Part shown: one piece after another, positions 1 to 64,000 of the stretch
Numbering within the stretch: the first letter of the stretch is position 1
How the letters are laid out: every line of letters starts with the position of its first letter
Assembly (NCBI RefSeq): GCF_035084215.1
Contig: NC_090341.1
Span: 16,926,001 to 16,990,000, forward strand
Length of the DNA: 64,000 nt
Direction of reading: 5' to 3'
Origin: Heptranchias perlo
Lineage: Eukaryota
The notes under the pieces: model-generated
Seen by the model: the letters and a program-made list of their open reading frames with translations, nothing else
Told to the model about the DNA's origin: nothing
Database searches by the model: none
Translations under genes and position numbers: made by a program

Positions 1-552
1 AATGAAAGATGACAAAGTGTGCTTCACTGCCGTACAAAATGCAAAAACACTTCAAATTTTGATCGGCCAAATTTGAATGTCTGGCTCAGCTCTCTTAAAT
101 AAAAATATCGAAGAGCTGCAAAAAACTCAGCATAATGTTTTGTAGAACAGTGTTAGTTTCAAAGACTTGTAACCTAAACTGTCTGTAAAGATTTGAAGTT
201 AGCACAGAGCTATAAATAAACCAACCAATGAGAAGCTACCTTTCTGCATATATTTATATAAATATTTTTTCTTATCTTTTCTTCAGTCTTGTCCAGATTT
301 CTGCTTAACATTATCCTTCAAAACTTTGTTTTTAAAATGATTTGCACGCATTGCAATAACATTTGAATTGATATTGAATATTTATAATGTGGGTGATAAC
401 TTCATGTAATGCTTATGGCAGGATGTGGCTGTGCAGTTTCAATTTTCTTGTGCCTTTGCTCCTACATGGCAACCAAAGTCAGAGGTCCATGGATGACAAA
501 AGAGATAGAGAATAAGATGAAACAGAAAAGGGGGGGGGCGTATGACAGATGG

Positions 553-3489
553 AAAGGCTCACTGGTGCTGTGGGGGAGGGTTTAAACTAATTTGGCAGGG
601 AGGTGGGCACCAGGATGTATCATTAGAAAGGAGAAATAAGGTGCACACAGGATTGGGAGAGACAGATAGCACTAGAGTAAGAAATAGTACAGTATTAGGT
701 GGGATCAGACTGAGCGAATACAAGAAGGCCTAAGATAGGTTTAGACTGCATGTGTGTAAACGCACGAAGCGTGGTAAATAAAGTTGGCGAGCTGCAGGTG
801 CAAATAGGAATATGATATAGGTGGCGATAATGGAGACCTGGCTCAAAAAAGGGAAGGATTGGGTACTAAATATTCCTGGATGCAAGATGTTCAGGAAAGA
901 TAGGGAAGGAAAGGAGTGTGGGGGTGGTGGTGGCAGTATTGATTAAGGAGAATATTGCAGTGCTGGAGAGAGAGGATGTCCTTGAAGGGTTAAGGACAGA
1001 ATCTACTTGATTAGAGTTAAGAAACAATCGAGGCGCCATTAACTGCTGGGTGTATTCTATAGGCCACCAGTTAGTGAGAAGGATATAGAGGAGCAAATTT
1101 GCAGGGAAATTACAGGGAGCCAGAGAGTAGTGGTCGGCGGTTTCAACTCTCCTAACTGGGATAGTAATAGTGTAAAGGGCAAAGTGGGGGAGGAATTTCT
1201 ATAGTGTGTTCAGGAAAACTTTCTTGATCAGTATGTTTCCAGTCCAACTGGAAAAGAGGCATTGCTGGATCTAGTTCTGGGGAATGAAGCGGAGCAGGTG
1301 TCAGTGGGGGAACATTTAGAGAACAATGATCATAGTATCGTAAGGTTTAGATTAGTTATGGAAAAGGACAAGGAGCAATCTAGAGTAAAAAATACTTAAT
1401 TGGAGGAGGGCCAATTTCAGTGGGTTGAGAACGGATCTGGCTTAGTAAATTGGAATCAAAGATTGGCAGGCAAAATGGTAATTGAGAAGATAGTTCTGGT
1501 ACAGTCTAGGTACATTCCCACAAGGGAGAAAGGTAGAGCTCCCTGGATGATGAAAGAGATAGAGAGTAAGATGCAGCAGAAAAAGGGGGCATATGACAGA
1601 TGTCAGGGTGATAATACAAGTGAGAACCAGGCTGAATATAGAAAGTACAGAGGAGAAATGAAAAGGGAAATAAGAGGGGCAAAGATTATGAGAATAGACT
1701 GGTGGCTAACATAAAAGGGAATCTAAAAGTCTTCCAGTATATAAATAGTAAACGGGTAATAAGAGGAGGGGTGGGGCCGATTAGGGACCAAAAAGGAGAT
1801 CTACGCATGGAGGCAGAAGGCATGGCTGAGGCACTAAACGAGTACTTTTCATCTGTCTTTACCAAGGAAGATGCTGCCAAAGTCACAGTAAAAGAGGAGT
1901 TTGGTTGAGATACTGGATGGGCTAAAAATTGATAAACAGGAGGTACTAGAAAGGCTGGCTGTACTTAAAGTAGATAAATCACCCGGTCCAGATGGGATGT
2001 ATCCTTGGTTGCTGAGGGAAGCACGGGTGGAAATTGCAGAGGTGCTGGCCATAATCTTCTAAACCTCCTTAGATATGGGGGTGGTGCCAGAGGACTGGAC
2101 AATTGCAAATGTTTCATCCTTGTTCAAAAAAGGGTGTAAGGATAAACACGGCAACTGCAGGCCAGTCAGTTTAACCTCAGTGGGAAACTTTTAGAAATGA
2201 TCCAGGACAAAATTAGTGGATTAATAAAGGAAAGCCAGCATCGATTTGTTAAAGGCAAATAGTGTTTAATTAACTTGATAGAGTTTTTTGACGAGGTAAC
2301 AGAGAGGGTTGATGTGTATGTGGACTTTGAAAAGATGTTTGATAAAGTGCCACATAATAGGCTTGACAGAATTGAAGCCCATGGAATAAAAAGGGCAGTG
2401 GCAGCATGGATACAAAATTGGCTAAGTGACAGGAAACTAAGAGTAGTGGTGAACAGTTGTTTTTCGGACTGAAGGAAGGTATACAGTGGTTGTCCCCAGG
2501 GGTCAGTAATAGGACCACTGCTTTTTTTTATATATATTAATGACTTGGACTTGGGTGTACAGGGCACAATTTCCAAATTTGCAGATGACACAAAACTTGG
2601 AGGTGTAGTAAACAGCGAGGAGGATGGTAATAGACTTCAAGAGGACATTGACAGGCTGGTGGAATGGGCGGACACATAGCAGATGAAATTTAACGCAGAG
2701 AAGTGCAAAATGATACATTTTGGCAGGAAGAATGAGGAGAGGCAATATAAACCAAATGGTACAATTCTAAAGGGGGTACAGGATTAGAGCAACCTGGGGG
2801 TATATGTGCACAAATCTTTGTAGGCGGCAGGACAGGTTGAGAAAGCAGTTAAAAAAGCATTGGATCCTGGGCTTTATAAATAGAGGCATCGAGTACAAAA
2901 GCAAGGAAGTTATGTTGAACCTTTATAAAACACTGGTTCGGCCACAACTGGAGAATTGTGTCCAATTCTGGGCACCACACTTTTAAGAAGGATGTGAAGG
3001 CCTTAGAGGGGATGCAGAAAAGATTTACTAGAATGGTTCAGGGATGAGGGACTTCAGTTACATGGATAGACTGGAGAAGCTGGGGTAGTTCTCCTTAGAA
3101 CAGAGAAGGTTGAGAGGAGATTTGATAGAAATGTTCAAAATCATGAAGGGTTTAGATAAAGTAAATAAAGAGAAATTGTTCCCATTGGCGGAAGGGTCAA
3201 GAACCAGAGGACGCAGATTTAAGGTGACTGGCAAAAGAACCAAAGGCAACATGAGGAAAAACTTTTTTACGCAGCGAGTAGTTATGATCTGGAATGGTCA
3301 ACCTGAAAGGGTGGTGGAAGCAGATGCAATCGTAGCTTTCAAAAAGCAATTGGATAAATAATTGAAGGGAAATATTTTCAGGGCTTCCGGGAAAGTACAG
3401 AGGAATGGGACTAATTGGATTGCTCTGAGAGTCGGCACGGGCTCGATGGGCCGAATAGCCGCCTCCTGTGCTGTAACCATTCTATGATT
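553..3489 (+). mobile_element. CR1 LINE, 5'-truncated and degenerate (ORF1 end, ORF2 APE-RT, 3' tail)
   Basis: ORF1 end AVGEGLN* at 567-590. Frameshifted ORF2 pieces: CVNARS, FDKVPH, FADDTK, LYKTLVRPQLE, RGDLIEMFK. CR1-type 3' tail CATTCTATGATT near 3480. Confidence 0.93.
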
Positions 3490-6296
3490 GTGTGTGTTTG
3501 GTCCATATATACAAATCAAACTACATATTCCAATGTTCTACACTGGATGGAATTAGTTTGCCAAAGCATTGTACAGTACTGTGAAGTTGAGGTGTTTTGT
3601 AAAGAGCAAAGAATTAGATAATGACTTTGAGATGATCCAATTTTGAAGCTTTCAGGCACTCCATCTTGAATTGGTGCTAGCAAGTAAATTACTGATATTT
3701 GGGAAGGCTGTTTGGAATTTAGTATTCCTTTCTGGGCTTTATTCACATTCTATTCGTTTTTAGTTCACAAATTGAATTGTTTCCATGATCAACAATTATA
3801 TGTCATTCTGTCAGTTTAAAAAAAACTAAGTATGGATGTGTGACTTAAAATATGGATTGTTTACCTGCAGTAAAGTTGTTTATTATGAGAAAGTTGATGA
3901 CATTTATCTTTTTTCAGAAATTACAAATGACACTTCTATGAAAATGTTGAACACAAAGACCATTTACGTTCACGTCTTGCTGACAACAGCTGAATCCTAA
4001 GATCTGTACAGATATTGTAGCTTTTCTGAATGCTGCATTGCAACCATGTTCTGGCGTTAACGGAATATCCATACCTGGATTTAATTTCAAAAATTTGAAA
4101 ATATTGTTTGATTAAACACTTGGCATATTACTGAACTTACTGGAGAGGTTGAAATGATAATTCATAAAATTACTGAACACATATTACACCCATTTTAGTT
4201 GATGTCTTACATATATTGGATTATTTTTCCTTTAAAACATAGGTCAGGTTAATCTAAGGTTGGATAGACAATACATTGCAGGGGGTGGGCTTGGGCTTGG
4301 AGGAGGCTCATTCTTTCACTCTTTTGAGTTCCTGATCTCCACCGTGCTATTGTGGTGAGGTGCTGGGCATAGGCCAGACACATCCGCATAGAGGGAGAGA
4401 AAGTCATTCCTGGGCTGCTGATGCATGCTTCTTCTAGCAGTATCAGAAGTGACACTGGTGGAGACCTGGAAAAGGCACCCTCTGCCCCAGGTGGTTTATG
4501 GCTCTTGCAGTTGGGGGACAAAGGACAAAATAGGGAGACTCAAACCCTCATCGAGAAGACAATATACAGTAGGGTAGATATAAATGTATACCGAGAGCAA
4601 GAAAGACCTAACTCTGAAGCAGCAAAGTTCTGACAATCTTACTCTTTTCTACTAATTCCCATTGTGTATTCTGTTCATGCCACAAAATTGAGGAGCACAA
4701 AATATTTTAATTCCCAAGGATTTACAACAACAGCTTGCATTTATATCGTGCCTGGAATGGAAAAATGTCCCAAAGATTTATTACCTATTTAGGTTTTTCC
4801 CCCGTAACAAAAAGTCACTTAATGATACTGTCTTCCTCCTCTTCCTGGCAGAAGTACCTATTTCCAACTGTTGAAAATGCAGGTTTTTTACGATGTCACC
4901 AGATAGTTTTGTGACATCTTATAAGAAAAATGTTATCCTACTGATAGTTCACTGAATTTCAATGGCCCACAAAATATCATGGACCTGTTCAAGAATGCTT
5001 ATTGGATACAACTTTTTGCTTGCAGATCAGTAGGTAGCTGTGTAAATGGAACATTAAAGAGGTTCTCTGCCCTGCACTACATATAGTTTTCAAAAAGCAA
5101 ACATTGCCAGTATGAAAATATAATTAACTTTAGACTGTAAATTGTGGTATGAGCAGCAAATGCATTGGACACTCACCCAATGTAATTGTCAAATAAGCAG
5201 TTTTGAGATCATAATGCACTTGCAATTTTGTCCCTTGTGCATTATTTGGTCAGAGTCTCTATTTAGATTCATATTGCATTAACCCCAATGTAAATCCTTT
5301 ATTCCATGAATTTTGAGACCACATCTGTAGTATTGACTTTTCACCCTGACAAGTTCAAAATGACATTGTAGGAATGAAAATGTTGCATGTAATTGTATTT
5401 CAATAATGTCCTAAGAGCCATTGGAAAAAATGTCTTGTCATCTTTAACCTTGAAACTATGCAATGCAATTCTTCACAGATGAACAAGAAAAGGGTTGGAT
5501 AACTGACAACTTCCAGCCACTAAAGTACTTTTTGGAAATCCTTGTTTGTTTTATTATACAGTTCCACATGTGCCTAGGAATTTTATTTTTGAGATCTGTA
5601 AGATCTTCCTGTTGCTTCTGTAATAATAAATGTGTTACTCTTAATAACCCATTGGGAATGCAAGTGAACTTGGGCTCACATTAGGTTCTGAAATTCAGGT
5701 TGTTTGTTTCTCAATGCATGGTGAACTAACTTTAAATAAAGGTAATGATGTGATGTGGTGATAACTGTAATGGCTTACTTTGTTTCTTTTTTTTAATACA
5801 ACCTCTTTGTCAATGCTTTTTAAAACCAGAAGCCATGTTGGTTTGTGGTACATCTGACATTGTTACTGTAAATAACATATAGCTCAAAAAATCATGACAC
5901 AACTTTTTTTTTTAAAAGTGTAACACAGGCTTTTTCTTTCAGATAATTCAGCTGAGTTCCATTTCCATCTCCACATTTGTCCAGGAGGTAGGACAAATTT
6001 TAGCACATTGATAGTGGAGTGATGCAGGCTTGAACTCCACAAACAATGGGCATCAGTGTTCACAAACATTCAGATTTTTTTTTTTGCATACCTTTTTTTG
6101 TGGGTGGCCACACGCCACATCTTGGTCAAAACAAACCCAGGAAGGCAACCTACTTCCACACTTTGGCTATTAATGCACCTGATCTAGTTTCAAGGAGTGA
6201 CACAAAAGCGGTCAAGGTTGATGGCTCTTTGGTTTTATCTCCGTGAGGCCTCTGCACATTGACTGCTGCCCACCCTGTCACAAGTTAGAATTCATT

Positions 6297-7882
6297 GGGG
6301 GAGAAATTGGTTTTGCGTCGGTTGTGCGGCACGTCGAGAACGCACACCTGAAGACCGGCCCGAGGCACATTCCAAATTGAGCCTCAGGCCTCATCTCCAT
6401 AATACCAACGAGCCTTGGATATGAATCAGGCGCCCCAATCCCTCTCACTGGTTGGGGCCTTTCCAAATTCGTCCAGCTTGGATGCCAAGCTGGTCTGCAG
6501 TTAAGTCTGGGTGGTGGGAATAGGGGCGATGTAGCTAACAAGTGATGGGCAAGCGTAGGCCGGCAGTATTGCTGTGGAGCCAGGAAAACAATCCTGCTCC
6601 TCCTTGCGCCACATTGAGGTAAGTGAAAAAGAAAAGCAGTCCCTTTAAGGACCACTAGTTAGGTCGTGGTAGACCTGGAAAAACTGCGGTGCAAGCTCCG
6701 CCCAGTTTTGTCCAATTTGGCATCGGAGTCCTGAAACAGACTAGGCTCTCATTAGCACATTCCAGGGGCCTAATGCCTGTTTTAGACGGGCAGCTTGGGC
6801 ACTCAGAAGTCGTCGGGTGCTGTACTTCCAGGGTTGATTGGACACGGGAGCTCACACCCTAAAAAAGCAGGCCAATCATCTCAGCCCCCCAGGGTCTTGC
6901 TGCAGGAGTTCCTCAGGGCAGTGTCCTCGGCCCAACCATCTTCAGCTGCTTCATCAATGACCTTCCCTCCATCATAAGGTCAGAAATGGGGATGTTCGCT
7001 GATGATTGCACAGTTTTCAGTTCCATTCGCAACCCCTCAGATAATGAAGCAGTCCAAGCCCGCATGCAGCAAGACCTGGACAACATCCAGGTTGGGCTCA
7101 TAAGTGGCAAGTAACATTCGCGCCAGATAAGTGCCAGGCAATGACCACCTCCCCTTGATATTCAACGGCATTACCGTCGCCGAATCCCCCACCATCAACA
7201 TCCTGGGGGTCACCATTGACCAGAAACTTAACTGGACCAGCCACATAAATACTGTGGCTACAATACCAGGTCAGAGGCTGGGTATTCTGCGGCGAGTGAC
7301 TCACCTCCTGACTCCCCAAAGCCTTTCCACCATCCACAAGGCACAAGTCAGGAGTGTGATGGAATACTGTCCACTTGCCTGGATGAGTGCAGCTCCATCA
7401 ACACTCAAGAAGCTCGACACCATCCAGGACAAAGCAGCCCGCTTGATTGGCACCCCATCCACCACCCTAAACATTCACTCCCTTCACCACCAGCGCACTG
7501 TGACTGCAATGTGTACCTTCCACAGGATGCACTGCAGCAACTCGCCAGGGCTTCTTCGACAGCACCTCCCAAACCCGCGACCTCGACCACCTAGAAGGAC
7601 AAGAACAGCAGGCACGTGGGAACAACACCACCTGCATGTTCCCCTCCAAGTCACACACCATCCCGACTTGGAAATATATCGCCGTTCCTTCATCGTCGCT
7701 GGGTCAAAATCCTGGAACTCCCTACCTGACTGCACTGGGAGAACCTTCACCACACGGACTGCAGCGGTTCAAGAAGGCGGCTCACCAGCACCTTCTCAAG
7801 GGCAATTAGGGATGGGCAATAAATGCTGGCCTCGCCAGCGACACCCACATCCCATGAACGAATAAAAAACAATTTCTCGCTT
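6297..7882. mobile_element. Probable non-autonomous Harbinger-type element/MITE interrupted by a LINE fragment
   Basis: Left end GGGGGAGAAATTG; degenerate inverted copy CAATTTCTCGCTT at 7870-7882. GC-richer non-coding body at 6297-6870. Termini resemble the Harbinger end at 22919. Confidence 0.45.
6871..7869 (+). mobile_element. 5'-truncated copy of the second LINE family (same family as 13275-16536)
   Basis: GVPQGSVLGP and MFADD RT motifs; near-identical to 13290-14310. Tail AAGGGCAATTAGGGATGGGCAATAAATG...GAACGAATAAAAAA. Confidence 0.93.
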
Positions 7883-7981
7883 ACCATTGAGGATCATCCT
7901 AGCTTGTGTTTGATTACTCGGTGTAATGTTGCATTGGAAGTCAAATGCAATGTTTTGTTTGCCTCTTTTTTTATATATATA

Positions 7982-8303
7982 TATTCGTTCATGGGCTGTG
8001 GCGTCCCTGGTGAGGCCGGCATTTATTGCCCTTGAGAAGGTGGTGGTGAGCCGCCTTCTTGAACCGCTGCAGTCCGTGTGGTGACAGTTCTCCCACAGTG
8101 CTGTTAGGAAGGGAGTTCCAGGATTTTGACCCAGCCACGATGAAGGAACGGCGATATATTTCCAAGTCGGGATGGTGCGTGACTTGGAGGGGAACATGCA
8201 GGTGGTGTTGTTCCCACGTGCCTGCTGCTCTTGTCCTTCTAGGTGGTAGAGGTCGCGGGTTTGGGAGGTGCTGTCGAAGAAGCCTTGGCAAGTTGCTGCA
8301 GTG
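7982..8303 (-). mobile_element. 3' fragment of the second LINE family
   Basis: ORF 7989-8291 PRLLRQHLPNPRPLPPRRT...FKKAAHHHLLKGN matches the C-terminus of the 814 aa ORF. Confidence 0.92.
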
Positions 8304-8640
8304 TGTTAGGAAATTTGCTGTTTTTCCCCAATATTAAATCTCAGGTTTCAGTTTTAAAATGTTTTCTGGGATCATATGTACAGCTGTAGTTGTTAAGTGC
8401 TGTTTGCCATTAATTTGCTGGTGTATGATTTGATTTGTTTAATGGTTTGTGAAGCAGCAATGGGAAATGTTCCAGTGCAACTGGAATCAGCATTGTAACT
8501 TTTGAGACGGCAGCTACATCATTAGCCATAAGACAAAAAATATGTAGTTCATGAACTAAAAGATTATAGACAAAATACTTATTACTACAGCAAGAAAGAA
8601 GCCATTGCATACTGATCAAAGGAACATAGGAAATGTGTAA

Positions 8641-8936
8641 CGAGGAGTCACAATCTTAAGATAAGGGGTCAGCCATTTAGTACCGAGATGAAAGATTTCT
8701 TCACTCAGAGGGTTGGGAATCTTTGGAATTCTCGACCTCAGAGGGCTGTGGATGCTCAGTCGTTGAGTAAATTCAAGACTGAGATCAATGGATATTTGGA
8801 CACTAAGGGAATCAAGGGATATGGGGATAGGACAGGAAAGTGGAGTTGAGGTTAGAAGATCAGCAATGATCTTGTTGAATGGCAGTGCAGGCTCGAGGGG
8901 CCATATGGCCTATTCCTATTTCTTATGTTCTTATAT
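8641..8936 (+). mobile_element. CR1 3' end fragment
   Basis: FFTQRVGNLWNS-type ORF2 end and tail TTCTTATGTTCTTAT, similar to 59220-59500. Confidence 0.8.
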
Positions 8937-9067
8937 TCTAACCTCAACTAACTCACAAGCCTGTTTGTTTTTTAAAAAATCCAGTTATCATAGAATCATA
9001 GAAGTTACAACATGGAAACAGGCCCTTCGGCCCAACATGTCCATGTCGCCCAGTTTATACCACTAAG

Positions 9068-12025
9068 CTAGTCCCAATTGCCTGCACTTGGCCCATATCC
9101 CTCTATATCCATCTTACCCATGTAACTGTCCAAATGCTTTTTAAAAGACAAAATTGTACCCGCCTCTACTACTGCCTCTGGCAGCTCGTTCCAGACACTC
9201 ACCACCCTTTGAGTGAAAAAATTGCCCCTCTGGACCCTTTTGTATCTCTCCCCTCTCACCTTAAATCTATGCCCCCTCGTTATAGACTCCCCTACCTTTG
9301 GGAAAAGATTTTGACTATCGACCTTATCTATGCCCCTCATTATTTTATAGACTTCGATAAGATCACCCCTTAACCTCCTACTCTCCAGGGAAAAAAGTCC
9401 CAGTCTGTCTAACCTCTCCCTGTAAGTCAAACCATCAAGTCCCGGTAGCATACCAGTAAATCTTTTCTGCACTCTTTCTAGTTTAATAATATCCTTTCTA
9501 TAATAGGGTGACCAGAACTGTACACAGTACTCCAAGTGTGGCCTCACGAATGCCCTGTACAACTTCAACAAGACATCCCAACTCCTGCATTCAATGTTCT
9601 GACCAATGAAACCAAGCATGCCGAATGCCTTCTTCACCACCCTATCCACCTGTGACTCCACTTTCAAGGAGCTATGAATCTGTACTCCTAGATCTCTTTG
9701 TTCTATAACTCTCCCCAACGCCCTACCATTAACGGAGTAGGTCCTGGCCCGATTCGATCTACCAAAATGCATCACCTCACATTTATCTAAATTAAACTCC
9801 ATCTGCCATTCATCGGCCCACTGGCCCAATTGATCAAGATCCCGTTGCAATCCCAGATAACCTTCTTCACTGTCCACAATGCCACCAATCTTTGTGTCAT
9901 CTGCAAACTTACTAACCATGCCTCCTAAATTCTCATCCAAATCATTAATATAAATAACAAATAACAGCGGACCCAGCACCGATCCCTGAGGCACACCGCT
10001 GGACACAGGCATCCAGTTTGAAAAACAACCCTCTACAACCACCCTCTGTCTTCTGTCGTCAAGCCAATTTTGTATCCAATTGGCTACCTCACCTTGGATC
10101 CCATGAGATTTAACCTTATGTAACAACCTACCATGCGGTACCTTGTCGAATGCTTTGCTGAAGTCCATGTAGACCACGTCTACTGCACAGCCCTCATCTA
10201 TCTTCTTGGTTACCCCTTCAAAAAACTCAATCAAATTCGTGAGACATGATTTTCCTCTCACAAAACCATGCTGACTGTTCCTAATTAGTCCCTGCCTCTC
10301 CAAATGCCTGTAGATCCTGTCCCTCAGAATACCCTCTAACAACTTACCCACTACACATGTCAGGCTCACTGGTCTGTAGTTCCCAGACTTTTCCCTGCCG
10401 CCCTTCTTAAACAAAGGCACAACATTTGCTACCCTCCAATCTTCAGGCACCTCACCTGTAGCGGTGGATGATTCAAATATCTCTGCTAGGGGACCCGCAA
10501 TTTCCTCCCTAACCTCCCATAACGTCCTGGGATACATTTCATCAGGTCCCGGAGATTTATCTACCTTGATGCACGTTAAGACTTCCAGCACCTCCCTCTC
10601 TGTAATATGTACACTCCTCAAGACATCACTATTTATTTCCCCAAGTTCCCTAACACCCATGCCTTTCTCAACCGTAAATACCGATGTGAAATATTCATTC
10701 AGGATCTCACCCATTTCTTGTGGTTCCGCACATAGATGACCTTGTTGATCCTTAAGAGGCCCTACTCTCTCCCTAGTTACCCTTTTGCCCTTTATGTATT
10801 TGTAGAAGCTCTTTGGATTCACCTTTGCCTGATCTGCCAAAGCAATCTCATATCCCCTTTTTGCCCTCCTGATTTCTCTCTTAACTCTACTCCGGCAATC
10901 TCTATACTCTTCAAGGGATCCACTTGATCCCAGCTGCCTATGCATGTCATATGCCTCCTTCTTCTTTTTGACCAGTGCCTCAATCTCCCGAGTCATCCAA
11001 GGTTCCCTACTTCTACCAGCCTTGCCCTTCACTTTATAAGGAATGTGCTTACCCTGAACCCTGGTTAACACACTTTTGAAAGCCTCCCACTTACCAGACG
11101 TCCCTTTGCCTGCCAACAGACTCTCCCAATCAACTTCTGAAAGTTCCTGTCTAATACCATCAAAATTGGCCTTTCCCCAATTTAGAATTTTAACTTTTGG
11201 GCCAGACCTATCCTTCTCCATAGCTATCTTAAAACTAATGGAATTATGATCACTTGTCCCAAAGTGATCCCTCACCAACACTTCTGTCACCTGCCCTTCC
11301 TTATTTCCCAAGAGGAGGTCAAGTTTTGCCCCCTCTCTCGTCGGGCCATCCACATACTGAATGAGAAATTCCTCCTGAATACACTCAACAAATTTCTCTC
11401 CATCCAAGCCCCTAATGCTATGGCTGTCCCAGTCAATGTTGGGAAAGTTAAAGTCCCCTACTATTACCACCCTATTTTTCTTGCAGCTGTCTGTAATCTC
11501 CTTACATATTTGCTCCTCAATTTCCCGTTGACTATTTGGGGGTCTGTAGTACAATCCTATCAAAGTGATCTCTCCCTTCTTATTTTTCAGTTCTACCCAT
11601 ATAGACTCAGTGGGCGAACCCTCGGATATATCCCCTCTCACTACTGCCGTGATGTTCTCCCTAATCAAGAACGCAACTCCCCCTCCTCTCTTACCTCCTG
11701 CTCTATCTTTCCTATAGCATCTGTACCCTGGAACATTGAGCTGCCAGTCCTGCCCCTCCCTTAGCCATGTTTCAGTAACAGCTATAACATCCCAGTCCCA
11801 TGTACCCATCCATGCCCTGAGTTCATCTGCCTTGCCCATCAGACTTCTTGCATTGAAATAAATGCAGTTTAATCTAGACTTCCCTTGGTCTTTGCCCTGC
11901 TTTCTCAGACCATCTGTCCGGTCATGTTCTGTACACTCTCCCTTACTGCCTTTTGTTTCTGTCACCATTTTATTTCCCACTGACTTCCTGCATCGGTTCC
12001 CATCCCCCTGCCACATTAGTTTAAA
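9068..12025 (-). CDS. CR1 ORF2: APE endonuclease plus reverse transcriptase (true start uncertain; frame is open back to 12172)
   Basis: YFNARSL, VTETWL, GDFNFP, SDHN (endonuclease); NYRPVSLT, DFSKAFDKVPH, GVPQGSVLGP, FADD (RT). No internal stops. Confidence 0.95.
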   Translation of the reverse strand, partial: FKLMWQGDGNRCRKSVGNKMVTETKGSKGECTEHDRTDGLRKQGKDQGKSRLNCIYFNARSLMGKADELRAWMGTWDWDVIAVTETWLREGQDWQLNVPGYRCYRKDRAGGKRGGGVAFLIRENITAVVRGDISEGSPTESIWVELKNKKGEITLIGLYYRPPNSQREIEEQICKEITDSCKKNRVVIVGDFNFPNIDWDSHSIRGLDGEKFVECIQEEFLIQYVDGPTREGAKLDLLLGNKEGQVTEVLVRDHFGTSDHNSISFKIAMEKDRSGPKVKILNWGKANFDGIRQELSEVDWESLLAGKGTSGKWEAFKSVLTRVQGKHIPYKVKGKAGRSREPWMTREIEALVKKKKEAYDMHRQLGSSGSLEEYRDCRSRVKREIRRAKRGYEIALADQAKVNPKSFYKYIKGKRVTRERVGPLKDQQGHLCAEPQEMGEILNEYFTSVFTVEKGMGVRELGEINSDVLRSVHITEREVLEVLTCIKVDKSPGPDEMYPRTLWEVREEIAGPLAEIFESSTATGEVPEDWRVANVVPLFKKGGREKSGNYRPVSLTCVVGKLLEGILRDRIYRHLERQGLIRNSQHGFVRGKSCLTNLIEFFEGVTKKIDEGCAVDVVYMDFSKAFDKVPHGRLLHKVKSHGIQGEVANWIQNWLDDRRQRVVVEGCFSNWMPVSSGVPQGSVLGPLLFVIYINDLDENLGGMVSKFADDTKIGGIVDSEEGYLGLQRDLDQLGQWADEWQMEFNLDKCEVMHFGRSNRARTYSVNGRALGRVIEQRDLGVQIHSSLKVESQVDRVVKKAFGMLGFIGQNIECRSWDVLLKLYRAFVRPHLEYCVQFWSPYYRKDIIKLERVQKRFTGMLPGLDGLTYRERLDRLGLFSLESRRLRGDLIEVYKIMRGIDKVDSQNLFPKVGESITRGHRFKVRGERYKRVQRGNFFTQRVVSVWNELPEAVVEAGTILSFKKHLDSYMGKMDIEGYGPSAGNWD

Positions 12026-12963
12026 CCCTCCCCAACAGCACTGGCAAACACTCCCCCTCGGACATTGGTTCCAGTCCCGCCCAGATGCAGACCGTCCAAT
12101 TTGTACTGGTCCCACCTCCCCCAGAACCGGTTCCAATGGCCCAGGAATTTGAATCCCTCCCTCTTGCACCATCTCTCAAGCCACGTATTCATCTTAGCTA
12201 TCCTGTCATTCCTACTCTGACTTGCCCGTGGCACTGGTAGCAATCCTGAGATTACTACCTTTGAGGTCCTACTTTTTAGTTTAACTCCTAACTCCCTAAA
12301 TTCAGCTTGTAGGACCTCATCCTGTTTTTTACCTATATCGTTGGTGCCTATATGCACCACGACAACTGGCTGTTCACCCTCCCCCTCCAGAATGTCCTGC
12401 AGCCGCTCCGAGACATCCTTGACCCTTGCACCAGGGAGGCAACATACCATCCTGGAGTCTCTGTTGCGTCCGCAGAAACGCCTGTCTATTCCCCTTACAA
12501 TCGAGTCCCCTATCACTATAACTCTGCCACTCTTTTTCCTGCCCTCCTGTGCAGCAGAGCCAGCCACGGTGCCATGAACCTGGCCACTGCCACCTTCCCG
12601 TGGTGAGCCATCTCCCCCAACAGTATCCAAAACGGTATACCTGTTTTGGAGGGAGATGACCGCAGGGGACCCCTGCACTGCCTTCCTACTCTTCCTCTGT
12701 CTGTTGGTCACCCATTCACTATCTCCCTCAGTAATTTTTATCTGCGGTGTGACCAACTCACTGAACGTGCTATCCACGACTTTCTCAGCATCGCGGATGC
12801 TCCAAAGTGAGTCCATCCGCAGCTCCAGAGCCGTCAAGCGGTCAAACAATAGCTGCAGCTGGACACACTTCCCGCAGGTGAAGGAATCAGGGATACAGGA
12901 AGGAGCCCTGAATTCCCACATCTCACAAGAGGAACATGACACGGCTCTGGGATCTCCTGCCAT
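12016..12963 (-). CDS. CR1 ORF1, 315 aa: zinc finger/leucine zipper plus SGNH/GDSL esterase-like domain
   Basis: CSSC...CGKC, then heptad leucines. IGDSIVR, HIGTNDI and DGLHL blocks are typical of CR1 ORF1 esterase. Confidence 0.93.
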   Translation of the reverse strand: MAGDPRAVSCSSCEMWEFRAPSCIPDSFTCGKCVQLQLLFDRLTALELRMDSLWSIRDAEKVVDSTFSELVTPQIKITEGDSEWVTNRQRKSRKAVQGSPAVISLQNRYTVLDTVGGDGSPREGGSGQVHGTVAGSAAQEGRKKSGRVIVIGDSIVRGIDRRFCGRNRDSRMVCCLPGARVKDVSERLQDILEGEGEQPVVVVHIGTNDIGKKQDEVLQAEFRELGVKLKSRTSKVVISGLLPVPRASQSRNDRIAKMNTWLERWCKREGFKFLGHWNRFWGRWDQYKLDGLHLGGTGTNVRGGVFASAVGEGLN

Positions 12964-13070
12964 GACTTAACCCTTAAATTAGCTTAACAACAACTGCAAT
13001 GTCAAGAGGCAGACCAGCACTTCCATTGAAGAAACTGCTCTTAGTTACAGAATGCTGTTTTTGACTTGGA

Positions 13071-13107
13071 GGCGAGAGTGCTGCCACTGAGCCACGGCTG
13101 ACACCTA
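13071..13107 (-). mobile_element. Short tRNA-SINE (Deu-type) head fragment
   Basis: Reverse complement TAGGTGTCAGCCGTGGCTCAGTGGCAGCACTCTCGCC matches the head of the SINE at 63422. Confidence 0.6.
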
Positions 13108-13343
13108 ATATTTCACCTGCAAGATGAAATATTAAAAACACACGAGTCAAGGATGAAGTAAGACCATTCGCCCCAATAACGCTCGCCTCAAGTATCCCAA
13201 TATTCTCATCTGGTCATCAGCTGCTTTTTGAATGTTCCCCACTTTTTATCTTTATTAACTTGCCTGGCAGATTAATTATTTTTTTTTAAATTCGTTCACG
13301 GGATGTGGGCGTCGCTGGTGAGGCCGGCATTTATTGCCCATCC

Positions 13344-16105
13344 CTAATTGCCCTCGAGAAGGTGGTGGTGAGCCGCCTTCTTGAACCGCTGCAGTCTGTG
13401 TGGTGACGGTTCTCCCACAGTGCTGTTAGGAAGGGAGTTCCAGGATTTTGACCCAGCGACAATGAAGGAACGGCGATATATTTCCAAGTCGGGATGGTGT
13501 ATGACTTGGAGGGGAACGTGCAGGTGCTGTTGTTCCCATGCGCCTGCTGCCCTTGTCCTTCTAGGTGGTAGAGGTCGCGGGTTTGGGAGGTGCTGTCGAA
13601 GAAGCCTTGGCGAGTTGCTGCAGTGCATCCTGTGGATGGTGCACACTGCAGCCACAGTGTGCCGGTGGTGAAGGGAGTGAATGTTTAGGGTGGTGGATGG
13701 GGTGCCAATCAAGCAGGCTGCTTTATCTTGGATGGTGTCGAGCTTCTTGAGTGTTGTTGGAGCTGCACTCATCCAGGCAAGTGGACAGTATTCCATCACA
13801 CTCCTGACTTGTGCCTTGTAGATGGTGGAAAGGCTTTGGGGAGTCAGGAGGTGAGTCACTCGCCGCAGAATACCCAGCCTCTGACCTGGTATTGTAGCCA
13901 CAGTATTTATGTGGCTGGTCCAGTTAAGTTTCTGGTCAATGGTGACCCCCAGGATGTTGATGGTGGGGGATTCGGCGATGGTAATGCCGTTGAATGTCAA
14001 GGGGAGGTGGTTAGACTCTCTCTTGTTGGAGATGGTCATTGCCTGGCACTTATCTGGCGCGAATGTTACTTGCCACTTATGAGCCCAAGCCTGGATGTTG
14101 TCCAGGTCTTGCTGCATGCGGGCTCGGACTGCTTCATTATCTGAGGGGTTGCGAATGGAACTGAACACTGTGCAGTCATCAGCGAACATCCCCATTTCTG
14201 ACCTTATGGTGGAGGGAAGGTCATTGATGAAGCAGCTGAAGATGGTTGGGCCAAGGACACTGCCCTGAGGAACTCCTGCAGCAATGCCCTGGGGCTGAGA
14301 TGATTGGCCTCCAACAACCACTACCATCTTCCTTTGTGCCAGGTATGACTCCAGCCACTGGAGAGTTTTCCCCCTGATTCCCATTGACTTCAATTTTACT
14401 AGGGCTCCTTGATGCCACACTCGGTCAAATGCTGCCTTGATGTCAAGGGCAGTCACTCTCACCTCACCTCTGGAATTCAGCTCTTTTGTCCATGTTTGGA
14501 CCAAGGCTGTAATGAGGTCTGGAGCCGAGTGGTCCTGGCGGAACCCAAACTGAGCATCGGTGAGCAGGTTATTGGTGAGTAAGTGCCGCTTGATAGCACT
14601 GTCGACGACACCTTCCATCACTTTGCTGATGATTGAGAATAGACTGATGGGGCGGTAATTGGCCGGATTGGATTTGTCCTTTTTGTGGACAGGACATACC
14701 TGGGCAATTTTCCACATTGTCGGGTAGATGCCAGTGTTGTAGCTGCACTGGAACAGCTTGGCTTGAGGCGCAGCTAGTTCTGGAGCACAAGTCTTCAGCA
14801 CTACAGCTGGGATGTTGTCGGGGCCCATAGCCTTTGCTGTATCCGGTGCACTCAGCCGTTTCTTGATATCACGCGGAGTGAATCGAATTGGCCGAAGACT
14901 GGCTTCTGTGATGGTGGGGATATCGGGAGGAGGCCGAGATGGATCATCCACTCGGCACTTCTGGCTGAAGATGGTTGCAAACGCTTCAGCCTTGTCTTTT
15001 GCACTCACGTGCTGGACTCCGCCATCATTGAGAATGGGGATGTTTGCAGAGCCTCCTCCTCCCGTTAGTTGTTTAATTGTCCACCACCATTCACGACTGG
15101 ATGTGGCAGGACTGCAGAGCTTTGATCTGATCCGTTGGTTGTGGAATCGCTTAGCTCTGTCTATAGCATGTTGCTTCCGCTGTTTAACATGCATGTAGTC
15201 CTGTGTTGTAGCTTCACCAGGTTGGCACCTCATTTTTAGGTACGCCTGGTGCTGCTCCTGGCATGCTCTTCTGCACTCCTCATTGAACCAGGGTTGATCC
15301 CCTGGCTTGTTGGTAATGGTAGAGTGAGGAATATGCCAGGCCATGAGGTTACAGATTGTGCTGGAATACAATTCTGCTGCTGCTGATGGCCCACAGCGCC
15401 TCATGGATGCCCAGTTTTGAGCTGCTGGATCCATTCTGAATCTATCCCATTTAGCATGGTGGTAGTGCCACACAACACGTTGGATGGTGTCCTCAGTGCG
15501 AAGACGGGACTTGATCTCCACGAGGACTGTGCGGTGGTCACTCCTACCAATACTGCCATGGACAGATGCATTTGCGACAGGTAGATTGGTGAGGACGAGG
15601 TCAAGTAAGTTTTTCCCTCGTGTTGGTTCGCTCACCACCTGCCGCAGGCCCACTCTGGCAGCTATGTCCTTCAGGACTCGGGCAGCTCGGTCAGTAGTGG
15701 TGCTACCAAGCCACTCTTGGTGATGGACATTGAAGTCCCCCACCCAGAGTACATTCTGTGCCCTTGCTACCCTCAGTGCTTCCTCCAAGCGGTGCTCAAC
15801 ATGGAGGAGGACTGATTCATCAGCTGAGGGAGGACGGTAGGTGGTAATCAGCAGGAGGTTTCCTTGCCCATGTTTGACCTGATGCCATGAGATTTCATGG
15901 GGTCCAGAGTCAATGTTGAGGACTCCCAGGGCACTCCCTCCTGACTGTATATCACTGTACCGCCACCTCTGGGGATGGAAGAGTCTGGGACGTTGGCTGA
16001 AAGATATGATTCTGTAAGTTTGGCTATGTCAGGCTGTTACTTGACTGGTCTGTGGGACAGCTCGCCCAATTTTGGCACAAGTCCCCAGATGTTAGTAAGG
16101 AGGAC
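13344..16105 (-). pseudogene. APE endonuclease-reverse transcriptase ORF; the 814 aa portion 13344-15788 is open, the N-terminus has a stop, a probable deletion and a frameshift
   Basis: TNIWGL, QPDI..TES, TYRPPS, GDFNVHH, SDH; NYRPISL, QFGFR, DIKAAFDRVWH, GVPQGSVLGP, FADD. Confidence 0.9.
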
Positions 16106-16456
16106 CTTGCAGGGTCGACTGGGCTTTGTGTTTTTTTGCCGTTGTTGTGTCCGGTTTTATTCTTATTATGACTTTTTGTAGCGAGATTTTACAACTGAGT
16201 GGCTTGCTAGGCCATTTCAGAGGGCAATTAAGAATCAACCACATTGCTGTGGGTCTGGAGTCACATATAGGCCAGACCGGGTAAGGACGGCAGGTTTCCT
16301 TCCCTAAAGGACATTAGTGAACCAGATGGGTTTTTACGACAATCCGGTAGTTTCATGGCCATCATTACTGATACTAGTATTTTAATTCCAGATTTTTTAT
16401 TTAATTAATTGAATTTAATTAATTAATTGAATTTAAATTCGCCAGCTGCCGTGGCA

Positions 16457-16530
16457 GGATTTGAACTCATGACTCTGGATTTTAGTCCAGGCCTCTGGAT
16501 TTCTAGCCCAGTAACATAACCACTATGCTA
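16457..16530 (-). promoter_or_regulatory. RNA polymerase III type-2 internal promoter (A box and B box)
   Basis: A box TAGCATAGTGG (16530-16520) matches TRGCNNARYGG exactly. B box GAGTTCAAATCC (16468-16457) lies about 50 nt downstream. Confidence 0.85.
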
Positions 16531-17816
16531 CTGTACATTCCAAACATTCATCAATTTTGAGTAAAACCATTCATCCTAATATCAGTTTTAAATTTATTAT
16601 TCACTAATTTAATTTGTCCTCTGGTCCAACTTTTCTATCTTACTTTGAAATGATATTATTATAGGTTTAACTCACTTGTCCTATTTCATATTTTCTACAC
16701 CTCAATGAACCAGACTGCAGAACTTGAACTTCTCTCATGTTTTCTTGTAACCTCATCATCCTTACCCACCCACTGTGAAAATCATACCCCTAAGTCCACT
16801 TTGCACACGTTCCAGTGCCAGGTCGGTCACCAAGGCTGAAAAGAACTGTAAGTGTGGATTGTAAGGCCATAGTAAACTTTACTGTTTTGTTTATATATTC
16901 CCATTGCTTCATCATATTGATCAAAAATGAAAGTATCGATTGTCCCATCGATCCCAGGTTTGTTTCAATGGGGGTTAAATTCAATAACTCCTGAATCCAG
17001 GCACGGGCATCACGGTCCGCGATTGACCTGCACTCGGTGCTTCAGATGCAGGTTGCACGTGAGATTTGTGCTGCCTGGTCATTACCATGATTTGTACCTG
17101 CAGCCAGCGCTACCCGCACTGTTGAGAGGCTGCACTCACAAGCAGGAGCCCTGAAATGGGGCATCGCCCGCACTAGTTAAAGGCAGCCTGCACCTCTTAA
17201 AGGGGAGGTGCACAGTTAATGAGAGCAGCGCTAGATGGCAGGCAGAATTACTGGACTGGCAAGAGAGCACGCACCTGGGGCATCATTTTAGCACCCGCCA
17301 GCGGGTGCCTTCCTGGCAGGGGGGCCCCGAAGATCGGGAAATCCCGGCGCGGGACCGGAGCCCGCCTCGAACCCGCGCACTTCCGGGTTCCCCACTGACG
17401 CACTGGCGTGCGCGCGCAGCCCCCGCTAGTGGGAATCACGCAGGCAATTAAAGCCAGCGGGATGCCACTTGAAGCTATTTATTTTGCTTGTTCAGGTCAT
17501 TAACTGACCTGATTAAGGGATTATGTGAGGAGGGTGGGATTTTCGAGCAAACTGGGACTGTTTCCCACACTGGGGGAAACACTTTCAATTCAAATGGACC
17601 TGTTGCAGCTGTCAGCCTGTGGCAGCTGCAAAGGTCCATTTGACAGGTGGGGGGGGGAGACCCTCACCCATTGCAGGAGGCCACTCTGTCACTTGGGACA
17701 AAGTTTGACCTCCACCACCCTCCTCCTGACAATCAAAGTCACCAACTTGCACACTTACCCCGGGGTCCAGAGACATGTACCTACCTTGCGGACCCCCTCA
17801 GACGTACATCTTCCAG

Positions 17817-18260
17817 ATGGGGGCCGCCATAGCTGCAGTCATGACCTCCTCGGAGGGCGAACAGCATCACCAGCCTCGCTGGCCTCGCCGGCCACCCCTG
17901 ACACGTGGAGCTCCACAACACAGTGCTGTGACACATCTACCTGCACAGCAGGAGGGAGGGCAACTGCAGAGAGAGATGCGTCGCAGAGGGCACTACCCTC
18001 GCCACAGGGTCCACAGACCGAGGCTCAGCTTCCTGGACCTCTGAGCAGCAGTGCACACGGAGGCTCAGAGTCACTCGACATGTAGTCGTGGACATCTGCA
18101 GCCTCCTTCATGCCGAGCTGCTCCCGGCTGGCCCGAGCACCATCTTCTTGCCTGTCGCTGTCAAAGTCACCACTGCCCTCAACAACTTCTCCTCCGCATC
18201 CTTCCAGGGTGCAACCGGGGACATCGCCGACGTCTCTCAGCCGTCTGCACAAAAGAGCCC
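17817..18260 (+). pseudogene. N-terminal fragment of Harbinger transposase (inner element)
   Basis: RRRGHYPRHRVHRPRLSFLDL...DICSLLHAEL...LPVAVKVTTALNNFSSASFQ, homologous to 22023-22378. Catalytic region absent. Confidence 0.8.
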
Positions 18261-18814
18261 TGCAAATACACCTACACCCACTCTGCAGTGACACAATGGG
18301 TGGCATCAGTTGTGGGTCTTCATAGTGATCCTCAGGAAAGGGCATTATTGCACAAACCAGACAAGATTCGCGAAGACATGGCAGTAGTGGTGCCAATATA
18401 ATATGTAATGTGAGTTGGTCAGAAATTAAATATAAGTAACAACCATGACAAACCCTCAAACACCCTTGTGCATCCCCTTCATGCTCACGACAAGTTTGCC
18501 TTAAGCTGCCTACTGCACATATTTAAGGCATGCCCTGTGGCTGCAGCACAGGTAGTGGCAGGTTGAGTGAGGCTGGTCGTGACAGAGATGCACGAGAGGG
18601 TGAGTATGAGATAGAGCCATGAGATTGTATGAGGAGTGGGTTGAGTGGTAGTGGCAGGATGAGTACTGGCGAGGTGAGTAGGTGCAGGTAGGATGAGGTT
18701 TGAGTGGGTATGAGGGGTGATGTGACAGAGTAGTGTTGGCAGTGCAGAAGGAGATGTGGGGTGGGGACGGTGATGTGGCGGACGGAGTGTAGGGGAAAGA
18801 GTAAGTGTACTCAC

Positions 18815-19059
18815 TTTGGCTGACCTACTGAGGTCATTGGAGCACCTCCTGCACTGTATGCAGGTGGGCGATATGTTGGTGGTGCTGGTGACCTCCTCTG
18901 CCACCTCGAGCCAGGCCTTCCTGGTGGCAGAGGCAGGCCGCTTCTTCCCGCCCGCTGGGGGGATGATCTCTGTCCTCCCCCTCCTCCTCACCCCATTTAT
19001 TGATACCTGGAGTGAGACATCATTAAACTGGGAGCAGCCTTCCCCCTGGGCTGCTCCAT
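18815..19059 (-). pseudogene. Myb/SANT-like exon 1 of the inner Harbinger
   Basis: MEQPRGKAAP...KAWLEVAEEVT...QCRRCSNDLSRSAK followed by a GTGAGT donor. TATTTAAA about 50 nt upstream. Confidence 0.78.
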
Positions 19060-21225
19060 GCTGTAATTTTTTCTGTTTGTTGCAGCATCTGTCAGTGGAG
19101 GACTGCCCCTTTAAATAGAGCTCCTCCAGCTGACAGATCTTACTGTGCATGCGCAGCCCGCCCGACGCGCAGATCAGCAGTGGGGATCCCGGAAAACAAG
19201 GTAAGTGGATCCAATTGGGCTACGATCACGCGGGGAGCTGACTGATTTCGCCGGGCGTGTGGGTAACGCGCCCGATAGCCCCCCCGCCAAGAACCCGCAG
19301 CCCTGGTAACATCGGGCCCCAAGGTTCTCGGACGACGCACTGGAGGTCCTGGTGGAGGGAGTGGACGAAAGGAGGGCCATTCTGTACCTGTAGGGTGATA
19401 AGGGACTCTCTCGACACCAGCTGCAGAGGCAGTTTGAGGCAATGACCCAGGAGGTGAGTGCCAGGAGTATTGCAGCACGCACATGAGTGTAGTGCCGAGA
19501 AAAGTTCAACGATTTGACACGAGTGGTCAAGGTAAGTGAAAGCAAGTGTCTAGTGGCACATCCGACCAACTGCTCCACGCATGACACCCCCCAACACCCA
19601 CCCACCAACAAACACTGCACTTGGCATGCTATATCTCACCCTCACATAGTACCACACTTGCGGATCACACAACCACCACTAACAGGTCATACACATTGAC
19701 AGCTATTCAACCATGACAGGCACATCACCCAGACACCTTGCAGGATACTCACTGACACACTTCTCCCTGTCTTGCAGGAGAACGTGGCCCATTGCAGCCA
19801 GCAGCAGGAGAGACCTGAGGGAGAACAGGCACGCCTACACGTCCTCACCTCCCTGGAGGAGACAGTGTTATGCATCATTGGGCGGGTCATCACTGCTGCT
19901 ATAGCCACCGGCGGCACTGGAGGTATCGACGATGAGGGTCTCTGCATATCTAATCCGCCGCCTTGTTTCCCATATCTCCCTCATCCCACAATCTTTTCTG
20001 ACTTGCGTGTTGCAGATGGTGTCAGCACGCACGTCTTGCTCTTCACCCTGCTCCACAGCTCAACCTGTTTCCCTTTGTTATTGCCGATGCCTAAGGACAG
20101 GTGGTGGCACCGGCCGAGGAGGAGGACACTGACACTAAAGCCACAACCTCATTTCATCTGACACTCGCATCCACCAGCTCAGATACTGACACTGCGCGTC
20201 CTTTAGAGGCTAGATTAGAGCTCGCCGGAGGGCGAGGTCACACAATGGTTCTGCTGCCGAGTGGTCAGATGATGACTTCGCTGGGCCAGGCTACAGAAGA
20301 CTGCTCGCATACACCACCAAATGCTTGGTGCACTGGAAAGCCTGCGCACAATGTCAAGGGGCATGGAGGACTCCACCTCGAACTAGGCACAGGGCTTTGC
20401 GCACACCATGAAGCCCATCCTTACCCACATGGAATGGGTGGTCAGCTCCATCAGTACACCTGAGGAACCCACCGTGCTGCAGCATCTGATGGCCAATGTT
20501 GCGGCTTCCATTGCAGCACAAACAGCTGTCATTGCAGCACCAACCAATGTCAGCAAAGGTCTGCAAGCTTCAGTTAAAGGTCAGACTGCTGCTATCGTGG
20601 GTCTGGGTACCACTGTGGAACGGGGCTTCCAGCGCATCACAGCACTCCAGCAATCTATTCTCCAGCTGATTGCCAGGATTGCTGTGGTGCTGCCCCGTGT
20701 GAGTGGCAGTGGCACCATGGCAGTCAAACCTGCTGTCGTCTGTCCGGATGACAGCATTCCTGCTCCCACTCCTGCCACTCTGCCAGTGCTCTAGCTGTTG
20801 CCTACCAGCCAGCCAGGCCAGACTGCTGCAGCCCATGCCGAGATGGTGCAGTCTGAAGCTAGGTTCTCCTGGCCCAGTGCTGCTCGAGGTCATCCTCCAG
20901 GGCCATCTGCACGCTCCTCAACTGAAGGTCAGCAGCCTTCCACTACCCGTGCTCCAGCCACTGGGGATTCACCTCGTAGAGCACTAGGATGGGTAAAGGC
21001 AGACGAACAACAGGCACTAAGGGAATGCACAAGGGTGAACAGTCTCATTTTGTTTGCATCATTTCGTGTGTTCATTTATAAATGTGAATTTGAATTTGGA
21101 TTTGGTGGTAGTTTTTATTTCTGCGATGAGCTGAGGGAGGAAGCAATGTGTAATCATACGGAGGGCAATTTGATGGTCGGGTGGGGAGCGTACGACTGTT
21201 GGTGAGTTGGGAGATGTCGTTCACA

Positions 21226-22433
21226 TTATTGATATCGCTCACGGATCAGGTGAGCATGTAGAGCCCTGGCAGACAGGGCCAGTCTTCCTTGTTGTCCCCT
21301 TGCATCTTCCTCTGGTTCCCCCTCCGTCTCCTCCCCCTCAGCCGCCGCCTCCTCCTCCTCCTCCTCAGCCTCTTCCTATGGCTCAGGGTCTTGCCGGGTG
21401 ATCGATGGCAAGGGCTGTTCCCTCATAATGGCGAGGTTGTGCAGTATGCAGCATACCACGACGAATCTTGACATCCGCTCAGCTGAGTACTGCAAGGCTC
21501 CAGCAAAATGGTCCAGGCAGTGGAAGTGTTGCTTTAGGATGCCTATGTTATGCTCAATGACGTTACATGTGGCAACATAACAATGGTTGCAGTCCCACTC
21601 TGCACTTGTGCTTGTGTTTCTGACCAGGGTCATGAGCCACCTCATGAAGGGATAGCCCTTGTCACCCAGTAGCCAGCCTTTCACTTACCGTGCCGGTTCA
21701 AAGATAGCGGGCACGTTGGACTGCCGCACAATGAAGGCCTCGTGATTGCTGCCAGGGTAGCGGGCATTGACCTGCATGATGCGCTGCAGGTGGTCGCACA
21801 CAAGCTGCACGTTCAGGAAGTGGAGCCCCTTTCTGTTTATGAAGATGGCCAAGTTGACATGTGGAGCATGCATAGCAATATGCGTGCAGTCAATGGCACC
21901 CTGCACCATGGGGAAGCCTGCAGTGCGAGCAATCGCTCGTGCTCGTTCGTGCTCCTTCTCTGCATCAAGAGGGAACGTGATGAACCTGTTGTGCATTGCG
22001 TATAGTGCCTCTCTGACCTCCCTTATACACTGCACATTGTGAGATGTTGCACAGATTGCCAGCAGAATCCTGAAAGGATGCAGAGCCGTAGAAGTTCAGC
22101 ACCACGGTTACATTCACAGCCACAGGCAATGCTGTCCTTACCCTGCTCTGCGGCTGTAGTTGTAGCTGCAGCAGGTGACAGATCTCTGTCACGACCTCTT
22201 TGGTGAACCTCAGCCATTGCATCCATTGGATGCACTGATCTTCGCTCATCTGGAGGTAAGAGTGGTGTTCCCTGAAGGCCCTTGTGGGATATGGCCTCCT
22301 GCTCTGTGCCCTGCGCCTCCCCCTCCTCCTCTTCCTCCTTCTCCCTCTCCTCGCAGCTTGAGCTGCTCTGCGTGGCATCTCTGCATGCTTCCAGTCGTGT
22401 TCTATGCCCTGCGCGCCCTAGCAGGCCACCCAA
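21226..22433 (-). pseudogene. Harbinger (HARBI1-like) DDE transposase, frameshifted
   Basis: GFPMVQGAIDCTHI, FINRKG, WLLGDKGYP, VVVCCILHNLA and an acidic C-terminus. TATTTAAAGG upstream near 22615. Confidence 0.92.
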
Positions 22434-24285
22434 GGTTGCCAGGAATCTTGTTCAAACACTGTTGTAAATTACACCAACCGTCAGGCAATACCTGCCAAAC
22501 CACTCTCAAATATACTGTAGCAACTCTCTAAGTATAGGAAGCTTCAACAAACACGTCCTATTCTGCCAGAAGCAATAATCCAGCAACTAACCTGCAACAC
22601 CTGCATGATCCCTTTAAATAGCACTGGTGGGGTGGTCCTCTCAGACATGTTCAGTTGTTCGTGGTTAAGACAATGCATTGAGTGGAGCATTAAATGCCAA
22701 AATAGTGTCTCTCATTTTAAATCAGCATCGCACACTGATCTAACACATTACATTACTTTACATTCTGCCAGCGTTTGTTATTTGCACGTTCGTGAAACCT
22801 ATAACCAAAATGGTGTCCGGCACATGTAACACTAGTGCGCATTCTGGGCGCCATTTTGGAACTTCGGGAGGCCGCGTAGCACCGAAACAATGGCCACTAC
22901 AAGGCCCAATTTCTAGACCTATGTCTCTTAGTTAATTGAATTCCGTTTATTGTATACACGTGCTGCATTTTTTTTAATGACATTAGAATTTCTCCTAACC
23001 CCGTCCTTTGTTCTTTTGACTATTTTAAATCCGTGCCCTCTACCTACTAACTCACCAACCAGCATTTCTGGGTGGTTACGAACATGATTTTATTTTCAGA
23101 GCGCTGTGCTGCTTGAAAATGAGGGTTGCCAGGTCCAGTTTCCTTTAACTGTAGTGCTACAATTTGACAAATAAAAAAACCTCGTGCACTTTTTGACGTT
23201 TAAAATAACCCCTATACATGCACCTTTTTTTTTAGGAAATCATGAAAAAAGAATTCAGGAGTTTTTCTTGTCAGATTGTAGGAGATCAAGCAACTTTAGT
23301 GTCAAGTGGGAACAGATTGTACATTAACTGGCTCCGTCTGCTATAATAAATAGCGTTATTAGAACTCATACTAGATTACCCTGACAACAAATGTGGCATT
23401 TTATCATTATTTCCCTAACTTTCTATAGGCTTATCTGGCTAATTTTAAGGATACAGCCTTGCTCCCAGGCTAATTTTAGACCATATCGTTTTAGTTCAAC
23501 CTGTAATAACTCAATATTTTTAAACTGCAGTTGCCACATTACAAACTTGTTGTAGTTTCTTGCACTCTTCCCCTAATAATTGTGGTTGATTGTGCAACCA
23601 AACAAAAGTATAATCATGCTACAAACATCATGGAGTAAGATGGACAAATCAGATTATTAATGCAATTAGGTGCCTGCTCAGATTTTGTTTACAGGCTTGC
23701 TGGAGTCTCCACACTACTTGTACTATGACAGTAGCAAAACTTAAATTGTTCATGTATCATGCAGAGGTTGAGTTTATGGAAGGTCTAAGAGAAAATGAAT
23801 TTCTAGATGAACCAGACCATGCAAGGACTGAGCAGTCTATCTTATTTGCGTGGCATATTTTACTTCAAGCAATGAAAGGAAAATTTTGCTGCAGCTGATT
23901 GTGAATGTAAATTAGAAGATGAACAACATGAATGATTTATTCAATAGTAAGAGAACAGCTGAGAGAAGGACTGAAAGAACTTGCATCTATATGTGGAAGC
24001 TTGTTTAAAGTGGTGAGAAATAAGCTATTGCAGAGAATTGGTTAAAAGCTCAAGCAAGTCCAGAAATGCAGCAATATGAAATGGCAGAAAAATGCCCTTG
24101 GTATTCCAGCAGCTTTGTATTTGAGGTTCAAACAATCGCGAATATTTGGTAACCTTGCAGTAAATGGAATAAAATAAGATCCAGTCGCCTTAAAATGGAG
24201 GGACTGCTATCATTTAAGTCTTATGACAAGAGTAGATGTATTTTTAAACACTATTAATAAAATAACCTTCACTTGGCCCACTTAC

Positions 24286-24499
24286 CAGAAATCGTATCAC
24301 TTGAAAGAGCATATGCAGGTACACGTGAAATCTTTCCTCGAGTCTTAACTTCATTTTTTAATTGATGGTACAAAGAAGGCAATGTGACATCCTCCCTGTA
24401 GAGTTCAACCCAGATGTTTTCAGTTGAAAGTCCACATTGAAGTCCTGACAATTCATAATACCAGAACTTTCCTACATCTTTTGAGTCGAGTAGGTCATT
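24286..24499 (-). other. Candidate exon of an unidentified gene
   Basis: Open frame NDLLDSKDVGKFWYYELSG...ALSSDTIS ending at a strong G|GTAAGT donor. Acceptor is weak; no family recognised. Confidence 0.2.
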
Positions 24500-24684
24500 C
24501 TAATTTTGTGCCTTTGTATCATAAATGAAACAAATAGACTCTGGACAAAATATCCTGTAACACCATTATTATTAGTAATATTAATAGAATTTCTCACCAC
24601 TAGCATTCAGAACATATCCCCAAATCAAATGGGGTAAGGATATAACAATTACTACAAGTTTGATATATCCAATCAGTGTGTTAC

Positions 24685-25474
24685 TTTTTTTTATTTGTTC
24701 ATGGGATGTGGGCGTCACTGGCGAGGCCGGCATTTATTGCCCATCCCTAATTGCCTTTGAGAAGGTGGTGGTGAGCCGCCTTCTTGAACCGCTGCAGTCC
24801 ATGAGGTGAAGGTTCTCCCACAGTGCCGTTAGGAAGGGAGTTCCAGGATTTTGACCCAGCGACGATGAAAGAACGGCAATATATTTCCAAGTCAGGATGG
24901 TGTCTGACTTGGAGGGGAACGTGCAGGTGGTGTTGTTCCCATGTGCCTGCTGCCCTTGTCCTTCTAGGTGGTAGAGGTTGTGGGTTTGGGAGGTGCTGTC
25001 GAAGAAGCCTTGACGAGTTGCTGCAGTGCATCCTGTGGCTGGTATACACTGCAGCTACGATGCGCTGGTGTTGAAGGGAGTGAATGTTTAGGGTGGTGGA
25101 TGGGGTGCCAATCAAATGGGCTGCTTTGTCCTGGATGGTGTCGAGCTTCTTGTGTTGTTGGAACTGCACTCATCCAGGCAAGTGGACAGTATTCCATCAC
25201 ACTCCTGACTGTGCCTTGTAGATGGTGAAAAGGCTTTGGGGAGTCAGGAGGTGAGTCACTCGCCGCAGAATACGCAGCCTCTGATCTGCTCTTGTAGCCT
25301 CAGTATTTATGTGGCTGGTCCAGTTAAGTTTCTGGTCAATGGTGACCCCTCCAGGATGTTGATGGTGGGGATTCAGTGATGGTAATGCCGTTGAATGTCA
25401 AGGGGAGGTGGCTAGACTGTCTCTTGTTGGAGATGGTCATTGCCTCGCACTTGAGTGGCGCGAATGTTACTTGC
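24685..25474 (-). mobile_element. 3' fragment of the second LINE family
   Basis: KKLDTIQDKAA...FKKAAHHHLLKGN and the same 3' tail. Confidence 0.92.
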
Positions 25475-27477
25475 TAATGTAAAAGATAGAGCCCAACATG
25501 TGTTGACCTGGATAGATTAGTTTACACCTTTTCATGACACGAGATAAATTAGCGAAAGTCTGAAGACATGGAATTATCAAGTTGTTTCCCCTTTACAGTC
25601 TTTTGCTGTATTTCATTGGCCAATAGGGAAATGAATAAGATGATGACCAGCTACCTTAATTTAAAAGTAATGTTGAAGTACTGTTCAGAATTTACATTCC
25701 ATTCAGAAGGGTAGCTAGGAATTAACTATTAATGATTCCAAAGGATAATTATTTCTTTGTAATGATTCCTAGTTACAGCAACTAATTTGCTAAAATGTCA
25801 TCACATTTGGGATATCAGGTAACTACATACCTCTGCCAGCCATCAAACTACCTTTCACGAAAGTCCAGTATATTTGACCTTGTGATTTACTTTCTTTTTA
25901 AATTGTGGATAAAGCTGGGAGCATTTAGTGTTGGGAACATTTAATAATGGTGACATTAAAGATTCTGAGGTTAGGTATACAAAGGGAAAAGCTACCTTAA
26001 TATTACCTCAACAATGAGACTTAACACTATCTTTATAAGAATGCTTCTGACAGCATCAGCAAGTCTTATCCATTTTCTAATCCAGAAATCTTTATGATCT
26101 TGAAAGGGATTTGTACTTTAATGCCCCTAAACTGGCTGAACTCATTTCATTGCTTGTGGCCAAGAGAGGAGACTTTTGATCAGGATTTGAACCTTCATCT
26201 GAAAGATGAAAGGACAGCATTGCAACGCACTGTTCTGCCCAATTCCTTTGATAACCATTTTTTTAAAAAAGATTTGTATCTGAGCTTGGTCAAGGTTAAA
26301 TCTGGACTACCAGCCATTCTTGTGAAAGAATGATCCAATAAACAAATACAGTCCAACAGACGTTACGGTAATAACTGATCAATACATAGGTAATGCTAGT
26401 TGGTTCTGTTAATTAATTATAGTTATATTGGAAATCAAATGTGAAGGTAATTTTCACATTAAAGGAGAGCATTGAGGGGATTTGACCACTAAGAAAAGGC
26501 AGCATTTTTTTAAAAAGTATTGCGATTTCATGCATATCTGTGCAGTAATTCATTAAAATATACATGTATAGTGTTTCAGAAGTAATTAATCACAAACGAT
26601 AGTTCCAGATCCCATAGTGTTATAACTGTTTAAAAAAAAAATCACACATGCCATATTGTCACACTCATTTGGAATTGTTAAATGTTATTATTTTTTACAT
26701 TCTCCAAGCTATATATGCTTTAGTGGTTAATTGCTCTCATAATTTGCTAAATAATCCTGGTATAAATGGTACACTTTTAAGAGGAAAGAACATTTTTCTG
26801 GTAGTCATTTGTTTTGTACCTGAAAGAAGCTCATTTAAAGTTCAATAATTAACACTGAGATGCCAATACAAATAGGTCTAAGCTTGATTTAAAGAGGTTT
26901 CCCTCTGCTCTAGATTTTCACGATCATTCCTTGGAGGAGCAGCTGTAAATCCCATCAAAACCATTCCACAGATTAATGGAAAATATCCTTAACAAAATCA
27001 GGCCTGTCATTGGAGCTTCTGAAATGCAGAGCTAGTTTGAGCCTAAATGTAGAAAGGATCATCAGCTTGTAAAGCTGTGCCTAATAAATATAGTATTTTT
27101 AGCCTTTGGCTACCCCTAAGATTTATAAACATAATTCTGCAGTAGTTTTAATTCTCTCAATTATTGTGTACTGCTTCTTGTGTTTTCTTAAAGGGGTGAA
27201 CACATTTGCAATTAAATGTAATATGATATGAAATTACATTTAAATTTGTGTAATTTGGTTCATTGCAACACAAATTAACTATCACTTACAATAATCAAAA
27301 CTCAGAACAAATTTTGCTAAATTGTTTGGTTTTGCTTAAGTAAACTAATAGTGCATACGTTTCTCAGGACACAGCATATGAAATGGCTTCTATAGTTATG
27401 TTCTTATTTTTCAATCTAATTGCTGTAACTTCAGTTGAGAAAAATTGGGGCTATAAACAGTGAAATGTTGTCACATT

Positions 27478-27670
27478 GCCCTGATGGCTCAGTTGGTGCA
27501 TACACCATATGGAGTTGCACTGAGCCATACAGACCAACACACAGTCTACAACATTTGCTATCCAGGCTCACAAATGAGCAATTTGCCACTTGGGCAAGGT
27601 ACCCATGAAACTGTACCCCAGCAAGGAGTCAACACAAGCAAGGAGAAGAGCAGGGAGAAAAATTGGTGAT
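27478..27670 (+). mobile_element. Degenerate SINE-like repeat (same family as 61035-61396)
   Basis: A-box-like TGGCTCAGTTGG. Blocks ACTGAGCCATACAGACCA and GGCAAGGTAC...GAAACTGTACCCC are shared with 61035-61396. Confidence 0.5.
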
Positions 27671-29716
27671 GGGGAATAAAAAGGGGGAAAAGGTGCATTT
27701 TTTTCTGCTAAAACAAAATGGTCTAACTCAGTTTAACTAAGTGTTAAAAGGGAAGAGACTTTGATCCCAATGATCAGCTGCATTTAAACCCTGCTTCCAG
27801 AGGTGAATGGACATTTTTTTCAGCTTCACTTAACGTCCCAGTATGATTCTGTTGCAACTAGAAAAGAATTGGTTGGAACCAAACTGACAGCTTTTGACAG
27901 GTAAAATACCATGTGTAATCATATCAGGTGCTAGCTGGGAACAAAACTTACTGTAAGGTTTTACCCCTCAAAGAAAAGAGGGTAAATAAAGCCTTAGAAA
28001 CTTCACAACTTTTTCATGAGTTTGTGATAAGTTTACAGAATGAAAACCATTCTGGGTGACATTTGTTCCAAGACGATGAACAATTTGTTATGCTGTAGTC
28101 ATTCTTATTTATATGTGTGCTGTGGTTTGGAAGATAATGAGAAATCTTGGGTTCATAGTAATTATGGAAAATATAGAAAAAGTTTGTTCATGTATTGTAA
28201 ACACTTAATGTGCCTAATCTTTACCGGGATATGGCTATTGTCCGTCAATGGTTAACTGGTCACTCACTGTATTGCAACTATTCAAGCTTGCATGTACAAA
28301 CTTTAGACCTTAGTCTGTTGTGTAGAATTGCTAACTTGAATTTTATTTAATAAAATATGGGGGGAAAGCATGTTAATGGAATAAGCAGGATGGATCCACA
28401 GAATACATGAATTTTACACAAAAATGGGCCTACTATTAATACTATCTCATACCAGTGCTTTCCATTAATACTGGTAGAAAAAACTGTACTCTTTCCCCTC
28501 TGTAACGATGAACCTGAAAACACATCTTAACTAGAGCCTGCATCAGTTTTGCTGTTGCACTAAATTGGAAGTTCAGCTCTGTTTCATGATTGACCATGAA
28601 GTTCCTGGTATTTCATGATTCAGTTACACTTTGCTAACAAGTTATGGATCTATCACACTTATAAGACCTATTGTAACCTTCCCTCCCAGATGAAATCACT
28701 TTCATAAAGGTCAAGGTCACACCGCACTTTTTTTCCTGAGGTACAATTGCATCACCTCTGCAAGCAGTATCACCTTGATACAACAGTTATTTTGACCTAA
28801 TTCTGTAGATTTTACAATTAGATCCCCTTTTTACTTTCATTCTCAAGTGATTTGTTAAGAGCAAAACATGCAGAAGGATTATTCTGCACACGTTTGGTCC
28901 TGAATTAAAAATTATGTTTACAGGCAATGTTTTGGGGAATTACTTCAATGGCAGTGATAAGATTGAGTAGTGAAGATTTTTTTCTTTTCACAGTAAGCCA
29001 GGAATAGGGTTTCTTTAAAGTTTGGTCCCTTGTGTCACATTTACCAAAATAAATGAGAGTTAATTAAGCCACCAGATATTCCAAGTGGCCAAGTAGGTTG
29101 TTAAAACTATTTATTAATGAAATTTTACTCATTTTAGTTAAAAGCAGATTGCCAACACTTGATTTACCTAGCTTGGGAATGTAACGGCAAAGAGTGAATG
29201 AGCGGGCATAAGGTTGATGGCATATGTGGTCCTCTGACTGTAAGAATGCTTTAAATAAGTTGTCATAGTTTCTAATGTCTGTTTTAAGACACAGACACAT
29301 ACTCAGGACAATTCCTCTCGCACACAGCAACAATCAATGATTACAGAAGACACTTTTGGATCCTTCTTTGATGAGAGCCAAAGCCTCTTCAACCTAGCAA
29401 GTATCCCTAAAGCTGAACTATTACTCTGTTCAGTATCCTTACTGATTGTTTTTATAGAGCCACCAGCTGCCATGGTATAAACAGAAAAAAACTTTATGAT
29501 CCCGTTTGCTGCAATATTTATCTAACAAGCAGACGAAACATTCTTGCAACTTATCATCTGTGTAATTTGGTCTATTCACACTTGAGATAAATAGGATACT
29601 AATGACCGCACCCCCCCCCCCCCCCCCCCAATGGACATTGCACGTGAACAGCAAAGTCATGGTAGGTTTACTTGTATAAGTACCATAATCATACCGGTAG
29701 CTGAATAGATACTCAC

Positions 29717-29901
29717 ATACAGATGCGTTATTCCAAATATTGGGAATGGAAGGGTACTGAACTAATTGAAGATTAGTGCATCTGGGAAGTTGTTGGTTAT
29801 TCCCACAGAATGCAGAAAAGTGGCAACTTCTTCCAGAGACATTTTCCCCATAATCTTTAACTTCAATATAGAGCACACTTTCAGATTTTATTTTAACGAA
29901 G
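29717..29901 (-). other. Candidate exon of an unidentified gene
   Basis: TTTTAG acceptor, open frame FVKIKSESVLYIEVKDYG...IWNNASV, GTGAGT donor. Phase-compatible with a following candidate exon at 29466-29303. Confidence 0.22.
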
Positions 29902-30050
29902 CTAAAACACCATGGTTCATCACAGTGAGTTTCTACTGCTGGGTAGGTTGTGAGGGAAAGGACCCAGCAGATGCCAGATACTTCCTCACCGATAAGGAAA
30001 CAAAGTTAGACTGAAGTCACCGATGTTCTAGATTTTCAAGTTGTCCTCAA

Positions 30051-30262
30051 TGTTAATTGTATCCATGTGATTTATATCAATTAGTGTTAATTGTATTCAG
30101 GTGGTGTGTATCAATTGGGAACTCTCTTGTATCCATTTATAAGAGAGCTGATCTAGGGTGTGGTGTGGATGTGATGTGGAGCTCTGGATAAAGGCTTGGA
30201 AACAACTGAAGACCAGGCTGTAGTATTCTATCCTTCACCACCTGGCTGTCCAGTTTATAACA
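30051..30262 (+). mobile_element. Solo LTR, 212 bp
   Basis: TGTTA...TAACA termini. Exact 5 bp TSD CTCAA (30046-30050 and 30263-30267). Internal TATAA and GATAAA. Confidence 0.85.
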
Positions 30263-30704
30263 CTCAACATAGGAATTGTGTGTGGCCTGGAGAAATATAA
30301 AAGCTGTGGGAGAAATATGTAACTCCATTTATCCATGAGGTTTTACAAAAGCTGAAATATCCCACTATTTTATTTATTGCTTGACTTTCTAAAGCCTTGT
30401 ATCCATTTCACTGGCACAATCAAAAGTGTTCACTCATTTGCCAGGGTGATATGAATGGGGGCAAAGACAAAGGAAACAATTCCTCCTGCCAAGGGTAATG
30501 CCCCAACTTTGAAGTTACATGCCAGATATATTAAATGGCATTAATCCATTAACCCTCTGAAGTCAGACATGGCTGTCTCCTTTCTAAATTCTTGGGTCTA
30601 GTCCTGATATGAGGCCAATTATTTCAGTTTTAAACCCTACATAAGTGCAGCTGGATTCAGATACACCTGGTCAAGCCTGGATTTACATTGGCACAGTTAA
30701 AGAA

Positions 30705-31100
30705 GGAAATTGTATTTCTTCATTGCCTTATCATGTCTGTCAAACATCCCAAAGTACCTCACATACAACAAATTACTAAAGTGCAATTACCGTGATCATG
30801 TGGGTAAACACAACAAACAATTTGCAATGAGGTCAATCACCAGTTAAGCTGCTTTTCGTGGAGTTGGTTGGGAGATAAACGTTAGCCAGGACATTGGGGG
30901 AAGTCCTGCCTTCTCTTTGAATAGTGTCATGGGATCTTCAATGTCCACGTGAAATACCAGAAAAGGCAGACCTTGGTTTAACATGTTTGCCAAAGGATGC
31001 AACCTCAGTATTGCACTGAAGTAGCAACCTAAATAATGTGTTCAAGTCCTGAAACGAGGTTTGAACCAATAACCTTATGACTTGGAGGTGAGCCACACTG
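30705..31100 (-). mobile_element. Degenerate Deu-domain tRNA-SINE
   Basis: Reverse complement is colinear with 63422-63785 (GGTTCAAA B box, AAGATCCCATGACACTATT, CTTTGGGATG tail). Confidence 0.7.
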
Positions 31101-31194
31101 TCAATTCAAGTTGCGCTGAAGATGCATAATGGATGCTGGGGAAATTATTGAAGTATCCCTTGAACTAATTCTAAACTTCAGCAGTCCAGGTGAC

Positions 31195-31326
31195 AAATGA
31201 GAATGGTGAGCTACAGGCACAAGTTGCCACATGAGGTTATGATATAGTAGCAATAAAGGAGACCAGGCTCAAACAAGGGCAGGAACGGGAACTTAACAGG
31301 AAGGGTAGGGAAGAAAATAAAGGGCA
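31195..31326 (+). mobile_element. CR1 endonuclease-region relic
   Basis: ELQAQVAT-GYDIVAIKETRLKQGQERELN, homologous to 785-870. Confidence 0.6.
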
Positions 31327-31330
31327 CTTA

Positions 31331-31474
31331 GGAGTTAATTTTCAACTTGCTGCACAGGCATTGTGGATCAGCCATCTTTTGTAGAACCCATCTAGAAATC
31401 AGTTTGCTTTCTGTAATGGGCAGCCGATCCGCAAAGTCAATTTACTGCTCGGGCAGCAAGTTGAAATTACCAAC
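31331..31474. mobile_element. Short MITE with terminal inverted repeats
   Basis: TAATTTTCAACTTGCTGC at the left and GCAGCAAGTTGAAATTA at the right. Confidence 0.6.
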
Positions 31475-33207
31475 ACTGTCTCCGGATGATCAACTTATGT
31501 ATTCATTCAATGAAGACCAACTTGTCAAGTAACTAACTCAAGAATGCGTTTGACCTAGGGTCTTTGTTGAAAATGAATATTATGGAAAATACTAATTATC
31601 CTTTTATGTGTGCATGATATTGAATGTCACATCAATAATTAAAAATTGTTTATTTAATATTTGTTCAAATCTTTTTGACAAGATCCTGCTTCATTGTCGA
31701 TAATAAAAGTCTTTCATATTCATGCACTTCCTGCTATGTGACACTTCCTGCAACATTTTCCTATTGTGCCTTTATCCTCACACTTTTTCTAGCACATTAT
31801 ATCCATCATGGCTGTCTCACAATTTGCTGTCATGCTTTACTAACATGATTAAACTTATCCTATTTATTTTACGTACCTCTGATTGAGTCTTCCATGATAG
31901 CCTCTAAGGTAGGTGGTGCTGTTATTCACTTACCGGTGAGGCCTCCAAGATAGATGGCATTATGTTCTACTCAGGAAGCCCTGATCGGGCCCTCCACGCC
32001 ACTGTTGCCTTGCCAAACATTGAACCCCCTTCCCTGGGTAAATATTCCATCCCCTCCATCCCCACTCCCTCTTACTGATTCTCAACACCTGTACCCCACA
32101 CTCATGATATACCGATATCCTTTTCCTACTCCTTCCAGATGCATGTCATCTCTCCTCAGTGTTCCCAAACGCATCAACTGCCCCTCCCCATGCATTCTAA
32201 TCCTACAACCACCTCCTGGTTCTTCTTCACCCTTGCAACCTCCCAGCAATACTTTACACACCATACCAAAATCTAGGACCACTCTCCCACACTACTGCTA
32301 CAGCCTATTTCCTACCAGCCAACAACCTGCAGCATCTTCCCAACATTGTCGTCTTTATCCTGGGCTTTAGAAAAAGGGAAGGGATAAAATTAATTGCATA
32401 GTTAACCTATCTATTAACAGTAATCAAGGCCACTGATTTATAGTTCCCATGCAAATATATAATTAATTCATGGAATTCAAAACCAAAAATATCACAACCT
32501 CTCAAAAGACTCAAAGCACAATTTAATTTATCAATCACTGTAAATCAGTCGCCCTGAAAATATTGCATTACATACCGGTTTCCTCTGATCTGTTATTGTG
32601 TATGGAAATAAGAAGCCTTTTGTTATCTAAGAATATGAAATTCTAGTTCATGCAGTTATTTTTTCACAATATTGTTTAATTCATTTATATGAAAAGAGCA
32701 TTATTTGAAAAAGGATGCACATATTTTGTGTAATGTCCAAGAAGATTCTCAAAACATGATTTGTGACCCTTATTTCTTCATTTAATTTTTGGGATAAATA
32801 AAGCCCCATGGTTTAATTATTTAAATGTTTGACTATTGACTTTTACCAGTGCGATAAGGAATATGTTTATTGTGAACCTTATGGTGGGTTTTGCAATACC
32901 AATAAAAATTTTGGCACGCGGTTAAAATTTCAACAAATGTACATTTTCATATCGTACAATTATGTTTTTTTATACCTTGGGCTTGATTGGACCATACTGA
33001 CCTTTATTGTGTTAAAAAAATTCCAATTTTGACAAAGAAGGACTTTTAACCAGTGACTACATCCATGCAATGGCACATTGCAAAAATTATCTGAAAAGCT
33101 GTACTAAGTGATGTGATGAGCTATTGTTTTTTGTTTGCTACCCAAGTCATCAGGGACACATAAAAGGTGAGGGAAAATTTGTGGGATAATTATCTTGGAG
33201 CACCTTT

Positions 33208-34058
33208 TCTTTAATTTATTCTTGGGATATGGGCGTCGATGGCAAGGCCAGGATTTAATGCCCATACCTTGTTGCCCATGAGGAGGTAGTGATGACCAGC
33301 CTTCTTGAACTGCTGCAGTCCGTGTGGTGAAGGTAATCCTTCAGTGCTGTTAGGTAGGGAGTTCCAAGATTTTGACCTAGTGACGATGAAGGAACGGCGA
33401 TATATGTCCAAGTCAGGATAGGGTGTGACTTGGAGGGGAACTTGGAGGTGATGGGTGTTCTCATGCGCTTGCTGCCCTTGTCCTTCTAGGTGGTAGAGAT
33501 CACGGGTTTGGGAGGTGCCATCAAAGAAGCCTGGGCGAGTTGCTGCAGTGCATCCTGTGGATGGTACACACTGCAGCCACGCTGCGTGGTGGTGGTGGGA
33601 GTTGATGTTTAAGGGCTGCTGATGATGTTGAGCTTCTTGAGTTTTGTTGCAGCTGCGCCCATCCAGGCAAATGGAGAGTATTCCATCACACTCCTTGACT
33701 TATGCTTCATAGCTGGTGGAGGGACTTTGGGGAGTCAGGAGGTGAGCCACTCAATGCAGAATACCCAGGGTCTGTCCTGCTTTAGTAGCCATGGCATTTA
33801 TGAAGCTGGTCCAGTTGGGTTTCTGTTCAGTGGTGACCCTCCAGGATGTTGATGGTGTGGGATTCGGCGATGGTAATGCCATTGAATGTCAAGGGGAGGT
33901 GGTTAGACTCTCTTGTTGGAGATGGTCATTGCCTGGCACTTGTCTGGTGAGAATGTTACTTGCCACTTATCAGCCCAAGCCTGGATGTTGTCCAGGTCTT
34001 GCTGCATGCGGGCACGGACTGCTTCATTATCTGAGGAATTGCAAATGGAACTAAACAC
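33208..34058 (-). mobile_element. Older 3' fragment of the second LINE family
   Basis: SDNEAVRARMQQDLDNIQAWADKWQVTF and the family tail; more diverged than the other copies. Confidence 0.9.
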
Positions 34059-35319
34059 TTTTTTACACTTCCCAATACCTGTATAGGCAAATGTCTGGGA
34101 ATAGTGGTGGGATTTTGAAAGATAAAGGAACAAATAATAAAAAGGAGAGACGGGAGAAGTATCTTTCTGTTCATGACCATGAACTTTTTGACTTGACAGC
34201 AGCATGTTAAAAGAACAGTTGAAGATTCTGATGTTCATCGAAATGAAATACCCAAGGTGATGCTTGGTTAATTGGTGCTACGCTTAATATTGGTTACCAA
34301 ACATAAATCATCACATGCTTTTCAAAGAATTGCAATGTTTTCCATCACGCAGTATCTTTCCAACACTAATTAGAGTAGTAAAAATAGCCTTGTACTGCTA
34401 TTGTGAAAGCCTGTAGATAGTTGGGTCATTTTGTGACAACCAAAGTTCGCAGTAGGTGGGAGGGCATAGAGCTACTTGAACCATACTGCCTTCCTTCCAT
34501 TGGACTTTGACTCAACATCACAGATTAATGTAGATGCAGATGGTATTTCCATTCTTAGGATTTTAGAAATTATATAGTTTACTGCATCTGAGTGGCAATT
34601 CCTTACGAGAAGTTAACAAAATTAGAAATTGCAAGATATCCAACAAGTTGCATTTATATCCTTTGATTAGGAATATAAGGACATGCAGGTTTATGTGACT
34701 AAGTCACTTCTTTCATGTTCGCTGGGCACTTTATCTGCTCATGATCGAGCCACAATTAACTGTTCCTGAATTATTTGGAGTTTATATTGAGTTTAACCCT
34801 GTGTTTGATTATACCCTATAGGTAAAAAAGCTGCTATATTTTCTCACTAATATGTTTTTCAAGCAATTCTGTAAGCTTTCAAATCACATTAAACTGCTGA
34901 ATGCACAATGTTTTATTCATCATTGCTGAAAGTAGCTGAAGATGTTTGACTGGGAATAATATTTTGGCTAGAAATGCACAGGTAAGACAACATGGAATAA
35001 ATTCTCAGTAGGTTTACTTCCATTGGATGCAATTGAGTTTTTGTAAATATAGATAAACCCTCTTAAAACAAAGAAGATAATATGATTAGCATTGCATCTT
35101 AAAATAAAAAGAATAAACAAGATTAGTCACAAAACTAAATAGGCAATTTGTTTTATTGTAGTTGCCGACTAAACAATACAAATAAACCAATAATCAGTGA
35201 TTAATACAGTAACTAGTTATCTTAAATCATAAAGAAATTTAATATTTTATTTGTTACTTTGCATCAAAATGGATAGATTCTGTTAACTGATGCAAGCAAA
35301 ATGCTATTAGGTAAATGTC

Positions 35320-37056
35320 ATTATTTGGAGGCGGATGATGTGGGTATGGTTCTTAATGAATACTTTGCGTCTGTCTTCACAAAAGAGGGTGACGATGCAG
35401 AGATTGTAGTTAAGGAGGAGGAGTGTGACATATTGGATAGGATAAACATAGTGAGAGAGGAAGTATTAAGGGGATTAGCATCTTTGAAAGTAGATAAATC
35501 GCTAGGCCCGGATGAAATGTATCCTAGACTATTAAGAGAAGCAAGGGAGGAAATAGCAGAGGCTCTGACCATCATTTTTCAATCCTCCCTGGCTACATGC
35601 GAGGTACTGGAGGACTGCTAACGTTGTACCATTGTTTAAAAAGGGAGAAAGAGATAGACCGAATAATTATAGGCCAGTCAGTCTAACCTCAGTGGTGGGC
35701 AAATTATTGGAATCGATTCTGAGGGACAGCATAAATCGTCATTTAGAAAGGCACGGGTTAATCAAGGACAGTCAGCATGGATTTGTTAAGAGAAGGTCAT
35801 GTCCGACTAACTTGATTGAATTTTTTGAGCCGGGATCAAGGAGGGTCGATGAGGGTAACGCGTTTGACGTAGTGCACATGGATTTTAGCAAGGCTTTTGA
35901 CAAGGTTCCACATGGCAGACTGGTCAAAAAAGTAAAAGCCCATGGGATCCAAGAGAAAGTGGCTAGTTGGATCCAAAATTGGCTCAGTGGCAAGAAGCAA
36001 AGGGTAATGGTTGATGGGTGTTTTTGCGACTGGAAGGCTGTTTCCAGTGGGGTCCCGCACGGCTCAGTACTAAGTCCCTTGCTTTTAGTGGTATATATTA
36101 ATGATTTGGACTTGAATGTGGGAGGGCTTGACCAAGAAGTTTGCAGATGATACAAAAATTGGACGAGTGGTTGATAGTGAGGAGGAAAGCTGTAGACTGC
36201 CGGAAGGTATCAATGGACTGGTCAGGTGGGCAGAAAAGTGGCAAACGGAATTCAATCCAGAGACGTGTGAGGGAATGCATTTGGGGAGGGCAAACAAGGC
36301 AAGGGAGTACACAATAAATGGGAGGATACTGAGAGATGTAGAGGAACAAAGGGACCTTGGAGTGCATTTCCACAGATCCCTGAAGGTAGCAGTACAGGTA
36401 GATAAAGTGGTTAAAAAGACATACAGGATACTTTCCTTTATTAGCTGAGGCATAGAATATAAGAGCAGAGAGGTTATGCTAGAACTTTATAAAACATTGG
36501 TTAGGCCAGTTTGAGTACTGCGTACAGTTCTGGTCATCACATTACAGGAAAGATGTGATTGCACTAGAGAGGGTACAGAGGAGATTTACGAGGATGTTGC
36601 CAGGGCTGGAGAATTTTAGCTCTGAGAAAAGATTGGATAGGCTGGGGTTGTTTTCTTTGGAACAAAGAAGGCTGAGGGGAGATTTAATTGAGGTATATAA
36701 AATTATGACGGTACTAGAGTCGATAGGGAGGACCTATTTCCCTTAGCAGAGGGGTCAGTGACCGAGGGCATGGATTTAAAGTAATTGGTAGAAGGATTAG
36801 AGGGGAGCCGAGGAGAATTTTTTTTACCCAGAGGGTGGTGGGGGTCTGGAACTCACTGCCTGAAAGGGTGATAGAGGCAGAAACCCTCAACTCATTTAAA
36901 AAGTACTTGGATGTGCACTTGAAGTGCCTTAACCTACAGGGCGACAGACCAGGTGCTGGAAAGTGGGATTAAGCTGGATAGCTCTTTATCGGTCAGCATG
37001 GACATGATGGGCCGAATGGCCTCCTTCGGTGCTGTAACTTTCTATGATTCTATGAT
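35320..37056 (+). mobile_element. CR1 5'-truncated copy (RT to 3' tail)
   Basis: NYRPVSLT, DFSKAFDKVPH, FADDTK; tail TTCTATGATTCTATGAT. Confidence 0.93.
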
Positions 37057-37071
37057 ACTGTGACAATATTT

Positions 37072-37200
37072 TAGAATCATAGAAAGGTTACAGCACAGAA
37101 GGACACTATTCGGCCCATCGAGTCTGCGCCGGCTCTATGCAAGAGCAATCCAGCTAGTCCCACTCCCTGCCCTTTCCCTGTAGCCGTGGAGTGGGACTAG
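37072..37200 (-). mobile_element. CR1 3' tail fragment, tail-to-tail with the previous copy
   Basis: TAGAATCATAGAA...ATTCGGCCCATCGAG...CTAGTCCCACTCC. Confidence 0.8.
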
Positions 37201-38466
37201 TTTTTGATCGATACAGGTTTATTGTAGTCATAAAAAACTTAAAACAAGAATAATTTAGAATAATAAATTATCAACTAGGAGAATAAAGTCTGTATTTCTT
37301 CCAAGGTATGGAACAAGTTTTTGCGTATTTGTTTAATTTTTAAAAATCCTACTTGTTGGGAAGAAAATGGGGATTTGAAAAAGGTAGAGGTAGGAATGGG
37401 TACTTTTCTCTCTCTAAAGCTCACTGGAGTGGGCTGATAAAGCAATAAGGGAGAGTGACACCTAGAAACACAATGCTAAATAGTGAAGGATTAAGATCTG
37501 TATTTATTGTCCAAGTTAGATAGGCTGAATACATCTGCATTATTAATGTTTCTCAGCATTTTGAAGACTTGAATCATAACCCCTCTCAATGAAAACGAGT
37601 ACAGTTCTCGTAAAGGAAGTCCAATTCTATGAGAGTATAAGAAATGCCATCATGGTAAAGAAGAAAAAATGCACGAGAAAGAAGTATTGAAAACAACCTT
37701 TTATTCCAAAAACTACAGAAAGCTCTTATGGTAATTAAGGAAAACATCTCTACTGTAAACTGATTGAAGTTGAATTCATTACATTACTTTTCACTCTAAA
37801 ACACATTGATACCTCAAGTTGCAATTCTGGTGCCTTGACAACACAAGCCAGTCAAAGTGTGTAGAATCAGTGTTGTCTGCTGTGTGACCTTGCTATTGGG
37901 AAAGAGCTTCACTTCAAAATGATTGTGGACATAGAGGACAATGGACGCCAACTGCTTGCACAAGGAGACGATGAGGTAGTATTGGTTAGAGATAATCTTA
38001 TTGCCAGCTGTTTCAGCTAAGTCAATCTCCAGTGCCACGGTGAGAAGCTTCATAAACACATATGGACACATTGTGCCAACTTGCACTTACCTGAAACATT
38101 ACACAGACCAGTATATAATTTATTGCTGCAATTGTTACCTGCTATAGTAACATTTTTATTTTTCCTTTTGTTACACCAGAAACCAGTCTCATAATTTAAA
38201 CTTGCTGCCAAGTCAGAATTTTATGCAACAAATGAGACTAAAGAAAGATAATATTTTAAATCAATTTATTAAAGCTGCTTTTGCACAACGATTTACTGGA
38301 TGACCTCTGGCTGATAGATATGAAGGATGGATTTTCCAATTGGGCCTCCAATTGTACTTCGTGGCACAGTGCACTATTAGAACCTGCCTGACAGTTGGTG
38401 GGCTAACCCTGCCTAATTTTACAGGATCACCTTGATTTTTATAGTGAGGTTCCAACACATACTTCA

Positions 38467-39205
38467 CTTTTTTAAGTGGTGAAAAGTTAGGAACAGTGGA
38501 GGTCCAAAGAGATTTAGGGGTCCATGTACACAGATCACTAAAATGTCAGGTACAAAAGATAATCAAAACGGCTAATGGAATATTAGCCTTTATAATTAGA
38601 GGGCTAGAATGTAAAGGGGAGGAAGTTTTGCTACAGCTATACAAAGCCCTGGTTAGACCACATCTGGAGTACTCTGTACAATTCTGGGCACCGCATCTTA
38701 GAAAGGATATATTGGCCTTGGAAGGAGTGCAGCGCAGATTCACCAGAATGTTACCAGGGCTCCAAGGGTTAGATTATGAGGAGAGATTACATAAACCAGG
38801 CTTGTATTCCCTGGAATATAGAAAGTTTAGGGGTGATTTGATTGAGGATTTTGAGAGGAATTGGTAGGGTAGATAGAGAAACACTTTTTCCACTGGCGGG
38901 GGAGTCTAGGACAAGGGAACATAACCTTAAAATCAGAGCCGGGCCATTCAGGAGAGAAGTTAGAAAATACTTCTTCACACAAAGGGTGGTAGAAGTGTGA
39001 AACTCTCTCCCACAAAAAGCAGCAGATGTTAGCTCAATTAATCATTGTAAATCTGAAATAGATAGATTTTTTCTAGCCAAGGGTATTAAGGGATATGGAG
39101 CCAAGGCGGGTGGATGGAGTTAGGATACAGATTAGCCATGATCTCACTGGATGGCGGAACAGGCTTGAGGGGCTGAATGGCCTACTTCTGTTCCTATGTT
39201 CCTAT
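38467..39205 (+). mobile_element. CR1 3' fragment
   Basis: LYKALVRPHLEYSVQFWAPHLRKDI; tail TTCCTATGTTCCTAT. Confidence 0.9.
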
Positions 39206-40451
39206 ACTCGCCCTGGCTTTGGGAGCTCACCAAAAGAGAGCAGGAAATCACATGCTATCAGCCCTTAAAGAGCTGCTTACAAGTTGATGAGGAAATCTAA
39301 AGGAATGAGGTCGCTTAAAGGTAAGTGGCCACATATACAGACAAATTATTAGTTGCTCTTACAAAGGCTTCTGTTACTTTTAATGTATACTTCATCCTTG
39401 GCAAAGGTTGTTTTGTAACAAATATGCCTAGCTGAACCCAGTGGCTGGCACAATAGATGTGAAGATACAAAATAGTTTTTGATCAAGTGATGGAGCGCGC
39501 ACCACTCCAGCCTAATGTTTGATGGATCTCAAGTGGAAGTGATGCAGAATGCAATGGTAGTAAGAAGGGAGATCCTGCTTGCCACTCTGAGGCAATAGCA
39601 TTGTAGCATGTCTGGAAGGAGGTGAAGGAAGCGGATTTGAGGGAACAGCTGACTATTACTACCACTGGCAGTGCCACCCCTGGTGCATGTAAGCAACAGC
39701 TGTCCTTCCAGTAGATGTCACAGCTCTACATCTGTCTGACTGTTAACCCGGTGTTTGTATTACTCGGTCTCTATGGCCATTGCCAGGTAGGTTGAGCTCT
39801 GCTTATAAATGTGGTTGGGAGGATGTTGGCAGATGTGCATGGTTTGCCTCTGATGCACCTGATTTGACTGGCATCCCTGTATTGCACCTCCTCTTCTCCC
39901 ACCAAAGAACATAAGTAAAGGGGGAATTCCCATTGAGGAACTTATTGTTCCCAATAATGTGATGTTCCAGAAAATGGCAGTGTGAGAATACTTAGCACAA
40001 AGCCTCCTGACCAACTAAATGAAAACAGCAAAAAACAAAATAAAACAAGCAAAAAGGTTCAGACTAGCTTCAGAATGCTGCTATAAATCTTACTGTAGGG
40101 CTCTTTCATGCACTTCCATTTACAGTGCACCCCAGTAACCCTGCACTGTCATTTTATATGGCTGGGTAAATGACTGAGTGCTATACTGTAAATGCTGGAA
40201 AATTGTATGGACATCTAAATGACGTAATTGAGGCCTAATTTTAACTGAAAACTGACAGGTGCTTCTGGTACCAGTATAAAACCCAACTGGAACATTGGAT
40301 GGTATGTTAAACGATTGGAAATATGGCATAATGGATCTACCCATTTTCTGATTGGTTTTCCCTGCTATACACCTGTTAGTTGGGCATAACTGATCTGAAA
40401 ATCTACCTTAAAGTTTCCAATAAACACATAAGGATTGATGACCAGTTTATT

Positions 40452-40645
40452 TCATAGAGGGGTCAAAAGGTACATTTCCTGCTTCTTAAGATGGCTCCAC
40501 AATGTTGATTCATTAAACATGCTATGATTCACGAACAGTAGGTATCGCAGAGCAATTGTTTTATTAAAACCTTTAATGGCTAAGGTGTCTAAAATGTAGC
40601 CATACTGCTTTTCCTCCTGAAATCCCATGTCCACCTCTTTCGTGT
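40452..40645 (-). other. Candidate exon of an unidentified gene
   Basis: Strong acceptor TTTTTATACTTTCCAG followed by open frame TKEVDMGFQEEKQYGYILDTLAIKGFNKT...; no clear donor. Confidence 0.2.
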
Positions 40646-41365
40646 CTGGAAAGTATAAAAACTATGAACAAGTTAACATTTAATCATACAATGTCTTGCA
40701 TTTAAAATTTACAAATATGTAAAATCAATACACCTTTAATGAGATTTACACTAGTTACTTCAGAAGCATTAACACTTGAGGGTTTTCTTGGCGCAGAAGG
40801 GATGCTATTGCCTGGCACAGAAATTAAAATTATTTATAAATGAGTTTGTATTCTAAATACAGCTCTTATTCTTCATTTATCACTTAAGAATGTTTCAACT
40901 CGGTTAACTTATAAATACATTCCAAATTGTGGTGACATCTTTTAGTGACTGCTTTGATCATTTTATCTTCCATATAAGCTTGAATTTATGATCTTGAACA
41001 CAAATGGAAATATAAGAATAACACAGACACGTTAATCAACAATATTGGAAGTTTCAGCATTACAAATTTACAGAAACTTATTGTGAAACCTGCTTATAAA
41101 AAACTCCTGATTACCACAATAATGTACTAATAAGAGAATTTATCAAGCTAAGAGCTGACAGTTGCACTCATATGTGAAAATTTTCCCTATAATGGACTCT
41201 CATTCTAAGGATTCACTGTACATGGCCAAAAATTATATTGCAATCTTTTACAAAGTAATTATTTTTGTAATTATTTCCTAGTCTACTCCCTTCCCCAAAG
41301 TTAGCCCTTACATATCTGTACCATGTCCTTCAGTTGGGAGAGTGGGGTGGTTCTGCCCCATTGTT

Positions 41366-41589
41366 TTTTTTTTTTTTTGACACTCTGGGGTGCCTTATTG
41401 CCTTACAGATTCATTCCAGATTCCTTGCAGTGACATTACATCAAGCCAAAGCTCTACAAGCCAAAGCTCTACACTCTGCCCGAGGGGATTTCTCCCTGAC
41501 TGCATCCCCCCGGCATACAATGGCAGGAAGGCTCCAAATGGTTGCCTTCCCCCACTTGACCACTTGATCTTAGCCAAAAGGCCGAGAAG
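41366..41589 (-). mobile_element. U2 snRNA-headed poly(A) retroposon (SINEU-like or U2 chimera)
   Basis: U2 nt 5-33 at the 5' end, about 180 nt body, poly(A) tail, and 17 bp TSD GGTTCTGCCCCATTGTT (41349-41365 and 41589-41605). Confidence 0.88.
41561..41589 (-). ncRNA. U2 snRNA 5' fragment (not a functional gene)
   Basis: CTTCTCGGCCTTTTGGCTAAGATCAAGTG matches vertebrate U2 nt 5-33 as recalled. Confidence 0.9.
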
Positions 41590-41605
41590 GTTCTGCCCCA
41601 TTGTT

Positions 41606-41908
41606 GTTCCTTAGTTGCATACAAAAGATTAGTGAGATGTTAGGTGCTATGCCTCATGGTCACTGTGGTCTCCTGGAACTTCTTTTGATCACCTTCGGGG
41701 GGTGGGGGGAGTCAGAGAGGAATTATGCAGAATTTTTTTTTTTTGGCTTAGGGTTTTTTAAAATCTGTTTTTTTGCCTCTCCTGGGAGATTACATGACTG
41801 CTGGTGGGTGGGAGCATTAGGGATCATGATGCTTAATTGCAATATGACTGTATGGGAATGGCTGGATGGACCAGCTGGTCTTTTCCTGTCTGTCATTTTT
41901 ATATGTTT
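41606..41908 (+). repeat. Repeat with a CR1-like 3' tail hosting the U2-headed insertion
   Basis: Ends in GGCTGGATGGACCAGCTGGTCTTTTCCTGTC...TATGTT, resembling a CR1-type terminal hairpin. Confidence 0.45.
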
Positions 41909-42579
41909 AACCATGAATGGTAAGAAAATCAGTCATCAAAAAAAACTAACCACCTTTTGAATACTTCAATTTAATCATTCTATATTCCAATTGGTAGCAA
42001 CCTATTCACAAAAATTTAGCTCATGGTTTATTAAACTTATAACTCTGTACTGTAATATTCCTTCCTATTCTGGTTTTGTCGATACCTTTCTGAATCAACA
42101 CTATCGATTGCCCACACCATTTTAAAAACTCGTACATCTCCCCTTAATCTTCTTTATACCAAAAGAATCAATTTAGCTTTTGTAGTCCATCTTCATAGCT
42201 TAGTGACCTAAAACCTGAAATCTCTTTGTTGCCCATTTTGGAAACCTTTTGCTACTTCTAACACAACTTCACCAAACACCCCATGTACCATTTTATTGAA
42301 GCTTTATAAGATGCCAATATCAATTCTTTAAACTGGTGTTCTCTGGATCTATTTATACATCCAACATTTTATTTTCCTTTTCAATTGTTGACACAACACT
42401 GGTCAGTTTATTATACCTGGATCAACTTTGGCTAGACGAATGTTTCTCTAAAAATCGTTCAGTACATGGGTATGATGAGTGCATTTCAGGACGAGGATGC
42501 GACACTGTGCTACTTTTAGTGATAACAATGTACAAGGTTGTGATATCTGTACTACTTTTAGTAGTAACAATGAACAAGG

Positions 42580-43235
42580 AGAAAACTTTCAGAATTAAAC
42601 CAGTCAGTGTTAATAACCGTTCGTTTGACTTGCACTTGCCCATAAACTTACCTGGGATTTTGCACGGCAAGTTCCTCTCATGGGGTCCTCAATCCAGTGT
42701 GGCGCCCCTCTCTCGGGCATCTGGGACCTGTGTGTATGGGGCAAGCAACTGTGTATCTCCTTAACCAATCAGATTGAAACATCGTTAATGAGCAGCACAG
42801 AGTCAGAACCAGGAAGTGTAAGATAGAATGGTGAATTCAATGTCAATTCAGGTACAGAAAGCAAAATAAAGAGAGGGGAAGAAATATTGAATTAAAAAAC
42901 AGAGATAAAAGAGACAGAGTTGTTTGGCAGTCATTAAGATTTACCACGCCGTTAGACTTAAAATGACTTGACGTACCTTTTCTTGGCTCGATTAGTTCAC
43001 ATCCATCAGGTCAGTGCAGGAACTACATGCTGTTCCTTTCATTTGAATGGGGATCCAGCCGGGGAGATGTCGTTCTCGCGGAGCTTACGGAGGAGGGTCA
43101 CGTGCGATACAGCAACTTCCGGATTTCCGCGTTTGACTGAGCATGTGCAGTCATCGGAAGTTTCTGTCTGATTTGCACAGAAATAACGGTGAGCGCTGTT
43201 AGTCTTGGCGTTATTTTTACAGCAAAATCCGGCCC
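42580..43235. mobile_element. Probable non-autonomous DNA transposon relic
   Basis: Right end CAGCAAAATCCGGCCC (GGGCCGGATTTT-type terminus) and CpG-richer non-coding body. Left terminus unclear. Confidence 0.35.
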
Positions 43236-43439
43236 AATGTGTAAGAAGGACAGGCTCCATTTGGGCCTTATTGGCAACAAAGATGAAATTTGATCCATTT
43301 AAACTAGACATAGAGAAGAGGGAAGAAAAGAATCAAGGCTGTGAATTGGAAACAGCAAGGCATGAAATGATGTATGTAAAAACTAATGGAGGAAAGAAAG
43401 ATGAAAACTTTTGAGGAAAGCAACAAAATGAGCAATGGA

Positions 43440-44520
43440 AAAAATAGAAAAATTAAAGGGCATTTTTACTAATGAAGGATTGAGATGATAAAGTGGAGTC
43501 CTTTTCAGTCAATGGAGATTTAAATATAACTGATATTACTGAAACATGTATTAAACTAGAAATTGGAAAGAATATACAATTAGGAGGGTTGAGAACGTCC
43601 AGAAAGGACAGGCTGTGTAAGGTGGGGGAAAATAATGTTGCATTAAGGTACATATATCATTTACAGACATTTTGGCAGAATCAATTTGTGAGCAACATAG
43701 ATATGGTAGGAGAGCAAAGATATTAATTAACAACTCTTTTAGGCTGACATGGAAATGCTTAGGCAGATAAAGGAAGCTACTGGGAAAAATAGAGGTGTGA
43801 TCATAGATGATTTCAGTTACCTAAACTATTCTCTTTATTTCTCTTTCATGCCGGGCAGCACAAGGCAACCTGTTTCACTGCTTTTTTATATCCGGCGGAT
43901 CATGCTCTGGGTTGTTTCTGTAATAAAGATCCAGATCTTTTGCCCAACTCATAACTCCCTACCATGATGGGGAATTGCCATTCCACTCCCATCGGACGTG
44001 AGTATCCCACTGCATGCCAATCGGAAATTGTGTCTCCACTCATCAGGGCTGTCTGGAGTGGAGCTCAAATCCATAACCTTCCAACCCAGAGGTGGGAAAG
44101 CTATCAGTGAGCCAACCTTACCCAGCTATTAAATGGACAAACATGGACTTCCTCAAAGAAATGGAAATCAATTCGATGAGGTAACTAAAGACTATTTCTT
44201 AACAAAACATGTGAGTCAGGGCACTGGATCTATTATTCAGCAATGACCAAGCATTGATAAGTAACTTAGTTCTGAAAGAATTACTTAGGCTCCAGTAATC
44301 ATAAAGTAGTTAGATTTTACATTATGAGGGCAAGTGTCAGAAATAACAAGTAGGGGTTATGGACTTTAGAAATGGAACTAGGAAAGGTGAGTTGAGAAAT
44401 TTATCAACAGGAAAACAACTAAGACTAATTAGTTTTCCTTCGAAGGAATATTGTGGACTTAAAGTTATTCTAGTGAGACACAATAGATAATACCTAAACT
44501 ATTCTGGAGATTTGCTTAAT
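43440..44520 (+). mobile_element. Old CR1 endonuclease-region relic, interrupted by a SINE
   Basis: ITETCIK...RKDR, VIIDDFSYLN, LDLLFSN, GSSNHKVVRF remnants. Confidence 0.6.
43830..44118 (-). mobile_element. tRNA-derived SINE-like insertion
   Basis: Reverse complement starts TGGCTCACTGATAGC...GGATTTGAGCTCCACTCCAG (degenerate A and B boxes) and splits the CR1 relic. Confidence 0.5.
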
Positions 44521-44544
44521 TATCTTGATTATGTATACGGGGTA

Positions 44545-46535
44545 TACGGGGCAAGATAAAGCAGAAAAAGAAAGCTTATGACTGTCACAGAAAACGAAAT
44601 ACTGCAGAAAGCCTAGAGGAGTATAGAAAGTACAGGGATTACGGAAGAAAGGAAAGCAAAGAGAGGGCATGAAAAAATATTAGCTAGTAAGATTAAAGAA
44701 AACCCAAAGATGTATTATCAATACATTAAGAACAAAAGGATAGCTAAGGAAAAGGTGGGACCTGTCAGGGATGATAAGGGTAACTTATGTGTAGAAGCAG
44801 AGGATGTGGGTAGGGTTTTAAATGAATATTTTGTCTCCGTATTCACAAAGGAAAGGGATGATCTGGACGTAGTAGTTAAAGAGGAGAGGAGTGAAATATT
44901 GGATAAGGTAAACATAACGAGAGAGGAATTACTAGAGGGACTGGAATCCTTGAAAGTTGATAAGTCACCAGGGCTGGATAGATTGTTTCCGAGGCTATTG
45001 AAGGAAGCCAGGGAGGAAATAATGGATGCTCTGAGGATCATTTTCCAATCCTCAGCAGATACAGGGGAGGTACCAGAGGACTGGAAGACTGCAAATGTAG
45101 TACCATTGTTTAAAAAGGGTACGAGGGAAAGGCCAAACAATTATAGGCCGGTCAGTCTTACCTCGGTGGTGGGCAAACTATTAGAATCAATACTGAGAGA
45201 TAGGATAAACTGTCACTTGGATAGGCATGGTTTAATCAGAGATAGTGAGCATGGATTTGTAGGGAAGGTCATGCCTTACAAATCTGATTGAATTCTTTGA
45301 GGAAGTGACAAGGGGGAACGATGAGGGTAGTGCCGTGGATGTTGTCTACATGGATTTTAGTAAGGCATTTGACAAGGTCACACATGGCAGACTGGTCAGA
45401 AAGGTAAAAGCCCATGGGATACAGGGAAATGTGGCGAATTGGATCCCAAATTTGCTCAGTAACAGGAAACAAAGGGTAAAAGTCGATGGATGTCTTTGCG
45501 AATGGAAATCCGTTTCCAGTGGTGTACCACAGGGCTCAGTGTTGGGTCCCTTGCTGTTTGTGACATATATTAATGATTTGGACTTGAATGTAGGGGGCAT
45601 GATTGGCAAATTTGCAGACGACACAAAAATTGGCGAAGAGGATAGCTGTAGACTCCAAGAAGATATCAATGGGTTCGTGGAGTAGGCGGAAAAGTGGCAA
45701 ATGGAGTTCAACCTGGAGAAGTGTGAGGTAATGCACTTAGGGAGGGCAAACAGTAAAGGGAATACACAGTAAACGGGAATATATTGAGAGGGGTAGAGGA
45801 AGTGAGAGACCTTGGAGTGCATGTGCACAGGTCCCTGAAAGTGGCAGTACAGGTAGATAAGGTTGTGAAGAAGGCATATGGAATGCTCTCCGTTAATAGC
45901 CGAGGTATAAAATACAAAAGCAGGGATGTAATAATGGAACTGTATAAAACGCTGGTAAGGCCACAGCTGGAGTATTGTGTGCAGTTCTGGTCACCACATT
46001 ACAGGAAGGACATAATTGCTCTGGAGAGAGTGCAGAGAAGATTTACAAGAATGTTGCCAGGGCTTGAAAATTGCAGCTACGAGGAGAGATTGGATAGGCT
46101 GGGGTTGTTTTCCTTGGAGCAGAGGAGGCTGAGGGAAGACTTGATTGAGGTGTACTAAATTATGAGGGACCTAGATAGAGTAGACAGGAAGTACCTGTTT
46201 CCCCTAGCGGAGAGTTCAAGAACTAGAGGACATAGATTTAAGCTGATTGGCGGAAGGATTAGAGGGGACATGAGGAAAAACTTTTTGACCCAGAGGGTGG
46301 TGGATGTATGGAATTCGCTGCCTGAATTGGTGGTAGAGGCAAAGACCCTCAACTCTTTTAAAAAGTACCTGGACTTGCACCTAAAGTGCTGTAAGCTGCA
46401 GGGCTATGGACCGGGTGCTGGAAGGTGGGATCAGAATGGGCACCTGGTTGTTCTTCGAGCCGGCGCAGACATGATGGGCTGAATGGCCCCTTTCTGTGCT
46501 GTATCTTTTCTATGGTTCTATTCTACGGTTCTACG
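44545..46535 (+). mobile_element. CR1 5'-truncated copy
   Basis: ORF fragments 44710-46482 with RT motifs; tail TTCTATGGTTCTATTCTACGGTTCTAC. Confidence 0.93.
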
Positions 46536-46740
46536 TGAAGGAGAATGGACTAATTTATCACAGAAAATGATTGAGGCAGAGACTATTGCATCTTTTAAGA
46601 GAAAATTGGATAAATATTTGAAGCAGAGGAAGACATAGGGCTATTTGGGGAGCAAATAGTGCGATTCGTTTTGGATTGCCCTTCAAAGAGACATGACAGG
46701 CTGACTGTCCTCCTTCGGTGTTTAAACTTTGATTGTTCTA
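46536..46740 (+). mobile_element. Older CR1 3' end relic
   Basis: WTNLSQKMIEAETIASFKRKLDKYLKQ. Confidence 0.65.
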
Positions 46741-47004
46741 TCTTCTAGGATCTGGGAGCATTTGTGCAGAATGTTTCATCAGAAAATAGACAGGTGCAGT
46801 AGTGCCCATGATAGGGTTGATTGTATATGATATCTGGAAGGAGCAGGCTTAGTGCCTTCTTCCATTCCATGTTTTCTATGTTTTTATATCAAGCCCATGC
46901 AAGTTACACTAACTCCACATAAGTCACTGGCAAGAGCCTAAGTTGAATATTTTACCCATTTCTTCTTAACTTACCTCCTTTCATATTGATTCAGTTAATG
47001 CAAT

Positions 47005-47908
47005 AACTCACCACCACCTCCCTCGACTCATCCATTGTCTCTGATTTGTCACACTGCTTGTCCAACATCCAGTACTGGATGAGCAAAAATTTCCACCATC
47101 TAAATATTGGGAAGAACAAAGCCATCGTCTTTGGTCCCCACCACAAACTCCATTCCCTAGCCACCGACTCCAGCTCTCTCACTGGCCACTATCTGAAGCT
47201 GAACCAGACCTTTTGCAACCTTGGTGTCCTATTTCACCCTGAGATGGGCTTCTAATCAAATATCTGCTCCATTACCAAGACTGCCAACTTCCACCTCTGT
47301 AACATCGCCTGTCTCTGCTCCTGCCTCAGCTCATCTGCTGCTGAAACCCTCATCCATGCCTTTGTTACCTCTAGACTTAACTATTCCAATGCTTTCCTGG
47401 CTGGCCTCCCATCTTCCACCCTCCAGAAACTTGAGCTCATCCAAAACTTTGCTGCCTGTATCCTAACTCGCAGCAAGTCCCGTTCACCCATCGCTGACTG
47501 TGATTGGCTCCCGGTCCGAGAACGCCTTGATTTTAAAATCCTCATTCTTGTTTTCAAATCCCTCTATGGCTTCACCCCTCCTTATCTCTGTAACCTCCTC
47601 TAGCCCTAAAACCCACCGAGAACTTTGCGCTCCTCCAATTCTTGCATCTTGCGCATCCCCGATTTTAATCACTCCACCATTGGTGGTCGTGCCTAGGTCT
47701 TAAGCTCTGGAATTCCACCCCCAAACCTTTCTGCCTCTCTCTCCTCCTTTAAGACGCTCCTTAAAACCTACCTCTTTGACCAAGCTTTGGGTAACCTGTC
47801 GTAATATCTCCTTATGTTTCTCAAATTTTGTTTGATAATGCTCCTGTGAAGTGCCTTGGGACATTTTACTATGTTAAAGGTGCTGAATAAATGCAAGTTG
47901 TTGTTGTT
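47005..47908 (+). mobile_element. L2 LINE 3' fragment
   Basis: CLSNIQYWMSKNFHHLNIGK, LIHAFVTSRLNYSNAFLAGLP, SFKTLLKTYLF; tail TAAATGCAAGTTGTTGTTGTT. Confidence 0.9.
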
Positions 47909-50671
47909 ATGGTTAAAAAAAGAATGATTCACTTAGGACTCAAAATGTGTTATAAAGCTAAATTTTAGGAACTTGTCGTATGCACATTACAGGGAGGACA
48001 TTTAAGGGGTGACAAGATTCATATCTATAAGATAATTTGGGAGTTAATGATACAGAGATTAGCTGCTTCTTTCAATGGTGATGGGTTCAAATTATACCTC
48101 CAAAAGCCAAGCTGTTGTTGAAGAGTGGCATAATCTAATCTAGTTAATGCTGCCTCAGTGTTTTCCTTCACAACGGGCCTCAATATTTTTGGCATGTTAA
48201 ACTGTGGGGAGATATAAAATTAATCATAGTACAGAAACAGAGACTGAATGACAAGTAGGTTTCATTTCTGAGTGTTGGGGACCACTGGAGATTTTTATTT
48301 ATTTATATTTTATAATGGACTGGAACAGTTTGATGGACACAGTGGTCTTTCCTTATTAGCAAACATATTCATGGCTCATGTTTCAGCACATAATTATAAC
48401 TTGTTACTAGATCTTAATTTGCTTAAAATGAGTATTTGCTCCACTTCTGTCATGCACTGATTGCTATTGATAAGCTGAATGTAGTGTAAATTGAATTTGC
48501 TGATGTTTTGCTACAGTGTTGCTGGGATGTGGTGGTGAGTTAATGTGTTGGTGGTCCTCTGCTAAGTAAGGTAACATTAAGTAGAAATCAGAAAAATATC
48601 TGCATTAGTGAAAACCAACGTGATTGAAATTGATATATGGCTTATCCTCTACTTCTGGTGAAAAGGAATAGAGTCTCAGGATTATAATTTTTTTAAGACT
48701 GTTGTTGCTATATTAAGCCATGTTTTTTAACATTTTTAAACTTTTTTTGCTGTAAAAGCTAAAGATATCTCACTCTTGAAAACTTGATGAAAATGATCAT
48801 CTTGATCATCCGGATTCTGTTTTGAAGACTAATTTGCAGTAGGAGCGGTCAAAACTGGGATGATGAACCTGAGTTTCCCTTCACAGGGAAAGTCAAGATA
48901 GGGCTGGATTTTTCAAACTTTGAAAGTGGACAGATAACCTGCAGTGGCCTCTTTCAGTCCTGCGTCTTATACATTCCTACTTTCCTAAGTCTAGGGATGA
49001 CTTCACAAACATTTCAAAAAACAGGTCTCTACTGGGCATTAGATGAAATATGTACTGCAGCATGTGCTATATCTGCTATAATGTAATTTTATTAAAAGGT
49101 TAAACATTTTTGGCAGAAACAATCAATTGCACAGTAATGTCACTGCATCCTGATCAAGTTATTGTGTCTATTTTTGTTTTGAAACCTGACTGAGTATTAA
49201 AAGAATTTTACTAAGTGGGTGATGTCCCTTTTTGCCATCTGAATATATATATATATATATATATATTTAAATATACACACATACATAGAGAGTGAACCCC
49301 AGGTGAAGGCCAAAGCTGAACAGATAAGATGAACTAAGTGAAGAAGCAGTAGTAAGGTAATGTCAAACATAGGTTTTAAAACCCTGCAGACTTTAGTGGA
49401 AGACTGAAGGAGGTAAGGAGCTCCAGAACTTTGAGGTCATGTAAGTCATGAGCTGGAGTAGAAGACATTGCAATGATTTCAATATACCAAGGATTCAGGG
49501 AGGAGGAAACACATGTAGGGTCACATATTTGGAGCTTAAGAAGGACAAGAGAAGAAAGTTCAGAGGAACAATGGCCATAGTAGCATTGATTTTGAATTAG
49601 AACAGTTTGGAGGCTAAAGATGACAGAATGATCACTTAACAGATAATAGTCATTTTCTTGAATCCTATTCAGAAATGTGAGAGGTGTTAGAATAACCAAT
49701 CCAGATGTGGAAACAGTATTCAAGTCATTCAGACTTGGGTTTCATAGGCAGTTAATAATTGTTGAGGGGAAAAAGTAGTTTTCATTTACTAACTCTGTCA
49801 CAGCTAGAAATCAATACTGTTGTTTCCACAATTATACAATTATAAAGTGTTCCATGAATCATACAAAAGATAACTTTGCACAATGATTTATCGAACCAAA
49901 CATATCTTTGGGGAAAAAAATCCACATTATTTGTTGTGACATTCTTCCTTCTTTGATTGCAAAGAAACAAGTTTCACACAACACAGAAGTGACAATCTCA
50001 AAATTAAAATGAAACGAAAGATGAATGGGGTAACCGATGATTGAACAAGTGTTTATATTTCTGGTAACTTTCAAACTACTGCCGCTATTATCGCCTGCGC
50101 ACTGCACTACTGTCACGCCTATTTCTTCTCACTTAGATCACAATAAAAACGTAACAGGATATCACATAGTTTATAATGCGAATTCTACCAGTTTTCATAC
50201 AAAAATAATGTAACTCAGCCGCTGCTCTGTGAATGAAAACCAGATTGTTTTTAAACCCCAGCCTCTCTGGGTACGTAATGGAAAAATCTCAGTCACTTTC
50301 AGATCAACTTGAACCTCTCCCGCAGACTACTTTTTTACTTAACAGCCTCTGTTGTTTTCCGTGCTTAACAAATGTGAAAGGATGAACATGAGACAAATAG
50401 GTTAATCGATCAAATCGTACGCAGTAAATACATACCATTGGAGGCAAAGCGAAAAATAACGCAGATAGGGATTAAATTAGGAGAATGTATATTATCCAGT
50501 AAAAAGTTTTTTAAAAAGTCAATTTATAAAGGAGTGTATTATACTCAAGTTCAACTTTCGTGTTTAACGTTTTATGAGACATTTTAAGATAACGGATCCT
50601 GAGCTGAACCCTGTTGGTAAACTCTTTTTTTCTTTTGGTAAGTGAAAATATGACTCTCTGGGTCGGGTGCT

Positions 50672-51852
50672 CCTTGCCGGGAGTGCCCCCCTGCCCGGGA
50701 GAGTGCCCCCCTGCCTGGGAGAGCGCCCCTTCCCGGGAGAGCGCCCACTGCCCGGGACTGTGCCCCTCTGCCCGGGAGAGCGCCCCCCTGCCTGGGAGTG
50801 TGCCCCCCTGCCCGGGAGTGTGCCCCCTGCCCAGGAGAGCACCCCCCCGCCTGGGAGAGCGCCCCCCCCGCCTGGGAGAGCGCCCCCCCCGCCTGGGAGA
50901 GCGCCCCCCCGCCCGGGAGAGCGCCCCCCTGCCCGGGAGTGTGCCCCTGCCTGGGAGTGCCCCCCTGCCCGGGAGAGTGCCCCCCTGCCCGGGAGAGTGC
51001 CCCCTGCCCGGGAGAGTGCCCCCTGCCCGGGAGAGTGCCGCACTCACACCCCCTGCCCGGGAGAGTGCCCCCTTGCCCAGGAGAGTGCCGCACTCACACC
51101 CCCTGCCCGGGAGAGTGCCCACTTGCCCGGGAGAGTGCCGCACTCACACCCCCTGCCCGGGAGAGTGCCCCCCGTCCGGGAGAGAGCCGCACTCAAACCC
51201 CCTGCCCGGGAGAGTGCCCCCCTGTCCGGGAGAGTGCCGCGCTCACACCCCCTGCCCGGGAGAGTGCCGCACTCACACCCCCTGCCCGGGAGAGTGCCCC
51301 CCTGTCCGGGAGAGAGCCGCACTCACACCCCCTGCCCGGGAGAGTGCCCCCTGCCCGGGAGAGTGCCGCGCTCACACCCCCTGCCCGGGAGAGTGCCGCG
51401 CTCACACCCCCTGCCCGGGAGAGTGCCGCGCTCACACCCCCTGCCCGGGAGAGTGCCCCCTGCCCGGGAGAGTGCCACACTCACACCCCCTGCCCGGGAG
51501 AGTGCCCCCTGCCCGGGAGAGTGCCCCCCTGTCCGGGAGAGTGCCACACTCACACCCCCTGCCCGGGAGAGTGCCCCCCTGTCCGGGAGAGTGCCACACT
51601 CACACCCCCTGCCCGGGAGAGTGCCCCCCTGTCCGGGAGAGAGCCCCACTCACACCCTCTGCCCGGGAGAGTGCCCCCCTGCCCGGGAGAGAGCCCCACT
51701 CACACCCTCTGCCCGGGAGAGTGCCCCCCTGCCCGGGAGAGAGCCCCACTCACACCCCCTGCCCGGGAGAGAGCCCCACTCACACCCCCTGCCCGGGAGA
51801 GAGCCCCACTCACACCCCCTGCCCGGGAGAGAGCCCCACTCACACCCTCTGC
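50672..51852. repeat. GC-rich minisatellite (core CCCTGCCCGGGAGAGTGC; about 18-20 bp and 30 bp variants)
   Basis: Dozens of tandem units; the longer units add CGCACTCACAC. Confidence 0.97.
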
Positions 51853-51889
51853 ACTCATTAATTCTCTGATAACTTTTTCACGTTGCTGT

Positions 51890-52361
51890 TCCTCCCGGTG
51901 AAGTGAGCACCTGACAGCGATTCCCACCAATCGGCGCTCCGCTGGCGCATCACGTGTCGCGGTTATGGAGCATCCCATAATCATTATTTGCAAACTGTAA
52001 TTAAACCTTCGGAATCATTAAAGTAAATGACACCTCATTCCATTCCCCCTTTTATTTTAACCACATCAACGTTCATTAATATCCCCAGTTGTTTGGCTGC
52101 AATGTCACTCTCGTGTTTTTTTTAAAATAACACATTATAGATATTTATATATTTATATATATATATATTCGGTGTGAAATGGGTGGTTAGTTGAAGCGCC
52201 ATTGTGGGTGAGAGTGTTTTTAAATGGGTTTTTTTTGGTGCATTTTTCAGTCAGTCAGTGCTGAGGAGCTGTGGTGACAGCAGCACTCAGTCACTCACCC
52301 TCCCACCCACCCACACTAACGCAGGGAACCAGCCGGCACCGTCTTAACACACACTGAACAG
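51890..52361 (+). promoter_or_regulatory. Probable Pol II promoter and non-coding first exon
   Basis: Local CpG cluster, CCAAT (51927-51931), E-box CACGTG (51951-51956), Inr-like TCAGT repeats near 52250, and donor CAG|GTAGG at 52361. Confidence 0.4.
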
Positions 52362-55129
52362 GTAGGAGCAAGAACATTATTCTTTCTGTAGGTACCTCAT
52401 TTTGAACGTGTTAATATTATTTTGTGGAAGCACCGCTGCTCGTTTTTTCCCCCTCCCCTTGCAGCCTTATTTTATGTGTTGTCTGACCTTGAGGTGGTGG
52501 TGATGTACTACAGCAGCTTCTAATGCAACGCTGTTCCATTTCAACATGTACAGATTTGAGTTAGCTGGGAAGAGTGAGTGTGTCCAGTTTGCAGCAATGA
52601 AACCATGCTAATGAACTGCACTGTACTATAAATCATTTTTATTCTAAACCTTTCTGTTATTTTAATATTGAACGTTACAGCTGATTGTCCACTCTACATC
52701 GATGGTGGGGAACGTTTGTATGCAATTATGTTTTTTAATATTCATTTTGCTACTTGTTAATTTTGATACAATATTAGCTGCCTATAAGTTATTTCAGTCG
52801 CTAGTTCAGTGCTCGGCCACATAATGTAGATGCTGTTTTATCAAAGATAAATATATTTTGAATTTACTGAATGTCTGAATATATATGTACTTTGTAGTAA
52901 ACCTTACAATTTATCTAGATAATTAAAGTTTTGATTGTCTCTGAAGGTGCTGATACAATATAATGTCATATATAAACACGGCATTCTATTAGTACCAATC
53001 TGTTATAGAACTTGCAAGTAATCTGTAGTCCATACAGGTGAAAATATATAAATTGTAATACTCATTTACATGCTGTTTTTTCACATAAGCTCTGCATTGT
53101 TATATGCGGCATTTTGCATCTGTTAAATTTATATGCAGCCAGTGTTTAATTAGCGATTGGTAACATAGTCCATAAAAAAAGTCATTTTTCTTTTTCATAT
53201 GAGTGGATTATTTTACAATAGAGTGGAAGACAGTGAAAATATGTAGTATGCAGAGTTTATCTGAAAGACTGCATATAAAGAGTTACATAATTTTGTATAT
53301 TTTCATCCGTATAGAGCCTGCTGTATATTTTACAACATCAGATTGTAGTACGGTACCTTAGGAGAGACATTTAAATGTTGCAGAAAACTTACTTAGTTTT
53401 GTGTAGTTTCAACCTCATTGGGTAAATGATGGAGGTATATGAGAGTTAAATAAGTAACCAGCATTTTATATTATCTCTATCAACTTGCTACAAGAGGTAA
53501 TAATTAACTGTCCTTATTTTCTGTTTCTCCCTCCTTTCATCTCCTTTTCCTGAAACGGCTTTGCTAATTTGGTTTGTTTAGTCATATTATTTTGTTCAAG
53601 TGTCTGTAATCTAGTTGTGTGTAGTTCCTGCATTTACATTCTGGACTAGTGATCTGGAATCATTTTTGTCATAATAGGTACTGACTGAATGTTGTCTATT
53701 CAGCTATTGTGTTATTCTTCAGACCTTGCTTGTGTGTCTCTCAGAACATTCACAACATGAGCCCTAGCTCAGTTGGAAAATTATAGCTACTTAAATATGT
53801 GTTCAACGTTTCTTAGTGATAGACACAGCCACTCAATTGTAGTTGTATTTGGCAAACAGTAATCCTTTGAAATAACTGTACAGCTTCATTTTTACAGCAA
53901 TTATTTTATAGATGTTATTAAAACAATGTATCTGCCTGATATTCTGTGAAGAAAGGAAGTAAGCGATCACTAGGTTAAGTATTTCAAATATCATTGAACT
54001 ATTACCCCGATTAAAATAATTGCATGTATGAATGTTGAGATGGGTTTTTCTTTTGCTTTGATATGAATTTCTGAGTCTTTACTAGGTTAAATTGTGTGGC
54101 TTATTCAGATATGTGTTCAGTGGGGAGTACTCAAATGGAAAGACCTGCACTCTGTGTGATAGACAACACTGGGAGCATGTTATATTATGACAAAAGATGT
54201 ACAACACAATTTAGTCTTCTGTCGCGATATGCCTGTGGTAAAAGCAAAATATTTTAAAATTTTTATGCTGTGATCCATTTGTTCCCTACAAAAATGTTAT
54301 TTTTTGCATATAACTGAAGATATACTGGAATTTAACACACCATTTCCATTTGTGAATGATGCAAAAATAGGTCTTGCAGTGCAAATAACCTTTTGTAATA
54401 TTTGTATTTCTAAAGGAAAAGCAATATTGACAAAAGCATAATGACATCTTGACATGAATAAGGAGACTGGATTTCAACATCCGACAGTCTGCTGGATCAC
54501 ATATCTATCAATCTAGAATGCAGGGAAATGCATATTTTGCAGATTGATCATTTTTAAAATAAGAATACCATGAAAGGGTCTTGCTCTCTATTTTATGAGA
54601 TGCCGTACAGGTCATTGTTATAATGTGGATTTCTACAATTACTCCAATGATATCGATTTCACACTTGGGCCACTTGAGGCTTAATTTTTGCAGGCTTGCT
54701 GTCAAATGGTAACATAATTATTTAAAGAAATCCAAGTGACATTTGGATTAGACTGGACTGAAGTCTAGTTTCCTCCAGTTGGCACTGGTGTGACCTCAGG
54801 TGACTCAGACTCAATTTCAAAATAATAATAATACAAACAGAAGTAGACTTCTTTTACATTTAATTTTGTATTTATTAAATATGTACACTTTAAAACTCAA
54901 TAATACGGCTCTGACTATCAGATATCTCAGACTTCTTTATACTGATAGTGATTTTTTTTTTGTTAATTTTGGAGAGGTATCTGCCAAACTTAAACATATT
55001 ATAAAATGAAAGAAATGCAATGGACAACATAGAATGCAGCATTCACCATAACTTGTATTAAATTAATTTAATGTTGGAGATCATATGAGCCAACTGACTC
55101 TCAATTCATATTCAGAGCTTGAGCACAGA

Positions 55130-58100
55130 AGTTGAGGAAGACACAGAGTGAACCTGTAACAGAGTGAAGCGCCAACAGGGTGAGGACATTGGTTGCAGAA
55201 GGGGAAGGAGGTGCTAAGTGATTTAAATCAAAGAACTTTAGACTAAGATTCCGCTGAGCGGAGCATAAAGGGAGCTGCACGAGGAATCACAGCGAGGCAA
55301 GGAGGAGTGCCGAGGGTAAGTCAGTAAGTATTTAGTTCATTGGTTAGTGTTTTTAGTTTTTAGTGGTTATTGGGGATAGAAGGAGCGGCAGCAGAGGCCC
55401 AAGAGCAGAAGGAGCGGGACCAGTGACCGAGAGCAGAACGGGACCAGTGACCGAGAGCAGAACGGGACCAGTGACCGAGAGCAGAGCGGGGATATAAAGC
55501 TGAGACCACTTCTAACACAGGCAGAAGTTTGAAAGAGTGACCACAGAGGACAGCAGGTTGGTGACTGGTTGGTGAGTAATACATTTTTTTGCTCTCTAAG
55601 CTAGGGGAGTGGTTTAAACAAGGAACCTATAACTTGCTAATACTTTATTAAATTAATAACTTAAACTAGATCAATTAGTTTAAAAAATAAACCATGTGAA
55701 TTCATTATATAAAAACTTTAAGTAAATAAATAAAACCAGGTTAGATAGAGATGGCAGTGCAGGTGGTGTGTCATAACTGCAGCATGTGGAAGTTTGTGGA
55801 GAGCAGCGTGATCCCAGGCAATCACATCTGCAGTAAATGTCTGCAACTCAAGGAACTTCGGCTCAGAGTTGTTGAGCTGGAGTCCGAGATGCAGACATTA
55901 AGATTCATCAGGGAGGGAGAGAGTTACCTGGACACTTTGAGCCAGGGGGCAGTCACACCCCTTAGGTTAGGTAGTGGTCAGGGACAGGAGGATGTGACTG
56001 CGAATCAGGCAGGTAAAGGGTCCCCAGATTCAGTGATGGAGGAGCCTCAGCCTTTGCCCTTGTCCAACAGGTACGGGGTACTTGCTACCTGTATGGATGA
56101 GAACAAAGATTGCAGGGAGGATGGGCAAATTGACCACGGCACTGTGGTACAGGAGGCCATTCAGGTGGGGGGAGTGAATAGGAATGTGATAGTGTTAGGG
56201 GATAGTATAGTCAGGGGGTTAGACACTGTTCTCTGCAGCCATGACCTGGAGCCCTGAAGGCTGTGGGATCTGCCTGGTGCCAGGGTTAAAGACAGATCCT
56301 TGTGGCTGGAAAAAAACTTGAAGCCTGAGGGGGAGGATCCAGTTGTTGTGGTCCACGTAGGTACCAACGAAATAGGTAGAACTAGGAATGAGGTTCTGCT
56401 GAGGGAGTTTGAGGAGCTAGGGTCCAAATTAAAAAGTAGAACCTCAAAGGTAATAATCTCTGGATTACTACCTGAGCCATGCACAAATTGGCAGAGGGAC
56501 AAACAGATTTGATGATTAAGTGTGTGGCTGAAAGAGTGGTGTGGGAAGCAGGTGTTTCAAATAATGGGCCACTGACACCAGTACTGGGAAAGAGGGAGCT
56601 GTTTCTTTGAGATGGGCTGTTCTGAAACGGGCTGGGACCATTGTCTGGTGAATCGAATAACTAGAGAGGTAGATAGGGCTTTAAACTAATAAGAATGGGG
56701 GAGAGTTCAGGTATGGGTAAATTTATAAGTCTAAAGAGAAAAGTTAAGGCTGTAGGGCAGAGTAGCGATTTGGGTAAAAACAAGCAGAGTGTGTCAGGAA
56801 GGGACAGAGAGTTTAACAAAGGTGATAGGGCATTAATGACGAAGGTCACATCAGGGAAAAATAGTAAAAAGTTAAAATTAAGTGCTATATCTAAATGCAC
56901 AAAGCATTCGTAACAAGATAGATGCATTAATGGCACAAATAGAGATAAATGGATTTGATCTAGTAGCCATTACTGAGACGTGGTTGCAGGTTGACCGAGG
57001 TTGGGAATTAAATATTCCCGGGTACTTCACTTTTAGAAAAGACCGGCAAAATGGAAAAGGGGTGGGGGGGTAGCCCTGATAATAAAGGATGAGATGAAGG
57101 CAGTAGTGAGAAAGGATCTTAGCTCAGAAAATCAAGATGTAGGATCAGTATGGGTGGAGTTGAGAAATAACAAGGGGCAGAAAACACTGGTGGGAATAGT
57201 TTATAGGCCCCCTACCAGTAGTTAGTGTTGGACAGAGTGTAAATCAGAAAATTAGAGGAGCATGTAACAAGGATAATGCAATAATTGTGAATGACTTCAA
57301 TCTTCATATAGATTGGGCAAACCAAATTGGCAAAAGTAATTTGGAGGATGAGTTCATGGAATGCATTCAAGACAGTTTTCTAGAACAATATGTTGAGGAA
57401 CCAATTAGGGAACAGGCTATTTTAGATCTAGTATTGTGTAATGAGACAGGGTTAATTAGTAATCTTATGGCTAAGGATCCTCTGGGGCAGAGTGATCATA
57501 ATATGATAGAATTTCATATTGAGTTTGAGAGTGATGTAGTTAAGTCCAAAACTAGGGTCCTAAATTTAAACAAAGCCAATTACATAGGTATGAGGGCGAA
57601 TTGGCTAAGGTAGATTGGGAAATTAGATTAAATGATATGACGGTAAATAAGCAATGGCGAACATTTAAAGAAAAAATTCCTAATTCTCAATGAGTATACA
57701 TTCTCTTGAGGAATAAAAACTCTATGGGAAAAATAATCCAACCGTGGCTAACTAGAGAAGTTAAGGACAGTATTAGATTAAAAGAAGATGCTTACAATTT
57801 TGCCAAAAAGAGTAGTAAGCCTGAGGGTTTTAGAAATCAGCAAGAAATTGATATTGAATGAGAGTTAACTAGCAAGAAATATAAAAACAGATTGTAAGAG
57901 CATCTACAAATAGGTAAAAAGGAAGAGATTAGCAAAAGTAAATGTGCATCCCTTAGAGATAGAGACAGAGACAGAAGAAATTATAATAGGGAATAAGGAA
58001 ATGGCAGAGACGTTAAACAAATATTTTGTATCTGTCTTCACAGTAGAAGACGCAAAAAACATAGTGGGAATCAAGGGTCTAATGAAAGTGAGGAACTTAA

Positions 58101-59505
58101 GTGATTAAGAGTAGTAAAGAAAAAGTACTGGAGAAATTAATGGGACTAAAAGCCTACAAACCCCCTGGACCTGATGGCCTACATCTGAGGGTTTTAAAAG
58201 AGGTGGCGGCAGAGATAGCGGATGCATTGGTTCTGATCTTCCAGAATTCCCTAGATTCTAGAATGGTCCCCGTGGAAGGTAGCAAATGTAAACCCGCTAT
58301 TCAAGAAAGAAGGGAGAGAGAAAACAGGGAACTATAGGCCAGTTAGCCTGACATCAGTGGTAGGGAAAGTGTTAGAATCTATTATTAAGAACGTAGTAAC
58401 AGGGCACTTAGAAAATCATAATATGATTAGGCAGAGTCAACAAGGTTTTATGACAGGGAAGTCGAGTTTGACCAATCAATTAGAGTTTGTTGAGGGTGTA
58501 ACTAGCAATTTCTTGGTCATTTAAGGGGGAACCAGTGAATGTAGTATATTTGGATTTTCAAAAGGCATTCGATAAGGTGCCACACAAGAGGTTGTTACAC
58601 AAGATTAGGGCTCATGGGATTAGGGGTATTATTAGCGTGGATTGAGGATTGGTGATTGGTTTACGGACAGAAAGCAGAGAAAGGAATAAACGAGTCAATT
58701 TCGGAAATGTGAAATTATCCACTTTTTAGTAGGAAGAATAGAAAAGAAGAATATTTTTTAAAAGGCGAAAGACTAAGACATGTTGGTAGTCAGAGGGATT
58801 TGGGTGTCCTTGTACTTGAATCACAGAAAGTTAACATGCAGGTACAGCAAGCAATCAGGAAGGCAAATGGTATGTTAGCCTTTATTGCAAGGGGGTTGGA
58901 GTATAAGAGTAAGGAGGTCTTGTGCAATTATATAGGGCTCTGGTGGGATCACACCTGGAGTACTGTGTACTGTTTTGGTCTCCTTATCTAAGGAGGGATA
59001 TACATGCCTTGAGGGGGGGTGCAACAAAGGTTCACTACATTGATTTCTGGGACGAGAGGGTTGTCCTATGAGGAGTGATTGAATAGAATGGGCCTATATT
59101 CTCTGGAGTTTAGAAGAATGAGAGGTGATCTCATTGAAATGTATAAAATTCTCAGAGCTTGACAGGTTAGATGCTGAGAGGCTGTTTCCCCTGGCTGGAG
59201 AGTCTAGAACTAGGGGTCGTAGCCTCAAGATAAGGGGTCAGCTATTTAGGACCGAGATGAGGAAAAAATTTTCAATCAGAGGGTTGTGAATCTTTGGAAT
59301 TCTCTACCCCAGAGAGTTGTGGATGCTCAGTTGTTGAGTATATTCAAGACTGAGATTGCTGGATATTTGGACACTACGAGAATCAAATGATAGGGCGGCA
59401 AAGTGGAGTTGAGGTGGACGATCAACCATGATCTTATTGAATGGCGGAGCAGGCTCGAGGAGCTGTATAGCCTACTCCTGCTCCTATTTCTTATGTTCTT
59501 GTATC
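55130..59505 (+). mobile_element. Near full-length degenerate CR1 (5' UTR, ORF1 55751-56689, ORF2 to about 59400)
   Basis: MAVQVVCHNCSMW...CSKC, LGDSIVR, HVGTNEI, RALN*; LYLNAQSIRNK, DFQKAFDKVPH; CR1 tail. 5' boundary approximate. Confidence 0.92.
55415..55486 (+). repeat. 3 x 24 bp tandem repeat in the CR1 5' UTR
   Basis: CGGGACCAGTGACCGAGAGCAGAA repeated three times. Confidence 0.9.
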
Positions 59506-61034
59506 TTTTTTGGGTTGCGTCCCAAAATGTGGCAGCTTTGCATGATTAAATCAATTCTATAACCTTTATAGAAAAGGTCAGACGAGAAGTAAATCTTCCC
59601 AAATATTCCAACTTCTTGTTGCAAAAATTGACATTTAGCAAAAAATGACTGACTGTGAGACCGCTGGGACCTAAATTGTCTATGGGATTATCATCAGAAG
59701 TTTTGAGTAATACTGCTGAGGCCAACTTAATGCATGTTTTCTTCACTGCCAGGAAAATGTATTGCCTTAACGTGGAAGATTCTCTCATTAAGCTATTATG
59801 GCATATTATACAGTAAGGAACCAGTTCTATACCACACATACAAATGGCTTGGAGAGATGAAGCACCTGTTCCTTAAATTTTACTGCCAATCTCTACCTGT
59901 ATTCAGCAGAAAACTAGTAGAGTCGATTCTTCACTAGAAAACGGCACAAGACTAAACATTTTCTGCTCAGAATAATTGTAGTCAATTGTGGCTATTATCT
60001 TTTTGTTGTTCTCAAATGTATTTTTCCTCGATGTGATGAAGCATTTTAACAAATATTTTATTGGCAATTGGATGCTATGATGGGGAGTGACTATGTTTTT
60101 CTGGATGAATGCACAAATGGCCTTCCTCATCTGCATTTATCAATGCAACATATCCATCCTCCTGAATGAATGTTGTTTTCTGAAGGGTTCAAGCTTGTGA
60201 AACATCACTCCTTTTTGGTCAAAAATTTGTCTCAGTAAACCTCAAACAGAGTTTTATTAAAACGTTGGAACCTGTCAAAGTCTCTCTTGCTTGTAAAATC
60301 CAATTTCTGTAATCCTCTGTGTTTCTAGAAAAATTCCTAACAGTAAGTTCTATTGTTTTTCTTACATATAAATTGCCAATATTTCACTCAATATAAAATC
60401 TGAAAATGGAATATTCCAGTAATTAAAATGATAAATGACTGAGAAAGAATTTAGTTGGATAGTCCTTGCTGCCAATCTTTACTCCAAACAGCTTTGTTTT
60501 CCAAACCCAATCGCCAAACTTATTTTGAGCATTTAAGAAGTACAGTTCAGCTCCCCTAATGCCTCTGTAAATAAGGCTGCAGTTATATTACCATTTCACA
60601 TCAATGCAAATCATTTTGATATGCACAGGAGGACAAAAGTGACAGCATAACTTTTGAATCGGGTCCCAATTTGACTCTGCAATGCGCTAAAGTCATGCAA
60701 GTTCCCTCTGGGAGGTCATCTCACACCATTTCGGCTTTGCACCGGGGGGAGTGTAACTTCATTGTGGTGTGACACCCGGTTTAAAAATGCTCAAGCATCT
60801 GGGCACTTTGAAAACGTACTGCAGAAAACTTTTAATATTATGAGCAATCAGATGAGATGCTGTCACTAGCTCTCCTAACATAAAACAATAACCACCAGTG
60901 GAGTGAAGCTCTGTGCATGCACAAAGCTGTCTCTTGTTTCACAACCAGGTGGAGGCCCCAATATAAGTTAGGACTTGGGTGCATTTTGCACTCTGCAGCT
61001 GCTAGTTTGATCGAGTATAAGCCTACATGCACCA

Positions 61035-61396
61035 CCTGGTGTAGCACTAAGCCATGCAGACCAGGACTAGTTTTGATCTCTATCATATGCTGAGTTAGTT
61101 GATTCCAGATGGGCAGCAGTAAGGGTAATGGAACTGACTTTGATTTTTCAGGTTTAGGAAATGGAAAAATCGGCTAAGATTTTTAAACCAGATAGTCACT
61201 TTCCACCAGAACAACAATGTGTGGATGCTGCATGAGGGTCAGGTTTAAGGTTGTGCAGTATCCATCCTACAGTTGGAAATTTTATCAACACTAACTCTCA
61301 AGGCTTACCAATAAAACAATGGACATTTGGCCAAGGTACTAGAGGTTTGCTGTTGATGTGGAAACTCTACCCCGACATGAGTCACTGCCTTCAGGT
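61035..61396 (+). mobile_element. Degenerate SINE-like repeat
   Basis: Shares blocks with 27478-27670. Confidence 0.5.
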
Positions 61397-63421
61397 TGAC
61401 TGTAGGTGAGAAAACCAAACCAACAGATATGGTTTTAAGTCCAGATAGATGATTTCAAGGCACTTTCTCTTTGTTGGCAATATAGCATTAGAATTGAAAT
61501 GAGTTTGGACAGACTCAATGCTGTTACAAGTTGGCAGTCAACTCCACTGTAAAGTTCCTTGTCTTTGACACAAAACTCCATGGACTTTCATCATCCCTTG
61601 TTGAGAAACTTTAAAGATACAATGGCTGGAAATGGAAATTTTACATTGGCCATGCAGAAGTGGCATTATGAGGCTGGGGCTGAGGTTCAATGAAGGAACA
61701 CCATTTTTTTACATCAAACTCACCTATCCCTGAATGTGATTGATATTTCAGAACATAAAGTGGATAAAATATTTAATTCCTACTGCTGTTAGGGTTCCCT
61801 TATGCTGATAAATAAAAAAGCATTGCCAATACAGAACCTTTTCGATTTCACCAGAAAGGAACAGTATGGTAGATTATTAAAGTACCACACCACAAGTGGC
61901 TGTGGGAACCTTGCTTTGGGAAATCCTGGAGAGAGTAAATTACGCATATTCATGAACTTAATTCTCAAACATTTGAAAATAATAGAACCCTTCCCCCTCA
62001 GAAGTCTGCTCACACAGACAGAAAATATTTGACATTGAGTTTGGTCATATAGTCTCGATAGCTGGTCAGCTTGGTGACCGGTTTCATAGCATTTTTAAAA
62101 GAAAATAATGTTATTGATATCAGTTGAATTTTATATTGCTGCTTGCCAAATAATCATCGGGTACTTAACTCTTATTCAGAAAAGAACAAATGTACCAAAA
62201 GCACTTGAGAATGAATAATTCTGTGTTATTTTAAACTTTATAAGACAATTCTTCACATTAATCTAATGAACAGAAGGTACACAGAGATTGTCTTGAGTGG
62301 CATATTGAACAGCACACTTTACCATAAATTGTGTGAGTAAATTTCTACCATCTTTCAGACCACAGCATGGACACACACCATCAAATAGTGGCTCCACTAA
62401 TTGGAGGTGCAGAGCTTCAATAGAAGCAATTGCCACTATGCAACTCTGGATATACAAGTATCTGTTCTCATCTGGCTTCCTAGTAATGTCTTCCAGCAGC
62501 TGTTGTTCCGTGTCTCAGAATTTTCTCATCATTCATATGACAGACTTCAGCCTTCAGCAAGGTAGAAAGACCTACATAGGGCAGCTTGCATTGTGCCAGC
62601 CACCTTGATGTCCAACTCCAATGCCACAGACTAAGCTGATTCAATGCCATCTGCTTAATCTGCATCCTCGTGAGGGGCTTTGGCAAAGAGACTGGCCAAC
62701 ATGAGGCTGGCTTCTGTCCAGAATACTGTAGGCTAAAGCCTCCCTACCCTGCAGATGCTTTCCCTTTTTGCCGTATACTCACCTCATCGCATGATTCTGG
62801 ATCTTGCACATGGGCCAGAGTATGCCTTTCTGTTCCTTGCTGGGGAGTTCTGAACCCATGCAAGAGCATCTCTAAGCCACAAATTTAATCTTCATTGGGG
62901 CTTTGAGGAAAGATAAAGTCACCTTCACTTCTCTCAACAAAGTCCCGAATGACAGTGTGCAAGTTGAAGTCGGCATCCATCAAGTCCATCTCTTACGATA
63001 CCATCCAACATATCATTAATGAAGACATTGAATAGGAATGGTGGTGATAAACAACTAAGCTTCACTCCTCCTTAGCGGGGGGATTAGTGAGTCTCTGATC
63101 TGCTCTTACGTGGATATTGGCCCTGGAGTGTGTATACCGGATAAAATTCAAAGTTTAGCCACGTACTCTTATGCTTCTAGATTCTTCACAAGGGCTGCAT
63201 AAGGCACTAAAACAAAAGCATTTTGAAAATTGATCAAAGCATTGTAAGTGGATTTCTCCTGAGCATTACAACTCTCTGTGGTGAAGGAACAACCTGTCCA
63301 ATGCATTGCTCGCAAGATCAAATTCCAGCCTGTTCCTTTCTGATTGCCTCACAGGCATCCGGTATATCTGATATGAATCCTGTGACAACTCAAAGAACCA
63401 CCTTAAGGGCCACTAATATCA

Positions 63422-63785
63422 TAGGTGTCAGCTATGACTCAGTGGGTAGCACTTTTGTATCTGAGTCAGTAGGTTGTGGGTTCAAGTTCCGGGGTTCTGT
63501 CTTTCTGATGAGGCAATTAACCGAGGCCCTATCTGCCCCCTCAGGTGGACGTAATAGGCCCCAGGGCACTATTTGTAGAATATTTATCCCTCAACCAACA
63601 CCGTAAAACAGATTATCTGGTCATTATCACATTGCTGTTTGTGGGCACTTGCTGTGTGCAAATTGGCTGCTGCGTTTCCTGCATTACAACAGTGACTACA
63701 CTTCAAAAGTACATCATTGGCTTTCAAGCTCTTTGGGACATCCTGAGCTCGTGGAAGACGTTATATAAATGCAAGTCTTTTTACT
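63422..63785 (+). mobile_element. Deu-domain tRNA-SINE (SacSINE1/AmnSINE1-like) with L2-type tail
   Basis: A box TGACTCAGTGG and B box GGTTCAAGT. Deu block CAGATTATCTGGTCATTATCACATTGCTGTTTGTGGG. Tail TATATAAATGCAAGTCTTT. Confidence 0.88.
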
Positions 63786-63810
63786 TCTAATGTTCCTCTG
63801 TATTTTTCAG

Positions 63811-64000
63811 ATCACTAGAATGTCACTTCTTATTAGAAAGCGCAACTGCACTCTGAGATACAAAGGGCATACATGCCTCAAACAGAATCTTTCTGTAACC
63901 TCAGATGATTTAATGGTTGCTGGCACTGTTCCCCAAAACCATTGCCATTTCACCCACTCCCTTTTGGTATAGTAGTTTTTGGAAATTTGGCATGAATATC
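63811..64000 (+). other. Candidate downstream exon (possibly 5' UTR) running off the window
   Basis: Acceptor TTCCTCTGTATTTTTCAG at 63810; ATG in GGCATGA at the window end. Confidence 0.2.

Follow-up and report, generated by a model that had tools for sequence, protein, structure and literature searches.

A conserved slippery heptamer at the ORF1/ORF2 junction of CR1 retrotransposons in Heptranchias perlo and its probable role in -1 frameshifting and ORF1-ORF2 fusion

Translation of ORF2 in LINE elements is usually explained by reinitiation, from the examples of L1 and SART1. The window analysed here, a 64,000-nt stretch of the Heptranchias perlo genome (NC_090341.1, positions 16,926,001 to 16,990,000), contains three copies of CR1, the dominant retrotransposon of many vertebrates according to passages of PMC13343379, and raises the question of how ribosomes that have translated ORF1 reach the endonuclease and reverse transcriptase (RT) encoded in another frame. 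A first, sequence-only reading had proposed programmed -1 frameshifting at a slippery heptamer, yielding an ORF1-ORF2 fusion. That proposal is supported here by the synonymous constraint on the heptamer and by an ORF2 ATG that is not conserved, and we consider it, on these sequence grounds, very likely to be correct.

The intact copy lies on the minus strand. Its ORF1 (12019..12963, 315 aa from Met) encodes an N-terminal Cys-pair zinc finger, a coiled coil and a C-terminal SGNH/GDSL esterase (PF13472, E 4e-13; ZfL2-1 esterase 4c1b, E 1.5e-30), and ends in Leu-Asn, the terminal codons being GGT TTA AAC TAA. The heptamer U_UUA_AAC, recognised from its sequence and conservation, occupies 12019..12025 in the ORF1 phase and is directly adjoined by the stop codon (12016..12018), which is TAA here and TAG or TGA in other families. 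The stop is overlapped by a family-specific ATG (UAAUG; 12014..12016), at whose place other families have AAG, ATT, ACT, AAT, GCT or GAG, and positions +7 to +20 beyond the heptamer (11999..12012) form a conserved G-rich tract, a candidate stimulator. As the first reading had stated, ORF2 lies in the -1 frame: it begins FKLMWQ and runs for 985 codons (9068..12025) through an APE endonuclease and an RT. A stop-free linker (11852..12025) connects the heptamer with the first endonuclease motif, with the Asn equivalent to N14 of the L1 endonuclease at codon 58, and the short 3' UTR (8987..9067) ends, as read from the sequence, in CR1-type ATTCTATG repeats. The features of vertebrate esterase-type CR1s are present: ORF1 combines a Cys-pair finger with an SGNH esterase, ORF2 encodes APE and RT, and the 3' tail consists of short repeats. 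The label CR1 rather than L2 is suggested indirectly, by the nearly identical junction in the published row ScyCan_CR1-1a. A single-sequence PDB search with an ORF2 start returned no matches, and a profile search did return matches.

The string TTTAAACTAA, formed by the heptamer and the stop, was confirmed at the ORF1 ends of all three CR1 copies, at 581-590 (+), 12025-12016 (-) and 56680-56689 (+). The window has four occurrences, where shuffles give an expectation of 0.26, and the fourth match (55684, -) lies in AT-rich surroundings and is not an ORF1 terminus. The -1 frame is open in both decayed copies, as had been claimed, for 50 codons in the first and 77 in the other. The copy at 581..607 (+), which carries the heptamer, TAA, the G-tract and no AUG, is 5'-truncated just upstream and followed by a decayed ORF2; its heptamer stands as described, with the correction that just about nine ORF1 codons remain before it. 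The copy at 56680..56705 (+) belongs to a divergent family and has the heptamer, TAA and G-tract between a decayed ORF1 and a decayed ORF2. Its next triplet is indeed ATA, to which must be added an in-frame ATG two codons further on that is mostly absent from its close relatives.

Genome-wide, a search for ORF1 ends that left the last two codons unconstrained recovered 12,899 ends with a stop in register, of which 11,336 carry the exact heptamer; among the 11,984 copies whose end is able to encode [LF]N, the figure is likewise 11,336. The remaining 1,563 ends, as far as examined, resemble decayed single copies. Synonymous variation in the Leu-Asn codons, proposed as a check by the earlier reading, proved not to be free: among 28 cluster representatives, part of them drawn by patterns demanding [LF]N or the heptamer, the Leu codon before the stop is TTA in 26 of 26 and the Asn codon AAC in 25 of 27, whereas three neighbouring Leu sites use four codons each. 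The base preceding the Leu codon is T in 27/28 representatives despite a varying residue (most commonly Gly, 13/28), and the heptamer is constant while the preceding residue and the following triplet differ among families, as had been noted from the window. At the protein level, LN closes ORF1 in 78 of the 83 homologues in which no more than 34 aa separate the end from the DGxH motif, and homologues with this end range over sharks, turtles, lizards, frogs and one teleost. In a metagenome control using a pattern with synonymous codons left free, 31 matches were obtained; three had the exact heptamer, all three with an endonuclease in the -1 frame after the end, which none of the other 28 had. 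The heptamer is conserved at the nucleotide level, beyond what the protein needs.

Families are not independent of one another, ORF1 and the junction having been exchanged between them. A related-locus search of viral, metagenome and prokaryote genome collections found no relatives, and two pattern scans of viral sequences gave no matches.

Distant relatives (35-41% endonuclease identity) retain the ORF1/ORF2 layout. Their esterases (17-37% identity) end in FLx* in 50 of 101 cases and in LN* in 22, with other ends in about 20, and the x of FLx* is GNN-coded in 41/50 against a background of 38%; a dipeptide control for these ends was confounded at registers 18-23 by an HLN motif (52 and 63 of 101). 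In two distant relatives the heptamer U_UUU_UUA, which is that of HIV-1, was predicted from the protein ends and then found in the DNA. The two DNA loci were recovered by a pattern that left synonymous positions free; both have U_UUU_UUA_G, and in both the -1 frame stays open into an endonuclease. One distant element, L243, has a Met before the endonuclease.

These observations bear on a reading in which the esterase requires a C-terminal Leu-Asn and the bases are fixed for another role, as a TATA-like internal promoter, an RNA packaging signal or a protein-binding site. LN* is nearly invariant among vertebrate ORF1 proteins, Leu is retained in the distant lineage also, and TTTAAA resembles a TATA variant. 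Nevertheless, unrelated [LF]N-stop sequences use other codons (heptamer in 0/28), the FLx* lineage has replaced Asn and retained a slippery heptamer, and an internal promoter would still require an AUG ahead of the endonuclease, all of which leaves this explanation very improbable.

The start of ORF2 is the second line of evidence. Of the 71 copies in which the endonuclease motif was found (16 further copies had none), 57 have it in the -1 frame, after a linker of about 33-97 codons that preserves the frame. In 8 of 10 representatives the first in-frame Met lies beyond the N14-equivalent, and in 4 of 10 beyond the E43-equivalent. According to passages of PMC1965478, the Asn-to-Ala change N17A in the Zorro3 endonuclease lowered retrotransposition to <5%; N17 is taken to be the conserved Asn equivalent to N14. 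The passages available from PMC4837594 do not deal with N14 or E43. In a young family (mean identity 98.7% among 8 copies), 8 of 20 copies retain both ORFs intact; its ORF2 has 982 codons and no AUG ahead of the conserved Asn of the endonuclease, and the -1 frame is closed 5 codons upstream. The ORF1 breaks in this family are truncations or private indels; as they are not shared among copies, an ORF1-independent route to ORF2 was rejected.

Termination-reinitiation, in which ribosomes terminate after ORF1 and resume translation in the -1 frame, could operate at UAAUG, as in SART1 or influenza B, or at a non-AUG codon, as in L1 or caliciviruses. The stop always adjoins the heptamer, and UAAUG is found in 3,432 of the 11,336 heptamer copies, the intact window copy included; reinitiation is documented for SART1 and L1, and the calicivirus type tolerates start-codon changes, reinitiation being able to survive the loss of an AUG (passages of PMC5972666). 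However, about 70% of heptamer copies have no AUG at the junction, the triplet at its place varies freely among families (in a sister of the window copy's family, AAG replaces ATG in 292 copies), and near-cognate start codons keep no constant position. The pentamer UGGGA, the core of TURBS, precedes the stop by 81-97 nt in 7 of 9 representatives, to be compared with the 40-90 nt of the TURBS criterion, but it falls on Trp-Asp or Trp-Gly codons, and L131 and L155 lack it. Moreover, reinitiation predicts no fixation of bases ahead of the stop and no switch from U_UUA_AAC to U_UUU_UUA. Since a young intact family lacks an AUG before the conserved Asn, reinitiation at an AUG is excluded as the general route. 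Conservation of the ORF2 ATG, another check proposed at the outset, was thus not found (3,432/11,336; absent from young intact families), and the TAATG alternative raised there is possible at most for the window copy's own family; as an explanation of the junction, reinitiation appears unlikely.

Splicing was also considered, with the junction acting as branch point and 3' splice site that link a 5' exon to ORF2. Acceptor-like signals do occur: several families have CTAAT or CTAAC with CAG after it, those with a TAG stop have CTAG, and the distant lineage has TTTTTTAG. The candidate AGs, however, fall in three different ORF2 phases, and the upstream sequence is G-rich with no pyrimidine tract. 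Of 30 genomic copies found by ORF2-side sequence alone, 28 join ORF1 through the heptamer, one is truncated inside it and one is joined to the ORF2 of another CR1. None carries a 5' exon, which counts against splicing because a spliced RNA should be copied in cis. No splice-type joint at the site was seen among the 15 joints listed of 69, from four contig sets presumed to be RNA, which is evidence in neither direction. Splicing is the least credible of the alternatives, with hardly any likelihood.

If programmed -1 frameshifting operates, the nature of its stimulator becomes relevant. The earlier remark that no clear pseudoknot follows the heptamer, a G-rich tract alone being visible, agrees with the folding of this genome's copies. 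Local folds of 11 representatives of this genome and L133 were no better than shuffles, apart from a single 60-nt window (z -2.1); a five-sequence consensus fold of this genome's families contained no pairs, and a long-range duplex scan of them revealed no conserved partner. The G-tract at +7 to +20 is conserved in this genome's copies, and the quadruplex predicted there is two-tier and marginal in most. In these families the tract may work as a weak quadruplex of this two-tier kind or as a protein site. Fewer quartets give less frameshifting, as described in part of PMC3919603. Among the distant elements, hairpins are predicted after the heptamer in L131 (z -3.6), L242 (z -2.7), L243 (z -2.5) and, more weakly, L155 (z -1.6). 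All four begin 10-12 nt past it, further than the usual heptamer-to-stimulator spacing of 5-8 nt, and they are out of register when aligned without structure guidance, so that no covariation is claimed.

In the mechanism that we propose, some ribosomes would slip back one base at the heptamer, just ahead of the ORF1 stop, and produce an esterase-linker-endonuclease-RT fusion (1,298 aa by prediction in the window copy) alongside a majority of plain ORF1p. The stimulator would be the predicted downstream hairpin in the distant lineage, and the G-tract together with pausing at the adjacent stop in this genome's families; the window copy's own family may additionally reinitiate at UAAUG. The motif, its phase, its conservation at the nucleotide level, the adjoining stop, the open linker, the absence from most families of an AUG that could serve ORF2 and the heptamer switch were directly observed, and we infer the slip, its rate, its type (tandem or stop-stalled) and its stimulator. 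U_UUA_AAC ranks with the heptamers that are most prone to shifting on mammalian ribosomes (passages of PMC5009743). A broader version is put forward tentatively, at somewhat less than even likelihood: esterase-ORF1 CR1s from sharks to reptiles, and probably in invertebrates, would make their endonuclease-RT solely as a Gag-Pol-like fusion through an ancient -1 cassette, in which the vertebrate branch swapped the hairpin for a G-tract, a natural quadruplex- or protein-stimulated site.

Were frameshifting to be the route, ORF2p would bear a membrane-binding-type esterase and a coiled coil at its N-terminus, a cis signal would set the ORF1p:ORF2p ratio, as it does in retroviruses, and CR1 ORF2 annotations begun at the first Met would omit catalytic endonuclease residues. 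The stem-less vertebrate site may hold a natural stimulator of a new class.

The layout agrees with that of vertebrate CR1s with a type IV (esterase) ORF1, in which a zinc finger and esterase ORF1, an APE-RT ORF2 and a repeat tail are described (passages of PMC4120745, PMC13343379 and PMC3905857). The same junction appears in published CR1 consensus rows, among those in which it is visible, birds not included (part of PMC13343379). In the passages available from these three sources the junction is not discussed and the word "frameshift" is absent; a statement of -1 frameshifting for CR1 was not found in the literature searched, which missed several primary CR1 papers. Coronavirus, retrovirus and LTR retrotransposon -1 sites likewise place X_XXY_YYZ in the upstream frame with a short overlap, join a structural-type ORF1 to a -1-frame polymerase ORF as CR1 does, and include both U_UUA_AAC and U_UUU_UUA as classical heptamers (passages of PMC5009743). 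Unlike these systems, CR1 is a non-LTR element without protease, its stop directly follows the heptamer, and the copies of this genome have a G-tract, with no pseudoknot or stem found. Among APE-type LINEs, ORF2 of Dictyostelium TRE5-A and TRE3-A is stated to need a -1 frameshift, although these belong to another clade, have another ORF1 type and are known in this respect from a review statement (part of PMC5911963). In Penelope-like elements, as in CR1, an upstream ORF is joined to the RT ORF by a proposed frameshift, but these are GIY-YIG and not APE LINEs, and a pseudoknot is drawn (part of PMC8557442). SART1, with UAAUG coupling, and L1, with AUG-independent reinitiation, have a bicistronic LINE RNA as CR1 does (passages of PMC5972666 and PMC5009743), and the window copy's family shares UAAUG with SART1; SART1 and L1 give a separate ORF2p, whereas in CR1 the AUG is unconserved and the bases upstream of the stop are conserved.

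The heptamer T TTA AAC, in ORF1 phase and directly followed by the ORF1 stop, was confirmed at the three window sites named in the sequence-only reading: 581-590 (plus strand), 12025-12016 (minus strand) and 56680-56689 (plus strand). That reading had all three CR1 copies ending ORF1 in this way; the sites stand, but the 581 copy retains only about nine ORF1 codons, and the 56680 copy is decayed. Shuffling predicts 0.26 matches to TTTAAACTAA in the window, where 4 occur; the fourth lies away from any ORF end. In the intact minus-strand copy, ORF1 (12963-12019) has Cys pairs at the N-terminus followed by an SGNH esterase, kin to the ZfL2-1 ORF1 esterase; its closest named homologues, among at least 120 listed, are shark and ray proteins. 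ORF2 of this copy lies in the -1 frame, as proposed, open for 985 codons from the heptamer through the endonuclease and RT. A -1 frame stop five codons 5' of the heptamer, kept in many of this genome's families and absent from the window copy (12041-12043, minus strand), may reflect ancestry or a limit on upstream frame entry.

The heptamer site is real and strongly conserved. Genome-wide, ORF1 ends were anchored on the esterase motif DG[LF]H[LF]xxxG with a stop 26 codons on; leaving the last two codons free gave 12,899 matches (12 in the reversed control), TRR in the anchor patterns letting TGG through besides stops. By pattern count in this genome, 11,984 ORF1-end matches could encode [LF]N and 11,336 were exact T TTA AAC. 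Because young families dominate copy counts, 80 distinct junctions, comprising loci found regardless of the heptamer, by similarity, by the [LF]N-requiring pattern and ten by a heptamer-requiring one (forming one cluster), were clustered at 28, 17 or 10 groups. Across the 28 groups the invariance first noticed in three copies extends to the codons themselves, with no free synonymous variation at Leu-Asn: TTA in 26/26 and AAC in 25/27, against four codons at each of the neighbouring control Leu sites (motif positions 3, 5 and 13). The base preceding the Leu codon was T in 27/28, although the residue encoded there varies, and the stop was TAA in 23 and TAG in 5. Exceptions, among those seen, were single decayed copies.

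An endonuclease motif was found in 71 of 87 distinct heptamer copies and lay in the -1 frame in 57 of the 71, the remaining 14 being mostly older, stop-bearing copies. The linker spans about 33 to 97 codons and, in nine representatives picked for being open, has no -1 frame stops (0-15 in the other two frames). Splicing at the junction, as a rival to frameshifting, is extremely improbable.

The AUG at the junction, which had suggested termination-reinitiation, is incidental. An ORF2 ATG is not universally conserved: TAATG continues 3,432 of the 11,336 exact heptamers in this genome, and the triplet following CTA is, by family, ATG, AAG, ACT, AAT, ATT, ATA, GCT or GAG. A sister of the window's family (that of the minus-strand copy) has AAG in 292 copies, with 98% endonuclease identity. 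ATG is also missing from a second young family, whose best 40 matches are about 100% identical across the junction, with a mean identity of 98.7% over 3.9 kb in eight copies; of 20 copies retrieved, 8 retain ORF1 and ORF2 intact. Its 982-codon ORF2 has no Met before codon 61, and a stop closes the -1 frame five codons upstream. ORF1 is broken in this family by 5' truncation or by indels that the copies do not share, and there is therefore no sign of amplification without ORF1. By profile search, with residue numbers counted from the alignment, the YxNARS motif aligns with L1 endonuclease Asn14 and [ST]ETW with Glu43, the first in-frame Met lying 3' of the former equivalent in 8/10 representatives and of the latter in 4/10. 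As this Met falls beyond the Asn14 equivalent in most representatives, AUG initiation would yield a damaged endonuclease in most families. In the Zorro3 endonuclease, N17A, taken to affect the counterpart of the YxNARS Asn, reduces retrotransposition to <5% (PMC1965478, in excerpt).

ORF1/ORF2 modules have been swapped among CR1 families. Between the window's family (9068-12963, minus strand) and the young AUG-less one, esterase identity is 88% and endonuclease identity 46%, sequence identity stopping about 24 nt past the heptamer; the N-terminal half of the AAG sister's ORF1 is 85% identical to the young AUG-less family versus 70% to the window's. ORF and domain reading identified a second, nearly intact APE-RT LINE ORF of a different lineage (13344-16028, minus strand; 894 codons), with many short 3' fragments at other places in the window. 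Decayed frames read from translations at 21685-22451 (minus strand) resemble a Harbinger-type transposase region, and an ORF scan revealed a GC-rich tandem array with long open frames on both strands at about 50500-51900.

Beyond this genome, 78 of 83 ORF1 homologues with an end at most 34 residues past the motif, among 120 listed, finish in LN; LN-ending homologues span chimaera, rays, coelacanth, a teleost, frogs, turtles and squamates. In the first 400 letters of each row of the PMC13343379 supplement, about 17 CR1-labelled rows among 44 motif occurrences have the heptamer plus TAA, TAG or TGA, rows selected on the motif itself and hence giving no denominator. Most continue with a G-rich tract, and alligator, crocodile, frog, chimaera, coelacanth, bowfin and bearded dragon are among them as read; the ScyCan_CR1-13 row lacks the stop after the heptamer. 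Scanning metagenome contigs with a pattern left free at synonymous sites produced 31 matches, three with the exact heptamer, and the endonuclease followed in the -1 frame in 3/3 of these and 0/28 others. Protein search with one of the three (L131) yielded 150 distant esterases, of which 101 with a usable end divided into FLx-stop (50), LN-stop (22), LNxx-stop (11) and about 20 other ends, two FLN ends being counted in both of the first two classes. The x of FLx-stop was GNN-coded in 41/50, against a 38% background, which suggested the heptamer U_UUU_UUA_G. A DNA pattern with any Phe and Leu codons found two loci (L242 and L243), both T TTT TTA G, with a stop one codon past it and the -1 frame open into the endonuclease. 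In full-length comparisons, endonucleases of four distant elements (L131, L155, L242, L243) are 35-41% identical to those of this genome's families. Such an exchange of one classical heptamer for another without loss of phase is expected under selection on slippage. AUG-independent reinitiation, as the source of ORF2 expression, does not predict a phase-keeping change from U_UUA_AAC to U_UUU_UUA and is unlikely; fixation of the heptamer bases for another role, such as protein constraint, which does not predict that switch either, is less likely still.

Two prokaryotic MAGs supplied the contigs bearing the L242 and L243 junctions, which are those of eukaryote-type LINEs with esterase and endonuclease; binning contamination is the likeliest cause. 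Two distant esterases (P0109, P0267) end in GN-stop, an ending that would fit G_GGA_AAC, another classical heptamer and the third in this series. In a ray gene model (P0035) a single frame runs from esterase through ...EGFKLN to endonuclease; an indel probably put ORF1 and ORF2 in frame in this naturally occurring copy. CR1 ORF1 sequence also occurs under a bacterial and a flatworm name, and within host gene models for ribosomal protein S24, TMEM204 and NCOA5 isoforms (P0007, P0032, P0083, P0098, P0108), through contamination, mis-annotation or exonisation.

A hairpin is predicted 10-12 nt past the heptamer in the four distant elements (z -3.6, -2.7, -2.5 and -1.6). In this genome's families, local folds were near shuffle level, the consensus fold was empty and no shared long-range partner was found; the sequence-only reading had likewise seen only a G-rich tract downstream. 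G is invariant at +7, +11, +12 and +15 in 15/15 representatives, over all codon positions and differing peptides, and the tract's G4Hunter score exceeds the 90th percentile in 14/15. The tract is a candidate stimulator in place of a hairpin. Quadruplexes can stimulate -1 shifting at U_UUA_AAC to a level of about 7% at most, which falls as the number of quartets drops (PMC3919603, in excerpt); natural productive use was not known according to a 2016 review (PMC5009743), and a 2026 paper reports such use, by its title, at codon repeats in human genes.

The heptamer is most likely a programmed -1 frameshift site. Most ribosomes would stop at the ORF1 stop and release ORF1p, while a minority would slip at U_UUA_AAC and read on through the linker, giving an ORF1-ORF2 fusion of 315 + 983 residues. 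The motif, its phase, its conservation and the lack of an AUG are observed in the sequences; slippage, its rate and its stimulator are predictions from them.

For CR1, no statement of -1 frameshifting was found in the literature searched, several primary CR1 papers lying outside it, so that an early remark may exist; the word "frameshift" was not found in the available text of PMC13343379 and its supplement, PMC4120745 or PMC3905857, nor its unhyphenated form in that of PMC2734521. Review passages treat -1 shifting as classical in viruses and LTR elements, and describe LINEs by reinitiation (PMC5009743, PMC5972666). A review legend states that a -1 frameshift is needed in Dictyostelium TRE5-A and TRE3-A (PMC5911963), and a Penelope figure legend gives a frameshift and pseudoknot (PMC8557442); the frameshift idea is therefore not new for non-LTR elements.

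Follow-up and report, generated by a model that had tools for sequence, protein, structure and literature searches.

Retroposons are usually split into two classes: LINEs encode protein and are transcribed by RNA polymerase (Pol) II, whereas SINEs are non-coding and are transcribed by Pol III. Target-primed reverse transcription of LINEs leaves short duplications and frequent 5' truncation, and R2, L1 ORF2 and SART1 are cases of uncapped, AUG-independent LINE translation. SINEs are stated to be unable to encode a protein, and the head of bipartite tRNA-SINEs is proposed to have been added to an already deleted LINE (both in PMC5786205). Persaeus, the short partner of the lepidopteran LINE Zenon, is described with no tRNA homology and no Pol III promoter (PMC6740152).

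Our window is a 64,000-nt stretch of contig NC_090341.1 of the shark Heptranchias perlo, and all coordinates are positions in it. A decayed full-length copy of an element of ~3,335 nt lies at 13277..16536 on the minus strand, colinear with full-length copies that have unrelated flanks. It starts with a tRNA-derived head (16445..16536, all features being on the minus strand), delimited by the 5' boundary in 60 copies and by Rfam alignment. The head carries an A box (16520..16530; at +9 of the family start, with 93-100% of the 60 copies agreeing per column), an anticodon-arm-like segment (16475..16511) present as a tandem duplicate of ~21 nt in the younger form, and a B box (16457..16468; in the T loop of the tRNA model, 92-100% per column). 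Next come an AT-rich spacer (16362..16439), whose sense strand is free of TTTT, and a body (16192..16361) that is also found in short derivatives and closes with a hairpin whose loop is 7 nt. Immediately ahead of the long frame (16189..16215) are two stops in frame with it: a first, the UAG that closes an AUG-GCC-UAG mini-frame, and a second, UAA. Between the body and the endonuclease motif sits a Met-free basic N-terminal extension rich in Arg, Lys, His and Thr (16109..16188; ~36 codons in intact copies). The APE-type endonuclease (15525..16105, its motif VLLTNIWG beginning at 16105), the reverse transcriptase (Pfam RVT_1; 13938..14687, with FADD at 14186-14175) and the stop codon, ~55-nt 3' UTR and short A-tail (13277..13346) complete the element. 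Across the family the tail is mostly 7-15 A, with AATAAA at its start in most copies. The boxes, spacer, body, endonuclease motif, 3' UTR and tail thus lie where the original prediction had placed them, and the predicted absence of ORF1 also holds, none being found between the head and the endonuclease motif.

The full APE-RT frame claimed for this copy proved correct as to its domains, but the frame is interrupted. An 894-codon frame (16028-13344) contains Pfam Exo_endo_phos_2 and RVT_1, and the endonuclease is broken by a stop at 16039-16037 and by two of the indels that separate the copy from L188, a natural intact copy used as reference. These indels are deletions of 34 nt (near 16148, in the N-terminal extension), 42 nt (near 15969), 1 nt (near 15931) and 3 nt (near 14678), and a 3-nt insertion; the 42-nt and 1-nt deletions fall in the endonuclease. 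In two-sequence searches the 5' flank of the element matched the C-terminus of CR1 ORF2 (E 0.041) and the 3' flank had no significant CR1 match, which lends slight support to the plausible view that the element sits inside an old CR1 whose reading rejoins across it. The CR1 neighbouring the element carries a GDSL-esterase ORF1. Four further 3' fragments had been noticed in the window, and all were recovered as 5'-truncated copies: 6869..7873 (plus strand, 93% identical), 7980..8303 (minus, 91%), 24681..25474 (minus, 93%) and 33205..34059 (minus, 83%, with a deletion).

We counted exact motif matches in the genome and found 8,218 for the endonuclease start and 5,556 for the A box, with none for control motifs. 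The family is abundant, as had been claimed. In an unselected sample, the first 100 endonuclease-start matches of contig C1, 35 had an exact A box 330-480 nt upstream. We fetched 40 of the other 65: the head was whole or almost whole in 14, 26 were cut within the leader, and none had a leader other than the family's. Conversely, 20 of the 37 unpaired A-box matches were fetched, of which 13 ran into the ORF, 5 were head-plus-tail derivatives and 2 were interrupted. We estimate ~4,500 headed copies in the genome. The head-to-ORF junction recurred at 39 other loci among 40 scored candidates, and no sampled copy carried ORF1 or another 5' UTR; neither of the two outcomes named as refuting the original prediction was thus observed. 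Fetched loci were colinear and full length in 32 of 39 cases in one set and 28 of 35 in another. The 61 colinear full-length copies of ~3.3 kb, reduced to 60 independent ones by removal of a duplicate locus, share a common 5' start and common A and B boxes. The junction is therefore a family trait. Virtually no credence is left for a chimera made once by template switching, or for a SINE inserted in front of a truncated LINE, because the same junction stands at every readable locus and also in subfamilies with linked variants.

The copies bear the marks of target-primed reverse transcription, namely a fixed 3' end, 5' truncation and short duplications; duplications of at least 4 nt flank 18 of 57 ends (4.8 expected), and none was detected at 30 of the 57. 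Our search for a separate abundant older subfamily did not bear one out: three diverged fragments and one endonuclease fragment used as queries had best matches 72-79% identical, and the 20 loci fetched from two of these searches comprised 17 of the young family and 3 old decayed pieces. The body motif had no match in prokaryote and viral contigs, three family motifs had none in the published texts searched, and the ESM Atlas returned generic EN-RT clusters only. Assembled contigs of runs X6 and X18, which we guess to be RNA, cover the element without showing strand, start or level, and no transcript was seen in them.

The 5' boundary of the family is sharp: flank letters are mixed and then 47-60 of the 60 copies agree, starting with GGGTACGG, which the window copy matches from its third base. 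As in SINE2 elements, a tRNA-derived head with A and B boxes forms the 5' terminus. Read from the Rfam alignment, the anticodon-loop position is AGT (Thr-like) in most copies. Among 28 heads from contig C1, the spacing was short (single-arm) in 6, long in 21 and intermediate in 1. ARAGORN found no tRNA in the head of the window copy because the anticodon-arm-like segment is duplicated. That head scored 18.6 bits against the Rfam tRNA model (E 0.62), whereas the single-arm copy L293 scored 28.2 bits (E 0.0077; gathering threshold 29). The head is thus a degenerate tRNA, with degenerate acceptor and T stems. No HDV-like ribozyme was found at the 5' end of the element, or of the relatives tried, by Rfam and a home-made descriptor run without a positive control, and when the sequence after the head was compared by eye with the BivaMeta and UCON3 rows printed for the MetaSINE/UCON3 domain, no convincing match emerged. 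In 79 segments of related elements no two boxes spaced as in a tRNA lay close to the ORF, and neither the shark head nor the tail matched any of 80 loci (best E 0.089). An ARAGORN scan of 60 loci found a tRNA at one, upstream of the metagenome LINE pieces L171/L172; we rejected it as a chance neighbour, since a T run of its own and a different repeat come after it.

Does the family encode a protein that matters to it? The 973-codon frame is intact in copies L183 and L188. Synonymous and other changes stood at 303:845 in singletons and at 28:17 in variants shared by at least five copies (P = 1e-6). The endonuclease upstream of the first Met gave 16:9 against 71:193 (P = 3e-4), and within the 54 double-stop copies the same comparison gave 14:7 against 67:171 (P = 8e-4). 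Inherited variants of the frame, the endonuclease included, are thus under purifying selection. As in autonomous APE-type LINEs, endonuclease and reverse transcriptase share one frame whose protein is under selection in the source copies, and the proposal of an autonomous element is supported.

The long frame has no AUG before residue ~250 and its endonuclease is under selection; therefore, translation likely initiates at a non-AUG codon. Eight AUGs lie upstream in L188, and none opens the long frame; codon 4 is ACG. Among 119 distinct junction sequences, TAG is present in 69 and TAA in 92. The older form may nevertheless include AUG-initiated sources, because 13 of the 119 retain the AUG but neither stop. 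The first stop has changed in several ways (CAG 21, GAG 20, AAG 4), and its context is hypermutable. The body folds no better than shuffled sequences (z 0.29). Translation might go through the hairpin at the body end: by eye, pairing looks possible between its 7-nt loop and the in-frame GCU codon, on the model of the tRNA mimics in dicistrovirus IRESs, a lead that we regard as doubtful.

Labour might instead be split, the Pol III RNA being only a template, in effect a giant SINE, and the protein being supplied in trans from Pol II transcripts, read-through or rare AUG-opened copies. Most copies indeed lack an opening AUG, junctions freed of both stops exist, and the short derivatives described below show trans-mobilisation. 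However, inherited variants of the double-stop copies are under purifying selection right through the endonuclease, as expected if sources supply their own protein, and varied first-stop changes in a hypermutable context are what one expects after insertion. We judge this division of labour very unlikely.

We examined T runs on the sense strand, which is T-poor (20%). TTTT and TVTTT are the shortest working Pol III terminators, and TTT is a poor one (PMC8466645). In 3,246 nt there were 0 TTTT (4.45 expected) and 7 TTT (21.8 expected); TTTT plus TVTTT numbered 0-1 (7.1-7.3 expected, P <= 0.008), and TTTT is absent from the interior of 48 of 60 copies. The element thus resembles SINE2s in having no internal Pol III terminator. 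Taken alone, the absence of TTTT is not significant when dinucleotides are preserved (P = 0.08-0.09) and gives P 0.074 under a Markov model and 0.044 under a codon shuffle, whereas the TTT deficit remains significant (P about 0.004). Three of 79 related segments of 1.0-1.9 kb likewise have no TTTT. At synonymous T/C sites, T was used in 142 of 336 cases where it stands alone, in 45 of 143 where it makes TT and in 5 of 43 where it makes a run of three or more (P = 5e-5 for the last against the first). A young CR1 of the same genome, which has 11-13 TTTT per copy, showed no such drop (164/264 against 60/89, P = 0.45). The T-run use ratio was 0.28 in the element and 0.53-1.25 in 59 related LINE frames, and A/G synonymous sites, which report T on the antisense strand, showed no comparable drop. 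TT is also somewhat avoided (31% against 42%), and a general avoidance of UpU may contribute to the signal. T runs in the 3' tail (19 of 114 ends) were considered as captured terminators and discounted, because they are no commoner than further downstream (26 against 21 of 114, P = 0.51) and because T elongation occurs in ageing tails (PMC8466645).

Codon use thus supports avoidance of T runs, which points indirectly to a working Pol III promoter and, to that extent, to the predicted protein-coding retroposon with a tRNA-type promoter. Composition or UpU avoidance could account for the lack of T runs if the head were the captured 5' part of a SINE lying in, or serving as, a Pol II promoter, or if the element were transcribed by host read-through. 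The under-use of TT, the dinucleotide-shuffle result, the AATAAA of most tails and the description of LINEs as Pol II units (PMC5786205) agree with such a reading. Yet longer runs are depleted more strongly, the deficit is confined to one strand, and neither the CR1 control nor the 59 relatives show it; the tRNA +1 is the constant 5' end; and the eight idle AUGs of L188 fit cap-dependent scanning poorly. We therefore hold Pol II or read-through transcription to be unlikely. The tRNA-like head could also be a processing signal, cut on its 5' side by a tRNA nuclease such as RNase P to free the element from host transcripts, much as self-cleaving ribozymes release other LINEs. An exact 5' end at the tRNA +1 would follow, and ribozyme-headed LINE clades are known (PMC5786205), but the degenerate acceptor and T stems are ill suited to this role and T-run avoidance along the ORF would go unexplained, making it highly improbable.

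Taken together, these results suggest that the family is quite probably a single-ORF, tRNA-headed LINE, likely of the CR1-Zenon group, likely transcribed by Pol III from end to end and likely translated from a non-AUG codon. TFIIIC would recognise the A and B boxes within the element, with Pol III starting at the tRNA-like +1; as the promoter is internal, each full-length daughter would inherit it. Pol III could traverse 3.3 kb because the sense strand is free of TTTT, and would continue past the A-tail until it reached the flank's first T run. A source copy that gained a terminator would lose its 3' end and leave no daughters. The RNA, presumably uncapped, would be translated in cis, with ribosomes most likely re-initiating, or starting at a non-AUG codon, directly behind the AUG-GCC-UAG mini-frame, and the EN-RT protein would bind the 3' tail and insert the RNA by target-primed reverse transcription. 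Internal deletions yield ready-made tRNA-SINEs. We lean somewhat towards the fuller reading of an undescribed, self-sufficient "coding SINE" in which a 3.3-kb Pol III RNA, codons shaped by termination, cis translation without cap or AUG and the birth of tRNA-SINEs by deletion alone go together. The family appears to cross the LINE/SINE divide thousands of times in one vertebrate genome. If so, it would offer a natural kilobase-long Pol III messenger. Two questions would then become open to direct test: can Pol III RNA act as an mRNA in animal cells, and by what means does an RNA with neither cap nor AUG attract ribosomes?

The affinity of the protein bears on what the head replaced. In a midpoint-rooted tree without Repbase references, the element fell with P0048 and P0015, apart from the window CR1, on the 32-row side of a branch with support 99, a side without internal resolution that holds long branches. 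The moth protein P0048 matches the start of Zenon-1_Hmel by eye (Fig. S3 of PMC6740152). The element likely belongs to the CR1-Zenon group; like lepidopteran Zenon it has a single ORF and an A-tail, and the ORF1 upstream of EN-RT found in two-ORF CR1 is lacking. The original prediction put the head in place of ORF1, which finds no support here, the nearest named relatives (lepidopteran Zenon) being already single-ORF. With CR1-Zenon elements of one ORF as the protein's probable kin, what the head displaced was more likely a 5' UTR. The group may hold longer forms too, bivalve Zenon averaging 5,204 bp. From other sharks and rays, protein fragments at 70-81% exist.

Zenon-1_Hmel and Zenon_BM resemble the element in their single EN-RT frame, basic N-terminal extension, A-tail and similar C-terminus, and in having a short partner, Persaeus, formed by internal deletion; unlike the element, Zenon has an AUG and a non-tRNA 5' UTR (PMC6740152), and protein identity is only about 32-35%. 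Short derivatives of the element arise repeatedly, through internal deletions with many different breakpoints that bring the 3' tail up against head and body. Only they are short and non-coding in the manner of SINE2s, the element itself having 3.3 kb and a selected 973-codon frame. They resemble CoeSINE4, SINE2_Gav, WALLSI2 and hagfish SINE2-9/10, which combine a tRNA head, LINE leader and LINE tail (PMC5786205, PMC7245038). In contrast to the order proposed for bipartite tRNA-SINEs, the head here came first, on a coding element, and deletion second, which would be a simpler route to SINE birth. SacSINE1, CmiSINE and HE1, compared by description only (PMC5499810, PMC3747384), share A/B-box tRNA heads in cartilaginous fishes; they differ in being non-coding and in sharing only a 3' tail with a LINE (L2-2_CM, HER1). 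R2, L1 ORF2 and SART1 likewise make protein outside the conventional cap-AUG route, but from Pol I co-transcripts or Pol II RNAs and not from an internal tRNA promoter. RTE-1_DAn and elements related to it are autonomous LINEs said to have tRNA-like sequence matching many SINE2 families; they belong to a different clade, and the sentence on them in PMC5786205 treats the matches as noise and gives neither position nor function. RTE-1_DAn may show this architecture independently, and the synonymous T-run test offers a cheap screen of repeat libraries for further cases, RTE-1_DAn first.

We located the window copy of the element on the minus strand between 16536 and 13277, where the A box, B box, AT-rich spacer, body and endonuclease motif follow one another in the claimed order and lead into the RT, a short 3' UTR and an A-tail. 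The window also contains four separate 3' fragments of the family, as noted from the sequence. The full APE-RT frame of the original prediction is there in its parts but is not open: this copy has decayed, with one stop and several deletions that disrupt the frame's 5' part. A young two-ORF CR1 family directly adjoins the element (window 9000-12970, minus strand; also loci L255-L284). Its copies are mostly 99% identical, and it encodes a GDSL-esterase ORF1 and an ORF2 that is intact, at 1,132 codons, in L259.

The original prediction asked that the head-to-ORF junction be sought at independent loci. We searched the genome (3.25 Gb) with the head-to-endonuclease stretch and scored 40 of 5,860 candidates. 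The junction was spanned at 39 other loci, and 32 of these 39 fetched loci were colinear full-length copies, 89-95% identical and differently flanked. A search with the head only yielded DNA from 29 other loci, of which 26 continued into the endonuclease and three jumped to the 3' tail; 28 of the 35 loci extended from this search were full length. Because such searches prefer good copies, we added an unselected sample. Exact 21-22-nt motifs for the endonuclease start and the A box occur 8,218 and 5,556 times in the genome, and their reversed controls 0 times. On one contig, C1, an exact A box stood at the correct distance from 35 of the first 100 endonuclease starts. The first 40 of the remaining 65 were fetched: the head was complete or nearly so in 14 and cut inside the shared leader in 26, and none of the 40 carried an ORF1 or another leader, the finding that was to count against the family. 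Among unpaired A-box matches, 20 of 37 were fetched; 13 lead into the ORF, five are short derivatives and two are interrupted. Scaled from either sample, the genome would hold ∼4,500-4,700 headed copies, an estimate resting on exact matches and one contig end.

Sixty full-length copies diverge from the commonest letter per column by 0.75-5.2% (median 1.6%). Full-length copies share a sharp 5' boundary, and duplications of at least 4 nt flank 18 of 57 (4.8 expected). Sequencing runs from three other organisms contain 36-73% of the sampled element words, and the four runs examined cover 30/30 bins of the element; a single organism B contig runs from the body into the N-terminal extension, and in organism C 835 contigs break at this same 5' boundary. 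We regard it as practically certain that this is a real, abundant, coding, tRNA-headed LINE family.

Individual copies showed further features. Five of the 40 unselected copies (L285, L308, L309, L311, L322) are 5'-truncated at one body site (element nt 214-216, window about 16320), by eye where a small hairpin ends on its 3' side; the site may mark an RT pause, RNA processing or a second start. In L072, L080/L187 and L304, the 5' end is preceded by the element's first bases in short tandem repetition, as if the template had been jumped several times when reverse transcription ended. In L069 and L311, a second copy, interrupted or truncated, follows closely on a piece made up of the head or of head and body, and the head in L069 is interrupted close to the B box by a 3' fragment. 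Across the 60 aligned copies, mutation reaches CpG-like rates at the T of CTA (about 104 per 1,000) and at the A of TAG (about 50), versus roughly 10 in most contexts, on both strands and with many transversions; the young CR1 (30 loci, L255-L284) gave 11.3 and 11.2 versus a mean of 3.0. Either a mutational process acting genome-wide or an artefact of assembly may lie behind this.

A pattern joining body end to 3' tail gave 41 exact matches with many differing junctions, one recurring about a dozen times; loci from the head-only search, fetched A-box loci and sequencing runs added further deletion breakpoints. So many breakpoints on one leader point to short derivatives arising by repeated deletion of the long form.

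Is the protein made? A 973-codon frame is intact in L183 and L188. With CpG and CTA/TAG contexts excluded, synonymous and other changes stood at 303:845 among singletons, as expected from decay following insertion, versus 28:17, with no stops, among variants common to at least five copies (P = 1e-6). Intact frames and selection on inherited variants thus indicate that the protein is made, and the element is very probably autonomous.

The first Met lies near residue 250 and is polymorphic among copies. Selection was detected upstream of it, in codons 37-249 (16:9 versus 71:193, P = 3e-4), also when only the 54 copies whose frame is preceded by the second stop, UAA, were counted (14:7 versus 67:171, P = 8e-4); the N-terminal extension held too few variants for the test (P = 0.25). 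None of the eight upstream AUGs of L188 opens the long frame, the nearest beginning the mini-frame AUG-GCC-UAG. Initiation is therefore likely AUG-independent. Among 119 junction sequences, 18 have the second stop replaced by TAC, in an older form, and 13 kept the AUG and lost both stops, which counts against a strict AUG-independent reading. L1 ORF2 and SART1 are precedents for re-initiation-type translation, and by analogy re-initiation after the mini-frame is our preferred route; alternatively, the start could be the near-cognate ACG at codon 4 or depend on a hairpin acting as a tRNA mimic. In run X8 of organism C, many contigs diverge directly after the body (L188:621), which would delete the second stop and leave later codons in frame; agreement of this cell was only 0.48. 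Pieces of the ORF also lie inside shark and ray gene models (P0010, P0064, P0068, P0073), including an aldo-keto reductase and an Ig-domain protein, probably as annotation errors and less likely by exonisation.

The Rfam tRNA model aligns to the D, anticodon and T arms of a single-arm copy, whose B box falls within the T loop; the score, 28.2 bits, is just below the gathering score of 29. The anticodon-arm segment is duplicated in most copies, the window copy included, and these score lower. In both boxes, conservation per column is 92-100%; the remainder of the element is similarly conserved, so this is no evidence of function by itself. A similar body-plus-tail repeat may exist in salmonid genomes. 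Compared by eye with the Meta and UCON3 rows in two paper supplements, the body matched neither clearly.

Transcription of the whole element by Pol III would require a sense strand free of terminators. Over 3,246 nt, TTTT occurs 0 times (4.45 expected) and TTT seven times (21.8 expected). Five stretches from four other window LINEs were at or above expectation, and the young CR1 has 11-13 TTTT plus 4-5 longer runs per copy at 30/30 loci. Internal TTTT is absent from 48 of the 60 full-length copies. The shortest working terminators reported by PMC8466645 are TTTT and TVTTT; together they occur 0-1 times (about 7 expected), and none of four gapped variants is found in the element. Three results weaken this signal: under dinucleotide shuffling, TTTT absence alone is not significant (P = 0.08-0.09), TT is also mildly avoided, and 3 of 79 shorter related segments likewise lack TTTT. 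The clearest test holds the protein constant: at synonymous T/C sites, T is chosen in 42% of cases where it would stand by itself, in 31% where it would form TT and in 12% where it would form a run of at least three (P = 5e-5). Neither the young CR1 nor A/G sites show such a fall, and the T-run use ratio is 0.28 in the element versus 0.53-1.25 in related frames (59 of 80 related loci, those with a frame of at least 1,800 nt). On this sequence evidence, it is reasonably probable that Pol III transcribes the element in full and that this RNA is translated in cis. Nineteen of 114 3' tails are a T-run then an A-run, or the reverse. The combined length hardly varies (10-12 nt), which suggests A-to-T conversion after insertion; copies with such a tail acquire a 3'-terminal terminator of their own.

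Among named proteins, the nearest fragments are Heptranchias perlo gene-model pieces (93-95% identical), followed by Mobula (81%) and Heterodontus (71%), which points to a shark as the likely host. In an RT-region tree (145 rows, quick method, midpoint root, without named references), a 99-support branch sets the element apart from the window's CR1 elements. On its side are L100/L105, the proteins P0001-P0013 less P0010-P0011 as a set, several of them unnamed relatives at 34-42% identity, and the moth proteins P0048/P0015. By eye, P0048 agrees with the beginning of Zenon-1_Hmel (PMC6740152, Fig. S3), and the C-termini also resemble one another. That paper describes single-ORF Zenon forms in Lepidoptera and a Zenon-derived short element without tRNA or Pol III promoter. 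Nine close metagenome relatives showed no similarity to the head, and their 119-949 nt of upstream sequence contained no frame above 114 codons. The head had been described as standing in place of ORF1: ORF1 is indeed absent, but these forms suggest that the lineage was probably single-ORF before gaining the head, which would more likely have taken the place of a 5' UTR. The longer Zenon elements of bivalves qualify this order. For the whale shark, CR1-Zenon-like repeats are mentioned, structure not given, and in bivalves tRNA-SINEs are mobilised by Zenon. A template switch that captured the 5' portion of a partner SINE would thus be a plausible origin of the head.

By eye, L100:450-520 and the Zenon 5' ends (PMC6740152, supplement) resemble HDV-type ribozyme motifs; neither Rfam nor a home-made descriptor, the latter without positive control, confirmed it.

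The literature searched described no tRNA-headed coding LINE and no Pol III transcription of a LINE; most subscription papers, Repbase Reports and Repbase/Dfam lay outside its scope, and the family may already be catalogued. The two halves, tRNA head and LINE, are each known, with a possible precedent in print; Pol III transcription combined with cap-independent translation would, if true, bring the element close to a new kind.

Follow-up and report, generated by a model that had tools for sequence, protein, structure and literature searches.

The U2-headed insertion in the window

The DNA analysed, a window of 64,000 nt from Heptranchias perlo, carries a short retroposed element on its minus strand. 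The element and its flanking repeats consist of the following features:

41589-41605 (minus): TSD copy at the 5' side of the element, 17 bp; base 41589 doubles as U2 nt 5
41561-41589 (minus): U2 snRNA head, nt 5-33, matching RF00004 and identical to U2 1-33 of the array copies
41553-41560 (minus): fixed junction scar GTCAAGTG, in which U2 27-33 is repeated; 893 exact junctions genome-wide
41379-41555 (minus): body, derived from a Keno-like Tx1 LINE, of which it covers the last ORF2 codons and ~190 nt from the start of the 3' UTR (74-86% local identity)
41471-41555 (minus): two predicted hairpins common to the Keno 3' region (fold z -2.53)
41442-41471 (minus): exact tandem duplication of a 15-mer (units 41442-41456 and 41457-41471), marking a young subfamily
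41364-41378 (minus): poly(A) of 15 A, the final two also in the TSD
41349-41365 (minus): TSD copy at the 3' side of the element

The initial annotation, made from the letters alone, had described a minus-strand head of U2 nt 5-33, a partial repeat of the U2 end, a non-U2 body with a tandem duplication, and a poly(A). All of these were recovered. Against Rfam family RF00004 the head scored 29.6 bits (E 4.4e-4); being only part of U2, it falls short of the gathering score of 46. At the gathering threshold, Rfam gave no match in the whole window. The scar GTCAAGTG (41560-41553) repeats U2 27-33, and in the alignment its final GTG is shared with the beginning of the Keno-derived part. The duplication is an exact 15-mer pair (41442-41471) and the tail holds 15 A (41378-41364). 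We take the head to comprise stem I and the U6-pairing region, and to stop where the branch-point recognition sequence starts. The exact 17-bp TSD needs a qualification. Within the 64-kb window the 17-mer has only two occurrences, one at each end of the element, but two A are common to the TSD and the tail and one C is common to the TSD and U2 nt 5, so that its length is 14-17 bp.

The whole element (~215 nt plus tail) is non-coding. Its body is 100% identical to the commonest allele of the U2 gene arrays described below, which is in line with a recent insertion, as the annotation had proposed. No joint of an empty allele at this site was found in two DNA runs from one sample, in which the coverage of the right flank has a hole.

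The two hairpins at the 5' end of the body folded better than most shuffled sequences (z -2.53, 1 of 200 shuffles as good), with z of -3.65 for an old variant and -1.56 for Keno. The fold of the whole element was no better than that of shuffles (z -0.76), and the 3' half gave z +1.13. Covariation of the hairpins was unsupported (term +0.3, two-sided change in 1 of 10 pairs) in a weak test, most rows being dead LINE copies. As a guess, the predicted hairpins are candidates for an ORF2 recognition signal.

Copies in U2 gene arrays

The annotation had suggested counting the body and its U2 junction genome-wide. A pattern count found 893 exact matches to the head-body junction, and the 3' end of the short element had 923 matches at ≤1 mismatch. 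The body as a genome query returned 521 candidates, and the 40 that were scored were all 99-100% identical. The annotated alternative of a single-copy junction with a body from an unrelated mRNA is thereby excluded, since the junction is multicopy and the body Keno-derived. Of 30 returned loci, 23 lay in tandem arrays and ran from U2 1-33 through scar, body and poly(A) into U2 from nt 38 on. The array copies, situated between U2 1-33 and U2 38-191, occupy the Keno site.

Genome-wide, 649 junctions of poly(A) to canonical U2 (Keno included) and 259 of poly(A) to variant U2 were counted. Uninterrupted genes numbered 222 for canonical U2, 92 for U2-like genes with A38T (pattern count) and 341 for U2-like genes within one mismatch of the A29C/A38T pattern. 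About three quarters of the canonical U2 junctions are therefore interrupted (649 versus 222), a proportion that holds for canonical U2 only; for a gene family essential to the spliceosome, this is a heavy load. The DNA contig depth of 7586 for the body against 10.3 for the flank lies in the same range as the assembly copy count; this ratio is rough, as the DNA runs may come from the very sample that was assembled, and haplotypes may be counted twice through unplaced contigs. In 775 kb picked around matches, and hence non-random, 294 U2 units were read: 214 with the short element, 72 called uninterrupted (one of them actually with a truncated Keno) and 8 others. Keno-type junctions numbered 7 among these 294 units, versus the 214 with the short element. 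Among full-length array bodies, 140 of 208 were identical. Contigs C1-C8, about one third of the genome, hold 18 dispersed copies, which extrapolates to about 50 genome-wide versus ~840 in U2 genes.

Neighbouring units of array type A often have tails of equal length, in blocks, and the 259 variant-junction units lie mostly within homogeneous runs of 3.5 kb. Unequal crossover has multiplied occupied units, as the runs of identical units show.

A separate region (C12:65.7-70.3 Mb; L271-L276, L317-L328) holds more than 400 uninterrupted U2-like genes with A38T, many of them also with A29C. Both positions lie at the edge of the branch-point recognition region, and the genes are 89-91% identical to canonical U2. 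In eight type-F A38T units that were checked, the match to U2 spans nt 1-93 only. The U2-like genes of this region as a whole could be variant snRNAs or pseudogenes. The idea that A38T/A29C genes are insertion-resistant alleles found no support as it stood, given the 259 variant junctions and the entry of Keno into such genes too, though few separate events are visible. Elsewhere on the same contig (L147 and L148, C12:64.50-64.52 Mb), array units with repeated fragments of U2 87-191 are amplified in tandem and carry a stub of ~150 nt of the Keno 5' end behind U2 1-34.

The Keno-like partner and the origin of the body

The body was compared with Tx1 and Keno 3' UTRs, as the annotation had recommended, and local matches of 74-86% identity were obtained to the ORF2 end and 3' UTR start of a Keno-like LINE of Tx1 type. 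It ends ~150 nt before that LINE's own tail and is without the final AATAAA segment. The short 3' end may plausibly be due to a cryptic poly(A) signal, AATAAG, which stands 17 nt ahead of the tail, although the oldest variants have AATGAG there.

On C9, a full-length Keno-like copy of 5,458 bp interrupts a U2 gene, with U2 1-34 on one side and U2 38-191 on the other. It encodes an ORF1 of 521 aa and an ORF2 of 1135 aa (domains: zf-CCHC; EEP, RVT_1, zf-RVT). All four array copies read end to end measured 5,458-5,459 bp at the same site, and three copies on C12 are 99.5-99.6% identical to the C9 copy with both ORFs open. With its 3' flank TCTGTTCTTATCAGTTTAAT, 37 nt into U2, an APE endonuclease, an RT and two ORFs, the element resembles Keno, an APE-type, U2-specific member of the Tx1 clade whose published insertion site is likewise 37 nt into U2 with the 3' flank TCTGTTCTTATCAG (PMC4640811; PMC6136364). 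The name Keno-like, chosen from site and domains, is to be read in this sense. The ORF2 protein matches with the highest identity were short pieces in Heterodontus (78% over 8% of the query) and Scyliorhinus (70% over 12%), compatible with the shark that the annotation had thought probable, and the Takifugu RT BAD04856.1 shared 39% identity over 98%; the returned homologues bore no family names.

The U2-headed 5' junction of the Keno-like element occurs 83 times. All ten dispersed copies with a U2 head that were read start inside U2 1-15 and have no array flank, and four have clear TSDs. Its tail has 1096 exact matches, mostly dispersed; in a sample of 30, two were followed by U2, most tails had 8-11 A, and seven copies had TSDs of 7-16 bp, like the dispersed short copies. 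The Keno-like family is thus only loosely site-specific.

Two dispersed truncated Keno copies, L131 (C2:148.81 Mb) and L132 (C8:80.11 Mb), carry U2 38-191, a spacer of ~100 nt to an AATAAA and a new tail. Because they include U2 38-191 and the spacer, array-resident Keno copies must have been transcribed through and retrotransposed. In two further dispersed Keno tails (L278, L293), U2 sequence from nt 38 on comes next. The genome also holds another Tx1 family, which is older (L135, L136 and L137 on C1, C4 and C8); it is 76-90% identical to the Keno-like element and has longer U2 heads, from nt 3/5 to nt 52/57.

Evidence for re-insertion into U2 genes

Array types A-E differ by 7-13% in the 250 bp upstream, and every type has empty and occupied units. 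One identical allele is present in 119 copies spread over all five types, and 8 of 39 alleles cross types. Within type A, 54 units with the commonest flank haplotype are occupied and 35 are empty. Around identical inserts, the bases typical of each type at -1/-2 and in U2 38-191 are kept, so that any conversion tract would need to start inside U2 1-33 and end at the tail.

Marks of target-primed reverse transcription (TPRT) are visible in place: one copy is truncated at its 5' end, one insertion consists of A14 alone, and in two neighbouring units the tail joins U2 at nt 31. Three 3' junctions were found, each after an A of U2 (38, 35 and 30), a pattern to be expected of priming by poly(A). 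In A38T genes, Keno (two copies, L329 and L330) and the short element (L331) both join at nt 36. In type E, C29 is present in 13 of 13 distinct empty genes read and in 0 of 13 occupied ones, as expected if the head of the RNA replaced that of the target; head replacement has also been put forward as a model for R2 RNAs that include 28S sequence from upstream (PMC3774820). Since type E runs are homogeneous, the signals of head overwriting and of the shifted junction may stem from one or few events. Tails inside U2 genes hold 9-92 A and those at dispersed sites mostly 8-15 A, for both the short element and Keno.

Spread of a single old, truncated Keno insertion by unequal crossover and gene conversion only, in which the element never homes and the dispersed copies are passive retrocopies, would account for the equal-tail blocks of type A and the long homogeneous runs of type E. 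It also has a precedent in a stick insect, where degenerate and truncated R2 was amplified by unequal recombination (PMC4370867). We nevertheless regard it as unlikely: type-specific bases persist on both sides of identical inserts, the three different junctions each lie at an A of U2 and one is common to Keno, a copy was 5'-truncated in place, and 115 type-D units have 37 distinct tail lengths. Unequal crossover is at work, and probably re-insertion alongside it.

Dispersed copies

Thirty dispersed copies of the short element were read. A U2 head is present in 28, of which none extends upstream of U2 +1; 12 of the dispersed copies start at U2 nt 1-3. The scar junction is common to 26 of the 28 headed copies, the other two (L104 and L107) having different junctions. 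A clear exact TSD of 8-17 bp borders 13 of the 30, and for 3 of the 30 a Keno tail is no more than 10 nt away. A probable RNA run covers one copy (L048/L110, C6:1.948 Mb) at low depth along with the flank upstream of it, so this copy would lie inside a host transcript. The dispersed subfamilies are graded by age, from a single to a duplicated 15-mer, at 85-100% identity. Older variants, with one 15-mer, are nearer to Keno than young ones; the lineage has therefore persisted while its source copies turned over.

This age gradation is what a conventional dispersed SINEU family would display, with its own internal promoter or dispersed masters and with the copies in U2 genes as a side effect. Such a family is very improbable here, given ~50 dispersed copies against ~840 in U2 genes, the presence of all young allele types in the arrays, heads that never pass U2 +1 (0 of 28), and snRNA genes for which no internal promoter is known according to Kojima 2015 (PMC4494074). 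Least credible are independent template-switch chimeras of free U2 snRNA and LINE RNA formed during reverse transcription: chimeras of this kind are known (PMC4494074) and may fit L104 and L107, but only these, being contradicted by the one junction, 8-nt scar and one 3' end of 26 of the 28 headed copies and by the finding of no LINE above ~86% identity to the body among 40 of 521 and 40 of 1065 candidates scored or among the loci read.

Transcription

Two runs, X5 and X6, were classed as RNA by a guess of the tool and come from one sample; in them the element reached depths of 697 and 3164 and its flanks (unique sequence) 0. One 239-nt contig of these probable RNA runs covers head to poly(A), the contigs showing neither start nor strand. 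Oligo-dT capture of A-rich DNA may lie behind these depths; contamination by genomic DNA at a coverage of several-fold would be hard to reconcile with contig sets of only ~119 Mb.

Promoters of snRNA genes lie upstream of the gene and no internal promoter is known for them; how snRNA-headed SINEs are transcribed was left open by Kojima 2015 (PMC4494074). The annotation had called for a source locus with a U2 PSE upstream. Hundreds of source loci exist, and in types A-E the alignment placed a candidate PSE at about -62 of U2, which matches the consensus only in part. The U2 promoter of the host likely drives transcription of the short element.

Proposed mode of propagation

Together, these observations make it probable (about 0.8) that the window copy is an off-target daughter of a non-autonomous, U2-homing partner of Keno, likely transcribed from the U2 promoter and re-inserted by Keno protein. 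The element arose from the 3' region of a Keno-family LINE, linked to U2 nt 33 through a fixed scar of 8 nt and shortened at its 3' end. Pol II would start at U2 +1 and produce an RNA of head, body and poly(A). Keno ORF2 would nick a U2 gene and the poly(A) of this RNA would prime at an A of the target, judging from the junctions A38, A35 in A38T genes and, once, A30. The cDNA of the U2 head would then anneal to U2 1-33 of the target, restoring the same 5' junction and placing the new copy behind a fresh promoter. Occupied units are multiplied by unequal crossover, of which the runs of identical units are the trace. Off-target events, that in the window among them, yield copies with TSDs of 8-17 bp and short tails, which have no external promoter and would be dead ends.

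Mobilisation by Tx1-clade machinery has strong indirect support from the shared site, the shared shifted junction and the adjacency to Keno tails. The proposal as a whole has to contend, among other points, with the absence of the last 150 nt of Keno from the element and with the large share of DNA-level duplication in its copy number. Of the two origins that the annotation had offered, the one in which a U2 gene was retrocopied together with a truncated U2-targeting element inside it agrees with the hundreds of source loci and the Keno-like Tx1 3' end of the body. The annotation overlooked that the short element is itself an apparently active site-specific family that enters U2 genes. The other origin, an independent SINEU family, is appropriate in form only, as the dispersed copies are a small minority and have no U2 promoter.

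More tentatively, and with the odds for the whole somewhat short of even, the element may be a SINE-like parasite that solves the problem of the missing promoter by homing: its head is its target, and each correct insertion would rebuild a source gene behind the U2 promoter. It would out-compete its autonomous partner, reside in about three quarters of the canonical U2 genes, give rise to abundant U2-headed RNA with the U6-pairing arm and without branch-point recognition, and offer a living example of how a SINEU is born. 

In the main reading, the element likely relies on the U2 promoter and on enzymes supplied by a larger, Keno-like retrotransposon that targets U2, and this would explain both the transcription and the renewal of promoter-less snRNA-headed SINEs. 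The source copies, the partner LINE, the target and the dispersed daughters occur together here and are young, so that the question of SINEU transcription becomes directly testable. The element also represents a natural minimal RNA (~215 nt) that is apparently inserted precisely in trans by an APE-type site-specific retrotransposon, and is as such relevant to targeted-insertion tools.

Comparison with known systems

SINEU-1, -2 and -3 were described from crocodilians by Kojima 2015 and attributed to Tx1 machinery (PMC4494074). Like these, the short element is smaller than 500 bp and non-coding (215 nt plus tail), has a U2-derived head of ~33 nt (a head from U1 or U2 being characteristic of SINEU), a 3' poly(A) and TSDs, and inserts in tandem to Tx1 copies. 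It behaves as a transposing unit and not as a sum of chimeras, 26 of 28 headed copies having a common junction and 140 of 208 array bodies being identical. In contrast to SINEU, which is dispersed or inserted in Mariner-N4_AMi, it prefers the U2 gene, and most copies lie in U2 arrays. For SINEU-1 no LINE with the same 3' end was reported (PMC4494074), whereas the body found here is traceable to a resident Keno-like LINE; an origin independent of the crocodilian SINEU is therefore likely. Where SINEU transcription was left open in that paper, the source copies here sit inside U2 genes, behind the U2 promoter.

The partner differs from the short element in size (5.46 kb) and in its APE, RT and gag-like ORF1, the short element being a non-coding derivative of 215 nt. 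This relationship resembles that of the R2 SIDEs and R2/R1 hybrid SIDEs of Drosophila rDNA, which are described as non-autonomous and site-specific, need the partner's proteins as well as transcription together with the host RNA gene, and are homogeneous although ~25% diverged from the partner (PMC3414825). As in these, the short element is a non-autonomous occupant of its partner's site in a multicopy RNA gene. Its heads start at or after U2 +1, and the probable RNA contigs, startless and strandless, cover head and body. R2 SIDEs are rare and have a 5' HDV-like ribozyme (PMC3414825); the body here contains no Keno 5' UTR and no Rfam ribozyme was matched at E up to 10. Unlike R2 SIDEs, the short element outnumbers its partner in the arrays, uses the U2 5' end as a head and sheds dispersed SINE-like copies. 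R2 itself, with upstream 28S sequence in its RNA, resides in rDNA and depends on cleavage by a ribozyme and on an endonuclease of the RLE type (PMC3774820), whereas an APE element in Pol II snRNA genes is concerned here. As to classical SINEs with an internal Pol III promoter in a tRNA, 7SL or 5S head, the head is U2 and no such family was matched.

Utopia inserts at the same U2 site, and in Nasonia disrupted U2 genes outnumber intact ones; it is RLE-type and autonomous, and the main text of its description does not mention a non-autonomous form (PMC4640811). No non-autonomous Keno and no shark SINEU was found in the literature searched; Repbase, subscription papers and supplements, outside this scope, may hold one.

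Other LINE frames in the window

Two further regions of the window contain open LINE frames on the minus strand. At 9068-12963, a GDSL-esterase ORF1 and an EEP/RT ORF2 of 1034 aa are open, an architecture that we take to be CR1-like. A second open RT frame, of 814 aa, lies at 13344-15788.
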